Part shown: positions 1-64,000 of the stretch, in pieces | Layout of the letters: each line of letters opens with the position of its first letter | How positions within the stretch are numbered: the stretch's first letter is position 1 | Source of the DNA: Armatimonadota bacterium | GTDB taxonomy: Bacteria; Armatimonadota; Chthonomonadetes; Chthonomonadales; CAJBBX01 | Assembly: GCA_026392115.1 (NCBI GenBank) | Contig: JAPLCQ010000143.1 | Span: forward strand, 819 to 64,818 | Direction: 5' to 3' | Length of the DNA: 64,000 bases | Translations under genes and position numbers: made by a program | The notes under the pieces: generated by a model | The model's input: the letters and a program-made list of their open reading frames with translations, nothing else | The model's database searches: none | What the model was told of the DNA's origin: nothing

Positions 1-1182
1 CACCTTGTCCTCCTTGAAGGCGCCGTGGGCGGGCATGCTGGGTCCTTCGCCGACCACTTCCCAGGGGCGCGTGCCGTAGATGCCCTCGGCGTTGGCGGCG
101 AACCACCGGGCCAGCGTCCGCAGGATCCACCGGCACTCGTCGTCCAGCGTGCCGTCGGGCTTCTGGGTGAAGTTGAGTAGGAGGTTGCCATTCTTGCTGA
201 CGATATCGATCAGCATCTCGATGACGTGGTCGCCTGTCTTGTAGACGAGCCTGCTGTCGTTGTACCAGCCGCCCACGCAGGTGTCGGTCTGCCACGGCTC
301 CGGCGCGATCTGCTGCCTCTGGCCGCGCTCGATGTCCAGCACGCCCACGCGGTAGACATCCGGGTTCGTGTCCTTCTGGTTGTAGACCGCCTCGTTGGAG
401 CCGTGCTTCGCGGCGCTCGAGTTGTACAGGTGCGCGATCAGGCGGAGGCCCACATCGCCGAAGGGCACGCCGCCGTCGCTGTAGAAGAGGTCCGGCTGGT
501 GCTGGTCGATCAGGTCCTTCATGCGGGCGAACCAGCGCGCGTGCCACCAGGGGTTGTCGGTGTACCAGTCGTGCGGGTCGCCCTGGTTGGGCAGGTAGAG
601 GTCCTCGAGTGCCGGGTCGTTGCCGTCGTAGGGGACGCCCGCGTAGGGGCCGTCGGCATCGGCGCCCTTGTTGTGCTTGTTCCACGAGAAGGCCGCGCCC
701 AGATGCTCCGAGACGCCGAAGCGCAGGCCGCGCCGCACGGCGGCCTCCTGCCAGAGCCCGGTGATGTTGCGCTTGGGGCCCATGTTCACGGCGTTCCAAC
801 GATGGTGCGTGGAGTTCCAGTTGTCGAAGTTGTCGTGATGTACGGCCTGTGCGACGAAGTAGCGCGCGCCGGCCGCCACGTACTCGTCCATCAGAGCTTC
901 GGGATCGAAGCTCTCCGCGCGCCAGAGCGGAATGATGTCCTTGTAGCCGAACTTGCTGGGGTGCCCGTAGACGCGCCAGTGATGGTGGTAGAGCCAGTCG
1001 GAGGGCTGGTACATGCGCCGGGCGTACCAGTCGCCGCACATGGCCACGCACTGCGGTCCCCAGTGCGCCCAGATGCCGAACTTCGCGTCGCGGAACCAGT
1101 CCGGCGTCTCGAACGTGCGCAGCGACTCCCAGGTGGGGTCGAAGGGGCCGGTCTGAATAGCGGTATCGCGCGGGTCTTGCAT
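1..1182 (-). CDS. Alpha-L-fucosidase (GH29), runs off the left edge of the window
   Basis: Absent from the ORF track because it has no stop in the window. Manual translation from ATG 1182 (AGGAGG upstream) gives MQDPRDTAIQTGPFDPTWESLRTFETPDWFRDAKFGIWAHWGPQ, the typical GH29 N-terminus. Later motifs include HHDNFDNWNS, PDLFYSDG and VSKNGNLLLN. Confidence 0.93.
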   Translation of the reverse strand, partial: MQDPRDTAIQTGPFDPTWESLRTFETPDWFRDAKFGIWAHWGPQCVAMCGDWYARRMYQPSDWLYHHHWRVYGHPSKFGYKDIIPLWRAESFDPEALMDEYVAAGARYFVAQAVHHDNFDNWNSTHHRWNAVNMGPKRNITGLWQEAAVRRGLRFGVSEHLGAAFSWNKHNKGADADGPYAGVPYDGNDPALEDLYLPNQGDPHDWYTDNPWWHARWFARMKDLIDQHQPDLFYSDGGVPFGDVGLRLIAHLYNSSAAKHGSNEAVYNQKDTNPDVYRVGVLDIERGQRQQIAPEPWQTDTCVGGWYNDSRLVYKTGDHVIEMLIDIVSKNGNLLLNFTQKPDGTLDDECRWILRTLARWFAANAEGIYGTRPWEVVGEGPSMPAHGAFKEDKV

Positions 1183-1218
1183 GGTGCAGCTCCTCCTGGT
1201 TGTGTTGGCGCCTCGCGC

Positions 1219-3813
1219 CTAGGGTTCGGCGGTGGGCGATGCGGTCTCGTCGTCCAGTGTGGCTCGAACGAGGGCGAGCAGGTCGTGCCTGTCGAACGGC
1301 TTGGCCAGGAACGGCGCCTTGCCCGGCGCGAGCCCGTAGCGCGACATGGTGTCCGCCGGGTAGCCGGACATATACGCGACGCGCATGGCCGGACGTCGTG
1401 ACCGAACCCGCCCGGCCAGCTCCGGTCCGCTCATGCCGGGCATGACCACGTCGGTGAGCATGAGGTCGATCAGGCGCTGGTCGTCGGTAAGGATTCGGAG
1501 AGCCTCCTCCGGGGAAGCGGCGGCCGCGACCGTGTATCCGGCGTCCCTGAGAAACCTCTGGACCGTGAGACGGATCGACTTCTCGTCCTCGACCAGCAGG
1601 ATTTGCTCACGGCCCACCGCGTCGGGCGTCGCCTCGACCGCGACGCGGCACTCGTCCTGATCTGCGCAAACCGGGAGGTAGATGCGGAACTCGGCGCCGG
1701 CGCCCGCCCGGCTCTCGACGGTGACCGTTCCTCCTGCTCGCTTGACGACGCCGTGGACGGTGGCCAGGCCGAGGCCGGTCCCCTTGCCCTCCGGCTTGGT
1801 TGTGAAGAACGGCTCAAACAGGTGGCCCCGGACCTCCTCCGTAAGGCCGGGCCCCGTGTCCGCAACACTCATACGCACGTACTCGCCCGGCTGCAGGCCC
1901 AGTCCCGATACCGCTTCGGCATCGAGCGTCTCCATAGAGGAGCGGAGGGTGACCTCGCCTCCCGCGGCCATGGCGTCGCGCGCGTTGACCACCAGGTTCA
2001 GAGCGATCTGATCCAGGTTGGCCGGATCGATCAGCACGACGGACGGTCCCTCGCAGGGCTGGAAGGTGACGCGGACGCCTTCGCCGGCGAGGCTGCGCAA
2101 GATGGCCATCATGCCCGCCATCCGCTGGTTCAGATCGGTCGGCCGCGGCTCCGCTTCCTCCCGGTTCGCCAGTAGAAGCAGTCGCTGCGTCAGCTGCGCC
2201 GAACGCTTGGCGTCGTCTGCGATGTCCGCCACGATCGACCGCGCGGGGTGGCCGGCCGGCAGGTCAGCCGACGCCAGTTCGACATAGTTGAGGATGCCTG
2301 TGAGGACATTGTTGAACTCGTGCGCCACGCCGCCTGCCAGCCTGCCCACAGACTCCATCTTCTGCGCCTGGATGAGGCGGAGTTCCATCTGCTCCCGGTT
2401 CGCCTCGGCGCGGTGCTGGTCGGTGGTATCTCGAGCGACCACCAGGATCGCCACGGCGCTTGTCCGGAGCAGTACCGGCGTGGCGGCGACGATCGCGGGC
2501 GCGGTGCGGCCCGGCCCTGTTGCCATTACGGACTCGAATGGGTGCGTCTCGCGCTCATTCGCGCCGGCGCCTGAGGCCTTCTGAATGATGCCGGCTGCCG
2601 CCTGGGGCAGGAGGTCTGCGAGCGCATAGCCGTAGGCATCCTCCGCTTCGACGCCAAGTGCGGCTCGAGCGACCGGATTGGCCAGCAGGATGCCTCCCGC
2701 GATGTCGACCAAGAGGATCGCGTCCGGGTGCGTCTCGATGAGCAGGCGGTAGCTCTCTTCGGATCGGCGCAGCACCTGGTCCGAGCGCACATTGGCGCTG
2801 ATGTCCAGGAAGCTGGACAGGATGTACGGCTGGCCGCCGATATCGACCGTCTCTGCGGAGAGGAGCGTGTCGATCACCTGTCCGGCGGGGTTGCGGAAGC
2901 GGACGTGGCGTCCGACCAGCCGCCCCTGGGTTCTGATCTCTCGCCGGACCGCCTCATTCTCGTCGGCATCGGCCCAGAGGCCCAACGAACGGAGTGACGC
3001 GCCGATCAGCGCGGATCGCGGAACACCGAGCAACCGGAGCGATTGCTCGTTGGCGTCGATGATGACGCTGTCGGATAGGCGGTGGATCATGCCGGCGTAG
3101 GGCGCCGCCTGGAAGACGCGGCTGAACCGCTCCTCTTGGTCGGCAACCTGGTGCAGCAGCCATGCGTTGACCGTAACGACCGCAGAGAAGGTCAGAGCCA
3201 GGTGCAGAGCCAGCGTGGCAAGGACGATCATGGCGTTGCTGGGCGCAGGCGCCGTGAACTCCTGCGTCTTGGGAGCCCAGATCAGCAGCGCCACGATGCG
3301 GATCGCCATCGTGATGCACATGGCCGCCATCGTCGCGCCAAGCGGCCGCAGAGCCGGGCGCAGGCGGGGCTCCGTCCGCCAGAAGGCCAGGTAAGCTCCC
3401 TGCCCGAACAGCGAGAGGGACATGAGCGCATAGAGGTAGTGTCGTGCCGTTAGGCTTGGATGGACCGCCGAAAAATAGTAGAAGAGCGGGCCCGTCAGCC
3501 CGACTACCAGCGCATTCTGCCAGTGGGGACCGCGAAGGCCGACCAGTCGCTCAAGGCCGACGACGATGAGCCAGACCGTGAGGGCGGCCAGGACAATGGC
3601 GACGACGATGGACGCCCAATCCGGTATGATGCCTCGCAGGGCCATGAGGACGGCTCCGGCCCATGCGACTGTGAACGCCCAGCCGAAGTACACCGTTCCC
3701 TGCGCGCGGCCCCGGCACTGCAGGTGGAGCGACCAGATGATAACGCAGCAGAGCGGAGCCAGCGCCGCAAGGCTCCAGAGCAGCGTCCTCACGTCCAAGA
3801 AACCCAATGGCAC
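1219..3813 (-). CDS. Membrane-bound hybrid sensor histidine kinase (multi-TM, 2 PAS, HisKA, HATPase, receiver)
   Basis: H-box AGGVAHEFNNVL, N-box NLVVNARDAM, G-boxes DTGPG / EPFFTTK / GTGLGL, receiver LLVEDE...DVVMPGMSG...KPF. Start trimmed to GTG 3813 (or TTG 3807, which is better spaced from GGAGG). The ORF-track extension to 4824 is antisense to the GH127 gene. Confidence 0.92.
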   Translation of the reverse strand: MPLGFLDVRTLLWSLAALAPLCCVIIWSLHLQCRGRAQGTVYFGWAFTVAWAGAVLMALRGIIPDWASIVVAIVLAALTVWLIVVGLERLVGLRGPHWQNALVVGLTGPLFYYFSAVHPSLTARHYLYALMSLSLFGQGAYLAFWRTEPRLRPALRPLGATMAAMCITMAIRIVALLIWAPKTQEFTAPAPSNAMIVLATLALHLALTFSAVVTVNAWLLHQVADQEERFSRVFQAAPYAGMIHRLSDSVIIDANEQSLRLLGVPRSALIGASLRSLGLWADADENEAVRREIRTQGRLVGRHVRFRNPAGQVIDTLLSAETVDIGGQPYILSSFLDISANVRSDQVLRRSEESYRLLIETHPDAILLVDIAGGILLANPVARAALGVEAEDAYGYALADLLPQAAAGIIQKASGAGANERETHPFESVMATGPGRTAPAIVAATPVLLRTSAVAILVVARDTTDQHRAEANREQMELRLIQAQKMESVGRLAGGVAHEFNNVLTGILNYVELASADLPAGHPARSIVADIADDAKRSAQLTQRLLLLANREEAEPRPTDLNQRMAGMMAILRSLAGEGVRVTFQPCEGPSVVLIDPANLDQIALNLVVNARDAMAAGGEVTLRSSMETLDAEAVSGLGLQPGEYVRMSVADTGPGLTEEVRGHLFEPFFTTKPEGKGTGLGLATVHGVVKRAGGTVTVESRAGAGAEFRIYLPVCADQDECRVAVEATPDAVGREQILLVEDEKSIRLTVQRFLRDAGYTVAAAASPEEALRILTDDQRLIDLMLTDVVMPGMSGPELAGRVRSRRPAMRVAYMSGYPADTMSRYGLAPGKAPFLAKPFDRHDLLALVRATLDDETASPTAEP

Positions 3814-4007
3814 CCTCCGCGTCCAGCAGGCGGACGAAGAACCCGACCTGTTACCATAGCAGATAGTGCGAGTGCGGCGCACGTCCCTCGGCGCTGGAGG
3901 GCCGGCGCGCAGAACGCCATCGGCACGAGCCGCCGTGCACGCTCGACGATGGCATCCGCTCCCCGTGTGGGTGATGCCAAGGATCGCGAACGACGGGCCG
4001 CGCCCTG

Positions 4008-4037
4008 TTGACAACGGGGTGCGCCGGGCAGTAGGCT
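4008..4037 (+). promoter_or_regulatory. Sigma70-type promoter TTGACA-N18-TAGGCT, probably giving a leaderless transcript
   Basis: Perfect -35 at 4008-4013 and TAnnnT -10 at 4032-4037. The ATG at 4045 follows 7 nt later with no Shine-Dalgarno. Confidence 0.6.
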
Positions 4038-4044
4038 CTGCGGC

Positions 4045-6201
4045 ATGAAGCCCACTCTCGCCTATGCCGTATTGGCGGCCTGCGCGGCGGCCCTGCATGC
4101 GCCGGCCCCCGCGGCCCTCGCCGCCGCCTCCGGAGGACCTGTGAAACTGCAACCGTTCGACTACCGGGGCGTGACGCTGGACGGCGGCCGCCTGCGCCAG
4201 CAAGTCGAGGAGGTGCGCGCGGCATACCTGCGCATCCCCAACGACGACCTGCTCAAGCCCTACCGCCTGCGAGCGGGCAAGCCCGCGCCCGGCGCCGACC
4301 TGAAGGGCGTCTACATCGGCCACGGCACGTTCGGGCAGCACCTCTCGGGTCTGGCCCGCCTCTATGCCGCCACCGGTGATGTCGCCTGCAAGGAGAAGGC
4401 CGAGGCCCTGCTTTCTGGTTGGGCGGACTGCATGGAGCCCGACGGCTACGCGCTGCAGGCCAAGCCCATCGACCTGGCGCCCTATCACGTCGAGAAGCTG
4501 GTCGGCGGGCTCGTGGACATGATCGCCTACTGCGGCGATAGGGGCGCGGCGGAGCCGTTGCTGCGCCTCGTTGCTTGGTCGGAGGCCAACCTCGCCGGCA
4601 CCGAGAAGAGCATCAATGCCACCGACGGCAACTGGTACATGCTGAACGGCGAGTGGTACACGCTGGCCGAGAGCTTCTACCGCGCCTACGAGGTCACCCG
4701 CGACGCCCGATGTCTCAAGCTTGCCAAGCGCTTCGAGTACACCGACTTCTGGGAGATCATCCGCCGCCGGGCGAACCCCTTCGACCGCCCCGGCTGGAAG
4801 GGCTGGTACCACGCCTACAGCCACGTCAACTCGTTCTGCGGCGCGGGCCCGGCCTACCGCGTCACCGGCGAGGCGCGCTACCTCGAGACACTCAAGGCGG
4901 CCTACGACTTCATGCAGCGGGAGGAGACCTACGCCACGGGCGGCTTCGGCCCCGGCGAGAGCCTCATCGCCCGGGCCGACCTCGCGGCCTCGCTGGAGCG
5001 CGGCTCAAGCCACTTCGAGACGCAGTGCGGTTCCTGGGCGGGCTTCAAGCTCTGCAAGTACCTGCTGGCCTTCACGGGCGATGCGCGCTACGGCGACTGG
5101 GCCGAGCGGCTCCTGCTGAACGGCGTCGGCGCCTCCATACCCATGGACCCAGAGGGGCGCGTCTTCTATTACTCCGACTACAACCTCGGCGGCGGCGTGA
5201 AGAAGCTGATCTCGGACGGCTGGCCCTGCTGCTCGGGCACGCGCATCGAACTGACTGCCGACTACCACGACCTCGTCTTCATGCACGATGACGAGACGCT
5301 CTACGCCGTGCAGTTTGCTCCGGCAACCGTCGCCTGGAAGCACAGGGGCGCCCGCGTACAGGTGCGGCAGCAGACCCGCTTCCCGGAGGAAGAGGCCACT
5401 GAACTCACGGTGCAAGTCGCTCGGCCACGCGAGTTCGGCCTGGCCGTGCGCCTACCCGAGTGGCTTGCCGGAGAGCCGAAAGCCTGGGTGAACGGCAAGC
5501 CGTTGAGGCTTGAGGCCGGCTCCGACCACTGGGGCAGGGCCCGCCGCCTCTGGCGAAACGGCGACACGCTGCGCGTGTCCCTGCCCATGAGCTTCCGTCT
5601 GAGCCGCATCGATCCGGCCAGGGAGTTCCCGGTCGCCATCATGCGCGGACCGGTGGCGCTGGCCGTGCGTCCCACAGAGGGTAACCCCTCACGCGAGGTC
5701 GATACCAAGCGGCTCGACGCCACGCTGAAGCCGGTGCCGGGCCAGCCGCTCAACTACCGGACGGGCAAGGATGCCGCGCTGTTGGTGCGGCCGTTCAGCC
5801 AGTTCGCGGCAGGGGAGCCCTACTTCCTCTACCTCGATCCCGTGCGCAACTTCGTACGGCGCTCGTGGGAGGGCTACGCGTTTTCGGGCGCATGGAGCGA
5901 CTTCGGCGAGTGGCAGACCTCGGCGTCGCCCGGCTCGACCGTGCAGATCTCCTTCACCGGGGTCGGGGTTCGCGTACACGGCTTCTACTACGATGACGCC
6001 GGCATGTTCCAGGTGGAAATCGACGGGAAGGTCGCGGGCACGCTGGACGAGTACGGCGCGGTCCGTGGCGAGAAGGCGCACTGGGACTTCGCCGGCCTCG
6101 CCTCCGGCAGCCACATGTTGCGCTTGACGGTGATGGAGGAGAAGAACACAGCCTCCAAAGGCCGCTTCTGCAATCTGGCATACGTCGAGGGGTTGCCGTA
6201 G
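4045..6201 (+). CDS. Secreted beta-L-arabinofuranosidase-like glycoside hydrolase (GH127/GH146, DUF1680) with C-terminal beta-sandwich
   Basis: Signal peptide; GHGTFGQHLSGLA, HAYSHVN, ETQCGS, WPCCSGT (Cys/Glu metal ligands typical of GH127/146), RLPEW, RGPVALA. Confidence 0.85.
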   Translation: MKPTLAYAVLAACAAALHAPAPAALAAASGGPVKLQPFDYRGVTLDGGRLRQQVEEVRAAYLRIPNDDLLKPYRLRAGKPAPGADLKGVYIGHGTFGQHLSGLARLYAATGDVACKEKAEALLSGWADCMEPDGYALQAKPIDLAPYHVEKLVGGLVDMIAYCGDRGAAEPLLRLVAWSEANLAGTEKSINATDGNWYMLNGEWYTLAESFYRAYEVTRDARCLKLAKRFEYTDFWEIIRRRANPFDRPGWKGWYHAYSHVNSFCGAGPAYRVTGEARYLETLKAAYDFMQREETYATGGFGPGESLIARADLAASLERGSSHFETQCGSWAGFKLCKYLLAFTGDARYGDWAERLLLNGVGASIPMDPEGRVFYYSDYNLGGGVKKLISDGWPCCSGTRIELTADYHDLVFMHDDETLYAVQFAPATVAWKHRGARVQVRQQTRFPEEEATELTVQVARPREFGLAVRLPEWLAGEPKAWVNGKPLRLEAGSDHWGRARRLWRNGDTLRVSLPMSFRLSRIDPAREFPVAIMRGPVALAVRPTEGNPSREVDTKRLDATLKPVPGQPLNYRTGKDAALLVRPFSQFAAGEPYFLYLDPVRNFVRRSWEGYAFSGAWSDFGEWQTSASPGSTVQISFTGVGVRVHGFYYDDAGMFQVEIDGKVAGTLDEYGAVRGEKAHWDFAGLASGSHMLRLTVMEEKNTASKGRFCNLAYVEGLP

Positions 6202-6204
6202 GGA

Positions 6205-6236
6205 CCTGCTCCGATGCGTGACCGCACCGGAGCAGG
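6205..6236. terminator. Hairpin between convergent genes (probable terminator)
   Basis: CCTGCTCCG-a-TGCG tgac CGCA-c-CGGAGCAGG inverted repeat just after the stop at 6201. No U-tract. Confidence 0.55.
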
Positions 6237-6252
6237 GAGACGGCGACGGGCC

Positions 6253-8328
6253 CTACTTCTGGCCGGCCAGAAAGGCGTACATGCAGATGTTCAGCGCCAT
6301 GGTCTCGTGGACGGTGAACTCGTTGCTGTTGATCAGCGACCAGCCGTCGCAGTAGCGCCGCTGCTCGGGCAGCGAGTACCAGGCGGGGTAGACCTGCGAC
6401 CAGACGGCCTTCTGGTAGACCGCGCCGCTGGCGTCGGCCGACGGGCCGTAGACGACGATTCCCGGCACCGGCGCCTTGCCCGCCAGCGTGGGAAGGTACG
6501 AATCCAACTGGCAGATGGACGACGGCGGGTGCGCGCCCAGACCGGTCACGTAGCACTGCCCCAGCGGGTTCAGGCCCAGCGTGTAGTCGGCCATCTGGCT
6601 CACGGCGTCGGTGTACTTCAGGTCGGGCGTCAGCCGGTACTGGAGGATCAGGGGTTCGGCGTAACGGCCCTGGTTGGTGCCCGCGCCATACCCGAGGCCG
6701 CCCACGGGGCCGATGGGGTACGGCATGGCGGCCACGTTGGCGAGGACCTCGTCCGCCCTCTGCTTCAGGATTTTCCGGAACCCGGCCTGTACGGCCGCGT
6801 CCGCGGGCTTGTCGGTGATCAAGTAGGCGAAGAAGTAGGGCGCGAAGACCTGGCCGCCGTTGAGCGAACTGAAGTTCCAGTACCGCGGGTTGTAGACCTC
6901 GGGCCACGTCGTGTTGGTGATGAGGTACCGCGCGGCTGCGAGGAAGGCCTCGTGGTACTCGGCAAGTCCGGTCGCCAGGTAGAGGTGTAGGGCTGCGTAC
7001 ATGCGCTGCGCGGGCCTCAGTTCGGCTTGGGGGCCGGCTTCGAGCCAGGTCCATGCCAGCCGTGCCCGGGCCAGGAGTTGCTCGCTTCGCGTCTTGCTGA
7101 ACGGCGCCAGCAGGCGAGCCGCATGGGCGAACAGGCCCGCCGACATGGCGGTCGCCGGTGCATCCTTCGCGTAGGTCCGGTAGACCAGGTTGTCGGTGGA
7201 GGAGTCGACCTGGCCGTAGGTCGGATGCCGCTGGGCTTCAACGCCGCCTCGGACCGCGCCGTCGGGATCCTGCAGGGACTCCCATAGGGCCACACCCCAG
7301 AGCGCCTCATCCAGCCAGTCCGGGATGCCGTTGCCCGACTCCGGCAGGTCGAACTGCCCGTCGGTAAAGCCTGCCGGGAACGCCTCATACTGGTTCAGCA
7401 TCCACGCCGGGACCTGCAGGTTGGTGAGCTGTCGGTCGAAATCGCCGGCGTCGTGATAGCCGCCGCGCATGGGCCGGGGCTTGCCGGTGATGGGTCCCGA
7501 AAGGAACCCGTAGTGATTGGTCGAGTCGGTGTCGTAGGCGATCAGGTGCGCCTGTCCGACCGCCCTCGGGTGGTCGGAGTGGTACAGCCCTCGCGTGTGA
7601 ACGAACGAGGTATGCTCCGATGCCGCGGCGCTGATGCTGAACGGATGCGAGCGGCCGATGCCGTCGACGATGACGACGTAGGGACCGCCGACGGGCGCCT
7701 GCGCGAGGTTGAGGCGGTAGATGTACTCACCCGTGCCCACCTTGCGCGACGGGGTGTCATCCCCCCAGTAGGTGGCGACGCCTCGCGCCACATCCTCGCC
7801 GGTGACCAGCGACCGCACCCTGTAGGTCGGAAGCTCCGGCAACTTCCTTGAGCCCAGGTCGCCGAGGAAGGCGCCGAATACCGCGTACCGTGCGCGGCCT
7901 CGGGGCCAGTAGCCCTCCTGGTTCACCTTCAGGCTCTCGCAGAGCGTTGCGGCGTCGTTGAACGCCAGCGTGGTCTGGCCGAATGGCGTGCGGATGGAGT
8001 AGGTCCGTCCCACTGAGAGCCTGTTCGGGAGGACCAGGTAGTAGGAGTGAAACATGGTGACGGGGTAGAACGCGCCGAGGTTGATGGCCTGGTTCGAGGG
8101 CACCGACCCGCGGCCCACCGCCAGCGGCGTTGCGCCGTCCACCGCCCAGTCGGCAGGCGCCTGCGAAGGGGCGGCTGCGTCCGGCGCGGTCTCGGCCTGG
8201 ATGACGATAACATCGGCGGCAGCCGTCTTGACGGCAACCAAGCGGGCAAGCTGTGCGGTCGCGGAACCGGTCAGCGAGGTCATCAATAGGACCAGCGCCG
8301 CCGGTAGGGTGAAGGCATAGCGGTTCAT
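6253..8328 (-). CDS. Secreted GH9-family glycoside hydrolase with N-terminal Ig-like domain
   Basis: KVNQEGY (CelD_N-like), GGYHDAGDFDR (catalytic DAGD), PESGNGIPDWLDEALWG, LGLNPLGQCYVTGLG, NEFTVHE. Signal peptide from MNRYAFTL. Confidence 0.85.
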   Translation of the reverse strand: MNRYAFTLPAALVLLMTSLTGSATAQLARLVAVKTAAADVIVIQAETAPDAAAPSQAPADWAVDGATPLAVGRGSVPSNQAINLGAFYPVTMFHSYYLVLPNRLSVGRTYSIRTPFGQTTLAFNDAATLCESLKVNQEGYWPRGRARYAVFGAFLGDLGSRKLPELPTYRVRSLVTGEDVARGVATYWGDDTPSRKVGTGEYIYRLNLAQAPVGGPYVVIVDGIGRSHPFSISAAASEHTSFVHTRGLYHSDHPRAVGQAHLIAYDTDSTNHYGFLSGPITGKPRPMRGGYHDAGDFDRQLTNLQVPAWMLNQYEAFPAGFTDGQFDLPESGNGIPDWLDEALWGVALWESLQDPDGAVRGGVEAQRHPTYGQVDSSTDNLVYRTYAKDAPATAMSAGLFAHAARLLAPFSKTRSEQLLARARLAWTWLEAGPQAELRPAQRMYAALHLYLATGLAEYHEAFLAAARYLITNTTWPEVYNPRYWNFSSLNGGQVFAPYFFAYLITDKPADAAVQAGFRKILKQRADEVLANVAAMPYPIGPVGGLGYGAGTNQGRYAEPLILQYRLTPDLKYTDAVSQMADYTLGLNPLGQCYVTGLGAHPPSSICQLDSYLPTLAGKAPVPGIVVYGPSADASGAVYQKAVWSQVYPAWYSLPEQRRYCDGWSLINSNEFTVHETMALNICMYAFLAGQK

Positions 8329-8426
8329 GGACTCGAACTCCCTGTGTCCTGCGGCCATGTGGCACTTAGGTTCTGTGTGGCCGGGACTTAGGTAGTACTT
8401 ACGACCCGCTGTGCAGGCCGGTTCCG

Positions 8427-10211
8427 CTACTTCTCAATGGGCACCACAATCCCCTGCATGATGACCCGCTGGGCCAGCACGAAGATGAGAAGCGTGGGCA
8501 GCGCCGCCAGCACAAGGGCCGCGAAGATGACGCTCTGGTGCGCCGTCTGTTGGAGCTGGTAGAGCCAGACCATGATGGTCCACATCCTCTCGTCCGGGCA
8601 GATGATCAGCGCGAACATGAAGGCGCTGTAGGCCGACGTGAAGGCGCCCAGCGCGATCAGGGCCAGGACGGGTGTGCTCAAGGCCATGGTGAAGCGCCAG
8701 AACATCACCCACTCGCCCGCGCCGTCCAGCATGGCGCTCTCGTACATCTCTTGCGGGATGCTGTCGAAGAAGCCCTTGAGGATGAAGATGTTGAACCCGT
8801 TGGCAAGCCCAGGCAGGACCAGCGCCCAGTAGGTGTTCAGCAGGTGCAGCTCCTTCAGCAGCAGGAAGTTGGGGATCATGGTCACCGCGCCGGGGAAGGC
8901 CATGGTGGCCAGGAAGAACATGAGGATGCCGTAGGTGTTCTTCAGCCGGAACCGCGACAGGGCGTACGCCGCGGCCGGGTTCACCAGCAATGCCGCCAGC
9001 ACGCTGAGGCCGATGAGCGCCACCGTGTTCAGGACGGCTCGCCCGTAGACCGTTACGTAGCCCACCACGATGCGGTAGTTGCGGGTCATCGTCTCCGCGA
9101 GCCAGGCCCGGTGCGTCGCCTCGAAGACCGCGTGGTCGTACGCGGCGATGGGCGGCGCCGTCCGGGCGGCGTCCGGCCGGTGTGCGGCGGCGTAGGCGCG
9201 GTACCGCGTGTTCATGGCATCGACGCGCAGGCGCTCTGGCGGGCATCGATCGGTGATGTACTGGGTGTAGGCCGTGAAGAGGGCGCTGGAGCGCAGCTCC
9301 TCGAGGGTGCACCGGATGTCGGCAAAGGAGGAGTAGCGCGTCTCCAGCAGGGCGTTCATCTTGCCCACGTCTCCACCGAACCGGTGCGACAGGTCGCTGC
9401 GGAAGCCCGCCAGTCCCGCCTGGTCCAGCCGCACGAAGAGGCAGTTGAGCCCGTGCTGCACGAACTCGGCCCACGGTTTGCCCGAGGCGCCCTCCGGCAT
9501 CCGCTCGGCAAGGATGGACTGCCGCGGCCACGCGCCGGACTTGACGCCTGCCATCTTCGCCTGCGCCAGAACGTAGAGGCCGTCCACGTTCACCCAGGCC
9601 CGGTCGGCGCCGGGTAGCGCGCGCTTGAAGCGCAAGTAACGGTCGTACAAGGCTGATCGCTCGTAGTTGAACTCCTTCGTGGCCGGATTGTCCAGCACGC
9701 CGGGGAAGTCGTTCCAGGTGGTGATCGGCAGGCCGTAGCGTCGGTTGAACTCACCCACCGAGCCGCACTCCGACCGCAGCGAGTCGCGCAGCGCCCGGAA
9801 GTTGCGCAGTTGCATGGACTGAACGTTGCCCGATTCCGCCACCCAATAGAAGTGGTCCGGGGCCGCTTCCTGCGAGCCGAGGAACCGGCGCAGAAGCGCG
9901 ACCCGGTCGCCGCCCGGAGCGTCGGGAAGGTCGCGGAAACGCATCACCTCGCGGCCAAATGCGCTCGACAGGTTGGTGAGCGTCCCGTACCGGTCCTCCA
10001 TGAACCGCGCGAACCGAAGCCGCGGCGAGAGAAGGAACTCGGGAAAGGCGTCCATCTGCTCCGTGTCGGCCTGGCCCTTCACGCTGCCGGAGAGCATCAC
10101 CATCAACGGGTAGACCATCGTGACGCCGCCCAGGACCAGTAGCGCATAGATCGCCGCGATGACGAGCCTGACCTTGGGCGTCCTGCGGCCGATGGCGGGA
10201 AGAATGGGCAT
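8427..10211 (-). CDS. Carbohydrate ABC transporter permease (MalG-like) with large extracytoplasmic insertion
   Basis: N-terminal TM, about 300 aa soluble insert, then AAYALSRF, LLNTYWALVLP and the EAA loop EMYESAMLDGA. Confidence 0.9.
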   Translation of the reverse strand: MPILPAIGRRTPKVRLVIAAIYALLVLGGVTMVYPLMVMLSGSVKGQADTEQMDAFPEFLLSPRLRFARFMEDRYGTLTNLSSAFGREVMRFRDLPDAPGGDRVALLRRFLGSQEAAPDHFYWVAESGNVQSMQLRNFRALRDSLRSECGSVGEFNRRYGLPITTWNDFPGVLDNPATKEFNYERSALYDRYLRFKRALPGADRAWVNVDGLYVLAQAKMAGVKSGAWPRQSILAERMPEGASGKPWAEFVQHGLNCLFVRLDQAGLAGFRSDLSHRFGGDVGKMNALLETRYSSFADIRCTLEELRSSALFTAYTQYITDRCPPERLRVDAMNTRYRAYAAAHRPDAARTAPPIAAYDHAVFEATHRAWLAETMTRNYRIVVGYVTVYGRAVLNTVALIGLSVLAALLVNPAAAYALSRFRLKNTYGILMFFLATMAFPGAVTMIPNFLLLKELHLLNTYWALVLPGLANGFNIFILKGFFDSIPQEMYESAMLDGAGEWVMFWRFTMALSTPVLALIALGAFTSAYSAFMFALIICPDERMWTIMVWLYQLQQTAHQSVIFAALVLAALPTLLIFVLAQRVIMQGIVVPIEK

Positions 10212-10215
10212 GGCG

Positions 10216-12624
10216 CTACTTCCCCGCCCTGAACTGCACGCGGCTCAGGTTCTTGAGCTGGAGCAGCGTGAAGCCCAGCAGCATGAAGCCCAGCACCCAG
10301 GCCATGGCGTTGGCCAGCCCGAACTTGAGGTAGAGGAACGCCGTGTAGAAGAGCTGCAGGCCCACGACTTCCGTGGCGCCATACGGTGTGTAGGGTCCGC
10401 CGCCGGTCATGGCGAAAATCATGTCGCTGGACATGAAGGCCCCGATGAAGGCGCCGATGGCGTTGATACGGATCAGCATCCGGATGCTGGGCAGCGTGAC
10501 GTGCCATATCTTGGCCCGCATCCCCGCGCCCTCCAGTTCGGCCGCTTCGTAGAGCTCCTCGGGGATGATCTTGAATGCCGCCAGATAGATCAGGGAGCCG
10601 GGTCCCATGCCCGCCCAGATGATCGGCAGCAGCACCGAGGCCATGGCCAGGGCAGGGGAGTCGAGCCAGTTCGCCGTGACGTGGATGCCCAGCCCGCCCA
10701 ACAGCGCGTTGAGGAGCCCGGCGGGACGGTAGAAGCTCTTCCAAAGGAAGATGACCACGAGCCCGCTGAGGATGGCCGGCAGGTAGAAGACGGTGCGGAA
10801 GAAGACCTTGCCGCGCGGCGCCTCGGACAGCAGCAGGGCCAACCCGATGGGGCTCAGGAAGCCAAACACCATATAGAGGGAGGTATAGAGCAGCGTGACT
10901 GAGGTCGCGTGCCAGAAGCCGGGGTCGAAGAGCACGCTGGAGAAGTTGGCGACGCCGGCGAACCGGGCGTTGCCCATGATGCTGTAGTCCTGAAAGGCGA
11001 TAAGCGTCCCTCGGAGCAGCGGAGTGTACTGCCACACCGCAACGGTGGCCACCGCCGGCAGCAACAGCAGGGCGGGCATGAGGCGGCGGGCGGCTCCGGG
11101 CATGGGCGCGGGCGCCTCGCGGCGGAACATGCGGAGGAGGTAGAGCGTCGCCGCCCCGAAGCCCGAGAACGCCAGCACGAGGAAGCCCCACGCCATCTGT
11201 GTCCGCGACCGTGCCATCTCCGGCGGCATAGTGCCGAACATACGGCGGGCGGTCTCCGCCTGGGCGCGGTCCAGTATCTGCTTTAGGCGGGCGTGCAGGG
11301 CGGCCTCGTCGCCTCGGTCCAACGCTGCCAGCGCCTGCGGATCGTTGATGGCCTCCTCCACCGGCTTGCTCAGCTCGCGGTAGACCACCGAGCAGTTCTT
11401 GCCGTGGGGCTCCGAGCGGCCGTTCACCAGCGCGTCCTTGTAGACCCGCAGCCAGTCCATATCGGCCTGCTTCAGGTAGTCGCGGTAGCCGAACCGCTCA
11501 AGCAGGTCGGGGTTCACGAACTTGCCGAAGCCGTTCTGGATGTAGACCTTCACCCGGATAGCGTTGGCCTCGTCGCTGTCCAGATAGGCCATGTAGTCGA
11601 AGGCGGCCCGGGCCTGCTCGCGGTCCTTCACCCCGGCGAAGAGGCCCACCATGGCGGCGTTGATCTCGGATCGGCTCCGTCCCTTGCCCTCGGGGTAGGG
11701 CGCCGGCGCGAAGCCGATCAGTTCGGGCTGGTAGATGTTCATCCTGTTGTCCAGGTAGCTGAACATCATGGCCTTGTCGTCGCGCGTGGTCAGGTCGGAG
11801 TAGGTGTCGCGTAGCGCGGAGCCCCTGTAGCGCTTGCCGTCCGGCGCGGTGAACCATCGGCAGGTCATGCGGACGTAGAACGCCAGTGCGTCCACGGCTT
11901 CGGGCGTGTTGAAGAGCGGCTTCCAGCGTCCCTTGCCGTCGGTGGCCACGATGTCACCGCCGCGCGACCAGACCAGGTTGGCGAAGTCCCACGAGCAGAT
12001 GTCGCCCTTGATGAAGAACATGCCAAAGCGGTTCTGGGCCGGGTTGCAGAGCTTCCGCGAGTAGGCCTCCAGTTCGTCCCAGGTGCGCGGGGGCCGGTCG
12101 GGGTCGAGTCCGGCCCTGGCGAAGAGGTCGCGCCGCCAGGAGAGCACGCGCACCAGGCGGCTCGTGGGGAGCGTGTACCAGTGCATCTTGCCGTCGGGTC
12201 CGCGCCGGTAGCAGACGTCGCGGATCGAGGGAGGCGCCCGCCGGGCCATCTCCGCGGCCGGGATGCGCGCCACGTACTCGTCCAGCGGCTGCAGGAAGCC
12301 CGACGCCACGTAGGTGTCGCTCATGCGGAAGTTGACGTAGAGCACATCCGGCGCGATATCGCCGGCGATCTGCATGAGCGGGATCATGTCCAGCGTGTTC
12401 GACCCGCCGCCGATCTGCAGCCCCGCCGCCCGCTTCAGCCGCACATGCGGGTACTCGCGCAGGAACGCCTGCACCACAGCCGTCTCCGCCTTGCTGGCGA
12501 TGTCCAGCATGAACATACGCGGCAGGTCGTGCACCGTGACGGTGACGTCCCCCCGCCCCGACGCCGAGAGCAGCAACGGCGCGAGGAGAAGGAGCAGCAG
12601 GTTGCGGACCGAACGATGGGCCAT
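10216..12624 (-). CDS. Fused sugar-binding protein + ABC permease (MalF-like)
   Basis: Signal peptide and SBP family 1 motifs (APDVLYV, LQPLDEYV, RRDLFARAGLDPDRPPRTWDEL), followed by a permease with FRTVFYLPAIL and the EAA loop ELYEAAELEGAG. Confidence 0.9.
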   Translation of the reverse strand: MAHRSVRNLLLLLLAPLLLSASGRGDVTVTVHDLPRMFMLDIASKAETAVVQAFLREYPHVRLKRAAGLQIGGGSNTLDMIPLMQIAGDIAPDVLYVNFRMSDTYVASGFLQPLDEYVARIPAAEMARRAPPSIRDVCYRRGPDGKMHWYTLPTSRLVRVLSWRRDLFARAGLDPDRPPRTWDELEAYSRKLCNPAQNRFGMFFIKGDICSWDFANLVWSRGGDIVATDGKGRWKPLFNTPEAVDALAFYVRMTCRWFTAPDGKRYRGSALRDTYSDLTTRDDKAMMFSYLDNRMNIYQPELIGFAPAPYPEGKGRSRSEINAAMVGLFAGVKDREQARAAFDYMAYLDSDEANAIRVKVYIQNGFGKFVNPDLLERFGYRDYLKQADMDWLRVYKDALVNGRSEPHGKNCSVVYRELSKPVEEAINDPQALAALDRGDEAALHARLKQILDRAQAETARRMFGTMPPEMARSRTQMAWGFLVLAFSGFGAATLYLLRMFRREAPAPMPGAARRLMPALLLLPAVATVAVWQYTPLLRGTLIAFQDYSIMGNARFAGVANFSSVLFDPGFWHATSVTLLYTSLYMVFGFLSPIGLALLLSEAPRGKVFFRTVFYLPAILSGLVVIFLWKSFYRPAGLLNALLGGLGIHVTANWLDSPALAMASVLLPIIWAGMGPGSLIYLAAFKIIPEELYEAAELEGAGMRAKIWHVTLPSIRMLIRINAIGAFIGAFMSSDMIFAMTGGGPYTPYGATEVVGLQLFYTAFLYLKFGLANAMAWVLGFMLLGFTLLQLKNLSRVQFRAGK

Positions 12625-12769
12625 GGATACGTATTCGGCGTCGGGGGGCGCGATTCCTCAGCGCATTACGCGCAGTTTACGAGCGCCGGGGCGGTATCGT
12701 CAGGTGGGGTGATGGCGACGGAGTACGCCGTAGAAGGAGCCGGTGGACGCGATGGGCTCGTTTTGGCGA

Positions 12770-13020
12770 GGACAGAGGCGCGCAGGCTGGGGCGCACCAC
12801 GGAGGCGGTTCGGAGGCCAATCGCCCCCAAGATGGTCGGGTGTGTCCTCGATCAGCAGGGCGCCGTCGGCCACCCGCCGCGTGCGATACGTCGTAATGAA
12901 GGCCGGCATCACCTCAGGTCCGCGCCCGTCTGATCTGGAGACCTCAAGTACGGGGCGGACCATGCTGCCCACCAGGTCGGTGAACGGAAAGGGCCTCAGC
13001 ATGATCAAGCCCAGCGTCAC
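12770..13020 (-). pseudogene. Decayed PemK/MazF-family toxin gene
   Basis: PFPFTDLVGSMVRPVLEVS...AFITT resembles the PemK N-terminus (PFPFTD..xKxRPxLVVS). A GLRTASVVR motif (12792-12818) continues in a shifted frame. Ends are approximate. Confidence 0.6.
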
Positions 13021-13210
13021 CGGTACCTGACCCTCAGGTCCGCTACCGTGTACAGATCGGGCCCGTCTTGCAGAAAACCGAATGCGTGACCGTCAACGGC
13101 CAGTTGGGAACGGCCAGACGCCGGTCCGTGGTCCATCGCCGGGCTTAAGGAGTACCATATCCTGCGCAAGGTGGATGCACACACCGTTGCGCATCTACCT
13201 GGAGGGGGCC

Positions 13211-13702
13211 ATGGCCGAGGACGGAGGCGGGCAACCGGGGCGGCGTCGGCTCATCTTTGGGCCGGGCACGATCATGGGGATCGTGGGGGCTGTGATCGTC
13301 CTGGTGGTGGGCTACTTCACCGACCAGACGCGCAAGCCTGCCACTGAGGGCTCCGCGGGGACCGGAGGGGCGCCCGCCGGCCTGACGTTGACGGCAGGCG
13401 CACCGGAGTGGCGACCCGAGCCGGCGCTCATTCTGCACCGGGCCGGCGAGCTGCGCCTGAAGCCCGATCAGCGTCGCCGGGTTGAGGGGCTCAACGCCAC
13501 GTGGCTCGAGCGGAAGGCGGCCCTCAGGGCGCGGCCGAACGGCCCGGACCCGGATGCCGACCAACTGGCCGAAGATGAGAGGGAGCGCTCCTGGAAGGCC
13601 GCGCTGGAGCTACTCGAGCCGAACCAGCGCGAACTGCTGCTGCGCCTCGTGACCCCACGATCCCTCCCCGCGAATCCGGCGCCCTCCGTGCAGGACCGCT
13701 GA
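13211..13702 (+). CDS. Small single-TM protein with LTxxQ-like (Spy/CpxP-like) helical C-terminus
   Basis: GGAGGGG RBS before ATG 13211; TM IMGIVGAVIVLVVGYF; motifs LKPDQ and LEPNQ. Confidence 0.55.
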   Translation: MAEDGGGQPGRRRLIFGPGTIMGIVGAVIVLVVGYFTDQTRKPATEGSAGTGGAPAGLTLTAGAPEWRPEPALILHRAGELRLKPDQRRRVEGLNATWLERKAALRARPNGPDPDADQLAEDERERSWKAALELLEPNQRELLLRLVTPRSLPANPAPSVQDR

Positions 13703-15599
13703 GCAGGGCCGCGGCCCGCTTGCCCGCCTCGAAGCACTCCCGATAGACCCCTGCCGCCAGCCGCGCCCGGGCCTCGGCCAGCGATGCCGAGGAGGCGCGC
13801 GTGGCCGTCGTCGCGGGGCGGGCGCTGATCTTCTTTTCCAGCGCGGCGAGCGCAGGCGCCAGCGTCTCGGCGGGCCGCAGCCGTAGCCGCATCATCAGCA
13901 GCAGGTCCGTCGGGCCCAGAAGGCGGACATGGGGCTGCAGCCGCTGGGCGCACCAGACCACCGGCGCCATGCCCCGCGCGGAGCCGGGCTCGGTTCCCAG
14001 TGCGGGCTCGGGCGCCCCGCCTGCCGCGCCGGGCCTGAAGTAGGACCAGGCGTGGACGATGACCCAGCTGAAGCTCTCCTCGGTTGCCGCGGGGCCTCTG
14101 GCGGGCATGGCGTTGAGCCAGTCCGCGACCTGCGCGGGACCGCCGTCGTTGGGGAAGGGCGAGTTGGCCCAGATCGCATAGCGCGCCGAGACCACCGGCA
14201 CCTCGCGCTTTGCGCCGCGGACCCAGTAGACCTGGCCCTTGCCAGCCGTGTAGGGTGAGTACTGGAACGCCAGGATGCCCTCCAGCCCCGGCATCTCCGC
14301 GGCCATGGTGGCGCAGGAGCGGCGTGCGTCGAGCGAGTCCCACTCCGTGAAGTTGGCCGAGAGCGCCTGGATGCCGCTCATGTCCATGTAGGGAGCCATG
14401 CGGGATGCATGGGTCCGCATGGCGCCGGCGGACGGGCGCGAGGCGCCGTACAGGTCCGGATAGAGGTAGCCGCCGGTCATCAACACGAAGTCGTCGGCGG
14501 GCTTGGCGGTCGTTCGCAGGTAGTCCAGCGTGTAGGGGCAGACCTGGGCCAGGTCCGTGCTGCAGATGGTCCAGCCGATGGGCGCCTTGCCGCGTTCGGG
14601 GCTGCCCCACCAGGAGTTCTCGCCCATCAGGAAGTTGCCCATGAGCCACTGCACGTTGTCGCCGTCGGACATGACAAACGCGGCGTAGTGTACGTCGTCC
14701 TCCCACTTCAGGCCCCAGATGCCGCGGGCCGGTCGGGGCTGCAGGCTGCGGGCCGTGAAGCCCTTGCCGGGCGCCTCGGTGGAGAGGGGCGGCAGGTTGA
14801 GGCACCAGTTGGTGGCGGTCTGGAAGGCGCCCCAGCGGGTGCTCGGCTCGGTGAGGCGGCGCTCATCGCCGATGCCCCAGCCGAGGATGGGCGAGTCTGG
14901 CTCTAGCCGCGCCAGGGCCTTGTCGTAGAGCGGTCCCTCGCGCGACATGACGAATGCTCCGGCGGCGACTGCCTCGGCGCGGCACTCCTGTACCTTGGGG
15001 TCGATCATGGCCAGCACCTTGCGCGAGAAGCGCGCTTTGTAGGCGTCGAAGCACTCCTCCTCGGTCATGCCCCGTACGTCCAGTAGTCGCTGCAGGCCTT
15101 TGGCGCGGGCCGTCTCTTCCAGCCCCTCCGGCACGGCAACCGCCCCGAGCGAGGCGCAGAGCGACGTGGCGACGTTGGCCGAGGCATCTACCTCGCCGGG
15201 CTGGTGGAAGGGCCGGTCGGAGGAGTCATAGCGAAACAGGATGTACCCGCGTACGACCCCGCGCGCATGGGCACGTCCCACGGCCTCCCAGAGCGGCAGC
15301 GTCACCGCCTTCGCACCGGTTCGTTTCAGCATCTCGCGGCGCCAGAGCAGGTAGGCCGGATGGTCGAGGTCGCACCAGACCATCTCGGAGCCGCCGCGCG
15401 ACGCTTCCCGGGCCACGAGGCCGGCCAGCGTGTGCAGCACCATGCCGGCCTGGCGGTCGGGCACGTCGCGGACGACCACGAGCGTCTTCGGTCGAGGGTA
15501 GAGGGGCCAGTACCGGTGCAGGATCGCGGCCTTCGCGGCTCCAGGCGCCGCCGGCGCCATGGCGCAGATTGCGGCGAGTAGACCGAGCACGGATCCCAT
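13524..15599 (-). CDS. Secreted GxGYxYP-family putative glycoside hydrolase
   Basis: FVMSDGDNVQW, RGKAPIGWT, TGGYLYP. Start at MGSVLGLL with AGGAGG, 1 nt after the upstream stop. Confidence 0.82.
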   Translation of the reverse strand: MGSVLGLLAAICAMAPAAPGAAKAAILHRYWPLYPRPKTLVVVRDVPDRQAGMVLHTLAGLVAREASRGGSEMVWCDLDHPAYLLWRREMLKRTGAKAVTLPLWEAVGRAHARGVVRGYILFRYDSSDRPFHQPGEVDASANVATSLCASLGAVAVPEGLEETARAKGLQRLLDVRGMTEEECFDAYKARFSRKVLAMIDPKVQECRAEAVAAGAFVMSREGPLYDKALARLEPDSPILGWGIGDERRLTEPSTRWGAFQTATNWCLNLPPLSTEAPGKGFTARSLQPRPARGIWGLKWEDDVHYAAFVMSDGDNVQWLMGNFLMGENSWWGSPERGKAPIGWTICSTDLAQVCPYTLDYLRTTAKPADDFVLMTGGYLYPDLYGASRPSAGAMRTHASRMAPYMDMSGIQALSANFTEWDSLDARRSCATMAAEMPGLEGILAFQYSPYTAGKGQVYWVRGAKREVPVVSARYAIWANSPFPNDGGPAQVADWLNAMPARGPAATEESFSWVIVHAWSYFRPGAAGGAPEPALGTEPGSARGMAPVVWCAQRLQPHVRLLGPTDLLLMMRLRLRPAETLAPALAALEKKISARPATTATRASSASLAEARARLAAGVYRECFEAGKRAAALLSGPARRAPDSRGGIVGSRGAAAVRAGSARVAPARPSRSAPSHLRPVGRHPGPGRSAAP

Positions 15600-15600
15600 G

Positions 15601-16404
15601 TCAGCCCTCCTGTTCCGTGGCTTCGCGAAGCCATGCGAGCGAGGCCAGTGCCCGCTCGCGCGGGCGGACCTCGATGCAATACTCGCGAACGTCGTGTTGC
15701 TCCAGCCGCCGGAGGTGGGGGAGCAGGCCTTCGCAGTCCGGTCCCAACGCGGCATGGGAGCGGCCGTCCTCGGTCCGCCCGTGCAGATGCACCTGCCGCA
15801 CCGCCCAGGCGTGCTGGGCGTAGAACCCGCCGGGGTCGGGCTTGGCGAGGTCATGGGCGAGCCAGAGCCAGTGTTTCCGTACGAGGGGCCGAAGCAGGGA
15901 CGTCATGGCGTCGTCCATGCCATGGTTCTCGATGCAGGCCAGGCAGCGGCCGGCGGCCATGCCCGCCACTCTCCGGAGGTTGGCCTCCAGGGTGGCGAGC
16001 ATAGCGGTGCGCGCCGTCTCGGGCAGTACGCTCGGTTCGGACTCATCAGTGCGGAACTGCGGCGTGGGCCCGACGTGGAGCGTAACGCAGTGGGCGCCCA
16101 ACTCCTCGGCGGCATTGAAGAGCCGCGTCAGATAGGTCAGCGCCGCAGCGCCCAGGTCTGGGTCCAGGCCGCAGAGTCCTGCCGCGTCGTCCGGCGCATG
16201 CAGCGAGAGGAGCAGTCCGTGCCGTCGGCGGTACTCGGCCGTCTCCTGCTTCGCCGCGGGCGACATGACTAACGGCGACAGGTGCGGCAACTCGGCGGCC
16301 GCCTGCACCCCGGCGAAGCCGTTCTCCAAGGCGAAGCGGAGCGCGTCGAGCACGCTCTCATCGTTCACGGCATGGTAGGTGGTTCGTTGGACGATGCTTG
16401 GCAT
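15601..16404 (-). CDS. Sugar phosphate isomerase/epimerase (xylose isomerase-like TIM barrel)
   Basis: SLHAP, TLHVG, CIEN, HDLAK, VHLHG, SHAALG and IEV metal-binding pattern. Confidence 0.8.
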   Translation of the reverse strand: MPSIVQRTTYHAVNDESVLDALRFALENGFAGVQAAAELPHLSPLVMSPAAKQETAEYRRRHGLLLSLHAPDDAAGLCGLDPDLGAAALTYLTRLFNAAEELGAHCVTLHVGPTPQFRTDESEPSVLPETARTAMLATLEANLRRVAGMAAGRCLACIENHGMDDAMTSLLRPLVRKHWLWLAHDLAKPDPGGFYAQHAWAVRQVHLHGRTEDGRSHAALGPDCEGLLPHLRRLEQHDVREYCIEVRPRERALASLAWLREATEQEG

Positions 16405-16429
16405 GCCCTCATTATGGCGGAGAGGGGCC

Positions 16430-18652
16430 TCAGCCTCCACCGGCCGCCTCGCCGATGAGCCCCATGTAGCGGCCCATCCAGTAGGGCAGGAGCCAGAAGA
16501 CGCCGTCGCTTTCCGTGGCGCCGCCGTCGCCCTGCACCACTTCGAACGGGTGGTTGTCCCAGCGCATGACGCAGGTCTCCGCGGGAGAAAGGAGGCGGCT
16601 GGTCTGCAGCACCTCCGGCTCGGGCGAGCGGACGAGCGAGATGTCCTCGCGCCGGCTGTTGTCCATCCTCCACCGCACCAGGTCCATGGGTGTCTCGCGT
16701 AGGAACCGCATGGAGGCGCGGGTGTCCGGCGCCGATCCCGTGGCTATCGCCAGCGTGTAGTCGAAGAGCGGGCAGCCGTCCCGGCTTACGGCCCGGTACC
16801 AGACCTCTGTGGTGCGCCGGTAACGCTGCAGAATCGTCGGTTCGGTCTCGTAGCGCAGGAGGGCCGGCAGGGCCAGCGCCAGCAACTCGTCGTCGATGTG
16901 GGTGCGCCATGCCGGGTCCACGGTCTTGGCCCGATCCACCAGCTTGGCGTAGCCGCGCTGGTGGTACAGCTCGTGGTAGAGGCGGTCGTAGCGTGCATCA
17001 CCTGTCATGTGGTGGGCGGTCTTCAGGTAGGAGAGAATCTCCACGGCGTTGATACCGCTCTCGGGCGCCCAGTCGCCGTCCCCGGTGAGCCGCTCGGGCG
17101 CCCAGACAGCCCAGCGCGTATGGGCGCCATCGATATCGACGAGCGTGAGCCCGCCGTCGATGATGCCATCCGTGACCCGGCGCACATGCTCGCGGACCTC
17201 GGCCTTGTCCTCATCGTTGGCCGCCAGGTCGTAGTAGAGCGCATAGCCGTAGTAGTGGCCCGTGATCTCGTCACTGCTGGTGTCGCCCTTCCAGAGCCAC
17301 TTGCCGTCCGCCGAGGGGCGCCACCGCGTGGGCACGTACTTGGAGCGCGGGTCGCGGGCGCGCTCGTCCGCCAACTGCCTGGCGTCCCTGGTCTCGTTGG
17401 CATCGGCCATGGAGGTCCAGTCGGAGGGTATGACGGTCCTGGCGACGAATCCCGGCGTGCCGGTCACGGTCTGAAGGTACTTCAGCGCCCGGAAGGCCCT
17501 GCGCGCCGCTGCCTGGGCTGCCGGGTCGTGCGTGACGGCGTAGCGGTACGACTCCATGGCCAGGTACATGGCGGTGTACTGGCCGTCGTTGTCGTCGTCG
17601 CGCGGCTTCCATGATGCCAAGTCTCCGGGCGGGTCCAGCGCGACCTTCTCTACGAGCCCCGGCTCCCGGATGTGGCGGGCGTGGCAGACTTCCAGGAAGC
17701 GCCGGGCCTTCTCGGCCAGCGTCAGGGGAGCCCGGCTGATGACCGACACGCCGTCGGCCGTGGCGATCCATGCGGCGCCATCGGGCGCCACGACGATGCC
17801 GCGCACTTCGTCCGAGGGAAGCCACCGTAGCCCGTGCCGAAAGGCCCAAGTGGCGCCGTCGTACCGCGCCGCGCCGATGGGCGTGCCTACCCACATCTCG
17901 CCCCGTGGTCCGAAGGCCAGCGCCGTCACCGAGGAGGAGGGCAGGCCCTGCTTCGGCGTGATGGTTCCGGCGCGCTTGCCATCTCGCAGCACGCTGATAC
18001 CGCCCAGGCATCCGGCCCACACGGCGCCGTCGGGAGCCGTGGCTACGGCGCGCACTGACGAGCTGACCACCTCGCGGCCGCCCCGGAGGAGGTGCGCTCC
18101 GCGCTCCGTAAGCTGGTACAGGCCCGCTTCGGTTGCCACCCAGAGCGAGCCGTCGCGGTCCACCGTGGCCGACCGGAAGCTCGTCGCTGTGCTCAGGCTG
18201 AGCCGCTCCACGCGGTCGCCCGTCACGCTCCAGATGCCGTCGGGGCCCATGGCCCGGATGCCTCCCGGCACAATGGCTACCAGCGCGATCGGCGCGTCGA
18301 TGCCGGTCACGCGGGCCAACGTGCCGTCTGGATTGCCCCGGTATAGCCCGTTCCAGGCCCCGGCCCAGACGCCGCCGTTGGCGTCGCATACCACAGAGAG
18401 CGCGGGACCCGCCTCGGACTCGGGCATGGCGGCTCGCCACGCCGCCTCGCCGGGCTTGAGCGCGAACAGACCGGCCCGCGTGGCGACCCAGACCTCGCCT
18501 GTCGGCGCCAGGGCGATCGCGCGGACGTCGTTAGCGGCGGGCGATGGGGCCACGCGGAGCTTCCGTGCGGTCTCCTGGGCGAACGGCACATCCTGCGTGG
18601 TGGCGGCCGGCGTGGGAGCGGCGGCCCAGCTCCAGAGGCAGACGGGGATCAT
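16430..18652 (-). CDS. Secreted protein: regulator-type beta-propeller repeats + putative alpha/alpha-barrel catalytic domain
   Basis: Repeats of the form V.A.A..PDG..W.AT..G and LPSDEVRGI. The C-terminal half has DDNDGQYT, WKGDTSSDEITGH and LLPYWMGRY. ATGA overlap with the upstream gene. Confidence 0.75.
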   Translation of the reverse strand: MIPVCLWSWAAAPTPAATTQDVPFAQETARKLRVAPSPAANDVRAIALAPTGEVWVATRAGLFALKPGEAAWRAAMPESEAGPALSVVCDANGGVWAGAWNGLYRGNPDGTLARVTGIDAPIALVAIVPGGIRAMGPDGIWSVTGDRVERLSLSTATSFRSATVDRDGSLWVATEAGLYQLTERGAHLLRGGREVVSSSVRAVATAPDGAVWAGCLGGISVLRDGKRAGTITPKQGLPSSSVTALAFGPRGEMWVGTPIGAARYDGATWAFRHGLRWLPSDEVRGIVVAPDGAAWIATADGVSVISRAPLTLAEKARRFLEVCHARHIREPGLVEKVALDPPGDLASWKPRDDDNDGQYTAMYLAMESYRYAVTHDPAAQAAARRAFRALKYLQTVTGTPGFVARTVIPSDWTSMADANETRDARQLADERARDPRSKYVPTRWRPSADGKWLWKGDTSSDEITGHYYGYALYYDLAANDEDKAEVREHVRRVTDGIIDGGLTLVDIDGAHTRWAVWAPERLTGDGDWAPESGINAVEILSYLKTAHHMTGDARYDRLYHELYHQRGYAKLVDRAKTVDPAWRTHIDDELLALALPALLRYETEPTILQRYRRTTEVWYRAVSRDGCPLFDYTLAIATGSAPDTRASMRFLRETPMDLVRWRMDNSRREDISLVRSPEPEVLQTSRLLSPAETCVMRWDNHPFEVVQGDGGATESDGVFWLLPYWMGRYMGLIGEAAGGG

Positions 18653-20223
18653 CGCGTTGCTCCTTGGCGGTTGGAGGCCAACAGCACCTCAACGTCAGGC
18701 GCGGCGTGGCGCACCAGCAGCACGCGGCTGCGCGGGTTGTACATGCATCCGTCGCCGGTGGCGGGCAGAGTGGTCAGGATCGGAAGCGCCTTCGCCCCGC
18801 ATCGTATGGCTCGGGGCGGCGATGCCAGCTTCAGGAGTTCGAGGCTGCCGGTGAGGGACGTGTACCGGACGGCCCCGGGCCGGTAGCCTATGCTCCTGAT
18901 CTGCGTGGCGCTGCGCAGCAGGTGGGTCTCGCCGTCGGGCGCCAGTTCCGGCAGGCAACCCATATCTTGGGTGATATAGCGGACCACCGGGCTGGTCAGG
19001 CTGTACCAGCTTCCGCCGTCGCCGTACATCCATCCTCCGAGCACCGTATTGTGGGTCCTGCCGTCGGGTTTCAGTCCGTAGCGCGTCACCATGCGGAGGG
19101 CTTCGAGTGTCGTGGCGCGGAAGCGCTCCTCACCGGTGGTCAGGTAGAACTCGGCGGCCATCATCGACCAGTTCATCGTGGAGCTTGGCGTGGCGGCCAG
19201 GTAGCCGGTCTGCTCGCGCAGGATCAATCCCATCTCCCTGTCGTGGAACGCCAGCCCGTCCAGGGCCTCATCGAACAGCCGTCGCGCCTTTGCGATGTAG
19301 GAGGCGCCGTTGATGGGTGTTCGGTAACGGAGCAGGAGCCGGATCGTCTGCAGCGGGGAGTAGTGCACTTGCGAGTCGCTGCCTTTGGGGATGTCCTCGT
19401 AGAGGCCGGACCAGTTGCCGGTGCGGACCGGGTTGCGGAGCATCCACATCCACGCCGCGATCTGACCGTTCTTGTAGTCACGGTCGCCGGTCAGGGCGTG
19501 AATCTTCTCAAGGAACGCTACGTTCATGAACAGGGCGGCCGTGTACTGCTGGAAGACGTCGCCCGTCCGCGGGTTCACTCGGAAGGGCCAACTGCCGTCC
19601 CACGCCTGGTGCGCCACAAGCGTCGTGGCGGCGGCCTTGGCGGCCTCCAGGTAGCGGCGCTCACCGGTCACCTCGTACAGCCGGGTATAGGCGAGACCCA
19701 TATAGCCGACCTTGTCGGGCTGCAGGTTGTCCTTGTCCTCGAGGCCGCCGGGCTTGCCATCCTCGAAGGTGCTCCAGGGCAGGTGCGGCCACTTCCAGCC
19801 GGCCGGCGTGCTGTGTGCGATGGTCCAGTCCGCCAGTTCGCGAGCCCGCCGGAGCGCCTCGGCGTTACCGGAGTAGGTGTAGTAGTTGAGGAACGCCTCC
19901 ACCAGGTACGCGTGGTGGAACGCGGGGTAGGCGACCCGGTAGGAGAAGCGGTTGTCGTCGTCGATCACCGCATGGTAGGTGTAGGGCGGCGCCTTCCGCC
20001 CGGCCTCGTCGCGGATAGCGTTGTTCTCGATCCCGGTATCGGCCATGAGGAAGTGCGCCGCCCGCACCAGCGTCTTGCCGGAGGCGGCGGCCAGGCCGTG
20101 CGGGGCCTTGCGGTACTGCGCCGCCCTGACGAAGAAGGCCTCGGGGGAGGCGTCGGCTGCGGGCGGATCGATGGTGCGTGGCGCCCCGGAGAGGCAGAGC
20201 AGGGCGAGCAGGGCAACGGGCAT
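18649..20223 (-). CDS. Secreted hypothetical protein, probable (alpha/alpha)6 toroid glycosidase/lyase-like fold
   Basis: Signal peptide MPVALLALLCL with AGGAG RBS; helical repeats LYEVTGERRYLEAA, QAWDGSWPFRV, FYLTTGEERF. The ORF-track extension to 21294 is antisense shadow. Confidence 0.7.
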   Translation of the reverse strand: MPVALLALLCLSGAPRTIDPPAADASPEAFFVRAAQYRKAPHGLAAASGKTLVRAAHFLMADTGIENNAIRDEAGRKAPPYTYHAVIDDDNRFSYRVAYPAFHHAYLVEAFLNYYTYSGNAEALRRARELADWTIAHSTPAGWKWPHLPWSTFEDGKPGGLEDKDNLQPDKVGYMGLAYTRLYEVTGERRYLEAAKAAATTLVAHQAWDGSWPFRVNPRTGDVFQQYTAALFMNVAFLEKIHALTGDRDYKNGQIAAWMWMLRNPVRTGNWSGLYEDIPKGSDSQVHYSPLQTIRLLLRYRTPINGASYIAKARRLFDEALDGLAFHDREMGLILREQTGYLAATPSSTMNWSMMAAEFYLTTGEERFRATTLEALRMVTRYGLKPDGRTHNTVLGGWMYGDGGSWYSLTSPVVRYITQDMGCLPELAPDGETHLLRSATQIRSIGYRPGAVRYTSLTGSLELLKLASPPRAIRCGAKALPILTTLPATGDGCMYNPRSRVLLVRHAAPDVEVLLASNRQGATR

Positions 20224-20421
20224 GGCAATGGCTCCTATGCCGCGGGCCGCCTGGCCGGTACGCGGCTTCCCATCGTAGGTGACCCGGCCCGCCCAGAGGG
20301 TAGCTCGAGCCAGCTTGTACTTCAGTATATCGGAGCGGAGGCGCTCGGCGCGGTATAGTCCCGGTGTGCAGCGTGTCGCCCCACGTCTGCCATGGTAGCC
20401 CGATCCAACTGGAGACCCCGA

Positions 20422-22176
20422 ATGACCCTCTGCCAGATTTCGCTGCTTGCGGCGCTCGTCTTTGTGCCGGCCACGCACGCCGCCGCGCTTCCGGATGCCG
20501 TCCGTCCGCCGATCTACGTCTACACCCTCGATCCCAATGCCAAGGGCCCCGAGGCGTACGACGAGGTCACGACGCTGGTCTCGCTGCAGGGCCTGATCAA
20601 CCGGGGCCAGCCGCTTCTCTATGTCGACAATCCCGGCTACGGGCGTCCGAAGTACTGGCTGGACCGGTTGGCCGTCGATGGGCAGTGGCTGCACGGGCGC
20701 GAGCAGGTCAAGGTCGATACCCTCGACGCCGTCTTCGCCCTCGCCAAGCCCAAGGTCAAGGGCGCCGTGATCTGGGACCCCGAGGTCCCCGCCACGGTGA
20801 ACGTCGCCACGACGGCGGCGGGCGTCGGGAATGCCGTGGTCCTCAGCCCGGCCATGGCCGACAAGCTCCTCCGGCGGTGGGGCCTTCGGGTCTTGCGCGA
20901 TTTCAGGGGCATGTTCAACGGCGCGGAGACGGGAAGCAAGAAGAACGACGCGTACCGGTGGGCCATCCGGCAGTACATCGAGACCGGCAAGTGCGACGCG
21001 CACTGGCTCAGCCTGTACACCGACGCCCACGCAGACCGGCCTGGCGGGCAGAATGCCTACAACATCGTGCGCGACTGGGCCGTGACGAACCGCTCGTTCG
21101 TGTTTGACCTGTCGCCCTGGGGCGACGAGAAGCCCGGCGACGATCCTGATCAGGTCCTCGGGACCGACCTCGCCACCTACAAGATGATCCTTGCCGCCAC
21201 GCAGAAACAGGCACGCGGTCGCCGAATGACCGAACTCACCGGCTTCTTCAGCTTCTGGAAGTACGCCAATATGCCCGAGCACTCGAGTTCGCACGATCCG
21301 GTGCCCACGGAGTGGCAGACGGTCTGGCTCATCTCACCCTACAACTGCTACCAGAACACCGCCACCGAGTTCTGCTACAACCAGTCGTTCCACCGCCACG
21401 CGCCGCGGACGCCCCTCAAGCAGCCCAAGCCTTCGGCGACGCCGGCGCCCAAGCTCAGGAACACCAACTACGTCGCGATCCTCATGGCCGACTACGACTC
21501 GGCCTATCCGCTCTACCACTTTCTTCCCAAGAACTGGGAGGACCCGAAGCGCGGAGCCGTGCCGCTGAGCTGGGGCATCAACCCGAACCTGCTGGAGACC
21601 TACCCCGACATCATCTCGAACTTCTACCAGACCGCCACGCCCAACGACCACTTCGTGGCGGACGCCAGTTGTGCGGGCTACATCAACCCCAACCGCGTGC
21701 TGCCGGAGAACCTGCCGCTGCTGGTGAGCCACAACCTCCGCTTCTACCGCGAGGCCGACATGAGCATCTCCGGCATGGTGCTGGACTGGGACCAGCCCTC
21801 GCCGGCGGTGAAGGACGCCTTCCTCAAGTTTTCGCCCGGCGGCTTCGCCACCATCGTGGACGATATGCACGAGCGCAAAGGCCGCCACCCGGACCCGCAC
21901 GTCTGGAAGGGCATGCCCGTGGTTCGGCTCATCAACCACATGGACCCGAACAACACGGACTACAGCGTCAGGGTGCTCCACGATATGGTCCAGGCGCGCA
22001 AGCCGGACGAGCCGGGCTTCACTTACTGGCGTTGCGTCTGGGTAACACCCAGCCAGATCCAGGCCGTCGTGGACGGCTTCAGGGCCAAGTACCCGGGCGA
22101 GGAGATCGAGTTGGTCAGCCTTCAGACCTTCTTCACCCTCTTCAAGCAGCGCTATGGCGGCGGGGCCAAGCCATGA
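20422..22176 (+). CDS. Secreted GxGYxYP-family putative glycoside hydrolase
   Basis: SLQGLINR, IWDPEVPATVNVATTAAG, MADYDSA, RGAVPLSWGINP, CAGYINP. GGAG RBS before ATG 20422. Confidence 0.82.
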   Translation: MTLCQISLLAALVFVPATHAAALPDAVRPPIYVYTLDPNAKGPEAYDEVTTLVSLQGLINRGQPLLYVDNPGYGRPKYWLDRLAVDGQWLHGREQVKVDTLDAVFALAKPKVKGAVIWDPEVPATVNVATTAAGVGNAVVLSPAMADKLLRRWGLRVLRDFRGMFNGAETGSKKNDAYRWAIRQYIETGKCDAHWLSLYTDAHADRPGGQNAYNIVRDWAVTNRSFVFDLSPWGDEKPGDDPDQVLGTDLATYKMILAATQKQARGRRMTELTGFFSFWKYANMPEHSSSHDPVPTEWQTVWLISPYNCYQNTATEFCYNQSFHRHAPRTPLKQPKPSATPAPKLRNTNYVAILMADYDSAYPLYHFLPKNWEDPKRGAVPLSWGINPNLLETYPDIISNFYQTATPNDHFVADASCAGYINPNRVLPENLPLLVSHNLRFYREADMSISGMVLDWDQPSPAVKDAFLKFSPGGFATIVDDMHERKGRHPDPHVWKGMPVVRLINHMDPNNTDYSVRVLHDMVQARKPDEPGFTYWRCVWVTPSQIQAVVDGFRAKYPGEEIELVSLQTFFTLFKQRYGGGAKP

Positions 22177-25070
22177 TCATGGGGCCGGCGCTTGGGGCAC
22201 TCGCCGCGGTAGCCTGGCTGGGGCCCGCTCCGGTCGACGTGGGCCGATCCGCGCCGCCCCCGCCCGGCTCTGTTGTGGTCGAGGCTGAGAGCTTCAGTCG
22301 GTGCGAGTGGTACCGCCTCGATGAGGCGTTGGCGAGCGGCACACAGTGGTTGCGCTGCAACCAGCCGGACAAGGTTGCCGAGACCGCCGTCGAGTTGCCG
22401 CCGGGAAAGTACACGCTCTGGGTCCGCGGCACGGACAACGGCCACTACCCGGGCCACTACCAGTATCGGGTGACCGTGAACGGCGCCGAGTACTGGGCAG
22501 GAACCACGGAGCCCCTGGCCGCCACATGGTGCTGGCAGAAGCTCGGAGCCGTCGACGGCGGACGCGTTGTCCTGCGCCTCGATCAGGCGGACTCGTGGAA
22601 CACGGGCTGCGACAGTTTGCTGTTCGTGCCCGATCCCGCGTACCGCCCGAGCGGCGAGCCGCGGCTGCGGTTGGTCTCGTCGACCCTCCGCATCGGTCGA
22701 GGCGGCGGCCCGGCCACGGTCGTGTTCGAGGCGCCTGCCGCATCTGCGGGCGACTGCTGGGTGGCTTTGCGGCGTGAGCGGAAGGTCGTCTGGTCCCAGA
22801 GGGTGACGCCGGTACCTGAACGCGCCGCCGCCGCCGGTACACAGCGCCTGCACGTGGAGTGTACGGTCCCGCCGTTGCGTTTCACTCCCGCCGGCCGGTA
22901 TGACCTGTCGGTCGAACTGGGCGACCTCCAGTGGATCGGCCGGGAGGAGGGGGACTACAGCGTCGCCAGTGTGAAGCTCGGCGCCGTGCCGCGCCCTGAA
23001 CCGGTTGTCGCCAAGGTCGTATACCGCCGCGGCACGCCGACGCTCACAGTCGGCGGCAAGCCCCTCTTCCCATTCGCCTTCCTCGGGGTCCACACCGGTC
23101 ACTACGGCGAGTTCGCCGCCCAGGGCGCCCACCTCTACACGGTGGGCTGCGGCATGGGGAACCAGAAGCTCGGCAAGTTCGACGCCGACGAGCCCGCGCA
23201 GCTCCTGCAGGAGCTGCTTTCGCGCGACCCCGAAGCGCTGGTGCTCCTGAGGCTCCAGCTCGAGCCGCCGGCCGCGTGGCTCGCCGCGAACCCCGACGAG
23301 CGCGTGGTCTTCGATGACGGCTCCGTGGGCCCCCAGTCGTTTGCGTCGCAGAAGTGGCTGGACCTGATCTGCGGCGACCTGCGCCGGTTCGTGAGCACCC
23401 TTCGCCATAGTCCCTTTGCCGACCGGGTTATCGGCCTCCACCTCTGCACCGGCTACTCGGCCGAGTGGCAGAGCTGGGGCCTCTGGGACAACCGGCGCGG
23501 CGACTTCTCGCCTGCCTTCGCTGGCTTCTTCCGACGGTGGCTGCGCGCACGCTACAAGACCGATGTCGCCCTGGCAGGGGCATGGGGCTTGCCGGACGTG
23601 ACGCTCGACACGGCTTCGGTGCCGTCCAGAGCCCGTCGGGAGGCGGTGTCGCGCCTCTTGCTGGATCCTGTGGCCGACCGGCAGGCGCTGGACTTCTACG
23701 AGGCGTACGCCGCAGCCGCGTCGCAAGCCATCGCCCGCGTGGCCCGCGCCGTCAAGACCGCCTCGCAGGGGCAGATGCTCGCCGGCGTCTTCTACGGTTA
23801 CGCGCCGCAGTATGGCGGCCTGGCGCCGGAGACCCAGCACCTGGCGCTCAAGGCCGTGCTCGGCTGCCCCGATGTGGACTTCCTCTGCGCCCCGGCCATG
23901 TATACCGACCGCGGGCCCGGCGGCACGTCCACCTTCATGTCGCTGACCGACTCGGTCCGGCTGCACGGCAAGCTGTGGCTGAACGAGTCGGACATCCGCA
24001 CGCACCTGCAGCAGGACGCCACGGGCCGGTGCGCCGACCTGGACCAGACGCTGGGCGTGCTGAAGCGCGAGTATTCCGCCGTCCGCGCGCGCGGCGCCGG
24101 GCAGTGGTGGTTCGACATGGGCGACGGCTGGTTCTCGGATCCCGCCATCATGTCGATGTTCGGCGAGATGAGCCGGCTCGGGCAGCAGGCCCTCATTGAT
24201 GCTTCCGGCCCCGAACTCAAGCCCGAGATCGCCGTCCTGCTCAGCGAGCGAAGCGCCTTGAGGCAGTCCGGCGGGACGCTGGGCGATTTCTGGTTCCCCG
24301 CGCTCACGGCGCAGGTCGCCGCGCTCAACCGCATCGGCGCCCCTGCGGCGCTCTATCTGCTGGAGGACATCGAGCGCATGCCCGACGCGCGCATGGTGAT
24401 CCTGCTGAACGCGTTCGACCTCACGGCATCGCAGCGCCGGGCCATTGAGCGCCTCAAGGCAGCGGGCCGGGTCATCGTGTTCGTCTACACCGCGGGCATA
24501 GGCGGCACGGCGGGGCAAGGGTCGGTTGCAGAAGACCTTGAGGCTGCCTGCGGGCTCATCGGCCAGCGGCTGCGGCCGGCGGCCCCGGGCTCGTTCCGCG
24601 TGCGCTTGAACGCCGATCCGCTCTGCCTTGGACTGCGCACGACGGAACCCGTCTTCGGCATGTCGCCGACCGAGTTCGGCCCGGACCTATCGGCTGGGCC
24701 GCGCTTCACCGTCGCCGACGCCTCCCGCGTCCTGGGCACGTTTCCGGACGGAGGGGCGGCGCTCAGCGTTCGGGCATTCCCGCACTGGACCTCGGTCTGC
24801 AGCCTCTCGCCGGGCCTGCCTCCCGGCCTGCTTCGCAACCTGGCCCGGTTGGCCGGTGTGCATATCTACTCCGAGACCGAGGACGCCCTCTACGCCGGCC
24901 GCGGGCTCGTCGCCCTCCACGCCCGCGACGCAGGCGACAAGTCCATCGGCCTGCCGTCGGAGATGGTGGTTCGTGAGCCCTTCGCTCCCGGCGCACCGGA
25001 GACCCGGACGCGGCTGATTCGCTTCCGAGCCAAGGCCGCCGAGACGCGGGTGTTCCAGATCGTGCGGTAG
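22173..25070 (+). CDS. Secreted GH42-like (clan GH-A) glycoside hydrolase with N-terminal CBM-like domain
   Basis: ATGA overlap with the upstream gene; SFASQKW, GYSAEWQSWG, DFSPAF..FRRWLRARY, LWLNESDIRT; trimerisation-like C-terminal domain. Confidence 0.7.
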   Translation: MIMGPALGALAAVAWLGPAPVDVGRSAPPPPGSVVVEAESFSRCEWYRLDEALASGTQWLRCNQPDKVAETAVELPPGKYTLWVRGTDNGHYPGHYQYRVTVNGAEYWAGTTEPLAATWCWQKLGAVDGGRVVLRLDQADSWNTGCDSLLFVPDPAYRPSGEPRLRLVSSTLRIGRGGGPATVVFEAPAASAGDCWVALRRERKVVWSQRVTPVPERAAAAGTQRLHVECTVPPLRFTPAGRYDLSVELGDLQWIGREEGDYSVASVKLGAVPRPEPVVAKVVYRRGTPTLTVGGKPLFPFAFLGVHTGHYGEFAAQGAHLYTVGCGMGNQKLGKFDADEPAQLLQELLSRDPEALVLLRLQLEPPAAWLAANPDERVVFDDGSVGPQSFASQKWLDLICGDLRRFVSTLRHSPFADRVIGLHLCTGYSAEWQSWGLWDNRRGDFSPAFAGFFRRWLRARYKTDVALAGAWGLPDVTLDTASVPSRARREAVSRLLLDPVADRQALDFYEAYAAAASQAIARVARAVKTASQGQMLAGVFYGYAPQYGGLAPETQHLALKAVLGCPDVDFLCAPAMYTDRGPGGTSTFMSLTDSVRLHGKLWLNESDIRTHLQQDATGRCADLDQTLGVLKREYSAVRARGAGQWWFDMGDGWFSDPAIMSMFGEMSRLGQQALIDASGPELKPEIAVLLSERSALRQSGGTLGDFWFPALTAQVAALNRIGAPAALYLLEDIERMPDARMVILLNAFDLTASQRRAIERLKAAGRVIVFVYTAGIGGTAGQGSVAEDLEAACGLIGQRLRPAAPGSFRVRLNADPLCLGLRTTEPVFGMSPTEFGPDLSAGPRFTVADASRVLGTFPDGGAALSVRAFPHWTSVCSLSPGLPPGLLRNLARLAGVHIYSETEDALYAGRGLVALHARDAGDKSIGLPSEMVVREPFAPGAPETRTRLIRFRAKAAETRVFQIVR

Positions 25071-25132
25071 GGCATTGGGCGGTGAGCTGGGACGCGCCTG
25101 CCACGCGCACGGCCTATCCCAACGCCTTTCGG

Positions 25133-27916
25133 TTACTTCACCACTGTGATCGATCTGGCCGCGACCGTGATGCGGCGATCGCCTGTGACCGTCCTCGTGA
25201 TTGCCTTGTCCGTGTTGTTGTAGTAGTGGATTGCCGACCCGACGCGCGATGCCAGGATGCCGTCGTATGCCGCGTCGATGGGCGCGGCGATGGGCTTCCA
25301 TGGACCCGTGGAGGCGTGTAGGGCCGCATTCACGAGATGTGCGAAGGAGCCCCAGGGCCCCGGCCAGACGACGGTCCAGCCCTTGCCAAGCGGGCGCGCC
25401 GCGAGGGCGATGGCCTTCTTGGGCGGCATGGCCAGGCCGTCGGCCAGCTTGCCCAGCGAGACGACGGCGTTGTCTGGAGCGCCGGCGACCTTGAGCTGGA
25501 CCTCGAACACCTGGAGGCCCAGCGCGCGGGGATCGCTCTGCGGGTTCGGCACCCAGGTAGCGCTCTGGAAGCCGACCCGAGCGGCTGCAGCGCCGGCCAG
25601 GGCGTTCGCCGGTAACAGCGTCTCCACCCACCGCACGGCGCCGGGCCGCACACGGGCGACCGTCACACCGTTCACACTCAGTACTCCCCCGACGCCGGTC
25701 TGCTCGGGCACGGCCAGGCGCACGCGGAGCGCCACGGGTCCGCCCCGAGGCAGCGGTAGCGTCACGCTACAGTCGCCGCCGGTCCACCGGTAGCTGGGAT
25801 CGGGCTCCTGTGTGGTCTTCGGCGCCTGCCCGCCCTCCGGCGCCTGCCACGCGCCGCTCAGTACTTCCTCGGAACCGGAGCCGATATCCAGCGCAACACC
25901 CCGAACGCTCGGCAGGGCCGCAGTAGCCCGTGCGGTCTCGGCCCATGGGGCGCGGAGCCATGGGGCCGCCGTGCCCTCAACCGACCGGAGTGGCAGGCAG
26001 CCGGTCGACGCCATGAGCACCCCGCCGCCTGCCACCCACTTCCGGAGCGCCGTGATCGACGCCTGCTCCAGCGTGTCTCCGGCGAGGATGACGACCGCCC
26101 GGAAGCACTTCAGCATGCCGTCGGCGATCATGTTCTCGTCTATGAACTCGAAGTCCACCGCGTCCCGCAGCTTCTCGGCGCGCGAGAGGAACGTGCCCAG
26201 CACGCCCCCGTCCAGCGCGATGGACGAGTTGGGCATGATCGCCGCCACGGTGAGCCGTGGCCGGTTCGGCGCCAGGCGAGCGGCGTTTTCCATGAACCGG
26301 ATGCCCTTCATGGTGGGCTGGTCCGGCGCGTCCATCAGGTACTTGAAGTAGGCGCCGCGGCTCCCGCCCGCAGTGGCGTCGAACACGCGGCCTGCGATAC
26401 CCCAAGCCGAGTTGTCGCCGCCGGGCTCGGTGGTGTAGTACTGGCCGTAGAGCCGCGTGGACGACCCCACCATACGGGTGATGGCGAAGTTCGCCGCCGC
26501 GTCGTCGCCCTGGTTCGTGATCCGGATGCCCGCGCCGTACCGGGCGCACATCCTCGCCTGCGCGCCGAAGTCCGCGCCCAGCATCGGCTGTCCGTCGCCG
26601 CCTGTGCAGAGGTAGATGGGCAGCGTCGGGTAGAGCTCGCGCGCGGTCTTCACCCAGTGCTCGGCGTAGTCCGTCATCGACCGGGTGTACCACGCGACGA
26701 TATCCACCGTGGCTCGGCGCGATGGCGCGGAGCCGGGCGCCATCGGCTCGACCGCTTCGAATTCGCCATACGACGTGCGCCACGCCGCGTTCAGAGCCGC
26801 CGTCGTTCCATACTTGGCTCGGAGCCACCGCTGCAGGTCCGCTCGGGCGTACCGGTCGCCGCACCACCACCCGGCATGGGTGTGTTGCCCGGCCATGTCA
26901 AACCCGCCGCCCGCCGGCATGAGCGACTCGCCCCAGTTGCCCGAGATGCCCAGGTTCAGCGCCTCGATAACGCCGGGCTCGTAGTGGGCGCGGAAGAGCT
27001 CCAAGAACCGCCGCACCCCGCCGCGCAGAGCGGGGTTCCAGATGCTCTGGATCGGGGTCGACTGCTTGTGTTCCATGCAGACCGCGTCCACGCCGCCCTC
27101 GGACCGGAACCACTTCGGCGTGGCGACGTAGGGCGCGGTGATCAGGAAGGGAAGCCACTTCAGCTTGTGCTTGCGGATCTGGGCGACCACGGGATCATAC
27201 GTTGCGTAGGTGACCCGGCCCTTCTCGGGCTCGAGTTGCGCCCAGCCGACGTAGCTCTGCAGGCTGGTGATGCCGATCTTCTTGGCCACGCGGTAGGCGT
27301 TGTCGGCCAGCTGGCCCGCCGGGACCGGCTCATGGACCTGCCACTGCTGGATCACGGTCATGCCGGGCGGGACCACGGCCGCACGGCGCGCCGCCAGCAG
27401 TTGCACCGGGTCGGCCGGCGGCACATAGCCCTCGGGTTGACGGCGGGCGAGCGTGATGCGCGCCACGGCCAGCGCGCCGGTGGTCCCCACGCGGAAGTCG
27501 GCGTCGCCGTTCTGCCGACCGCCGAACGACGGCCTGCGCAGCATGAATGTGGCCGAGCGCCACTGCCGCGTCTCGCGCTGCTTGGTCACATCCGGCGATG
27601 AGAGATAGGCGCCGCCCTCGCCGGCGTCGTACTCCACGGTGATATCGCCGGCCTGGTCGAAGTACTCGATGATCGCGTACAGCGCCTGCGGCATGGCTGG
27701 GCGCGGAGAGACCTGAACATAGAGGAAGTTGCCGCCGGCGTTGCGGTCGATCATGCGGCACGCCCTGCCGCCGAGGGTCACGGCGCGGTTCACCCCGTCG
27801 CCGTAGCTGCGGACCACGAGCCCCTTCGCCACGTTGGTCGGCCCTAGCTCGACTGAAGGCGCTCCACTCGCCGCGCCTCCTAGCCACATCAGCAACCCCA
27901 GGTACCACATATCCAT
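25133..27916 (-). CDS. Secreted GH14/GH42-like TIM-barrel glycoside hydrolase
   Basis: SYVGWAQLEPEKG, SIWNP, LGISGNWGE, WLRAKYGTTAALNAAW, YTTEP; signal peptide and N-terminal CBM-like domain. The start could be 27910 instead. Confidence 0.7.
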   Translation of the reverse strand: MDMWYLGLLMWLGGAASGAPSVELGPTNVAKGLVVRSYGDGVNRAVTLGGRACRMIDRNAGGNFLYVQVSPRPAMPQALYAIIEYFDQAGDITVEYDAGEGGAYLSSPDVTKQRETRQWRSATFMLRRPSFGGRQNGDADFRVGTTGALAVARITLARRQPEGYVPPADPVQLLAARRAAVVPPGMTVIQQWQVHEPVPAGQLADNAYRVAKKIGITSLQSYVGWAQLEPEKGRVTYATYDPVVAQIRKHKLKWLPFLITAPYVATPKWFRSEGGVDAVCMEHKQSTPIQSIWNPALRGGVRRFLELFRAHYEPGVIEALNLGISGNWGESLMPAGGGFDMAGQHTHAGWWCGDRYARADLQRWLRAKYGTTAALNAAWRTSYGEFEAVEPMAPGSAPSRRATVDIVAWYTRSMTDYAEHWVKTARELYPTLPIYLCTGGDGQPMLGADFGAQARMCARYGAGIRITNQGDDAAANFAITRMVGSSTRLYGQYYTTEPGGDNSAWGIAGRVFDATAGGSRGAYFKYLMDAPDQPTMKGIRFMENAARLAPNRPRLTVAAIMPNSSIALDGGVLGTFLSRAEKLRDAVDFEFIDENMIADGMLKCFRAVVILAGDTLEQASITALRKWVAGGGVLMASTGCLPLRSVEGTAAPWLRAPWAETARATAALPSVRGVALDIGSGSEEVLSGAWQAPEGGQAPKTTQEPDPSYRWTGGDCSVTLPLPRGGPVALRVRLAVPEQTGVGGVLSVNGVTVARVRPGAVRWVETLLPANALAGAAAARVGFQSATWVPNPQSDPRALGLQVFEVQLKVAGAPDNAVVSLGKLADGLAMPPKKAIALAARPLGKGWTVVWPGPWGSFAHLVNAALHASTGPWKPIAAPIDAAYDGILASRVGSAIHYYNNTDKAITRTVTGDRRITVAARSITVVK

Positions 27917-28088
27917 GCCCCTCCCGCCGAACCGTCTCTGCCGTCGTAGTTCGGCGTGGAAAGGCTCAGGTCCTGTATGGGCGGCGTCCGGATGTGATAG
28001 CGACCGACGAACGTGCGTCGCCGCGAAGGGTATAGTCTGACGCCGCCGCCGTTCGCCCGTCCCATCGCGCCTCCCGGAGGTCTGCCCC

Positions 28089-30938
28089 ATGGCCCGTCTC
28101 GCCTTCGTCACGCTCCTGGCCTCACTGGCCGAGTTGTCGATCTACGCGCACGCAGCGCCGAAGCCCGCCGTACTGGACAACGGCCTGGTCCGCGCCGAGT
28201 TCGGACCTCGTGGCCTTGCGGTCCTGCGCGACAGGTCCACTGGCCGCGTGCTGAAAGTCAGGGAGGACGGCTTCTCGCTGCTGCTCGGCGATGCCACCAT
28301 CGACACGGCCTATGCCCCCGCCGTCGGCCCCGCCATGGGGAGCGACGCCGCCGCGTACACCTGCCGAAGCGGTCCTTGGACCGCGCGCGCGATCTATGAA
28401 CTGAAGCCCGGCCGGCGGTTCCTCACCAAAAGGCTCACGGTGTCCGGCAAAGGCGACCGCCCGGTGCGCGTGCGGCGGGTAGAGGTGCTGCGGCCGGTGC
28501 TGGGCTCGGCCATCGCCGAAGTGCAGCGTGTCCGCGATGTCGCCTTCCTGCGCATGGGCGCCCGTTCGGGCGGTGCAGCCGAGTGGGGGGTTTTCGTCGC
28601 CCTTCAGAACCCGTTCCTGCAGCTCATGCGCTCCAAGGGCGCCGTTTCCTGCGCCTACGTGCCGGACCTGACATGGACGCCTGACCATGGCGAGTTCAGC
28701 TCGGATCGCATCTGTGTTGGCCCCTATGAGATGAGCGGGATCACGTACCCGGCGGCGCTCCTGCCCGAGTGGAAGGCGCCCACTCCGGAAGGCGAGGCGG
28801 CCGGGCCACGCATCGACGCCGCCGAGGTGGACGCCGTGCTGGCCTGCGTGCGTGAGTTCCTCCTGCACAAGCCGCGCCGGTCGGCAAGGCTGCACGTGGG
28901 CTGGTGCGAGAACGACTACCAGATCGATATCTCCACAGCGGAAGGACGCGAGGAGTACAAGCGGATCATCGACCAGGCCGCCGCCGTGGGCTGCACCGCC
29001 CTCCTTTTCGACCCCGCCAACAGCGTGGACGCCCCGCTCGAGGAGAACCGCGACGCATGGGGTTGGGAGAACCTGCTCTGGTTCAGCATCGGCCAGAAGC
29101 TCCGCAAGGGCGAGTGGGATCCCGCCAAGCAGCCGCTCCCTGAGAGCATCGCGTCGCTGGTGGAGTATGCCCGGACCCGCGGAGTGAAGATGGTCGCCTA
29201 CGTCTATCCGTCGCTCCCCTTCATGCAGGACCCGGCATGGACCTCCTGGGTGCCCGGCGGCAGGCCCGGCGGCTATCTGGGAGCCGACACCGGCCAGCGC
29301 GCCTTCCAGGATTGGCTCCTCGACAAGATGGACGCCTTCACGAAGGGCACGGGAGCCGGCGGCTACTCCTTCGACCACTGGTGGATCGCCTACGATGAGA
29401 CGCGCAGTAGCCGCTACGAGCAGTGGGCGGGCGCCCGGCGGATTATGGAGGAGCTGCGCCGGCGGCAGCCGGACGCCGTCATCGACACGCGGCAGCAGAT
29501 TCACCACTTCGGGGTCTGGACCTGGCTGGCGGGCTCCTACCCCCATCCGCTCAACTCCGACGAGCAGCCGGAGAGCTTCCGGGCCTTCCCGGACCTCCAC
29601 TGGAGCCGGGCTTCGGCGGACCGGCAGCGGCGAACGGCCTGGTACTTCCGCACCAACTGCTTCGTGCCCGCCGAGATCATGCCCGGCTACATGCTGCACC
29701 AGACGCCGCGCCTCACCGCCGAGGGGCAGACCATGCGGACCCGGTTCCGCCCCGCTGACTGGGATCTACTGGGTTGGAAGTACTCCGTGCTGTCTTCCAT
29801 CGCGACAGCTCCGTTGAATCATGTGGTGAACATGCTGCCCGCCAGGGATTCGCGCGAGTTCGCCGCGTTCGGGGAGGCCGACCGTAAGTGGCTGCGAGGC
29901 TGGCTGGACTGGACCGATCGCCACACGGAGCTGCTGCGCGCGGGCAAGCCCATCGCATCGCTGGGCCAGCCACGCGTCGGCGGCGTGGATGGCTGGGCGG
30001 CCTGCTCCGGATCCCGTGGCTTCATCTTCCTGTTCAACCCGAACTACCGCGCGTTGCCGGCCGACCTGCGCCTGGGTGCCGAACTGGGCCTCTCCGGACG
30101 CGCTGGCATGACCATCCGGCAGCTCTACCCGGACGACGGGGCTGGCATGCTCTTGGCGCTGCCTTCCGGACCGACGTGGAAGCTGGGCGACCGGCTGAGC
30201 CTCCAGATGCCCGGTTGCTCGGTGCGCGTGTTGGAGATCGAGCCGAGCGCGCCGGTTACGGGTCCCGTGGTGATGGGCTGCACGGGCACGGCCGCGTTGC
30301 GAGACGGCATCCTCACGGTAGCAGGCGCTTCGGGCGAGCCCGGGACGGAGCGGCCCATCGCGGTGGCGCTGCCGTCGACGGGTCGTGTCCGTGAGCTGAA
30401 GGTGAACGGCGTGGCCGTCCCCTTCGAGCAGTCCGGTGCGCGGGTCCATGCGACGGTGCGCTTCGCCGGGACGCAATGCGGCGCACGCCGGCAGATCGGA
30501 GCCTTTGATCCGTCGTTCACAGGTGGCGCCTACCGGGCAGAGGCATCGGTCCCTGCGCGCGTCTGGCGGCAACTGGCAGAACGCAAGCGCGCATGGCCCG
30601 TGGAGTACACCGCCGACGAGCGCGCCACGCCCTGGCTTAACTCCGATCGGCTGATCCTGTACATCCAGGTCGCAGAACCCAACGACGGCATGCGCGTTGC
30701 GCTGAGCATCGACGCAAAGGCCGTCCCGCTGCGGCCCGCCTATTCCAGCATCGTGGGGAGCAACCCGGCCAACACCTTCGTGGGATGGATGGCCGACATT
30801 ACAGACCTATCGCCCGACTCCAAGCACGTGTTTGAGCTCCAGTTGCCCATGCTGGCGGCGGGCCAGTTCCAGGGCATGTTCCTCGACACGGTCGAGGCGG
30901 AGACGACCCCGGAGGTGGTACCGGCGGCGGTGCGCTGA
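28089..30938 (+). CDS. Large secreted hypothetical protein, probable TIM-barrel glycoside hydrolase (GH36/clan D-like layout)
   Basis: GGAGG RBS and signal peptide; N-terminal beta-supersandwich-like region (LDNGLVRAEF), HVGWCENDYQ, YSFDHWW, FIFLFNP. Confidence 0.6.
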   Translation: MARLAFVTLLASLAELSIYAHAAPKPAVLDNGLVRAEFGPRGLAVLRDRSTGRVLKVREDGFSLLLGDATIDTAYAPAVGPAMGSDAAAYTCRSGPWTARAIYELKPGRRFLTKRLTVSGKGDRPVRVRRVEVLRPVLGSAIAEVQRVRDVAFLRMGARSGGAAEWGVFVALQNPFLQLMRSKGAVSCAYVPDLTWTPDHGEFSSDRICVGPYEMSGITYPAALLPEWKAPTPEGEAAGPRIDAAEVDAVLACVREFLLHKPRRSARLHVGWCENDYQIDISTAEGREEYKRIIDQAAAVGCTALLFDPANSVDAPLEENRDAWGWENLLWFSIGQKLRKGEWDPAKQPLPESIASLVEYARTRGVKMVAYVYPSLPFMQDPAWTSWVPGGRPGGYLGADTGQRAFQDWLLDKMDAFTKGTGAGGYSFDHWWIAYDETRSSRYEQWAGARRIMEELRRRQPDAVIDTRQQIHHFGVWTWLAGSYPHPLNSDEQPESFRAFPDLHWSRASADRQRRTAWYFRTNCFVPAEIMPGYMLHQTPRLTAEGQTMRTRFRPADWDLLGWKYSVLSSIATAPLNHVVNMLPARDSREFAAFGEADRKWLRGWLDWTDRHTELLRAGKPIASLGQPRVGGVDGWAACSGSRGFIFLFNPNYRALPADLRLGAELGLSGRAGMTIRQLYPDDGAGMLLALPSGPTWKLGDRLSLQMPGCSVRVLEIEPSAPVTGPVVMGCTGTAALRDGILTVAGASGEPGTERPIAVALPSTGRVRELKVNGVAVPFEQSGARVHATVRFAGTQCGARRQIGAFDPSFTGGAYRAEASVPARVWRQLAERKRAWPVEYTADERATPWLNSDRLILYIQVAEPNDGMRVALSIDAKAVPLRPAYSSIVGSNPANTFVGWMADITDLSPDSKHVFELQLPMLAAGQFQGMFLDTVEAETTPEVVPAAVR

Positions 30939-30962
30939 CGAGCTCGGCCGGCCTCGTCAGCG
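30933..30962. terminator. Hairpin at the end of a convergent gene pair
   Basis: CGCTGACGAG-N10-CTCGTCAGCG, a 10-bp stem overlapping the stop at 30938. Confidence 0.5.
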
Positions 30963-31076
30963 TGGCCGTCTTGCGGCGACCCAGTCCTGCACCGCCGCCA
31001 GACTGGAGTGCGGAACCGACGGTGGTGCGGCTTGGACGTCTATGTTACGACCTTCCTCGGCCATTCGCATCTACTC

Positions 31077-34000
31077 CTACCACCGAATCACGGCGTGGCG
31101 GACCCTTGGGTTCTTGGGGAGGGGCGAGGGGGCCGGCGGGGTTGTGTAGAGATGCTCCAGCACCTTGCTGACCAGAGGCAGGACCGCGCCGGGCTCCGGC
31201 CAGAAGCCGCCGATGCGCCAGTACCAGCCCCATCCGCCCAGCCGGTAGCCGCCGATGTAGTCCTTGCCGCCGCCGATGACGAGCGTGGTGTGTGCCGCCG
31301 ATCCGGAACCGGCCAAGCCGCGGTTGGCGGGCGCCGCCATCTCCTCAAGCGCTGTGGTCAGGTCGAAGCCCAGCATGGCGCGTCCGGCGTCGGTAACTCG
31401 TAGGGGAGCGGGTTGGGCGTCGACCGGGCCATCGCCCACTTCCACCCCGATGCGGGCCACGCCGGCCGGGCCGATGGCCCCGGCGCTCCAGCCCTCGCCC
31501 GAGCGGACCAGCGCCGCGTAGTGCGTGTAGCCCGCGGTCTCCCACCAGCAGCCGCCCTGGCTGACGTAGCGCCGCACGGCGTCCAGCGTCTCGGTCCATC
31601 GGTCGGCGGCGGTTGCCGGGAAGCCCTCGCCGTAGGGGTTCACGATGGCGAACCAGCTCTTCCGGCCGGCCCGTAGCGCGGCGAGCAGCTCCTCAGCCGT
31701 TGCGATCACCTTCACCTCGAGGCCATGCTTGGCCGCCACAGGCGAGGAGGCCAAGGCCTTCACCCAGTCGGTGGGCCGGATGCGCGTCCAGGTGGGCTCA
31801 GGGCCGGGGCCGAGGTCGATGACCCCGACGGCGGGCTTCGCGCCGGGCCATGCGCTCGGGGCGACCCTCGCGGCGTCGGCCGGAGGCGCCAGCGGCTTCT
31901 CGGCGGCTACTACGGGCATGGTGACGGAGAGCTTGCCTGCGTTTGCCGCGGTGCCGGCGGGCTTCGCGCCGTCGAAGGTCACCGTCGCGGCGCCGGAGAC
32001 GGGCTTCGGCAACTCGACCGTGACGCCTGCCGCCGCCGGCGCGTAGAGCCAGGCATCGGCGGACCTGCCATCGGGCCGCAGCTTGGTGACGAAGCGGCTG
32101 CCGGCCCGCACGCCGGGCGCCTCGGCTCTGAACCCGAAGCCGGGCAGGTTGTCCGGGCCGGCTGTGGCCTCGCGGCCGAGGTTGGCGGTAATCTTCACGT
32201 CGCCATAGGTGGCTCGGATCACCCCATCGTCACTCGCCTCGGACATGCCCTGAGGCCGCTCGTGGTGGAACGCTCCTACGGGCGCCCCGACATACCGCGA
32301 GACGACGGCCTTCTGGAGGGCGTCGAGCCAGAGCAGCCACTGCCTCGCGGGACCATCGGACGCGATGGCCTGTGCCGAGGCGGCGTAGCTGAGCCCGAAG
32401 CCGAGGCCCAGCGTCCACGTGAGCGTCTCGTCGTTGGTGACGAACTGGCCCAGGTCGTGGTGGATCATAGAGGCCTTGTCGTGCGCCAGCCTCTGGGCCA
32501 GTGGATAGATGCTCCAGGTCTCCGGCGCGATAGTCTCTCGAAGCAGGCGTCGCCACTCGGGCGCGCGCTCGGTGGGAACCAGGTTCCACGTCATGCCGCA
32601 GAGCTGCGCCTCGTACTGGGCCACGCGGTCCCAGCCGCTCTCGGTGGAGAGGGGCGCCTTTGCCGCGTCCTCGGCCACCATGGAGAGGAGGCCCTGCACG
32701 TAGGCGTCCGGCGCGGGAGAGCCCTCGCTGGTGTCGAAAGACCATGTACGGGCCCCGCACTGGTCCTGGAACAGCAGGTCCACCGGCACGGTTTCGGTGA
32801 ACTGCGCCACGGTCTTGCGGTTGGCTTCGCGGACGGCGGGATGCCAGTAGCAGATGGTCCATCCATCGTTCAGTCCGTACTTCTCGTAGACAGGCCTGCC
32901 CGCCAGGTCCTTCACCAGCGGCGCCTCGCCGGCGGCCACGAAGGTGGGGCCCCGTGGGTTGTCGCACCACCACGTTGGGTTCGTGTAGGGCATCACGAGG
33001 TGGCCGAGCTTCTGCGCCCGGGCGGTCATCTGCTGGAGGTCGGCCAGCGTCCCGAAGGCGGCGTTGGGCGGCAGGTGGTCGGGGTACTGCTTGTCGAACC
33101 CGCCGTGCAGGTAGTCGGCGAAGTGCACGAGCGTTGGGCGCGGGAGGGCCGTCAGGGCGGCTGCTTTGTCGCGCGCGCCGCCCGACAGGTAGAGCAGCAC
33201 TGCGTTGCGGAAGCGGGCCAGCGTCCCCGGCCGCATCTTGGCCGCGAGCTTCCGCGTGATGCCGTTGGCGACGGCGTAGCGCGCGAGACCGGACTCGGCG
33301 CTGGAGCCCAGGGCGATGCGGGTGATGGGCGATCGCCACGTGGTTCCGGCCTTCACGAAGGGTGCGTAGCCGCGGTCGAAGTACCCGCCTTCGGCGTCGG
33401 AACCGCAGGCCAGCTCCCCCGACGTGAGGAGCTCGGTCGTGGTCCAGGGCTTGGTCGGCAGGGGCTGCACACGGTAGATCGAAGCCGAACCGGCCTGTGC
33501 GTCCAGGTGCGCGAAGTCGGCGAAGAGGGCCGGGTAGCGCCCGGCGAAGCGGTAGTGCCGCACCGGGGCCATGGCGTAGAAGAAGGGGTGGCCGCCGGTC
33601 TCGATCCACGTCCCACCGGCCCTGGCGAAGCCCACGATGGCCGCCACCGTCGCCTTCATGTCGGCCTGAGGCAGCGTGGGACACCACTCGCCGTAGGGGT
33701 TGATGACCACGGCGCAGTCGCCGCTTCGGAGCGTCTCGGCCAGTTGCGCGGGGTCCTGGATCACCACGGTGTCGGCCGAACCCCGAAGGGCTTCGAGCCA
33801 TTCCACGGCCGGTACCGCCGACCAGCCTCCGTTGGCGGGGGCGCGGCGGAGCGCAACGACGCCCACCTTGCGGCGTTTGGCTGGCGCCTCGGCCGCCAGA
33901 CGCGCGGCGATACGGGAAACGGCGTCGCGGGCCAGCCCGGCCTCGGCGGCGCCGACCGCCCCGCCGATGCGCCATGCCCAACCGATACCCACGCGCCGTC

Positions 34001-34772
34001 CGCTGAGCCACGGTCCGTTGTCCGACTCCGCCAGCGTTACGTCCGACGTGCCGGGCGCGCACGGCCGGTTCACGACGGCTCGGCCGGCCGCGATGCGTTG
34101 GGCCAGACCGTCGCCCAGCCACTGGCGCGTCAGTGCGGTGGGTCGGAGGGCCGCGGCTACGTCCTGGTCCGCGCGCTGCACGGGCGGGCCGCCGAAGAGC
34201 GTCGCGCAATGCTCGGCGCCGGCGATGGTCGGCTCCCAGGCGCTCGATCGCTCCGGCGGCTGGGGAAGGAAGAACCGGCTGTTGAACTCCATGCCCACGG
34301 ACTGGTTGCCGTCGCAAGGGAAGATGAACCGCCGCACGCCCTGCGCCTCGAACCGGAGCCGCGCGGGCAGCTCAAAGGCGAGCAGCACGTCTGTACGCGG
34401 CGTCACGGCGGCCCGCAGGTCCAGTTCTGAACCTGCCACACCGGCGGTCACCGTCACGTCCAGGTCCGGACCCGTGAACCGCAGCGTGGCTCCCTTGCCC
34501 GATGCCGCACGCACTACTGTGAAGCGTCGCTCGCCGGAGCTCGGTGCGTACTGCGCCGCATCGATCACCGTGCCGTTCCGCAACCGAGCCCGCCAGAGGC
34601 CGGACTCACCCGTGCGAACGATCACCTTGCCGGAGGGACCGCGCAGCGTCAACGGGGCCCCCGGTCCGGCGGCCAGTTCGGCAGAGCCGCCCGCCATCGG
34701 TAGGCGCGTCTGGGCGGATCCGGTCGAGGCGAGGCAGGCGGTGATCAACGCCGCCAGGGCGGTGCGGTGCAT
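31077..34772 (-). CDS. Large secreted putative glycoside hydrolase (DUF6259/DUF5696-like barrel) with two GATase-like accessory domains
   Basis: GGAGG RBS before MHRTALAAL; GGFDKQYPDHLPP, MPYTNPTWW, DLLFQDQCG; two NPYGE-containing domains. Confidence 0.7.
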   Translation of the reverse strand: MHRTALAALITACLASTGSAQTRLPMAGGSAELAAGPGAPLTLRGPSGKVIVRTGESGLWRARLRNGTVIDAAQYAPSSGERRFTVVRAASGKGATLRFTGPDLDVTVTAGVAGSELDLRAAVTPRTDVLLAFELPARLRFEAQGVRRFIFPCDGNQSVGMEFNSRFFLPQPPERSSAWEPTIAGAEHCATLFGGPPVQRADQDVAAALRPTALTRQWLGDGLAQRIAAGRAVVNRPCAPGTSDVTLAESDNGPWLSGRRVGIGWAWRIGGAVGAAEAGLARDAVSRIAARLAAEAPAKRRKVGVVALRRAPANGGWSAVPAVEWLEALRGSADTVVIQDPAQLAETLRSGDCAVVINPYGEWCPTLPQADMKATVAAIVGFARAGGTWIETGGHPFFYAMAPVRHYRFAGRYPALFADFAHLDAQAGSASIYRVQPLPTKPWTTTELLTSGELACGSDAEGGYFDRGYAPFVKAGTTWRSPITRIALGSSAESGLARYAVANGITRKLAAKMRPGTLARFRNAVLLYLSGGARDKAAALTALPRPTLVHFADYLHGGFDKQYPDHLPPNAAFGTLADLQQMTARAQKLGHLVMPYTNPTWWCDNPRGPTFVAAGEAPLVKDLAGRPVYEKYGLNDGWTICYWHPAVREANRKTVAQFTETVPVDLLFQDQCGARTWSFDTSEGSPAPDAYVQGLLSMVAEDAAKAPLSTESGWDRVAQYEAQLCGMTWNLVPTERAPEWRRLLRETIAPETWSIYPLAQRLAHDKASMIHHDLGQFVTNDETLTWTLGLGFGLSYAASAQAIASDGPARQWLLWLDALQKAVVSRYVGAPVGAFHHERPQGMSEASDDGVIRATYGDVKITANLGREATAGPDNLPGFGFRAEAPGVRAGSRFVTKLRPDGRSADAWLYAPAAAGVTVELPKPVSGAATVTFDGAKPAGTAANAGKLSVTMPVVAAEKPLAPPADAARVAPSAWPGAKPAVGVIDLGPGPEPTWTRIRPTDWVKALASSPVAAKHGLEVKVIATAEELLAALRAGRKSWFAIVNPYGEGFPATAADRWTETLDAVRRYVSQGGCWWETAGYTHYAALVRSGEGWSAGAIGPAGVARIGVEVGDGPVDAQPAPLRVTDAGRAMLGFDLTTALEEMAAPANRGLAGSGSAAHTTLVIGGGKDYIGGYRLGGWGWYWRIGGFWPEPGAVLPLVSKVLEHLYTTPPAPSPLPKNPRVRHAVIRW

Positions 34773-34881
34773 GAGCGGGACCTCCGAGTCGCGCGGGCCG
34801 ATGCGCCCGCCTGTGGCGTTATACCTGCTGGTCTGGCGCACACACAGAGCCGAAGCGCGGCCGCATGGGCTAACATCATCC

Positions 34882-36987
34882 ATGCAACCACTCACATTCG
34901 GCTCTGGCGCGTTCGCCGCGGCTCTGGATCCTGCCTCCTGGTCGGTCACCGTTACCCATGGCGGCGCGGAATGGGCCCTCGCCGGGCCCGTCGCCGGCTT
35001 CGGGTACCTCGGCATCGGCGGCAAGGCTCTGGCCCTCGGTGTCGCCGACGGCGTGCCGCTGACCTGGGCGGCAGCGGGGAAGCGCGGCCTTCGCGCTGAT
35101 GGCGCAGTGCCCGGAGCCGACCTGCGCGTGGTGATCATGTTCGCGCTGGCCGGATCGGATCGCCTCGCCTGCCGCCTGGACCTGACGGGTCCCGACTGCG
35201 GCAAGGTGGACTACGTTGTCTTCCCCTACTCGCCGCAGGTGCGCGGGTCCGCGTCGCGCATCGTCGTGCCCCAGTGGCTGGGCCTCCTGGTGCCCGCCGA
35301 AGGGCCTGACCTGGCCATTCGACGCACGGTCTGGCAGCGCCCGCTCTCCATGCGGTTCATGGGCCTGACGCAGACGCTGGACCCGGAGAGCCCTGCCTGC
35401 GTGGCCATCCTGCAGGACTCGTTGGAGCGCTTGGTGGAGATCCGGCGCGACAAGGGCGTCGCCGGCTTCTCCTACATCGGCGAGCCCTCCTACTTCGAGC
35501 GAGCGGCGCAGACGCGGTCCCAGTCGCTGGAGTTTCGTTTCCTGCGTGGCGGCTACGTGAAGATCGCGGCTGCCTACCGCGACTGGATGCGCCGCCGCCC
35601 CGAGTGGCGCACACTGACTACGCGCACTCGCCCCTGCTCGCCCCGCCAGATTGGCGGCGCCCAGATGTTCGGCCACATCCCGTGCGACTACGGCGGCCCG
35701 ACGGTGACCACGTTCGACGAGTTCCTCCCGCGCATCCGGGCTCTGAAGGAGGCAGGCATCGAGCGCGCCATCTTCCACCTGGGCGGATGGAACCGTGACG
35801 GCTACGACAGCCACTACCCGGACATCCTGCCGGCCAACCCGCGTTGCGGCGGCGACGAGGGCATGCGTCGGCTGACCGACGCCATCGACGAGCTTGGATA
35901 CGTCTGCACGCCCCACGACGACCTGGCCATTATCTCCACGGACTCGCCCAGCTTCGACACCAAGCTGGCCGCCCGGGCGCCGAATGGGGAACTTCACAAC
36001 GGCGGTGTCTACCGCGAGCAGCAGTACCGCATCGCCACCGCCGAGGCTCAGACACGCTTCGCCGAGCGCAACATGCCGCAGGTCGCCAAGCGCTACCCAA
36101 GGCTGCACGGGTACCTGTTTGACGTGGTGACCTCCTACCCGCCGTTGGAGGACCACGCGTTCACGCCACCGCTGTCCAAGGCGGCCGACATCGCCGCGCG
36201 GACGGGTTCGCTACGGGTCGCCCGACGAGAGTTCTCGCGGTTCATGGTCTGTGAGTCGATCACCGATTGGGCCATCGAGTACCTGGACTCCGCCTTCATG
36301 GCAGAGGAGGGGTACCAGCACAAGGGCGACGGCGGCTGGTCCGTCGATGCGCTCTACGGCGAGATCGTGCCGCTCTGGGAGATGGTCTACCACGATTCGA
36401 TCATCGGCATTCGTGAGTCGACGATTCATGTCAACACGCCCATGGAGACCGAGGACCCGTTCCTGCGGTACCTGCGCATCTTCCTGAAGACGCTTCGGGC
36501 GGGCACGCTTCCCCCTTGCTTCTACTCAGACGACCTGCGCCTGAATGTGCTGGCGAGCTACAGGGCCAGTGCCAAGCAGGAGTGCGGCGGCTGGTCGCGT
36601 CTGGACGTGAGACAGCTCCTGGCCGCCGTCAGCAAGCTCAGCACGTGGCTGGCAGATGCCGTGTTCACGGCTCCCATGGTGGATCACCGATTTGTGGGCG
36701 GCAGCCTCTACCGCGAGCGGACGGTGTTCCGGACGCCGAAGGGCCCGGTTACGGTCACGGTCAACACCGGCATCGACGCATGGAGCCCGGAGCCGGGCTG
36801 GACGCTCCCGCCGTTGGGCCTGATGATCGTTGGGCCGGGCCTGCTGGCGTACCATGCCGAGGAGGCCGCGGGCCATCGCTTCGCCACGCCCACGCTGGCG
36901 GCAGCGCGGCGGGGGCAGGTATTCCGCGCGTTCGGCGATCGGGAGATAGTCACGGGCTTGGATCCGGTCACCATCGCCACACAGTAG
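34882..36987 (+). CDS. DUF5696 / GH129-GH101-like glycoside hydrolase, no signal peptide
   Basis: GGYVKIAAAYR, HLGGWNRDGYDSHYPDILPANPRCGG, YLFDV, VPLWEMVYHD. The real start is MQPLTFG at 34882; the upstream part of the track ORF is antisense to the 31077-34772 gene. Confidence 0.75.
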   Translation: MQPLTFGSGAFAAALDPASWSVTVTHGGAEWALAGPVAGFGYLGIGGKALALGVADGVPLTWAAAGKRGLRADGAVPGADLRVVIMFALAGSDRLACRLDLTGPDCGKVDYVVFPYSPQVRGSASRIVVPQWLGLLVPAEGPDLAIRRTVWQRPLSMRFMGLTQTLDPESPACVAILQDSLERLVEIRRDKGVAGFSYIGEPSYFERAAQTRSQSLEFRFLRGGYVKIAAAYRDWMRRRPEWRTLTTRTRPCSPRQIGGAQMFGHIPCDYGGPTVTTFDEFLPRIRALKEAGIERAIFHLGGWNRDGYDSHYPDILPANPRCGGDEGMRRLTDAIDELGYVCTPHDDLAIISTDSPSFDTKLAARAPNGELHNGGVYREQQYRIATAEAQTRFAERNMPQVAKRYPRLHGYLFDVVTSYPPLEDHAFTPPLSKAADIAARTGSLRVARREFSRFMVCESITDWAIEYLDSAFMAEEGYQHKGDGGWSVDALYGEIVPLWEMVYHDSIIGIRESTIHVNTPMETEDPFLRYLRIFLKTLRAGTLPPCFYSDDLRLNVLASYRASAKQECGGWSRLDVRQLLAAVSKLSTWLADAVFTAPMVDHRFVGGSLYRERTVFRTPKGPVTVTVNTGIDAWSPEPGWTLPPLGLMIVGPGLLAYHAEEAAGHRFATPTLAAARRGQVFRAFGDREIVTGLDPVTIATQ

Positions 36988-37026
36988 TCCGGCTCGGGTC
37001 GGTGATGCGGCGCCGGGCCGCCCCGG

Positions 37027-37929
37027 CTACTGGCTGCCCGCGCCCTTCACACGCATCTGGACGCTGTAGAGGCACTTGCCCGCGGTGATGAAGAGCGTCT
37101 TGCGATCGCGGCCGCCGAAGCAGGCGTTGGAGGTCCATCCCTCCGGCACGTCGATCTGCTCGACCCGGCGTCCTTCCCGGTCGAAGACGGTGACACCCCG
37201 GCCCGTTACGTAGACGTTGCCCTCGGCGTCGAGCGTCATGCCGTCGGAGCCCATGGAGCAGAAGATCCGCTTGTCGGTGAGAGAGCCGTCGGCTGCGATG
37301 CGGTAGGCGTAGGTCTTGCCCGCTCCGATGTCGGCCACGTAGAGCGCCTTGCCGTCCGGCGTGCCGATGATGCCGTTGGGCTGCACGAGGTCATCGGCCA
37401 CGCAGGCGACCTCCTTGCCGTCCGGCGCGACGCGGTAGACGGCCTGCTTGGCGCGCGGCTGGGCCGAGTGGCTCCAGTAGGGCCTCTTGTAGAACGGATC
37501 CGTGATGTAGATGCTTCCATCACGGTGCGCCCAGAGGTCATTGGGGCCATTCAGGCGCGGGCCGTCGCCAAACCGCTTGATGGTCGCCTTCACGCTCTTC
37601 TTGCGCAGATCAATGGCCCGGAGCTCCCCGGCCTCGTCGGCGCACGCCCAGAGCGTCCCCCGTGCATCAAAGCAGAGCCCGTTGGCTCGTCCGCATGGCT
37701 GAAGCAACGTAGAGAGCTTGCCGTCGACGCTCCAGAGCAGGATGCGGTCATTGGGCTGGTCGGTGAAGTAGACCGACCCATCCGCCGCGCAGGTAGGCCC
37801 CTCCGTGAAGGAGAATCCGTCGGCGAGTCGCGTCAGGCTGGCGCCTTCCGCGGTCACGGGGTCGGCCGTACAGTGGCCGCCCAGCGCAAGCGCTATAGCC
37901 ACGAGCCAAATCCACAGCGCTGATCGCAT
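37027..37929 (-). CDS. SMP-30/gluconolactonase/LRE family protein (secreted)
   Basis: FSFTEGP, NGPNDL, PNGIIGTPDG, SDGMTLDAEGN, NACFGG; signal peptide MRSALWIWL. Confidence 0.9.
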   Translation of the reverse strand: MRSALWIWLVAIALALGGHCTADPVTAEGASLTRLADGFSFTEGPTCAADGSVYFTDQPNDRILLWSVDGKLSTLLQPCGRANGLCFDARGTLWACADEAGELRAIDLRKKSVKATIKRFGDGPRLNGPNDLWAHRDGSIYITDPFYKRPYWSHSAQPRAKQAVYRVAPDGKEVACVADDLVQPNGIIGTPDGKALYVADIGAGKTYAYRIAADGSLTDKRIFCSMGSDGMTLDAEGNVYVTGRGVTVFDREGRRVEQIDVPEGWTSNACFGGRDRKTLFITAGKCLYSVQMRVKGAGSQ

Positions 37930-37933
37930 GGGA

Positions 37934-38277
37934 TCAGAGGCCCAGGACGGCGCGCAGCGCTGCAGCCACGAGCGCCATCTGCTCGTCCGATAGCTGGCCG
38001 GTGACTGCGAGCAGCCGTTGCCGGTCCACGGCGCGAATCTGCTCGCAGAGCACCACGGAGTCTTCGCGCAGTCCGCCACTGCCGGCAGGCACCAGCACAT
38101 GCGAGGGCAGAAGGGCTCGCCGAATGCGCGTTGTGAAGGCGACGACAATGGTGTGGGGGCTGACCGCGTTGCCCGGTCCACCTGCACCACGAGGACCGGC
38201 CGTACCCCTGCCTGTTCGGTCCCGATGACGGGATTGAGGTCGCACCGCGCCACGTCGCCGCGAATCGCCGTTACCAA
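37934..38277 (-). pseudogene. mazF: MazF/PemK type II toxin, frameshifted
   Basis: The N-terminal half IRGDVARCDLNPVIGTEQAGVRPVLVVQ is in one frame. The C-terminal half NAVSPHTIVVAFTT...GLREDSVVLCEQIRAVDRQRL is in another. One base is missing near 38169-38174. Confidence 0.88.
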
Positions 38278-38501
38278 CGGACATCCCCGCGCGCCAGGCG
38301 ATCCTCATAGCTCACGAGGTCGGCAAGGTAATGGTCCAGTCCGCGCTCGGCAAGCTGCACGGACTCCTCAAAGCCCTGCCATGCCTCCCATCGGTTGGCG
38401 CTGTGCCTCGTGACAAGGAAGTCGACATAGTCGCCAACCTCCTGGACGAGTGGGTCCGGTAGGGTTCGAATTCGCGCGATCGTCGCCTCAAGGGTGGTCA
38501 T
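38271..38501 (-). CDS. DUF2281-like putative antitoxin
   Basis: 76 aa; IRTLPDPLVQEVGDYVDFL motif; AGGAG RBS; overlaps the toxin start. Confidence 0.75.
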   Translation of the reverse strand: MTTLEATIARIRTLPDPLVQEVGDYVDFLVTRHSANRWEAWQGFEESVQLAERGLDHYLADLVSYEDRLARGDVRW

Positions 38502-38542
38502 GCGTCTCGCTCCTGGTCCGAGGGTGTGCCATCCGCTACAGC

Positions 38543-38705
38543 CTACCCCGCGCCGGCCCGCGCGTAGTCATACCCCTTCAGCCGGACCGACCGCCGATGA
38601 TGCCGTTCGGGATCATACACCGCACGTCGCCTCCCACCCAGGTAGGGGCGGCCCCCCCCCCGTGGCCGCCCTGCGCCACGATGGTGACGAAGTACGCGCC
38701 GGCCC
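38543..38705 (-). mobile_element. Remnant of a REP-associated tyrosine transposase (RAYT) 5' end, with REP
   Basis: 38620-38543 reads VYDPERHHRRSVRLKGYDYARAGAG* after a GGAGG. 38703-38668 reads AGAYFVTIVAQG. Together they match the RAYT N-terminal signature HHRRSIRLKGYDYSxxGAYFVT. Flanked by the 11-bp direct repeat CGCGCCGGCCC. Confidence 0.8.
38642..38671 (+). repeat. GTAG-type REP palindrome
   Basis: GTAG + GGGCGGCC-(C8GT loop)-GGCCGCCC, embedded between the two RAYT fragments. Confidence 0.8.
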
Positions 38706-38938
38706 CCGCAGCGGGCAACCCTTCCTCTGAGATTCTCTGCGCCTGCAGCAGCAGGAACCGACCCCTTGCTTGTCGAACTGCTCGTATGCAGAGCTGCCGT
38801 GGCCGCCGGACTGCAGTGACACCCGTTGCGTTTGCGTGGTGGTTACGTCATGATGGGGCCAACGCCCATCGGCGTGGCCCACGGCTCGCCGGCTAGATTG
38901 GTTCGCGTTGCCGTTGATTGGCGCAGGAGGCACCGTCC

Positions 38939-41242
38939 ATGCCACGACTAACCGAGCAGGAACAGCAGGAGATCATCCGCTTTATCGAGGCCGACAGACC
39001 GCTGCCGGATAAGTACCGCTTCCTCCTGTTCGAGGACAAACGGGAGGTCGAGCTGGTCTGGAACGGCAAAACTAACGAGGTCTGCAACATCGTTCTGCCC
39101 TTCCAGGTCATCGAACAGGTCGACGAACCGCGTGCGGAGAAGCCCGAGGACGCGGCTGCGCAGTTATCCCTCTTCGATGATCGGGGTCGGCAACTCAAGG
39201 GATGGACGAATAAGCTGATCTGGGGCGATAACAAGCTCATCCTCTCATCGCTGAAGAACGGCCCGCTGCGCGAGCAGATCGAGAAGCAGGGCGGCCTCAA
39301 GCTAATCTACATCGATCCGCCCTTCGATGTGGGCGCCGACTTCAGCATGGACATCGAGATCGGCGGCGACACCTTCACCAAGAAGCCCAACATCCTGGAA
39401 GAGATCGCCTACCGCGACACGTGGGGGAAGGGTGCCGATTCGTTCATCGCCATGATCTACGAGCGCCTAATCCTCATGCGCGATCTGCTGGCAGAGGACG
39501 GCAGCATATACGTTCATTGTGACTGGCGGGTCACGCATACTATGCGCTGCTGCATGGACGAGGTGTTCGGGCTGGCGTCCTTTGCCAACGAGATCATTTG
39601 GAAGCGCACTACGAGCCATTCGGACTCTGGCGCGTTCGGGTCGGTGCACGACACGATCTGGTACTACAGTAAGCCGAGGGCCACTCGGCGCGTAGTGCTC
39701 CAACCCTACGACGACGACTATGTAGAGGCGTACTACCGATATAAGGACCCCGACGGGCGGAGGTTCATGTCCGGCGATCTGACCGGCGCCGGCGCGGGCC
39801 CGCCACGCCATTTCGGGGAACGTGGCGACCTGGCACCGCCGGCCTCTCGGCACTGGATGTTCGACCAGGCGGGTGTTGACAGGGCGATGGCCCAGAACCG
39901 TATTTTCTGGACCCGCAACGGTATTCCCCGGCTCAAAAGGTACCTGGATGACGCAGACGGCATGCCTGCTGCAGACCTTTGGTTGGACGTCCAACCACTC
40001 AGGTCGTGGCACCGCGAGGAGTCGACAAGCTATGCCACCCAGAAGCCTGAGGCGCTCATCGACCGAGTACTCAGGGCCTCGTCTGATAGCGGCGACCTCG
40101 TGGCCGACTTCTTTTGCGGCTCTGGCACGATGGCGGCAGTGGCCGAAAAGCTCGGGCGCAAGTGGATTGCCTGCGACCTAGGCAAGTTCGCCATACACAC
40201 TACGCGCAAGCGCATGATCGGGGTCCAGCGGCAACTCAAGGCCGACGGCAAGGACTACCGCGCCTTCGAGATCTTGAACTTGGGCAAGTACGAGCGTCAG
40301 CACTATGTCGGTATCAACCCCAACCTGCGCGAGGCGGAGCAGCAGAAGCAGCAGCAGGGCAAGGAGGCGGCGTTCCTCGACCTGATCCTGCGCGCCTATC
40401 GCGCGGAGAAGACAATTGGCTTCGCGAGCTTCCATGGCAAGCGGGCCGGACGGCTGGTGGCCGTTGGACCGGTCAATATGCCGGTCACGCGTCTCTTCGT
40501 CGAAGAGATCATCCTCGAATGCCGCAAGAACCACATCACGAAGGTGGACATCCTGGGGTTCGAGTTCGAGATGGGGCTCTTCCCCAATGTGCTGGACGAC
40601 GCGCGGGCGAAGGGGATCGACATCGCGCCGAAGTACATCCCCGCCGAGGTGTTCGACAAGCGGGCGGTGGAGAAGAACCAGGTCGTGTTCCACGACGTGG
40701 CGTTCATCGAGGTTAAGCCGCACGTTAAGGGCAAGACCATAGCGGTAGAGCTGACGGACTTTTCGGTGTTCTACTCACAGGACTCGATTGCTAACGCTGA
40801 GGCCGCCATCAAGAGCAAGGGCAGCCGGATAGTGGTGGAGAAGGGCCAGATCGTCAAGGTGAGTAAGGATGCCGAGGGGATCGTCACTCGCGAGGTGCTC
40901 ACCAGGCACTGGACAGACTGGGTTGACTACTGGGCTGTGGACTTCAACTTCGAGAGCAAGCGCGAGATCGTACGGGTTAAGATGATGCCGCCCGTACAAG
41001 ACACGGTGGAGGGACTCGAGCCGCCGCAGATGGTGCTGGAGGAATACGAGGAGGTTTGGACCGGGGACTACATCTTCGAGAACGAGTGGCAGAGCTTCCG
41101 GACCAAGAAGGACCGATCCCTGGAGCTGACGAGCGTCTACCACGAGTGTGCGCCCGGCAGGCGCAAGGTCGCTGTTAAAGTGGTGGACATCTTCGGGAAC
41201 GACACCATGACCATCGTGGACGTCAGTGTGGGGAAGGGCTGA
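38939..41242 (+). CDS. mod: Type III restriction-modification DNA methyltransferase (Mod, beta-class amino-methyltransferase)
   Basis: NKLIWGDN, IYIDPPF (motif IV), TQKPEAL, DFFCGSGT (SAM-binding), C-terminal KVVDIFGND; AGGAGG RBS before ATG 38939. Confidence 0.92.
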   Translation: MPRLTEQEQQEIIRFIEADRPLPDKYRFLLFEDKREVELVWNGKTNEVCNIVLPFQVIEQVDEPRAEKPEDAAAQLSLFDDRGRQLKGWTNKLIWGDNKLILSSLKNGPLREQIEKQGGLKLIYIDPPFDVGADFSMDIEIGGDTFTKKPNILEEIAYRDTWGKGADSFIAMIYERLILMRDLLAEDGSIYVHCDWRVTHTMRCCMDEVFGLASFANEIIWKRTTSHSDSGAFGSVHDTIWYYSKPRATRRVVLQPYDDDYVEAYYRYKDPDGRRFMSGDLTGAGAGPPRHFGERGDLAPPASRHWMFDQAGVDRAMAQNRIFWTRNGIPRLKRYLDDADGMPAADLWLDVQPLRSWHREESTSYATQKPEALIDRVLRASSDSGDLVADFFCGSGTMAAVAEKLGRKWIACDLGKFAIHTTRKRMIGVQRQLKADGKDYRAFEILNLGKYERQHYVGINPNLREAEQQKQQQGKEAAFLDLILRAYRAEKTIGFASFHGKRAGRLVAVGPVNMPVTRLFVEEIILECRKNHITKVDILGFEFEMGLFPNVLDDARAKGIDIAPKYIPAEVFDKRAVEKNQVVFHDVAFIEVKPHVKGKTIAVELTDFSVFYSQDSIANAEAAIKSKGSRIVVEKGQIVKVSKDAEGIVTREVLTRHWTDWVDYWAVDFNFESKREIVRVKMMPPVQDTVEGLEPPQMVLEEYEEVWTGDYIFENEWQSFRTKKDRSLELTSVYHECAPGRRKVAVKVVDIFGNDTMTIVDVSVGKG

Positions 41243-43935
41243 TGGCACTGCATAAGGACTTTCCCCAGTCGCCTCACGCGATCCTGGACCCCTCCGTCAG
41301 GTGGTTTCCAGCCGATGAGGCTCTGCGCGAGACGAGCATGGAGAAGCTCATGCCGCCGCTCGTGGCAGCCTTGCGCCGCAAGGTGAAGGAGTTCCGCGAC
41401 GGCGGGTATGTGGGCGCGACGGACACGAGCCGCAGCCTCCTGACTTGGTGGTTTTCGACGCCGCACCTTCTCCCTGGTTCTGACGGGACCATGGTGGAGT
41501 TCGAGTACTACTTCGCGCAGCGGGAGGCCCTGGAGACTATCGTCTACCTCTGCGATGTGGTCGGCGTTCAGGACAAGCACGACCTGATGCGCTTCGACAG
41601 CAGCGGACTCGTCTCCGGCGGCATGTTCGACGAGACGTGGCGGCGCTTCGTGGTGAAGATGGCGACCGGCAGCGGCAAGACAAAGGTGCTCAGCCTCGCC
41701 CTTGCGTGGAGCTTCTACCATAAGCTGTACGAGGCAGACTCCGACCTGGCGCGCAACTTCCTGGTCATCACGCCCAACATCATCGTGCTTGACCGCGTGT
41801 ACCGAGACTTCCAGGGCCTCCGCATCTTCTTCGAGGACCCGGTCGTGCCCGACAACGGCTTCTGCGGCCGCAACTGGCGCGACGACTTCCAGCTTACGGT
41901 GCACCTTCAGGACGAGGCCCGCATCACGCGTCCTACCGGCAACATCTTCCTGACCAATATCCACCGCGTCTATTCGGGCGACGACATCCCACCGGCGCCG
42001 GATGACGAGGACATGCGGGACTACTTCCTCGGCAAGCGGCCCACGGGCGCAACCACCGACTCGAAGGTCGACCTGGGCATGATCGTGCGGGATATTGACG
42101 AACTGATGGTGCTCAACGACGAGGCGCACCACATCCACGACCCCCGCATGGCGTGGTTTAAGTCCATCGAGGACATCCACAATAGGCTGAAACAGAAGGG
42201 CTCCGCCCTCTCGATGCAGGTGGACACGACAGCAACCCCCAAGCACAACAACGGCGCGATCTTCGTGCAGACTGTGGTCGACTACCCCCTGGTGGAGGCC
42301 ATCTCCCAGAACGTGGTCAAGCACCCGGTGCTGCCCGATGCGCCCAGCCGCGCTAAGCTGCAGGAGCGGCAGAGCGCCAAGTACACAGAAAAGTACGCCG
42401 ACTACATCGACCTCGGCGTGATCGAATGGCGCAAGGCATACGCCGAGCACGAGAAGATGGGCAAGAAGGCGATCCTCTTCGTGATGACCGACGACACCCG
42501 GAACTGCGATGACGTGGCGGAGTACCTGGAGGGGCACTACCAGGACCTGAAGGGTGCCGTCCTCGTGATACACACCAAGAACAACGGTGAAGTATCCGAA
42601 GCGGTATCGGGCAAAGACAAGGACGAACTGGACAGGCTGCGAAAGCAGGCAAACGAGATCGACGCAAACGCGAGCCCCCACAAGGCAATCATCTCAGTGA
42701 TGATGTTGAAGGAGGGGTGGGACGTACGCAACGTCACCACCATAGTGGGCCTGCGCGCCTACGGGTCCGCAAGCAAGATCCTGCCTGAGCAGACGTTAGG
42801 TCGCGGGCTGCGCAGAATGTACCGCGGGGACGTGGAGGAGTACGTCAGCGTAGTCGGCACCGATGCCTTCATGGACTTCGTTGAGTCGATTCAGGCCGAG
42901 GGAGTGGTGCTGGAGCGCAAGGCCATGGGCGAGGGTACGGGCCCGAAAACGCCGCTGGTGGTCGAGGTCGAGCGCGAAAATCAGAAGAAGGACATAGCGG
43001 CTCTCGACATTGAGATACCAGTGCTCACGCCCCGGGTCTATCGGGAGTACAAGAGCCTGCAGGAACTGGACGTATCCGCGCTGGGACAGCAGCGCGTCGT
43101 GTACCTGCAGTTCAGTGCGGAAGAGCAGCGGGAGATCGTGTTCAAGGACATTACAACCGGCGCGATCACCCACACGACTCTCCTCGATTCTGCCTCCGCC
43201 GCCGACTCAAGCAGCGTGATCGGCTATTTTGCGCAGACCATCATGAAGGACCTGCGCTTGGTGAGCGGCTATGACGTGCTATATGGCAAGGTGAAGTCGT
43301 TCGTGCAAGACGAGCTGTTCGGGGTGCGGGTGGACCTGGACGACCCGAACACGCTGCGGAACCTGTCGGAACTCACCGCAACCAAGACGCTGATTGAGAG
43401 CTTCAAGAAGGCCATCAACGCTCTCACCGTTCGTGAGAGAGGCGACGCTGAGATTCGTGACACGATCAAGCTGCGCCAGACGCGGCCCTTCGTCGCCAAA
43501 GAGCAAGGCTACGTCGTCCCGAAGAAGAGCATCTTCAACCGTATCATCGGCGACAGCCCGCTGGAGTTACGGTTTGCCGGCTTCTTGGAAGGATGCGGCG
43601 ACGGCGAGGTGGTCTCCTACGCCAAGAACTACTTGGCTGTGGGCTTCAAGCTGGACTATGTGAAGGCCGACGGCGACATCTCCAACTACTACCCGGACTT
43701 CATCGTGAAGCTCACCACCAAGCGAGTCGTGATCGTCGAGACCAAGGGGCAAGCCGACCTCGACGTCCCGCTGAAGATGGCGCGCCTGCGCCAGTGGTGC
43801 GAGGACATCAACCAAGCGCAGCAGGACGTGAAGTTCGACTTCGTCTACGTGGACGAGGAGAGCTTCGACAAGTACAAGCCGACGACGTTCAAGCAGTTGC
43901 TGGATGGGTTCAGGGAGTACAAGGGGGCGGGGTGA
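41242..43935 (+). CDS. res: Type III restriction endonuclease Res subunit (SF2 helicase + PD-(D/E)xK nuclease)
   Basis: TGATG coupling to mod; MATGSGKT, NDEAHH, TATP, LKEGWDV, EQTLGRGLR, YYPDFIV...IVETKG. Confidence 0.92.
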   Translation: MALHKDFPQSPHAILDPSVRWFPADEALRETSMEKLMPPLVAALRRKVKEFRDGGYVGATDTSRSLLTWWFSTPHLLPGSDGTMVEFEYYFAQREALETIVYLCDVVGVQDKHDLMRFDSSGLVSGGMFDETWRRFVVKMATGSGKTKVLSLALAWSFYHKLYEADSDLARNFLVITPNIIVLDRVYRDFQGLRIFFEDPVVPDNGFCGRNWRDDFQLTVHLQDEARITRPTGNIFLTNIHRVYSGDDIPPAPDDEDMRDYFLGKRPTGATTDSKVDLGMIVRDIDELMVLNDEAHHIHDPRMAWFKSIEDIHNRLKQKGSALSMQVDTTATPKHNNGAIFVQTVVDYPLVEAISQNVVKHPVLPDAPSRAKLQERQSAKYTEKYADYIDLGVIEWRKAYAEHEKMGKKAILFVMTDDTRNCDDVAEYLEGHYQDLKGAVLVIHTKNNGEVSEAVSGKDKDELDRLRKQANEIDANASPHKAIISVMMLKEGWDVRNVTTIVGLRAYGSASKILPEQTLGRGLRRMYRGDVEEYVSVVGTDAFMDFVESIQAEGVVLERKAMGEGTGPKTPLVVEVERENQKKDIAALDIEIPVLTPRVYREYKSLQELDVSALGQQRVVYLQFSAEEQREIVFKDITTGAITHTTLLDSASAADSSSVIGYFAQTIMKDLRLVSGYDVLYGKVKSFVQDELFGVRVDLDDPNTLRNLSELTATKTLIESFKKAINALTVRERGDAEIRDTIKLRQTRPFVAKEQGYVVPKKSIFNRIIGDSPLELRFAGFLEGCGDGEVVSYAKNYLAVGFKLDYVKADGDISNYYPDFIVKLTTKRVVIVETKGQADLDVPLKMARLRQWCEDINQAQQDVKFDFVYVDEESFDKYKPTTFKQLLDGFREYKGAG

Positions 43936-44067
43936 TGCACTACCATGCGCGGCGTTGGGTGGTTGCCGGTGGACGTGCAATTCCGGCCGGCCGTCGTCAC
44001 GTCGCCGACGGGTGGACCGGCCAGTCGTACAGCATTGTGCCTGAGTGTGGGCTCGGGGCGATAGACC

Positions 44068-45828
44068 ATGCGCGTTACTGACGTCGAGGTGGCAGGGTTC
44101 CGCAGCCTTGGAAGCGTGACGGCCAAGCTAGAGGACTACACGACCCTACTCGGGCGCAATGATTCCGGGAAGTCCTCGTTCCTTCGAGCGCTTCAGCTTC
44201 TGTTCGATCCGGCTGAGAGCCCGGTCGACTCGGACTACTGCCGCGTCGATAACTACGACGGCGATTGCTATGTGGGTGCGACTCTTACTGGGTACCCGCC
44301 TGACGCGGATCTCGCCCCCGATGGGTCGGTCCGCATCCGGCGGCACCTCCACCCCACGTCGCGGTGGGAGTATTGGGGCCGTGTGCCCGCCCACAACACC
44401 CTGAAGGTAATGAAGGCAGGGACACTCCTACGGATGGCGTATACCAACGACCACACCTTGGACAAGCCTGTCCGCAACCTGGTAGAGACTGTGATTGCCG
44501 GCACGCCGGGCAAGGTAGCGCCCGAGACATGGAAGCAAGTATACGCGTCGCTCGTAGCGGCAGAGCTGGTTGACATGGAGGATGGGTGGTGCGCACTCGA
44601 CGGCGCCGTCATTGGGGGTCTGGTGGAGGTAGTCATGCTCCAAGCAGACGCCCGCGCCGGTGAGGAGCTCAAGGGCCCGCGGTCAGTTCTAGAGAGAGTC
44701 GGCGGCATGCTGGTCCGGGCAGCGATTGCGGGTGAAGCGAGTTGGGTTAAGGCGCAGGAGACGCTTCGTCAGGAGATCGCTCGCATCGCAGGCCGCAACG
44801 CAAAGGGCGAGTACTGCATTGCGCAGCTGAACGAGCTTGAGGCTGCATTCCGAGATGAGATTAAGTCGTTCGATAGTGCGGTATCTGTAGACTCCCATCT
44901 GGTGCCGCCGGACGTACCCAATCTGGCCTTCCGCTACCAGGTTGGGGTTAGTGACGAGTGGGTAAATGGGGTTGAGAAGATGGGCCACGGCATGCAGCGC
45001 TCGGTAGTCTTCGCCATGCTGCGGACCCACAGGCGGATCCGGCGTGTGCCCGTGACAGAGGCGGTCGAAGCGGCGATCCCGCCGCTATACCTGTTCCTGA
45101 TGGAGGAGCCGGAACTCTACTTACACCCGCAGGCCGAACGGTCCGTGAGGGGGCAGTTGCAGGGCCTCTCTTTGCACCCTGATGCACAGGTTGTGCTATG
45201 CACGCACTCGGCGGCATTCGTCGACCTGAACTGCTACAAGGGGATAGTCCGGTTCGAGAGGCCGGACCGTCGACTCACGTTACTCCATTCATGGACAGGA
45301 GATGATCTTCCAGCGGACGAGAAGAACACGCTGAACACCACGTACTGGTTCGACCCCAACCGTGCGGCCATGCTCTTCGCAGACAGAGTGATCTTGGTTG
45401 AGGGAGCGACTGAGAAGGTCACCGTGCCACACCTCGCAGAGCGGCTTGGTCTTCCCACAGACGGCGTGGAGATGGTCGACTGTGGTGGGAACGGCAACAT
45501 CCCCCTGTTCCAGCGCGTGCTGGAGGAGTTCAAGGTTCCCTATGTCGCTTGGCTGGACTCAAAGGAGAAGCACGAAGTCGAACGCGCCCGTGCGGCGCGC
45601 TCGCAGGAGCTCGGGCGTATCGTGCTAACCAACCGCAACTGGGAACACATGACGGGACTCCGAGCCGGTGGTGACAAGACGTTCCGAAGCTGGCAGCACT
45701 TTGTTCAACAAGGGAACGATCCAAACACACCGACCGAGCAGTGCATCTGCGTCGCTTACGCGAGGAAGGACTTTGAGCCCCCGAAGGATGACGACAAACA
45801 CCAGCAGAGAGGTCGGCGGCGTGCGTAA
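44068..45828 (+). CDS. OLD-family ATP-dependent nuclease (ABC ATPase + TOPRIM)
   Basis: FRSL, Walker A GRNDSGKS, signature GHGMQR, Walker B EEPELYLHP, H-switch THS, TOPRIM FADRVILVEGATE...DCGG. Confidence 0.88.
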   Translation: MRVTDVEVAGFRSLGSVTAKLEDYTTLLGRNDSGKSSFLRALQLLFDPAESPVDSDYCRVDNYDGDCYVGATLTGYPPDADLAPDGSVRIRRHLHPTSRWEYWGRVPAHNTLKVMKAGTLLRMAYTNDHTLDKPVRNLVETVIAGTPGKVAPETWKQVYASLVAAELVDMEDGWCALDGAVIGGLVEVVMLQADARAGEELKGPRSVLERVGGMLVRAAIAGEASWVKAQETLRQEIARIAGRNAKGEYCIAQLNELEAAFRDEIKSFDSAVSVDSHLVPPDVPNLAFRYQVGVSDEWVNGVEKMGHGMQRSVVFAMLRTHRRIRRVPVTEAVEAAIPPLYLFLMEEPELYLHPQAERSVRGQLQGLSLHPDAQVVLCTHSAAFVDLNCYKGIVRFERPDRRLTLLHSWTGDDLPADEKNTLNTTYWFDPNRAAMLFADRVILVEGATEKVTVPHLAERLGLPTDGVEMVDCGGNGNIPLFQRVLEEFKVPYVAWLDSKEKHEVERARAARSQELGRIVLTNRNWEHMTGLRAGGDKTFRSWQHFVQQGNDPNTPTEQCICVAYARKDFEPPKDDDKHQQRGRRRA

Positions 45829-46040
45829 GGCTGCTGCCGCCGGTTCGCGCACGCCGCCGCCAGCATCGGGAAAGGTATAAGGCGTGCCGCGCGGCACGGC
45901 GCGGCTCATCGCGAGGTCAGGTGTGCGGAGGATTCCGACTCGCCCGCATGGAACACTATTTGGGCACCCGGATGCAGGCTACTACATGACTATCGGCGAG
46001 CGATGGGGCGCGCAGGATTCGACGAGGGGAGAGTAACACC

Positions 46041-48122
46041 ATGGGCAGTATCCACGATGATGTATATGGCGGCCACCTGGCCCAATGGCCCAGAGAGGAA
46101 GCCTTGCTGCGGCCCTTCCTGTATGACTTCAGCGTGACATGGGCATCCAAGCGGCAAGCTTACAACACCGTCCTATCGGAGTTCTTTCTCAAGCCCGACC
46201 AACAGACGACCGAGGCATTCGCGTTCTCTCAGGAAGTCATGCTGGTCTATTCACCCTTCAAAAGCATGGAGGCGCGGGTGCTGCAGGCTGCCGACGCTCT
46301 GCTTTCGGACTCACCAGCCCGTGGGCGCGTGGAGCGTCTCAGCTTCTTGCTGATCTCGGAGGCTGCGGACGTGAAGGCGTGGCTCGACACGTACGTAGCG
46401 ACAAACCAGGAGTCCAGCATAGTGGTGGCGTTCCACGCAGACGACCTGCGGGCGCACGCAAGCGATCAGTGGTACGTGAAGAACGAGCTCAACGCCCAGT
46501 TCCTGAGCCGTGACCTATTTGACTACCGCCTCCCGCTATCAAAGGACACGTACTTCTACGGCCGCCGCGACATAATCGGCAAATACGTGGACTCGGTGAA
46601 GCGGTCAGAGAACCGAGGTTTGTTCGGCCTGCGCAAGACCGGAAAGACTTCGGTTCTGTACAAACTCGAACGGATGGCCCGGACGGACAAGCTGGCGGAC
46701 TTCTTCTTCTACGACTGTAAGTCGCCCGCTATCAGGAAGCTCAGGTGGTACGATTTGATGGGTCGGATGTGCGCTGAGATCGGCGCGCGTTTCGGTTTCC
46801 AAACTGATCATCGCAGCTACAACGAGGCAGAGGTGGCGGACGAATTCGTCAGGTGCACAGCCCATACAAAGGCACGAAAGCGGCTTGTCTTCGTATTCGA
46901 TGAGATTGAGTACATCTCGTTCGTGGCCACCCAGGACGTGCACTGGAACCACGACTTCCTCGACTTTTGGCAGACGTTCTGGGCGTGCCAGAGTCGGAAC
47001 AGGCGTATCAGTGCCATCGTCGCGGGCGTAAACCCGCACGTCGTGGAGGCCGATATGGTGGGCTCAGTCCAGAACCCACTCTTCGGCATCTTCACACCCG
47101 ACTTCCTCAGGGGCTTTTCCTTGGACGAGATGTCGGAGATGGTGCGCTCACTCGGGAGGAAGATGGGGCTGCAGTTCAACCGGGACGCTCTCGAGTACCT
47201 GCATGAGCGGTACGGCGGACACCCGATGCTGACCCGCCTTGCGTGCAGTGTCTTCAGCAACCGTGTCACCACAGCGGGCGCGGTCCGCCCATTCGCGGCG
47301 TCTCGTTCCTATCTGTGCGCAGACGAGGATGAGCGCGAAGCCGAACTAACGTTCTATTGCCAGCACCTCGTGTCGCAACTGCGCCAATTCTACCCTGACG
47401 AGTATGCCATGCTTGAGCTCTTGGCATCGGGGCAGGTCGTCGACTATATGGAACTCGTAGGCTACGCCGAGTTCACTCGCCATCTGCACGCCTATGGGCT
47501 GCTCTGCTATGACGCTCGGCGCATACCCAGCATCGCTATCCCGGCTGTATCGCGATACGTCGGCATCGACCTGGCAAGGCGGGAAGGCCGGAAGACGATC
47601 CTACGCGTCGTGCCAACCGACCGCCGGCGCGACTGGCTTACCCGGCGCGTCGCCAGCATCTCGAAGGATCTGCGGGTGTTGGAGGCAGCGATCCACCGCG
47701 CGAACGCACCTAGCCTCTTTGGCGTTAACTCGTTCCCAGAGGCGGACGCGTTTGCTGACCTGTCGGTTTGCGACGATGACGAAGCCTTCGACAGATTCGT
47801 CAACGTGTGCAACCGGTGTTTTGTCGAGGCCATCGAGGTCTACGGTCGGTCGGTCGGCGACAAGAACTACTTCTGGGTCGCAGTGAAGCAGGCATTCCCC
47901 GCCTTGTTCCCGGCTCTCGAACGCATTAAGCTCTACCGCCACCAGCGGCTTCACCTCGTCCTAACATCGGCCGTCGATGCAGGTCTCCAGCGCTACCTCG
48001 CCCAGGACCTAGAAGGCAGGACGCCTAGCGAGGTGCCAAGCCTGTACTTCCAGCTCCAGCAGTGCGTCTTGGATGGGCTCCTCGTCGGCATTCAGGCTGA
48101 GCTCACTTCGCTGAGCTCTTAA
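46041..48122 (+). CDS. STAND-like P-loop NTPase with N-terminal alpha/beta domain and C-terminal HEPN-like domain
   Basis: FYGR, Walker A GLRKTGKTS, Walker B FVFDEIE, helical-domain GGHP; C-terminal LERIKLYRHQRLH (RxxxxH). The NTPase call is firm; the HEPN call is inferred. Confidence 0.75.
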   Translation: MGSIHDDVYGGHLAQWPREEALLRPFLYDFSVTWASKRQAYNTVLSEFFLKPDQQTTEAFAFSQEVMLVYSPFKSMEARVLQAADALLSDSPARGRVERLSFLLISEAADVKAWLDTYVATNQESSIVVAFHADDLRAHASDQWYVKNELNAQFLSRDLFDYRLPLSKDTYFYGRRDIIGKYVDSVKRSENRGLFGLRKTGKTSVLYKLERMARTDKLADFFFYDCKSPAIRKLRWYDLMGRMCAEIGARFGFQTDHRSYNEAEVADEFVRCTAHTKARKRLVFVFDEIEYISFVATQDVHWNHDFLDFWQTFWACQSRNRRISAIVAGVNPHVVEADMVGSVQNPLFGIFTPDFLRGFSLDEMSEMVRSLGRKMGLQFNRDALEYLHERYGGHPMLTRLACSVFSNRVTTAGAVRPFAASRSYLCADEDEREAELTFYCQHLVSQLRQFYPDEYAMLELLASGQVVDYMELVGYAEFTRHLHAYGLLCYDARRIPSIAIPAVSRYVGIDLARREGRKTILRVVPTDRRRDWLTRRVASISKDLRVLEAAIHRANAPSLFGVNSFPEADAFADLSVCDDDEAFDRFVNVCNRCFVEAIEVYGRSVGDKNYFWVAVKQAFPALFPALERIKLYRHQRLHLVLTSAVDAGLQRYLAQDLEGRTPSEVPSLYFQLQQCVLDGLLVGIQAELTSLSS

Positions 48123-48524
48123 CCGTGGCGCCGCGGCGGCGGCAGGTGGGAAGACCAGGGTAACCGGGCGGTGGAGGGGCACGACAAGCTGGTGCTCATA
48201 TGCTCGCGGCAGTCGTTCTACCGGCCCAACGTGGTGAAGGAGATCCTCCGGGCTGTTGACCAGGAGCGGAAGACCGGCCGCAAGAAGCTCTTCCCGATCC
48301 GGCTGGATGACCACAATCTAAGTGACGAGTTCATGGAGGAGGCCCGGGAGAAGGTGAAGTCGGGCGAGTGGCGGGAGAACTGGGTCTACTTCGTGCGCAA
48401 GTTCCATGTCCCCGACTTCAGCGGATGGAAGGACCATGACGCCTACGTGGGGGCTGTAGCGGAGTTGCTGCGCAACTTCAAGGACGGCAGGGGCACTCGG
48501 GACGGCGGGGTGGCTGGGCCGTAG
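48123..48524 (+). pseudogene. N-terminally truncated TIR domain (TIR_2-like)
   Basis: HDKLVLICSRQS..RPNVVKEI...LFPIRLDD...PDFSGWKDHDAY resembles bacterial TIR domains. The first strand and helix (FISYS) are missing. Possible GTG start at 48171. Confidence 0.7.
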
Positions 48525-48742
48525 CGGTGCCGGGGGCAGAGCAGCGGGCCGGCGGACGCGTGCCAACCAAGGCAAGCCACAAGCAGCATGAGACCGGGTA
48601 TGCACCGCATGGCCATCGCCTCCCGCCCGGTTGGGCGAACGCGAACGCTGATCGTCAGTTCGACGGCCCGGCCAGTCTCTCCTGCGGGGTACCGGAATGT
48701 GGAATAGGGTATCCCATACCGTCACTCTGTGCGGAGGTTACC

Positions 48743-50842
48743 ATGCGCTACTTGCTCGCCTGCGCGGCTCTTGCTGCCTTGCTCCTTCGGCCTGCCGCGG
48801 CCGACCATCGTTTCTACCTGGCCGGCCAGCACGACTTCGAGGCCAAGCGCGGCTTCTACCTGAACTTCGAGAATGCCGCCGAGGGGCCGGGGCCTTGTCG
48901 TCTGACGTCGCTACGGATGATCCTCGGTGGCGGCGACGGCAAGCAGTGGCGTTTCGCTGAGCGACGCGGCGACTGGCAGGTTGAGCATACCTACCGCGCT
49001 CGCGCCGAATTGACCGCGACCACGGGCCGGCTGCTGCTGGACGGTATCGAGGTGGGCCGCATCGACGGCGGCTACGTGCCTGCGCGCGGGCCGCTGACCT
49101 ACTCGGACGTGCCGGGCTGGGCCTCCGACCCCGCCGACTATGCCATTCAGCAGACGTCTGTTTGGGTCAGCGGCCCCGCCGGCAACCTGGTTCGTGCCAC
49201 CGTGCCTGCCTCCGATGGCCCACCGGCCCTGGCGCTCTTCGCACCCCAGCAGCCTCAGTCCGCCAAACTGGCGTTGGCTCCCGGCCAAGCGATCATCATC
49301 GAGGCCGAGTTCCGTATCTCGCGCTACCCGGAAGTGAGGAGCCTGGCGCCCTTCATTGACGCCTATGGCCAGTCGATCCACTCCCGATGGCCCGGCAAGG
49401 TCAAGTCGGACGCCGACCTGAAGCGCGCCACTGCCGACGAGGCGCGCATGGCCCGGCGCTGGACGCCGCCCACCGGTATTGACCGCTTCGGCGGGTGGAA
49501 GCAGGCCGGTTGGAAGGAGAAGCCCACTGGCTACTTCCGCGTGACCCAGCGCAACGGTGTCTGGTGGCTTGTTTCGCCCGAGGGCAACCCCTGCTTCTAC
49601 ACGGGCATGAACTCGCTCTGCGGCCTGGTATGGGAGCGCACGCCTGTCGACGGCCGCGAGTGGCTCTATCAGTGGCTCCCGCCGCGCACGGGAGCCACGG
49701 CCGCCGCATGGTTCATGAACGATTGGGGCTCCACCGACGGCGGCAACACGGTGGCCATCCAGGCTTCCAACATGCTCCGGAAGTACGGGGCCGATTGGCA
49801 GAAGGTCGCCACGGCCGCGACGTCGCGCCGCTTGCGCCAGTGGGCCTTTGCCGGCGGAGGGAAGTGGGGCGCAGTGCCCGATCTGCCCTGCACTCCTGTC
49901 CTGGCGCACTACGACATCCCCAACGTGGCTCGACACCCGGACATCTTTGACGCCGACATCCGCGTCCGCTTCCGCGAGACGCTCCGCAACCAGATCGCTC
50001 CGCAGCGCCGCGACCCCATGGTCCTCGGCTGGTCCCTCGGCAACGAGTACGACGAGATCGTGACCAAGGCAGAGATCCAGGACATCCTCCGCAAGCCTTC
50101 AGCCACTCCCGCCAAACGCGAGATGATCCGCTTCGGGCTTGCGACGCTCTACGCCGGTGACGCCGCCCGAGCAGCGGCCGCCTGGCGCGTAACTGCCGAT
50201 ACGTCCGACTCCCTGATGGAGACCGATCCCACGCCGCCCGCCGCGGACCTCGAGCGTATGCGCCTCCACTACGCCGAGGCCTACTACAAGTTCATCTACA
50301 CCACAGTGAAGGAGATCGACCCGGACCACCTCTATCTGGGCTTCTGGATCGTTCCGGGCTGGTGGGAGAACGCCGATGACTGGCGGGTGAGCGCTCCCTA
50401 CTGTGATGTGATCGGCTACGACCGCTACGCGCTGGACTACATGGACGCCCAGACAGCCGCGCTGGTGAAGGAGACCCGCAAGCCCATCCTCTGCGGCGAG
50501 TTCTCCTTCCCGCCCACCTATCGGGGCACGAGGGGCTTCGGCGTCTACCCCACGCACGTGGCTGACGAGGTCGAGTCTGGCGACGCCTATGCGCGCTGGA
50601 TCCGTGCCGCCGCGGCCGATCCCTACTGCGTGGGCGGCATCTGGTTCCAGTACCGCGACCAGCCGCTCACCGGTCGAGGCCCCGGCAAGGGCACGGCGTT
50701 GGTCTACGGCGAACACTACGCTTTCGGCGTGGTGGACCTCTGCGACCGGCCCAAGGTGACGCTGGTCGAGCGCATGCGCCAGGCCAACCTGGCGGCACAG
50801 AAGCTGCGGCTACGGGCAGCCGCGCGTGTGAAGGCGAAGTAG
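48743..50842 (+). CDS. Secreted GH50-like (beta-agarase family) glycoside hydrolase
   Basis: DRFGGW, TGYFRV..WWLVSPEGN, LGWSLGNE, KPILCGEFSF, CVGGIWFQYRDQPLTGR, FGVVDLCDRP; GGAGG RBS before MRYLL. Confidence 0.82.
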   Translation: MRYLLACAALAALLLRPAAADHRFYLAGQHDFEAKRGFYLNFENAAEGPGPCRLTSLRMILGGGDGKQWRFAERRGDWQVEHTYRARAELTATTGRLLLDGIEVGRIDGGYVPARGPLTYSDVPGWASDPADYAIQQTSVWVSGPAGNLVRATVPASDGPPALALFAPQQPQSAKLALAPGQAIIIEAEFRISRYPEVRSLAPFIDAYGQSIHSRWPGKVKSDADLKRATADEARMARRWTPPTGIDRFGGWKQAGWKEKPTGYFRVTQRNGVWWLVSPEGNPCFYTGMNSLCGLVWERTPVDGREWLYQWLPPRTGATAAAWFMNDWGSTDGGNTVAIQASNMLRKYGADWQKVATAATSRRLRQWAFAGGGKWGAVPDLPCTPVLAHYDIPNVARHPDIFDADIRVRFRETLRNQIAPQRRDPMVLGWSLGNEYDEIVTKAEIQDILRKPSATPAKREMIRFGLATLYAGDAARAAAAWRVTADTSDSLMETDPTPPAADLERMRLHYAEAYYKFIYTTVKEIDPDHLYLGFWIVPGWWENADDWRVSAPYCDVIGYDRYALDYMDAQTAALVKETRKPILCGEFSFPPTYRGTRGFGVYPTHVADEVESGDAYARWIRAAAADPYCVGGIWFQYRDQPLTGRGPGKGTALVYGEHYAFGVVDLCDRPKVTLVERMRQANLAAQKLRLRAAARVKAK

Positions 50843-50876
50843 GGGAGCGGCCCAAGGCTGCGTCTGGAGGTGAACG

Positions 50877-53228
50877 ATGACCTGCGCTCTCTCAACCGCC
50901 TGCGTGCTCGTTGCTCTGACGCTCTGCGGGGCCGCAGCACGCGCTTCCGATTTGCCGAAGGCCCAGCCGGTCCTCCACCTGGACGCATCGGCCACGGGCT
51001 CGGCGCCGGGGCCGCTGGCCCGGTGGAGTGATCTATCGGGTCGGGGCGCCCACGTCGCCCAGGCTGATGCGGCGTGCCGACCCACGCTGGTGGCGGATGG
51101 GCTCAACGGCAAGCCTGTGGTTCGGTTCAACGGAGAGCAATATCTGGACGGCGTCGCCGTCCTGCCCGACGGCTGTTCCGAGTTCACGTTCGCAGTCGTC
51201 TGGCGCCGCATCGACACGCTGGGAGCCGCCGTGGTCTGCGAGCAGGCGGATGACGGGCCCGGACGCCGCGCAAGCGTCCTGACCGTGAACGAGCGCTACG
51301 GCTTCAACGGCCAGAACAACGACCAGCACGACCTGCTGCCCTACGGCGGTGGCCTCTGGAACCTCTCCGTGGTCATGGTCGGGAAGGGCGGCTTGGTTCG
51401 TGTCTGGCACAACGACAGCCGCGGCGGAACGGGCGCGTCCGGGCGTATTGACGGCGCGCTCCAGAAGGTCGGCGTGCGCCGGTTCCGCTTGGGCGCCAAG
51501 GTGCAGGACCGTAGCGAGAGGCTCCGCGGCGACATCGCCGAAGTGCTCGTCTACAGCCGGGCGCTCGCATTCGCCGAGGTCAAGTCCGTCAACGAGTACC
51601 TCGCCGAACGGTGGGGCGTGGCAGGGAAGGGAGGCGTGGGGACGATGACTATGGAGCGCATGGACCAGGGGCCGGACTACACCTCCAAGGTGCCCCACAA
51701 CACCTTCGGCAAGACGTTGGCCGAGCAGGAGGCCCAACTCAAGGCCAACCCGCTGCTGGCCCGGTTCCGCGAGTCGCGCACCAAGCTGGCAGCCGACCCC
51801 GCCCGCCCGCTGTATCACTTCACAAGCCCCGAGAGTAGGCTCAACGATCCCAACGGCCTCTGCTTCTGGCGGGGCAACTGGCACCTCTTCTATCAGGGGT
51901 ATCCGCCGGAGGACCCGCGCCAGCACTGGGGCCACGCCGTGAGCACTGACCTGATCCACTGGCGCGACCTGCCCTACGCCATCTACCCGAACCCGGAGGA
52001 GTGTGTCTTCTCCGGCGCAACGCTGGCGGAGCCTGATCGGGTCATCGCCATGTACCACGGCACCAAGGTCGGCAACATGGTGGCTACATCCAACGACCCG
52101 CTCCTCCTGAACTGGGAGAAGGTGACCGGCAAGGCAGTGATCCCGCAGCGCCGGCCGGACGGCTCGCCGCAGCCCTTTGGCGTCTTCGACCCCTGCATCT
52201 GGAAGCAGGGCGACCACTACTACTCGCTCTCCGGTGGCACGGTACCGGGGCCGGACACCAAGCGCACTCGGGCCGACTTCCTGCTCCGCAGCAAGGATCT
52301 CGCCAGCTGGGAGTACCTGCACCCGCTGGTCGAGAAGGACCCCTATGGTCTGGTGGGCGATGACGGCGCCTGCCCCTACTTCTGGCCCATTGGCGACCGC
52401 CACATCCTGCTCCATTTCAGCCACATGAGCGGCGGCAAGTACCTGTTGGGCCGCTACGACACCGGGCGCCAGCGGCTGGACGTGACCGGCGGCGGCTCCT
52501 TCAACTTCGGCCCCGCTTGGCCGCTCGGCGTCCACGCCCCATCAGCCGCACCGGACGGCAAGGGCGGCATCATCGCCATCTTCAATATGAACCCCGGCAA
52601 GCCCACGCCCGGTTGGGACCAGATCATGTCGCTGCCCCGTCGCCTGACGCTGAGCGCCGAGGGTGACCTGCTGCAAGAGCCGACCGGCGACTTCGCCTCG
52701 CTACGCGGCGCCCGAACCCAGATGGCCGAGACCCGCCTGCCCGCCAACCAGGACGTGATCCTTGAAGCGGTCAAGGGCAACTGCCTCGAGATCCAAGCCG
52801 TCATCGACCCCAAGGAGGCGGCGACGATCGAACTGGACCTGCTCCGTTCGCCCGGGTGCGAGGAGCTGACGCGGCTCTCCATTTACTCCCGGCGCGGCTT
52901 CCACTACTGGAACCGGGGGGGCCGTCCCGGCAATGACACGGTCGTTTCGCTGGAGACATCACGCTCGTCGCTGGCGCCCGATGTCACCTCGCGCCCGCCG
53001 GAGACGGCGCCGGTCTACATCCCCGAGGGCGAGCCCGTACGGCTTCATGTCTTCATCGACAAGAGCGTGGTGGAGGTGTTCGTCAACGGCCGTCAGTGTG
53101 TCGCCGCCCGCGTATACCCCTCCCGTCCCGACAGCGTGGGCGTCGTGTTGCGGGCTATCGGCAAGGAGGCCCTGCTCAAGTCGCTGGAGGCCTGGCAGAT
53201 GGGTTCCGCCGAGACCGCAAAGCCCTAG
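50877..53228 (+). CDS. LamG/ConA-like domain + GH32 family protein with variant catalytic motifs
   Basis: GDIAEVLVYSRAL (LamG); RPLYHF, LNDPNG, WGHAVSTDLIHW, FSG, FIDKSVVEVFVN; FDP and DDGACP where RDP and ECP are expected. Confidence 0.85.
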   Translation: MTCALSTACVLVALTLCGAAARASDLPKAQPVLHLDASATGSAPGPLARWSDLSGRGAHVAQADAACRPTLVADGLNGKPVVRFNGEQYLDGVAVLPDGCSEFTFAVVWRRIDTLGAAVVCEQADDGPGRRASVLTVNERYGFNGQNNDQHDLLPYGGGLWNLSVVMVGKGGLVRVWHNDSRGGTGASGRIDGALQKVGVRRFRLGAKVQDRSERLRGDIAEVLVYSRALAFAEVKSVNEYLAERWGVAGKGGVGTMTMERMDQGPDYTSKVPHNTFGKTLAEQEAQLKANPLLARFRESRTKLAADPARPLYHFTSPESRLNDPNGLCFWRGNWHLFYQGYPPEDPRQHWGHAVSTDLIHWRDLPYAIYPNPEECVFSGATLAEPDRVIAMYHGTKVGNMVATSNDPLLLNWEKVTGKAVIPQRRPDGSPQPFGVFDPCIWKQGDHYYSLSGGTVPGPDTKRTRADFLLRSKDLASWEYLHPLVEKDPYGLVGDDGACPYFWPIGDRHILLHFSHMSGGKYLLGRYDTGRQRLDVTGGGSFNFGPAWPLGVHAPSAAPDGKGGIIAIFNMNPGKPTPGWDQIMSLPRRLTLSAEGDLLQEPTGDFASLRGARTQMAETRLPANQDVILEAVKGNCLEIQAVIDPKEAATIELDLLRSPGCEELTRLSIYSRRGFHYWNRGGRPGNDTVVSLETSRSSLAPDVTSRPPETAPVYIPEGEPVRLHVFIDKSVVEVFVNGRQCVAARVYPSRPDSVGVVLRAIGKEALLKSLEAWQMGSAETAKP

Positions 53229-53247
53229 CGGGGGCGCGTCGCGCGAG

Positions 53248-56118
53248 CTACTGCTCCTCCTGCCAGAGATCGACGTCATCGAACCAGATCGTGCCGGAGC
53301 CGCCGCCCGACACGTCGATGAAGAGTGCCGCCTTACGCAGATCCTGAGTGATCGCGTCGGCGGGCAGTGTCGACGTCAGGAGCGTCCACTCGTTCGTGCC
53401 CATCGGAACGTGGGCGCAACCACGCGCCACGCGCCAGTTCGGGGCCACGTCGCGGTCGGGTGTGGTCGAGGCCAGGCAATGGGAGCCGATCCATTCCTTC
53501 TCGCTGAAAAGCGCCACGCTCAGCGTGACGGCGGCGCCGGCGAGGTTGCGGGTCTTGACCCAGCAACTCAGGTGAGCCTCCCGCCCGGGCTTCAGGCCCA
53601 GGTTCCAGTGGACCAGCCGGCGGTCGAAAGGACCGTCCAACCGCAAGGAGCCTGCATCCTGTTTGCCCTCGGCTCGGTCGTGAGCGGAGGCGCTGGTCCG
53701 CTCGGGCGTCCACTCCGCTACCGAACCCCGGTCGAAGCCACCGTCGCGCACCAGGTTCGGCGCGCCGACGGTTACCGCGATCCAGCGCGTCACGGCGAGC
53801 GGCTGCAGCAGACCGTAAGCGCCCCGTGGGAACCGTGTTTCCACACGGACACGGGCGCTGGCCCTCGGCGTGCCGGGTGCGGCCCGAAGCTCCACGGTCC
53901 AGCCGCCGGCGATTGCCCGAGCCCGTGCCGTGATGCCCGAGCCTGCAGGAGTTGCCGCTGCTACCGTGGCGCCCCGACCTGCCGTCAGCCGGACCGTACG
54001 CGCCTGACCGGGCGCCAGCGTGACCGTCGGCTCCAGCGGAGTGGCGGCCGTCCCGGCGCGTACCGCTGCGCCCAGCTGCCTGCTGCCCGTGATGTAGAGC
54101 GGTCCCTGCGCGAAGTCGAGCGCCACGCCGTCGGCGGGCCCGGCGGCGATGCGGTTCGCCAGCAGGTCGCGAACCACGATGCGCTCTCCCGGTGTGCAGC
54201 CCAGTCGCACGGCCGGGAGGCGCGTGAGGCCGGATCGCGCCTCCGCCCAGACCACGCACACGGGCCCGTCGAACGCCACCATGCGGACGCCCGGCAGGGG
54301 CTCTGCGGCGCCGACGCATGGGCGCGCGTCCAACTGCTGCGCCATGCCGGCCAGCGCGGCGTAGGCCAGCTTGGGCAGGAGGCCGAGGTAGAGGACGCCG
54401 ATGCCCGCGTCGACGGTCCACTGGTCCTTGTGCGCCGGGTCGCGCGGGTCCAGCGAGCAGAACCAGAAGGCCTTGGCGCCTTTGCCCACCGAGAGCGCCT
54501 GGGCGTAGTTGGCTACCAACACCTCGGCTTGGCGTCGCTCCGAGCATCGGTACTCCTTCGAGTAATCCGGCGAGAAGTCGTTCGCTGTGGTACCGAACTC
54601 GTTGAACCAGATCGGCTTGGCGCCCATCCCCCTGCGCCGCAGGATCGCCTTGCGCCGCTCCGCCTGCTCGAGGAAGGCGTCGGGCTCCGCATAGGTATGC
54701 AGCGTGGCGATGTCGAAGTAGGGCGCCGCGCCCAGCTTGCCCACGCGCTCCAGCCACTCCTCGTACCCGGCGTGGGAGAGGCCCAGCACGAGGCACTTCG
54801 GATCGGCCTTCTTGGCGGCTCGGTAGCCGGTCCGGAGGAGGCTCAGGTAGTGCTCGCCCGAGTGGCGCGTGGCCTCCTGCCACATCAGGTCGGGCTCGTT
54901 CCACATCTCGTAGGCGGGGATGCGGCCCCTGAACCGCGTGACGAGGCGCGTCACGTAGGCCTCCCACTGCGCCAACTTCTCCGGCGGCGGGGCCGTCCAG
55001 TCCCTGGAGCCGGTGAGCCAACTGGGCGCACCGAAGAGGATGCTCTGGTAGCGCATGCCGAACCGATCCATGCGGCGCAACGAGGCGTCCAGTGGGCGCA
55101 TCTCCCAGACGTCCGCCGTGGGCTGCTGGAACGACCAGGTGTTCTCCCACGCCAGCCACGGGCGAATCCAGTGGACGCCTGCCTTGGCCAGCAGGGGCGC
55201 CTGATGCGCGTACCACCAGACCTGCTGCTGGAACAGGTTGATGCCGATGGTCGACGCCTCCGGCTTCACTGCGCGAGGCGTGGCAACGCGGCAGACGCGA
55301 CCCCGGCCCATCTTGAGGCCTGTGGGATCGCTGACAAGCACCTCGAACACGCCGCAGCGGGTGGCCGGGATCACCAGCGTGGCCATGGCGGGCGAGCCCG
55401 GTCTCAGCCGCACCGCGCCCTTCCATGCGATGCGGTTGAGCGCCATGTCGCGCACTTCCACGTAGAGACGCTGCGCCTCGGCCAGGGGAGCGGGGGAGAC
55501 CAGGCGCACACGCATCCCCTCGGCCTCGCCGAAGACGCCGCCCACGCGGTCGGTCATCACGCGGATGGTCGCGCCTCCGGGAGCGGCCAGCCAGAGCGGC
55601 GCATCCCGCCCATCCCGCCGCACGCCGAGTCGCGAAACGTACCGGTCCCCCGCGGTGGCGGGACCGAGGCGCACGTCGCTCAGCGTGCATCGCACGGCCC
55701 CGCCCGGTTGCGGCTCCAGGCGGATCGAAGCCTTGAACCACGGTTCATCGATCCGGTGGACCGTGACGCCTCCGGTCGAGGGCGCCTGCCGGGCTCGACG
55801 CCACTCGCCGCTACCGGCATCCTCGGGCTTCTCGGGGTCGCAGTAGAGGGCGCTCACCGTCAGGGGGCCGCTACCCGCCGGGTATGCCCAGGCCGTCAGC
55901 GCACCGGGCATCTCCAGGTTCTGCCCGAAGGCGTCGATGAAGCGCCACCGCCCGCGCCCGACATCGAGCAGGTCCAGAGTGAATGGCTGCAGGGCTGCGG
56001 GCGTGTCGGCCGGCGGTTCGGAGGGCTTTGGCCAGGCCGTCTCGGCGGCCAGAATCGCTATGACCAGCCAGGCGGCGCACCTGCATGTGCGGAATGTGGT
56101 GCGGGGTAGGGAAGTCAT
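53248..56118 (-). CDS. Secreted clan GH-A glycoside hydrolase (GH39-like) with C-terminal CBM4/9-like domain
   Basis: YEMWNEPD (acid/base), TLHTY, IWFNEFG (nucleophile), PKLAYAA; NLVRDGGFD...IWFDDVDL CBM pattern; GGAGG RBS. Confidence 0.8.
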   Translation of the reverse strand: MTSLPRTTFRTCRCAAWLVIAILAAETAWPKPSEPPADTPAALQPFTLDLLDVGRGRWRFIDAFGQNLEMPGALTAWAYPAGSGPLTVSALYCDPEKPEDAGSGEWRRARQAPSTGGVTVHRIDEPWFKASIRLEPQPGGAVRCTLSDVRLGPATAGDRYVSRLGVRRDGRDAPLWLAAPGGATIRVMTDRVGGVFGEAEGMRVRLVSPAPLAEAQRLYVEVRDMALNRIAWKGAVRLRPGSPAMATLVIPATRCGVFEVLVSDPTGLKMGRGRVCRVATPRAVKPEASTIGINLFQQQVWWYAHQAPLLAKAGVHWIRPWLAWENTWSFQQPTADVWEMRPLDASLRRMDRFGMRYQSILFGAPSWLTGSRDWTAPPPEKLAQWEAYVTRLVTRFRGRIPAYEMWNEPDLMWQEATRHSGEHYLSLLRTGYRAAKKADPKCLVLGLSHAGYEEWLERVGKLGAAPYFDIATLHTYAEPDAFLEQAERRKAILRRRGMGAKPIWFNEFGTTANDFSPDYSKEYRCSERRQAEVLVANYAQALSVGKGAKAFWFCSLDPRDPAHKDQWTVDAGIGVLYLGLLPKLAYAALAGMAQQLDARPCVGAAEPLPGVRMVAFDGPVCVVWAEARSGLTRLPAVRLGCTPGERIVVRDLLANRIAAGPADGVALDFAQGPLYITGSRQLGAAVRAGTAATPLEPTVTLAPGQARTVRLTAGRGATVAAATPAGSGITARARAIAGGWTVELRAAPGTPRASARVRVETRFPRGAYGLLQPLAVTRWIAVTVGAPNLVRDGGFDRGSVAEWTPERTSASAHDRAEGKQDAGSLRLDGPFDRRLVHWNLGLKPGREAHLSCWVKTRNLAGAAVTLSVALFSEKEWIGSHCLASTTPDRDVAPNWRVARGCAHVPMGTNEWTLLTSTLPADAITQDLRKAALFIDVSGGGSGTIWFDDVDLWQEEQ

Positions 56119-56176
56119 GTCGGTCCTCCGGCGGCGTGCTGATCCACCTGCACTCTACCCCGGGCTGCGCGCGTCG

Positions 56177-57610
56177 CTACGGAGAGGCGAGCCGGACGCG
56201 AAACGCGCGGTTCCGGAACTGCGGTCCCGAGACGCTGCCGGTGAAGCCGGTGAGCAGGCCGGCGGTCTCGACCGCATGGACCCCATAGAGGTAGTGGCCC
56301 TGGAATGCCAGGTCGGAGGTGCGCGGCGGCAGGGCGGCCACCTCCACCCATCGCCCGGGGGCGCCGGTCTGAAGGCGGCAGAGGCGCAGTGTGGGCTCCT
56401 CTGGCGGCGGATCTACGGCGGGCCTGTCGCGCAGGAGGCAGAACACCGCTCCGCCGTCGGCATACAGGTACCGGTCGGTGGTCGGCCCCCACGGCACGGG
56501 CCTGCCGGGGCGCCGTGCGCTGATGCGCTCCACACGCTCATCGGAACCGTCCAGCCCTGCGCTGTGCAGTTCGTCTGGGCTCCACTGACGGCCCATGAGG
56601 TCGTCGAACGGCGGTTGCGTCCGCGAAACGAACCAGCAGAGCCTGTCACCCGCCGCCGTGGGCGGACGCGAGCCGCCCCCGTAACCGCGCAGGACGCCGC
56701 CGTCGCCATTGGGCCGCCACAGCCGCAGGTCGATGTGGCTGTCCGGGTAGGGCCGCCTCTCGGTCCAGCAGATGCCGTCGGCCAGCGGCATGAGCTGTGT
56801 GTCGGACGGCACATCGGCATGCACGGTGCGCGTGGCTCTGTCGATCAGCGACGTGCGGACGATGCGGCTGTTGCCTGCGACTTCAGTCCAGGTCTGCTTC
56901 GTACGGACGGCGCGCGCCTTGCGATCCGGCCTCGGGTCGATCCAGTAGAGTCCATCGCCGACCATAACCCGAGCCCCATAGACGCCCGACTCTAGCCTGC
57001 GCGGATGGGCACCTGGCCGGTCCACGGTGTAGAGGTCGAGCGTAGAGCCGCCCGACTGGAAGCCGTCGAGGCTGGGTGTTCTACGGACGCCCTTCAGGCC
57101 GGCACTTGCTGCAGGCGCTGCAAACACGCCCAGGTACTTCGTGGCCGGTGGCGCGGCGACGCCCGCAGTTCCCGCGGGGAACGTCACCCGGGCCGTCGCG
57201 CCTGTGGCGACCTGGCGCGGCAGCAGCGGCGCGGGGCCGCCTTGGCTGGGATCGACCTCGGGACCGGACAGCATGCCTCCGGCGTCTCGCCGAGCCGTCG
57301 ACTGAGGTATTCGAAGGAGCAGGTAGCTCACTCGCCCTGCATGCGCGTGCCAGTCGACCAGCATGGCGCCCTTCTGGTGGGCGATCTCGGTCTCGGGTCC
57401 GCCGGCTATCGGGCGGGCGATCAGTCGCGCCGTCATGCCGTCCATGCGAGCCGAGATGGCCTGGTCGCCGTCGATCTGCTCGGGTCTGGCGGTACCGTCG
57501 AGCCACTCAATGGAGGTGCGCGGCCAGAGCCAGAGCGCCGCACCCGCCATCAGCAGGGCCGCCCCCGCGCGCCCGACCGTGCCCACCCGCAAGGGCGTCG
57601 TCAGTCCCAT
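56177..57610 (-). CDS. Membrane-anchored hypothetical protein, probable beta-propeller
   Basis: GGAGGAG RBS; N-terminal TM; blade-like repeats GDGLYWID, DGICWTE, GDRLCWFV, GHYLYG. Confidence 0.55.
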   Translation of the reverse strand: MGLTTPLRVGTVGRAGAALLMAGAALWLWPRTSIEWLDGTARPEQIDGDQAISARMDGMTARLIARPIAGGPETEIAHQKGAMLVDWHAHAGRVSYLLLRIPQSTARRDAGGMLSGPEVDPSQGGPAPLLPRQVATGATARVTFPAGTAGVAAPPATKYLGVFAAPAASAGLKGVRRTPSLDGFQSGGSTLDLYTVDRPGAHPRRLESGVYGARVMVGDGLYWIDPRPDRKARAVRTKQTWTEVAGNSRIVRTSLIDRATRTVHADVPSDTQLMPLADGICWTERRPYPDSHIDLRLWRPNGDGGVLRGYGGGSRPPTAAGDRLCWFVSRTQPPFDDLMGRQWSPDELHSAGLDGSDERVERISARRPGRPVPWGPTTDRYLYADGGAVFCLLRDRPAVDPPPEEPTLRLCRLQTGAPGRWVEVAALPPRTSDLAFQGHYLYGVHAVETAGLLTGFTGSVSGPQFRNRAFRVRLASP

Positions 57611-57781
57611 GCCACTCCTCCGCGAGCCGGCGTACGGAGCGGCCCGTACATGGGACGATGCAACGGCCCGGGTGGTGTCACTATCGGCCTCCAGCCGTGC
57701 CCGCCGGTATACTCAATCAAACCCAGCGGGGTAGCCTCCGGGGCCGTCATGTGCCCGGAGACCCGTGCAAGGAGCCCGCCC

Positions 57782-59731
57782 ATGAGCCTCGCGCTGATCG
57801 CCCTTTCACTGGTCCTCGCCTCCGCCGCACCGAACGGCCCGCAAAGGCCCGACATCCTGTTCGAGGGCTTCGAGGGCAAGGACTACGGCAAGTGGACCGT
57901 CGCCGGCGAGGCGTTCGGTTCCGGTCCCTCCCAGGGCACGTTTCCCGGCCAGATGCCCGTCTCCGGCTTCCGCGGCCATGGGCTCGTGAACGGCTACATC
58001 AAGCAGGATGGAGCCAAGGGCACGCTCACTTCGCCGCCGCTCAAGGTGGAACGGAAGTACATCAATTTTCTTCTGGGCGGCGGCATGGACCCCGAGCGGC
58101 TGCGTGTGGACCTGGTCGTCGGCGGCAAGGTCGTCCGCACCGCCACCGGGCCCAACGACCGGCCCGGCGGCACAGAGGCCCTGGCGTGGCACTGCTGGGA
58201 CGTGCGCAGACTGGCGGGAAAGACGGCGGTCATCCAGATCGTGGACGACGCCACCGGAGGATGGGGGCACATCAACGTGGACGAGATCACGCTCAGCGAC
58301 GAACCGTCGGCAACGCCGTCGGCAGCGGGCCCGACACCCCACAAGCGCGAGCCGCTCTACAAGGAGAGCCTGCGCCCGCACTTCCACTTCACGCCTGCGA
58401 CGGGCTGGACCAACGACCCGAACGGCATGGTGTTCTACAAGGGCGAGTACCACCTCTTCTTCCAGCACAACCCCTACGCCACCGAGTGGGGCAACATGAC
58501 GTGGGGCCACGCCGTCAGCAAGGACATGGTCCACTGGCAGCAGATCGCCAACGCCATAGAGCCCGATGAGAAGGGCACCATCTTCTCCGGTTCCGCAGTG
58601 GTGGACTGGCCCAACTCCAGCGGCTTCGCCAGCGGCGAGGAGAAGCCCCTGGTGGCGATCTATACCGCCGCCGGCGACACCTCGCCCGAGTCCAAGGGGC
58701 AGCCCTTCACCCAGTGCATCGCCTATAGCTGCGACAAGGGGCGCACCTGGACCAAGTACGCCGGCAATCCGGTCCTGAAGCACATTATCGGCGGCAACCG
58801 CGATCCCAAGGTGGTGCGGCACGAGCCCACGCGGCAGTGGATCATGGCGCTCTATCTGGACGGGATTGACTACGCCCTCTTCGCCTCGCCCGACCTGAAG
58901 GAGTGGAAGCAGATCCAGAAGCTGCCCATGGAGGGCTGCGGCGAGTGCCCGGACTTCTTCCGCATGCCCGTGCAGGGCGAGCCCGGCGCCGCCAAGTGGG
59001 TCTTCACCGCCGCCAATGGGCGCTACTACGTCGGTGGCTTCGATGGCGCCAAGTTTACCCCTGAGACAGGGCCGCACATCGCCGACCACGGCACGAACTA
59101 CTACGCGGTCCAGACGTTCAGCGACATCCCCTCCGACGATGGCCGTCGCATCCAGATCGCCTGGATGAACGGCGGCTCCTATCCGGGCATGCCCTTCAAC
59201 CAGCAGATGAGCTTCCCCTGCGAGATGACCCTCCACCGCACCGCCGAGGGCCTGCGGCTTCGGCGCAACCCGGTCAAGGAGATCGCATCGCTCTACGGCA
59301 AGGGGCAGGACCTCCGCCTGCAGCCCGTGAAGCCTGGCCAGGAGGTCATCGTCGCCAGCCGATCGGCGCTTCTGGACATCGACGCAGAGCTTGAGGTCGG
59401 TGACGCCGCCGAGGTCACGCTCCGCTTCCCCGGCGAGAGCGTCGTCTGGAAGGCCGCCGACAGGACGCTGACCGTGCTGCAGAAGCCCTGCCCGTTGGAG
59501 GCCATCGACGGCCGCATCAAGGTGCGCATCCTCCTCGACCGAACGTCGCTGGAGGTCTTCGGCAACGACGGCCGCCTCTCGGTCACCAACTGCTTTCTGC
59601 CCAAGCCTACGACGCCTGGCGTCTTCGTCTCGGCCGCGGGCGGCACGGCCCGCATCGTGAGCCTGAAGGTGCGCGAGATGAAGTCGGGCTGGCAGGGCGC
59701 TGTGGCGCCGCCTGCGCCAACGCCCCAGTAG
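57782..59731 (+). CDS. Secreted GH32 levanase/inulinase-like enzyme with N-terminal CBM38-like domain
   Basis: Canonical WTNDPNG, FSGSAV, RDPKV, ECPD, YAVQTF; N-terminal GTLTSPP..YINFLLGGG..IVDDATGGWGHINVD; AAGGAG RBS before ATG 57782. Confidence 0.9.
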   Translation: MSLALIALSLVLASAAPNGPQRPDILFEGFEGKDYGKWTVAGEAFGSGPSQGTFPGQMPVSGFRGHGLVNGYIKQDGAKGTLTSPPLKVERKYINFLLGGGMDPERLRVDLVVGGKVVRTATGPNDRPGGTEALAWHCWDVRRLAGKTAVIQIVDDATGGWGHINVDEITLSDEPSATPSAAGPTPHKREPLYKESLRPHFHFTPATGWTNDPNGMVFYKGEYHLFFQHNPYATEWGNMTWGHAVSKDMVHWQQIANAIEPDEKGTIFSGSAVVDWPNSSGFASGEEKPLVAIYTAAGDTSPESKGQPFTQCIAYSCDKGRTWTKYAGNPVLKHIIGGNRDPKVVRHEPTRQWIMALYLDGIDYALFASPDLKEWKQIQKLPMEGCGECPDFFRMPVQGEPGAAKWVFTAANGRYYVGGFDGAKFTPETGPHIADHGTNYYAVQTFSDIPSDDGRRIQIAWMNGGSYPGMPFNQQMSFPCEMTLHRTAEGLRLRRNPVKEIASLYGKGQDLRLQPVKPGQEVIVASRSALLDIDAELEVGDAAEVTLRFPGESVVWKAADRTLTVLQKPCPLEAIDGRIKVRILLDRTSLEVFGNDGRLSVTNCFLPKPTTPGVFVSAAGGTARIVSLKVREMKSGWQGAVAPPAPTPQ

Positions 59732-59752
59732 CAGACGGTCCGGTCCCGCATC

Positions 59753-59787
59753 GACGCCCGATCCCGCATCTGCCGGGGTCGGGCGTT
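59753..59787. terminator. Hairpin between convergent GH32 and sialidase genes
   Basis: GACGCCCGATCCCG-N7-CGGGGTCGGGCGTT stem with G:U pairs. Confidence 0.55.
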
Positions 59788-59793
59788 GCGCTT

Positions 59794-60948
59794 CTACGGC
59801 TTCGAGCGCAGCCACTCCAACGTGAAGGCGGCGAGGACGATCCGCTCGTAGGGGCCCTTCTCGCCTGTCTCATAGAGCAGGCCGATCCGGCCGTCGGGCA
59901 GGGCGGCAAGGCAGGAGTAGGCGGCGGGCAGCGGGCTGATCAGCCGCGCCACCGGCCAGGTCGCTCCATCATCAAGGCTGGCGCGCACGGTCATCCGCTC
60001 GCGCCGGGTGGAGGCGGCGTTGGAGAAGAGCAGCACACCGGGCTTCCCGTGCGCGGGCCATGTGAGCCGCCTCAGGCTCGCCTGGCAGATCGGGTCCACC
60101 AACTCCGGTACGATCCGTTGCTCCGTCCATGTGGCGCCGCCGTCGCGGCTGATAGCCGTCTGGCGGGCCTTCCGGGTAGGGTCGTAGCTCCGCATGTTGA
60201 GCATCAGCGCCCCGTCGGCCAGCTCCGCCGCCTCGCACTCATTGACCTGGTCGGCAGGCGTCGTGCCGCCCAACCGCCAGGTGCGGCCCTGGTCGTCCGA
60301 GAAGATGACATGCGAGTAGTACCGCTTCGTCTTCGCCTCTATGTGGTCGCAGGGGATGACGAGGCGCCCCCGGTGCGGCCCCCGCTCGATCTGGACGCCC
60401 GCGCCGGGCCCTGTGGCATACCAGGTCCAGTCGGGCGGCTTCACGGAGGGGGTGATCTCGCGCGGCTCACTCCAGCTCAGCCCGTCGTCGCGGCTCACGA
60501 GGGCGAAGACGCGCCGAGTATCCCTGGCGGCCTGCTCGACGATCTGTGCCTCGTGGTCGTCGCCCAGGTTCCATGTGGTGAGTAGCCAGATGTCGCCGGT
60601 GCCGCGGTCCACCACGGGGCAGGGGTTGCCGCAGGTGTTGCCGCCGTCGGACCAGACCACCTGCATCTCCGACCATGTCCGTCCGCCGTCCGTGGAGCGG
60701 CGCATGACCAGGTCGATGTCGCCTGCATCGGATGATGACCCGCGCCGCCCCTCGCAGAAGGCCAGCAGCGTCCCGCGCGTCGTTACGGCGAGCGCCGGGA
60801 TGCGATACGTATGGCGGCCCGCGTCGCCCGCGGCGAAGAGCGTCTGCGAGGTGAACGGACCTTCGTCAGCCACGGCCGCCGAGGCAGGCGGCACGGCAAG
60901 CGCCAGGGTCACCACTATGAGAGAGCCCACCTGCCGGAGCGCCTCCAC
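59794..60948 (-). CDS. Sialidase (GH33, BNR/Asp-box)
   Basis: YRIP motif; Asp boxes STDGGRTW, SRDDGLSW, SDDQGRTW, SRDGGATW, SLDDGATW; NEC; AYS. Confidence 0.92.
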   Translation of the reverse strand: MEALRQVGSLIVVTLALAVPPASAAVADEGPFTSQTLFAAGDAGRHTYRIPALAVTTRGTLLAFCEGRRGSSSDAGDIDLVMRRSTDGGRTWSEMQVVWSDGGNTCGNPCPVVDRGTGDIWLLTTWNLGDDHEAQIVEQAARDTRRVFALVSRDDGLSWSEPREITPSVKPPDWTWYATGPGAGVQIERGPHRGRLVIPCDHIEAKTKRYYSHVIFSDDQGRTWRLGGTTPADQVNECEAAELADGALMLNMRSYDPTRKARQTAISRDGGATWTEQRIVPELVDPICQASLRRLTWPAHGKPGVLLFSNAASTRRERMTVRASLDDGATWPVARLISPLPAAYSCLAALPDGRIGLLYETGEKGPYERIVLAAFTLEWLRSKP

Positions 60949-60951
60949 TAC

Positions 60952-62232
60952 CTATCGAGCGGACTGGGCCGACCGCATGCGCACGGCAGCGGTCCGCCGC
61001 CAGACGAGCCACGGCGCGCCCGGGAGCAGGCTCTCCTGGATTCGTTGGACGAGGCTACCCGGCGCCGGGTCCATGGCCTGCAGCAGCGCCGACAGCGCAG
61101 CGGCCAGCATCGGCGGTTGGAGAAGCCACGGCCTGCCGGACGGGCCGCTCGGGTTCGGCGCCACCCATCCGGAGGCGTAGGGGATCGCCGAAACGCCCTT
61201 GCGCTTGGGCGCGATGCCGCCGCCGGCCAGCACTTGCAGGGCCAGCACGTCGGGATGGCCGGGCAACTCGGCCGCAAGCTCCTTCGCCAGCGACCGCAGG
61301 AGCCGGGCGTCCGGTTTGGGCTTCGCCGCTTCCACGTACGCCGTCAACAGGGCCAGCATGGGGTTGTCCGTGGTGATCCACCGGCCGCTCTTGACCTCGG
61401 CCAGCGGCGCCGTGGGTCGGCCTTGCGCCAGGCCCTGGCGTACGAGCTCGGTGAGGCGCAACAACTCCTGCGACTGCGCCGGGTCCCGCGCGCCGCCAGG
61501 CCTGCCGTAGTAGATCGCGGCTTCGGTCAGGGCGGCTCGGCGAACCGAGCGCTGCTTCGGCGCCGCGTCGGCGTCGCCCTCACCGGCAGGCGCACTGCGC
61601 CGGACCGAGGCGGTGGAGAGGATCACCTGCGTCTGCCAGCCGGGGCAAAGGTGTACGGCCATGCACTGCACGCCGCTCAGGCCTGTGTCCACGCAGATCA
61701 GGTGCATGCCGGGATCGGCCTCCGCGTGGAGCCAGCCGACGCCGACCTCCTGCATCCGCTCGCCCTCCTTGTCCATGGCGCCCAGCGTTCGGCCCTCGGC
61801 GTCCTGCACCGTGATGCCGGCCCAGGGCTCGGTTCGGCTCTCCTTTCCGCGGACGATGGAGGGGTCGCGCACCATCACGAAGAGGCTCGCGCCGCTACCC
61901 CAGTGGAGTGACGGCGGGTCGGCTGCCCGGGCCCAGGCTGCCTGATGCGGCTCGTGCGTGGTCAGTGTGCCCGGCAACGGCGCGGCGCTCTGGAACGCGA
62001 TCGGTCGGGCCGCCACGGTCGCCCCGTCGCCCTCCTGCACCTCGACGAGTGTGTCCTCCATCGAGGCGCCTGAGCGAAGTCGCACCTTGTAGATGCCCGG
62101 CCGCACCTGCACGTCCAGCGAGCCCATCCCCGAGGCCACCCGGCTCAGAGACGAGTCGATGACGAAGATCTCCGTTGCCTCTTCGGCGGCGGTCACGCGG
62201 AGCGGGGCCTTCCTGTTACGGGATATCGACAC
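60952..62232 (-). CDS. Hypothetical caspase-associated protein (two small beta-sandwich repeats + helical C-terminus)
   Basis: GGAGG-N6-GTG start inside the caspase 3' end; LDVQVRPGIYKV and LHAEADPGMHLI repeats; NPML, HPDV, PPML, PWLVW motifs. Confidence 0.75.
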   Translation of the reverse strand: MSISRNRKAPLRVTAAEEATEIFVIDSSLSRVASGMGSLDVQVRPGIYKVRLRSGASMEDTLVEVQEGDGATVAARPIAFQSAAPLPGTLTTHEPHQAAWARAADPPSLHWGSGASLFVMVRDPSIVRGKESRTEPWAGITVQDAEGRTLGAMDKEGERMQEVGVGWLHAEADPGMHLICVDTGLSGVQCMAVHLCPGWQTQVILSTASVRRSAPAGEGDADAAPKQRSVRRAALTEAAIYYGRPGGARDPAQSQELLRLTELVRQGLAQGRPTAPLAEVKSGRWITTDNPMLALLTAYVEAAKPKPDARLLRSLAKELAAELPGHPDVLALQVLAGGGIAPKRKGVSAIPYASGWVAPNPSGPSGRPWLLQPPMLAAALSALLQAMDPAPGSLVQRIQESLLPGAPWLVWRRTAAVRMRSAQSAR

Positions 62233-63247
62233 GGGTCACCTCCCCGATGGCCTGGAAGAGCGTTGATCGCCCTGTGCCCTGCACGACGGCCTTGTAGAGC
62301 CCTGCCGGCAGCGAAACGTCGGCCTGTCCGCCAGCCATCGTCGTGGTCAGGCACTCTTTGCCGTTGCCGCCAAGGACCACGACCTCCGCCGCCCCTGCCC
62401 CGACGGCCATGAGGGTCACGGCGGTGGCGGGCTGCTTGACGGTCGGCGGCCTGCGGGCCATGAGCAGGTCACGGGCCGGCTCCACGGCGATGGTCGGCGG
62501 CAGGACGTCCGGCCCGGCGATATCTGGCCACGCATTGTGGATGTAGTCGCGGACGTGCGTGGCCATGACGCAGCCGTCGTCGGCTCCGGGAGCCTGGCGC
62601 AGCGCCTCCAGGAGCAGGTAGCTGAAGATGCCGCGCACCTGCTTGTCGGCGCCCAGCGGCTTCTCGCGGGCCTTGGCGCCGGCAGGCGATGCGTAGGCGT
62701 AGAACGTGCGCACACGTGCCGCGCGCGCCGCGTTGACGAGCGGCATCAGGATCGGCTCAGCGATGCTGGTCGTCAGCGACAGGTCGGCGCAGGCGTCGCA
62801 GATCAGCACCAGTTCGTCGAACAGACCCGCGCGGACGGCCCAGTTGGCGTACCGGGTGGCGGCGATGTGGTCAGGGGCGAGAGTGGTGGCATTGGCCGAG
62901 TAGACGGCGCGCTCGATGGCCGTCGTGTTGCCCATGAAGCCGTGTCCGCTGAAGTAGAGGGTGAGGCGTCGACCAGCCGGTGTCCGTACGCGTCCGGTGT
63001 CGTCGGTGACGATGTCGGTGAACCGGTCGCGGAACTGGTCCGCGGTGGGTTGCGCCTGTGAGGCCCGCGCGGGCATCGGGGGATGGAAGCAGCCGGTGGT
63101 GAGGCGCGCCACGTTGGCCGGGTCCACCCCTCCGCCCTCCGGCAGGGCCAGCCATGCGGCGAACTCGTCGGCATCGCGCTGAGCCCCTTGCAGCGGCGAG
63201 ATGCCCGGGTAGAGGTCGATCCCCACCACGATGGCGTAGTCGGTCAT
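62216..63247 (-). CDS. Caspase-like (peptidase C14) protease with C-terminal beta-sandwich
   Basis: YAIVVGIDLYP..LQGA..DA; catalytic His in YFSGHG; catalytic Cys in ICDACA; GIFSYLLLEAL. Confidence 0.9.
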   Translation of the reverse strand: MTDYAIVVGIDLYPGISPLQGAQRDADEFAAWLALPEGGGVDPANVARLTTGCFHPPMPARASQAQPTADQFRDRFTDIVTDDTGRVRTPAGRRLTLYFSGHGFMGNTTAIERAVYSANATTLAPDHIAATRYANWAVRAGLFDELVLICDACADLSLTTSIAEPILMPLVNAARAARVRTFYAYASPAGAKAREKPLGADKQVRGIFSYLLLEALRQAPGADDGCVMATHVRDYIHNAWPDIAGPDVLPPTIAVEPARDLLMARRPPTVKQPATAVTLMAVGAGAAEVVVLGGNGKECLTTTMAGGQADVSLPAGLYKAVVQGTGRSTLFQAIGEVTRVDIP

Positions 63248-64000
63248 GGGCGTGGCGCGATGCCGTGTCTCAGGATGTGGGCCACGCTTCTGATGGTCAC
63301 TTCCTCATCATCGAAGTCGCCGTGGCGCCTGGACTTCGACTCGTAGCCCGGAACCCCGACCTGCTCCGACCAGACCGCGGCCATGGCCCCTGTGGAGCCG
63401 ATCTCGCGGCGAGCCCACGCCACGTCGGGGAAGTGGGCGGCGTCGAAGGTCGCCTGCTCGACCAGGAACCGCTGCATGCCCATGATCGGCGCGTCGACCT
63501 CCGGCTCCAGGATGCCGGAGACGCAGTAGAGCAGCGAGTGCGGGTAGAGTGCGCGCCCCACCGGGCCGATGACCGGCTCGGCCATGGCGTCGGCCCGCTC
63601 CACTGCGTCCTGCATCCCGAAGACGCGCACGCCGAGGATGCGTGACTTGTGGGCGTCGTAGGCGCGCTTGAAGAGCGACGTGGTGCAGGCCGGGGCAAGC
63701 AGTACGAGATCGAAGCTCAAGGCCGGGGCATGGCGGGCCGCCGCGTCCAGGATGTGGCAGATGTAGACGGCTCCGGTGGAGTGGCCGATGAGGGTGACGC
63801 GCGGCGCGTCCGCCTCGTCAGGGTACCGGGCGCCCATGCGCTTCAGGAGGGCCGTGAGGCCGGCCTCGTTGCCCGGTTTCTGATCGTCCCCGCAGGCCTG
63901 CTCTGTGTCGAGCTTCATCTGCTCCCAGAGCCACTCCTTGCCCACGCGGGCCAGGCCGAACGAACGGTAGAGCTCCTCGATGACGGTGCCGAGGAATCCG
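63244..64000 (-). CDS. Alpha/beta-hydrolase domain protein, C-terminal part only (gene begins beyond the right edge)
   Basis: Frame is open to the window edge (GFLGTVIEELYRSFGLARVGKEW); nucleophile elbow LIGHSTG, LLAPAC, HGDFDD; ATGA overlap with the caspase. Confidence 0.85.
   Translation of the reverse strand, partial: GFLGTVIEELYRSFGLARVGKEWLWEQMKLDTEQACGDDQKPGNEAGLTALLKRMGARYPDEADAPRVTLIGHSTGAVYICHILDAAARHAPALSFDLVLLAPACTTSLFKRAYDAHKSRILGVRVFGMQDAVERADAMAEPVIGPVGRALYPHSLLYCVSGILEPEVDAPIMGMQRFLVEQATFDAAHFPDVAWARREIGSTGAMAAVWSEQVGVPGYESKSRRHGDFDDEEVTIRSVAHILRHGIAPRP

Follow-up and report, generated by a model that had tools for sequence, protein, structure and literature searches.

We identified three translationally coupled genes on the minus strand at the end of the window (the whole 64,000-nt stretch of Armatimonadota DNA that was analysed). 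They encode an alpha/beta-hydrolase, a C14 caspase and a 426-aa protein. The hydrolase reading frame is 5'-open in the window, and the first-pass annotation had proposed retrieving the upstream sequence; extending the contig past the window end gave a complete hydrolase of 500 aa (63244-64746 in window numbering), with hslU before it. Codons 1-249, which include both predicted cut sites and the acidic insert, lie just past the window end. The features within the window are as follows.

63244-63999, minus strand: hydrolase open reading frame, 5'-open, 251 aa inside the window (ORF list)
63244..64000, minus strand: 3' part of the hydrolase gene, codons 250-500 (contig extension, conserved motifs, model)
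63778..63780, minus strand: codon of Ser323, the GHSTG nucleophile (invariant; follows model strand 317-322)
63607-63609, minus strand: codon of Asp380, probable catalytic acid (at least 90% conserved; follows strand 370-378)
63322..63324, minus strand: codon of His475 (HGDFD), putative catalytic His (invariant in the alignment)
62216..63247, minus strand: gene for the 343-aa C14 caspase/metacaspase-like protease (PF00656, alignment, metacaspase matches, ATGA junction)
62942..62944, minus strand: codon of catalytic His102 (GHG; invariant in 9/9, aligned with the His of the metacaspase SGHG)
62789..62791, minus strand: codon of catalytic Cys153 (D-x-C; invariant in 9/9, as is Asp151)
62219..62464, minus strand: C-terminal domain of the caspase, residues 262-343 (a homologue of N1 in the third protein)
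62236..62243, minus strand: Shine-Dalgarno-like GGAGGTGA in the caspase 3' end, 3 nt ahead of the third-gene GTG
60952..62232, minus strand: third gene, 426 aa, GTG start (ORF list, homologue search, model)
61978..62232, minus strand: domain N1, residues 1-85, a transthyretin-like/carboxypeptidase-regulatory-like beta-sandwich with a PGIYKVR motif (structure search, hhalign)
61588..61977, minus strand: domain N2, residues 86-215, another beta-sandwich, related to N1 (hhalign, model strands)
60955..61587, minus strand: C-terminal helix-rich domain, residues 216-426, with conserved NPML, HPDV and PPML motifs (alignment, model)

The hydrolase stop and the caspase start share an ATGA, and the third-gene GTG lies 17 nt within the caspase gene; the junction sequences thus bear out both overlaps reported in the first-pass annotation. 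The hydrolase and caspase genes also overlap by 4 nt in the distant loci L003-L006, and the caspase and third genes overlap by 17-20 nt in L003, L004, L005, L006, L008 and L011. With such overlaps found so far afield, the GTG is probably the true start. Among three Chthonomonas-type genomes dN/dS is 0.07-0.20 for all three genes, and by this measure all three are real genes.

The gene upstream of the hydrolase, 35 nt away, is hslU (TIGR00390, 633.7 bits against a cut-off of 362), and a sialidase gene follows 3 nt after the third gene. Both lie outside the conserved unit and recur only in close Chthonomonas relatives. A search for a promoter-like site where the cassette starts, behind hslU, found none. 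None of the three proteins has a signal-peptide-like or transmembrane-grade hydrophobic stretch, in keeping with what had been reported for the caspase and the 426-aa protein, and the adjoining sialidase does have one.

Domains of the caspase and the 426-aa protein

The caspase matches PF00656 over residues 4-234 (27.2 bits against a gathering cut-off of 21.4, E 3.8e-6), and the His/Cys dyad previously described as intact is invariant in all nine aligned sequences. Among solved structures it comes nearest to Arg/Lys-specific metacaspases (E 1.3e-3 to 3.6e-3), a weak match (E ~1e-3) that is confined to the N-terminal 100 residues. The conserved Asp25 aligns with the metacaspase N-D motif, the Asp of which we take to line the S1 pocket. 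From its sequence the protein is expected to be a C14 protease of metacaspase type that carries the acidic residues Asp25 and Asp151 and prefers a basic P1 residue (Arg or Lys). Nothing follows the catalytic domain except a predicted beta-sandwich of about 80 aa. The score against the EACC1-associated caspase family (NCBIfam NF047832) is below the curated cut-off (28.2 bits against 140).

No family in Pfam, NCBIfam or PADLOC matched the 426-aa protein, in agreement with the earlier finding of no recognisable motif; its own family comprises 1151 representative clusters at E<=1e-3. The model (pLDDT 91.1, pTM 0.91) contains two beta-sandwich domains, the first of which has structural matches at Z 9.7 (rmsd 2.2 Å over 79 residues) and Z 9.4 (rmsd 1.9 Å over 69). 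N1 and N2 are related to each other (hhalign probability 90.3%, E 1.5e-6), and N1 is related to the caspase C-terminal domain (97.2%, E 2.9e-11); whole-protein profiles of the caspase and the third protein align at a probability of 78% (E 1.8e-5). The helix-rich C-terminal domain gave no recognised fold in structure searches, which scarcely probed this part. The two proteins also occur fused (P0131, P0124, a 901-aa Sinorhizobium plasmid protein and L046).

Relatives of the third protein carry a C-terminal tail or head of about 100 aa that the window's copy lacks: its tail measures 16 aa where the median is 118, tails are shorter than 40 aa in just two of 72 members, and a head is present in the other 70. 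The heads include a PLD-like region in a 1449-aa Mesorhizobium plasmid protein, an astacin-like (metallopeptidase-like) domain (P0151), 3keto-disac_hyd (DUF1080; P0111) and GMC oxidoreductase (L055, L057), as well as pYEATS and RRM domains. Most members have binding-type heads or only a small tail with weak winged-helix matches (to six families, each in one or two of the 72). The headless copy is under purifying selection (dN/dS 0.12-0.20). A conserved exposed [RK][GAS] site is absent from the protein, the sole conserved one, at R53, lying inside the fold motif. Taken together with the shared beta-sandwich, the third protein looks like a docking partner or sensor/adaptor of the caspase. If the head is a sensor, the window's copy may be blind or differently controlled, because it is headless.

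The hydrolase and its predicted cut sites

The GHSTG and HGDFD motifs named in the first-pass annotation are present in the hydrolase, and H322, S323, G325 and H475 are invariant in both alignments of homologues (8/8 and 64/64). There is also an HGG oxyanion motif. We infer a Ser323/Asp380/His475 triad, with Asp380 probably the acid. In a structure search with the model (pLDDT 91.5, pTM 0.92), all 50 matches listed were alpha/beta-fold hydrolases, and 311 of 48,161 chains scored at Z>=8. The nearest solved folds among the matches listed were lipases, phospholipases and esterases, the best being PGAP1 (Z 11.9, rmsd 3.8 Å over 214 residues); a venom phospholipase A1 matched at Z 11.6. These matches run over residues 1-500 yet align just ~165-214 residues, and the hydrolase core is therefore built from both ends of the protein. 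In the model the core fold consists of residues ~1-120 and ~250-500, split by a 96-aa acidic helical insert.

The insert (21 D+E against 7 K+R) is variable and indel-rich among homologues, and is flanked in the window's hydrolase by two sites with a basic and then a small residue, R124-G125 and R220-G221. Both sites are in coil regions where pLDDT falls to 64 and 68, against a mean of 91.5 for the model. Site 1, defined as [RK][GAS], occurs in 42 of 47 hydrolases linked to a caspase, and is thus missing as defined in five of these, compared with 3 of 13 caspase-less ones. The counts for site 2 are 46/47 and 6/13, and both sites together are found in 42/47 and 2/13. The pattern is not exclusive to caspase-linked hydrolases; R-G at site 2 is kept in some caspase-less ones (L034, L040, L043, L044, L056). 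A third basic position, R247, is structural, since it is conserved in both groups alike.

The paired sites are conserved beside a caspase and seldom kept without one, which gives the hydrolase the look of a caspase substrate. The site pattern and a studied analogue (below) suggest that the caspase most likely switches on a dormant lipase-like hydrolase by excising an acidic plug. The first reading had held that the caspase cleaves or is regulated by one of its neighbours; that proposal is now narrowed to the hydrolase as predicted substrate, with two sites tied to the presence of a caspase partner. The suggestion of a lipase-like effector agrees with the nearest folds. Membrane damage, which had been part of it, is only one possibility; Evans et al. 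(2025, bioRxiv 10.1101/2025.11.14.688446) named no substrate for their hydrolase.

Distribution of the cassette and alternative readings

The full trio, in identical order and on the same strand, was found in 44 of 63 loci anchored on the hydrolase and 21 of 24 anchored on the third gene, in more than 15 phyla. Two more of the hydrolase-anchored loci have the caspase and then a contig end, four end directly after the hydrolase, and the remaining three third-gene-anchored loci are cut at the contig start. In the first third-gene-anchored set, all nine loci fit the trio, and the seven that extend far enough carry the three genes in order. The locus sets overlap in part, and the searches favour closer relatives because they were built on short conserved peptide patterns. 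The synteny that the first-pass annotation had wished to see scored through homologues of the 426-aa protein is thus found elsewhere. Pairwise distances of the three proteins are correlated (r 0.79-0.83, with none of 2000 permutations as high), as shared descent alone could also produce. Of 301 genomes sampled from the phylum, 7 have the third gene, with 3/3 in the window's genus and 0/12 in other genera of the family. Phyla are intermixed in the hydrolase tree, and Tn7-type TnsD/TniQ genes, an ISL3 transposase or IS21 adjoin some copies. The trio is a widespread, conserved and horizontally mobile cassette.

The hydrolase family also occurs with other proteases: as fusions to a subtilase (L050) or Trypsin_2 (P0274), followed by a CHAT-kinase protein (L053), or near a trypsin-like gene (L065). 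Such protease swapping is typical of effectors of this kind. The neighbour scan with PADLOC covered 124 ORFs at 27 trio loci, drawn from 180 ORFs in 40 of 42 loci (two loci had none). A convincing match was found in only about five loci (HEC-05, PDC-S63, a DpdE/ZorD-like helicase, subtilase with PRTase, and a weak HerA). The window's cassette has housekeeping and glycan genes as neighbours, and most trio neighbourhoods are housekeeping. The defence-island signal is weak, and within the trio PADLOC offered a generic caspase model for gene 2 only.

In our preferred reading, to which we give a probability of roughly 0.55, the three genes form a self-contained protease-effector cassette, in which a partner-licensed caspase cuts a latent hydrolase and frees an enzyme that kills or arrests the cell. 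The third protein would dock on the caspase through like-with-like beta-sandwich domains, holding or assembling it. The trigger, perhaps phage infection or a different stress, would be read by the helix-rich domain of the third protein, or in other taxa by its variable C-terminal head, and this would license the caspase. The caspase would then cut the hydrolase after R124 and R220 and so remove the acidic plug, and the N- and C-terminal pieces would form an active esterase/lipase-type enzyme, leading to death or arrest. We infer immunity, as well as the binding and the cleavage, from sequences, models and analogy.

For the third protein, we tentatively suggest that it founds a large unnamed family of caspase-docking switch proteins with interchangeable C-terminal heads, an idea that we hold at somewhat under even odds. 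If true, the two transthyretin-like domains, being copies of the domain at the caspase C-terminus, would form a pair with the protease and so license it, the bacterial equivalent of paracaspase (MALT1) activation through Ig domains, or of CanAB activation. The heads (winged-helix-like, pYEATS, RRM, PLD, oxidoreductase) would determine the signal sensed or the cargo delivered, and the headless, selected Chthonomonas form would imply that the constant core is itself the switch. The third protein could instead be a second caspase substrate or an effector carrier, its constant N-terminal module presenting a variable enzyme head that the caspase releases or activates beside the hydrolase. Polymorphic effectors commonly combine a constant module with exchangeable heads, a layout that the family matches, and the PLD-like, astacin-like, 3keto-disac_hyd and GMC oxidoreductase heads are enzyme domains. 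We nevertheless consider this unlikely, given that most members have small tails or binding-type heads, that the constant part has no conserved exposed basic/small site, and that the headless copy is still under purifying selection; the fusions with the caspase also suit a regulatory partner better than a substrate.

The cassette as a whole could also be something other than anti-phage: a stress- or proteostasis-linked module for self-destruction or remodelling, possibly toxin-antitoxin-like, with the third protein restraining the caspase until AAA+ proteases degrade the third protein or until folding stress. Its start so close behind hslU, without a promoter-like site found, fits this, as do a clpX about 1 kb upstream on the same strand at L046, a Calidithermus roseus copy flanked by aat and clpA, and the mostly housekeeping neighbourhoods. 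Evans et al. raise a possible tie of protease-effector modules to general stress, through EACC1-DnaK fusions. The adjacency to unfoldases was, however, noticed post hoc and in three lineages only, and that to hslU is limited to Chthonomonas relatives. Since the patchy, cross-phylum, transposon-associated spread is typical of conflict systems and the nearest characterised relatives work in phage defence or as death effectors, we rate the stress module as rather improbable, though with a real chance. Much less credible is a reversed logic, in which the caspase inactivates the hydrolase, or the hydrolase acts upstream, for example as a deacylase or processing enzyme of the caspase or the third protein, and the basic sites are structural or for binding. 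That the hydrolase is the first gene of the operon and that some caspase-less hydrolases retain R-G at site 2 would be in its favour, but the position of both sites in low-confidence coil around a variable insert, the pairing of the sites with the caspase partner, and the activation of the studied analogue by exactly such a double cut all point to activation by the caspase.

Comparison with known systems

The closest analogue of the preferred reading is the LcCaspase/LcHydrolase pair of Lysobacter capsici AZ78, for which Evans et al. (10.1101/2025.11.14.688446) showed biochemically that the caspase cuts a hydrolase zymogen at two R-G sites; toxicity there resides in the two outer fragments combined. 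The effector family can exchange its protease partner, a trait shared with the hydrolases described here. In both cases a caspase-like gene lies beside a co-oriented alpha/beta-fold hydrolase gene (here with an ATGA overlap), and two basic-then-glycine sites, here a sequence pattern only, surround an acidic middle piece; we judged the acidity of the LcHydrolase piece by eye from the supplement sequence. The likeness drawn here is one of pattern, and the sizes differ: LcHydrolase (WP_060410396.1) has 296 aa and a 44-aa middle piece, against 500 aa and a 96-aa insert. LcCaspase has 594 aa with a long C-terminal region of its own and no separate third gene, whereas the window has a 343-aa caspase and a 426-aa gene. 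Proteases of the type described there carry a fused sensor (beta-transducin repeats, STAND NTPase), which the window's caspase lacks, having the third gene instead.

Canu (CanABC) of Klebsiella aerogenes, as described by Tuck et al. (Science 2025, PMC12799240), is a three-gene caspase system with an accessory partner that defends against phage T4; CanB is purified together with the caspase, CanA, whose C-terminal domain is Ig-like. The three genes and the accessory protein, here a putative one, are features in common, and the Canu effector is likewise made as a proenzyme, held in check by two insertions with conserved small residues. That effector is an MBL-fold nuclease encoded downstream of the caspase, while here the effector gene is first and encodes an alpha/beta-hydrolase. 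The window's cassette has no MBL gene; only at L045 and L056 does an MBL-fold gene precede the hydrolase. The C-terminal domain of the window's caspase matches N1 (hhalign 97.2%), which is modelled as a beta-sandwich, and may correspond to the Ig-like domain of the Canu caspase. The third protein is likened to CanB by its proposed role only.

Caspase-superfamily domains with a neighbouring alpha/beta-hydrolase gene, predicted to act jointly, were first noted, computationally, in the vWA-MoxR-VMAP ternary conflict systems (Kaur, Burroughs, Iyer and Aravind, eLife 2020, PMC7159879). The pairing is alike and the constant companion differs, being here the third protein; vWA, MoxR, VMAP and GTPase components were absent among the window neighbours, the 21 neighbours at the first distant loci and the 88 neighbours of 37 trio loci. 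The AAA+ gene adjoining the window's cassette is hslU, and at L028 a NACHT-FGE-sulfatase protein is encoded immediately upstream of the trio. Metacaspases and orthocaspases (C14B) share the His/Cys dyad and an N-terminal G-x-N/D-D-A-type motif, aligned with AtMC4 and TbMCA2, but the predicted C-terminal beta-sandwich domain is specific to the trio cassette. With PADLOC blank for the hydrolase and the third protein, no gasdermin-protease system was matched. The first-pass annotation had called the trio a candidate undescribed system. Full-text literature searches turned up no account of the third-protein family or of this three-gene architecture, and to that extent the claim stands; for the rest, the caspase-hydrolase pairing (Kaur 2020) and the cut zymogen (Evans 2025) were already published. 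Known beforehand, then, are the pairing and the double-cut zymogen logic, and what is new here is the third-protein family and the three-gene architecture.

The cassette and its immediate neighbours

The last 3 kb of the window is filled on the minus strand by a hydrolase gene, a C14 caspase gene and a third gene, in that order. The first-pass annotation had described this trio as joined by an ATGA and a 17-nt overlap, and the observation as a whole was confirmed. Sequence inspection bore out both junctions: ATGA is common to the hydrolase stop and the caspase start, and the third gene opens with a GTG set 17 nt into the caspase gene, preceded by a GGAGGTGA site. Reading the contig past the window end completed the first gene and placed hslU next upstream.

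Genes of the cassette and its flanks, in window coordinates
59794-60948: BNR sialidase gene, signal-peptide-bearing, downstream, 3 nt past the third-gene stop
60952-62232, minus strand: third gene, 426-aa ORF with GTG start (ORF call)
62216-63247, minus strand: caspase, 343-aa ORF (ORF call)
63244-63999, minus strand: hydrolase, 5'-open ORF within the window (ORF call)
63244-64746: complete hydrolase, 500 aa
64782-66227 (5601-7046 of L002, the Chthonomonas-type locus of our genome scans): hslU, 481 aa, 35 nt upstream of the hydrolase after an AAGGAGG site; TIGR00390, 633.7 bits against a cut-off of 362

The genome has one copy of each cassette gene, and its closest public relatives are Armatimonadota MAGs that carry the label uncultured Chthonomonas sp. 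Purifying selection acts on all three cassette genes, with dN/dS of 0.07-0.20 versus 0.04-0.05 for hslU among three Chthonomonas-type genomes. A promoter and terminator scan of the locus gave 0 sites (shuffle means 0.4 and 3.1) and is uninformative.

Neither flanking gene was retained as a component. The hslU is an ordinary one that lies beside the trio only in Chthonomonas relatives, and the adjacency of the sialidase is limited to the same group; in the first of our scans anchored on the third gene, only the two Chthonomonas MAGs had the trio with both. The gene upstream of hslU (L002 7094-8347, window 66275-67528), read by eye from its N-terminal translation, resembles a succinyl-CoA synthetase beta subunit; hslU has no adjacent hslV here.

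Conservation and mobility of the trio

Three locus searches covered species-representative genomes. Their locus sets partly overlap, and because they were seeded by short conserved peptides they favour closer relatives. The first third-gene-anchored scan gave 9 loci in 8 phyla, with the order hydrolase-caspase-third gene in 7 of the 7 that had enough DNA; the remaining 2 of 9 were interrupted by a contig end. Anchoring on the hydrolase gave the full trio on one strand in 44 of 63 loci, including one (L046) where caspase and third gene form one ORF. Two of the 63 had a caspase and then a contig end, 4 ended directly after the hydrolase, and 13 had downstream DNA with neither caspase nor third gene. 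A second third-gene-anchored scan found the full trio in 21 of 24 loci, 3 being cut at the contig start. Neighbours were examined in a set of 21 ORFs and then in 88 ORFs from 37 of the 44 trio loci (per locus, the closest upstream ORF and at most two downstream ones); they were heterogeneous, and no constant fourth gene, vWA or MoxR occurred among the 21 and 88. The trio is almost certainly a functional unit.

Evidence for mobility comes from patchy presence, a phylum-mixed tree and transposon genes beside some copies. The third gene occurred in 7 of 301 sampled genomes of the phylum, the window's genome included, and in 3 of 3 from the window's genus versus 0 of 12 from other genera of the same family. 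In a quick maximum-likelihood tree of 59 hydrolases (5 fragments <300 aa were dropped), phyla are freely mixed, the Chthonomonas clade lying among Betaproteobacteria, Verrucomicrobiota and Myxococcota. TnsD/TniQ (Tn7-type) genes adjoin the copy at L011, an ISL3 transposase that at L008, and IS21 a copy on a Mesorhizobium plasmid. Pairwise distances of the three proteins across the 44 loci correlate with r of 0.79-0.83, a value reached in 0 of 2000 permutations; this fits block co-inheritance, to which shared descent alone also contributes. The cassette in this genome is an ordinary, recently acquired mobile module.

Several loci have individual features. MAGs labelled Verrucomicrobia and Myxococcales (L017/L005 and L018/L006) have near-identical cassettes, with branches of 0.04-0.09 in the hydrolase tree and, downstream, a shared unknown gene of 1070 aa, reflecting either very recent transfer or a binning error. 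NanE, of sialic-acid metabolism, follows the trio in an Armatimonadaceae MAG (L071 10716-11411); together with the Chthonomonas sialidase, it may mark a shared insertion neighbourhood within the phylum. A gene of 530-552 aa matching the Pfam transglutaminase elicitor family, TGase_elicitor, adjoins the third gene in three distant loci, from Crocosphaera (L007 2503-4161), Desulfobacca (L009 1727-3319) and Thiocystis (L027 9958-11574), and in the first two it comes immediately after the third gene in the same orientation. This gene may represent an optional fourth component. Mesorhizobium onobrychidis plasmid pOM4 (L076 3417-11351) carries an enlarged cassette beside IS21, in which hydrolase and caspase are followed by a third protein of 1449 aa with a PLD-like region as enzyme head and then by a trypsin-like peptidase as second protease. 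In a Nitrospirota MAG a second, divergent hydrolase paralogue (L067 11230-12678) lies about 1 kb downstream of the trio, with E 3e-13 against the profile of the cassette hydrolase and E 1.8e-7 against DUF900.

We noticed after the fact that AAA+ protease-unfoldase genes lie beside the cassette in three unrelated lineages: hslU 35 nt upstream in Chthonomonas, clpX about 1 kb upstream on the same strand in a Chlorobiales MAG (L046 3680-4999), and clpA about 1.8 kb downstream in Calidithermus roseus, where aat (Leu/Phe-tRNA protein transferase) is directly upstream (L010 2577-3149 and 8977-11196). This adjacency may be due to chance or insertion preference.

Predicted architecture of the three proteins

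The hydrolase had only a sub-threshold Pfam match (Hydrolase_4, 19.2 bits against 27), no NCBIfam or PADLOC match, and nucleophile-elbow matches only when its sequence was compared with solved structures. Its model (pLDDT 91.5, pTM 0.92) gave nothing at E<=0.001 with Foldseek. VIA-align against 48,161 chains gave 311 at Z>=8, and among the matches listed 50 of 50 were alpha/beta-fold hydrolases, led by PGAP1 (Z 11.9, rmsd 3.8 A, 214 aligned) and venom phospholipase A1 (Z 11.6, rmsd 3.6 A, 209 aligned). The protein as modelled has an alpha/beta-hydrolase fold. Across 64 homologues H49-G50-G51, Ser323 and His475 never vary, and the conservation of D380 is 90% or more. Although the structural matches run from residue 1 to 500, only about 165-214 residues are aligned in them, so the two ends of the chain together build the catalytic core around an insert.

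This 96-aa insert has 21 acidic versus 7 basic residues and is bounded by two candidate cut sites, R124|G125 (site 1) and R220|G221 (site 2). In an alignment of 8 sequences, R220-G221 is invariant, positions 124-125 hold a basic residue followed by G, A or S, and the stretch between is variable and indel-rich. Both sites fall in coil of the model, where 10-residue pLDDT means drop to 64 and 68, and they flank helices at 133-206. We counted the pattern [RK][GAS] in the window's hydrolase and the 63 loci, keeping apart the 4 loci that end after the hydrolase. Site 1 was present in 42 of 47 hydrolases with a caspase neighbour versus 3 of 13 without, site 2 in 46 of 47 versus 6 of 13, and both in 42 of 47 versus 2 of 13; 3 of the 4 set-apart loci had both. 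Two Armatimonadota chromosomal copies without a caspase neighbour (L038, L039) have R-P and I-P at the two positions. Judged from sequence, the hydrolase looks like a double-cut zymogen with predicted cut sites. A third basic position, R247 (in G-R-[DG]-H-G), was rejected as a cut site; it is conserved in hydrolases with and without a caspase neighbour, and so is structural.

In the tree, hydrolases lacking a caspase are dispersed (9 rows require at least 7 changes), and loss or replacement of the caspase has happened repeatedly. Examples of what stands in its stead are a subtilase fused to the hydrolase at L050, a CHAT-kinase protein at L053 and a trypsin-like gene close by at L065; among homologous proteins, P0274 is fused to Trypsin_2 and P0277-P0279 are papain-like partial relatives. 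Directly upstream of the hydrolase, an MBL-fold (Lactamase_B) gene occurs in a full trio of Hahella sp. NBU794 (L045 4677-5726) and in a caspase-less Chloroflexia locus (L056 5228-5926); it is of interest since MBL nucleases are the other known protease-gated effectors.

The caspase matched PF00656 above threshold, and its His102 and Cys153 are invariant in the alignment. Its single sequence matched no solved structure. The best solved relatives by profile were the metacaspases AtMC4 (E 1.3e-3) and TbMCA2 (3.1e-3), with which its N-terminal Asp motif and GHG His are aligned.

The third protein belongs to no Pfam, NCBIfam or PADLOC family, and its sequence matched no solved structure (best E 0.089). 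Word-indexed search found 12 relatives; exhaustive phmmer over 1.84 billion representatives raised this to 1151 at E<=1e-3 (664 of them at E<=1e-10, 51 at E<=1e-30), with lengths mostly of 480-540 aa. One homologue in the Atlas gave unnamed clusters and a weak lead (score 0.86) to Pfam PF27295, Y4kD_C; a full-text literature search for Y4kD gave nothing relevant. The model (pLDDT 91.1, pTM 0.91) has three parts: a beta-sandwich at about 1-85 (N1), a second at 86-215 (N2) and a helix-rich domain at 216-426. Structure search gave 7 chains at Z>=8, barely probing the helix-rich domain, and placed N1 in the transthyretin-like or carboxypeptidase-regulatory-like fold (best Z 9.7, rmsd 2.2 A, 79 residues); Foldseek gave generic tandem Ig-like matches only.

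Profile comparison matched N1 to the caspase C-terminal domain, residues 262-343 (probability 97.2%, E 2.9e-11), and to N2 (90.3%, E 1.5e-6), with control comparisons using the helical domain and the caspase catalytic domain below 1%. By these profiles N1 is homologous to both. Caspase, C-terminal domain, N1, N2 and helical domain are fused in P0131, P0124 and a 901-aa Sinorhizobium plasmid protein, the gene upstream of the last encoding an M12 metallopeptidase rather than a hydrolase. Most family members have a further tail (median 118 aa past residue 410), weakly matched to winged-helix in a few, and larger heads occur elsewhere: pYEATS, RRM, HATPase_c, 3-keto-disaccharide hydrolase, astacin-like, GMC oxidoreductase and a PLD-like region. 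Only the window's protein and its close relative, 2 of 72, have a tail shorter than 40 aa. No basic/small site in the constant part is both conserved and exposed. R272 was rejected as a cut site, being followed here by Pro and by a small residue in only 15 of 72 relatives.

Possible role and relation to known systems

A caspase-gated lipase-like effector is likely. We give slightly better than even odds (about 0.55) to the full mechanism, in which the third protein would dock to or license the caspase, the caspase would cut the hydrolase twice, and the active enzyme would kill or arrest the cell. By analogy, we infer a putative immune role. Of 180 neighbouring ORFs of at least 180 aa, from 40 of 42 trio loci considered (2 had none), the first 124 (27 loci) were scanned with PADLOC, and about 5 loci had convincing matches: HEC-05 (1e-88) at L028, with a NACHT-FGE-sulfatase protein alongside; PDC-S63 (4e-72) at L031; a DpdE/ZorD-like helicase at L016; a subtilase and PRTase at L054; and, weakly, HerA at L030. 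This signal is modest, and the window copy is surrounded by housekeeping and glycan genes; for these reasons the role may instead be linked to stress or proteostasis. PADLOC does not detect the cassette itself as a system.

Protease-gated death effectors are an emerging major logic in bacterial immunity, with parallels to animal caspase signalling. In this compact, widespread cassette a distinct protein with a confident fold (model pLDDT 91), in some relatives joined to the caspase, makes up the input side, so that pull-downs, structural work and screens for triggers are all practicable. With it, the principle of a hydrolase cut by a caspase reaches a larger family of hydrolases whose cut sites can be clearly predicted, and this in turn opens a way to learn what enzymes of this type attack.

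The first-pass annotation had proposed an undescribed protease-controlled system; the gated effector stands as likely, and the principle is already published. What is new is the third protein and this hydrolase subfamily. The third-protein family was absent from full-text literature results, although supplements of bioRxiv-only papers, which lie outside that search, might bear on it. Kaur et al. 2020 (PMC7159879) describe the caspase domains of vWA-MoxR-VMAP conflict systems as always accompanied by a neighbouring alpha/beta-hydrolase gene. LcCaspase (594 aa) cleaves LcHydrolase (296 aa) after R73 and R117, both R|G (Evans et al. 2025, bioRxiv 10.1101/2025.11.14.688446, and supplement); that study names no substrate for the hydrolase. 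The middle piece of LcHydrolase is acidic like the cassette insert, a likeness judged by eye. In Canu CanABC (Tuck et al. 2025, PMC12799240), which protects against T4, the caspase carries an Ig-like fold at its C terminus and co-purifies with an accessory protein, CanB, while two insertions gate the effector, an MBL pro-nuclease. The cassette shares its effector type with LcCaspase/LcHydrolase and its three-part layout with CanABC.
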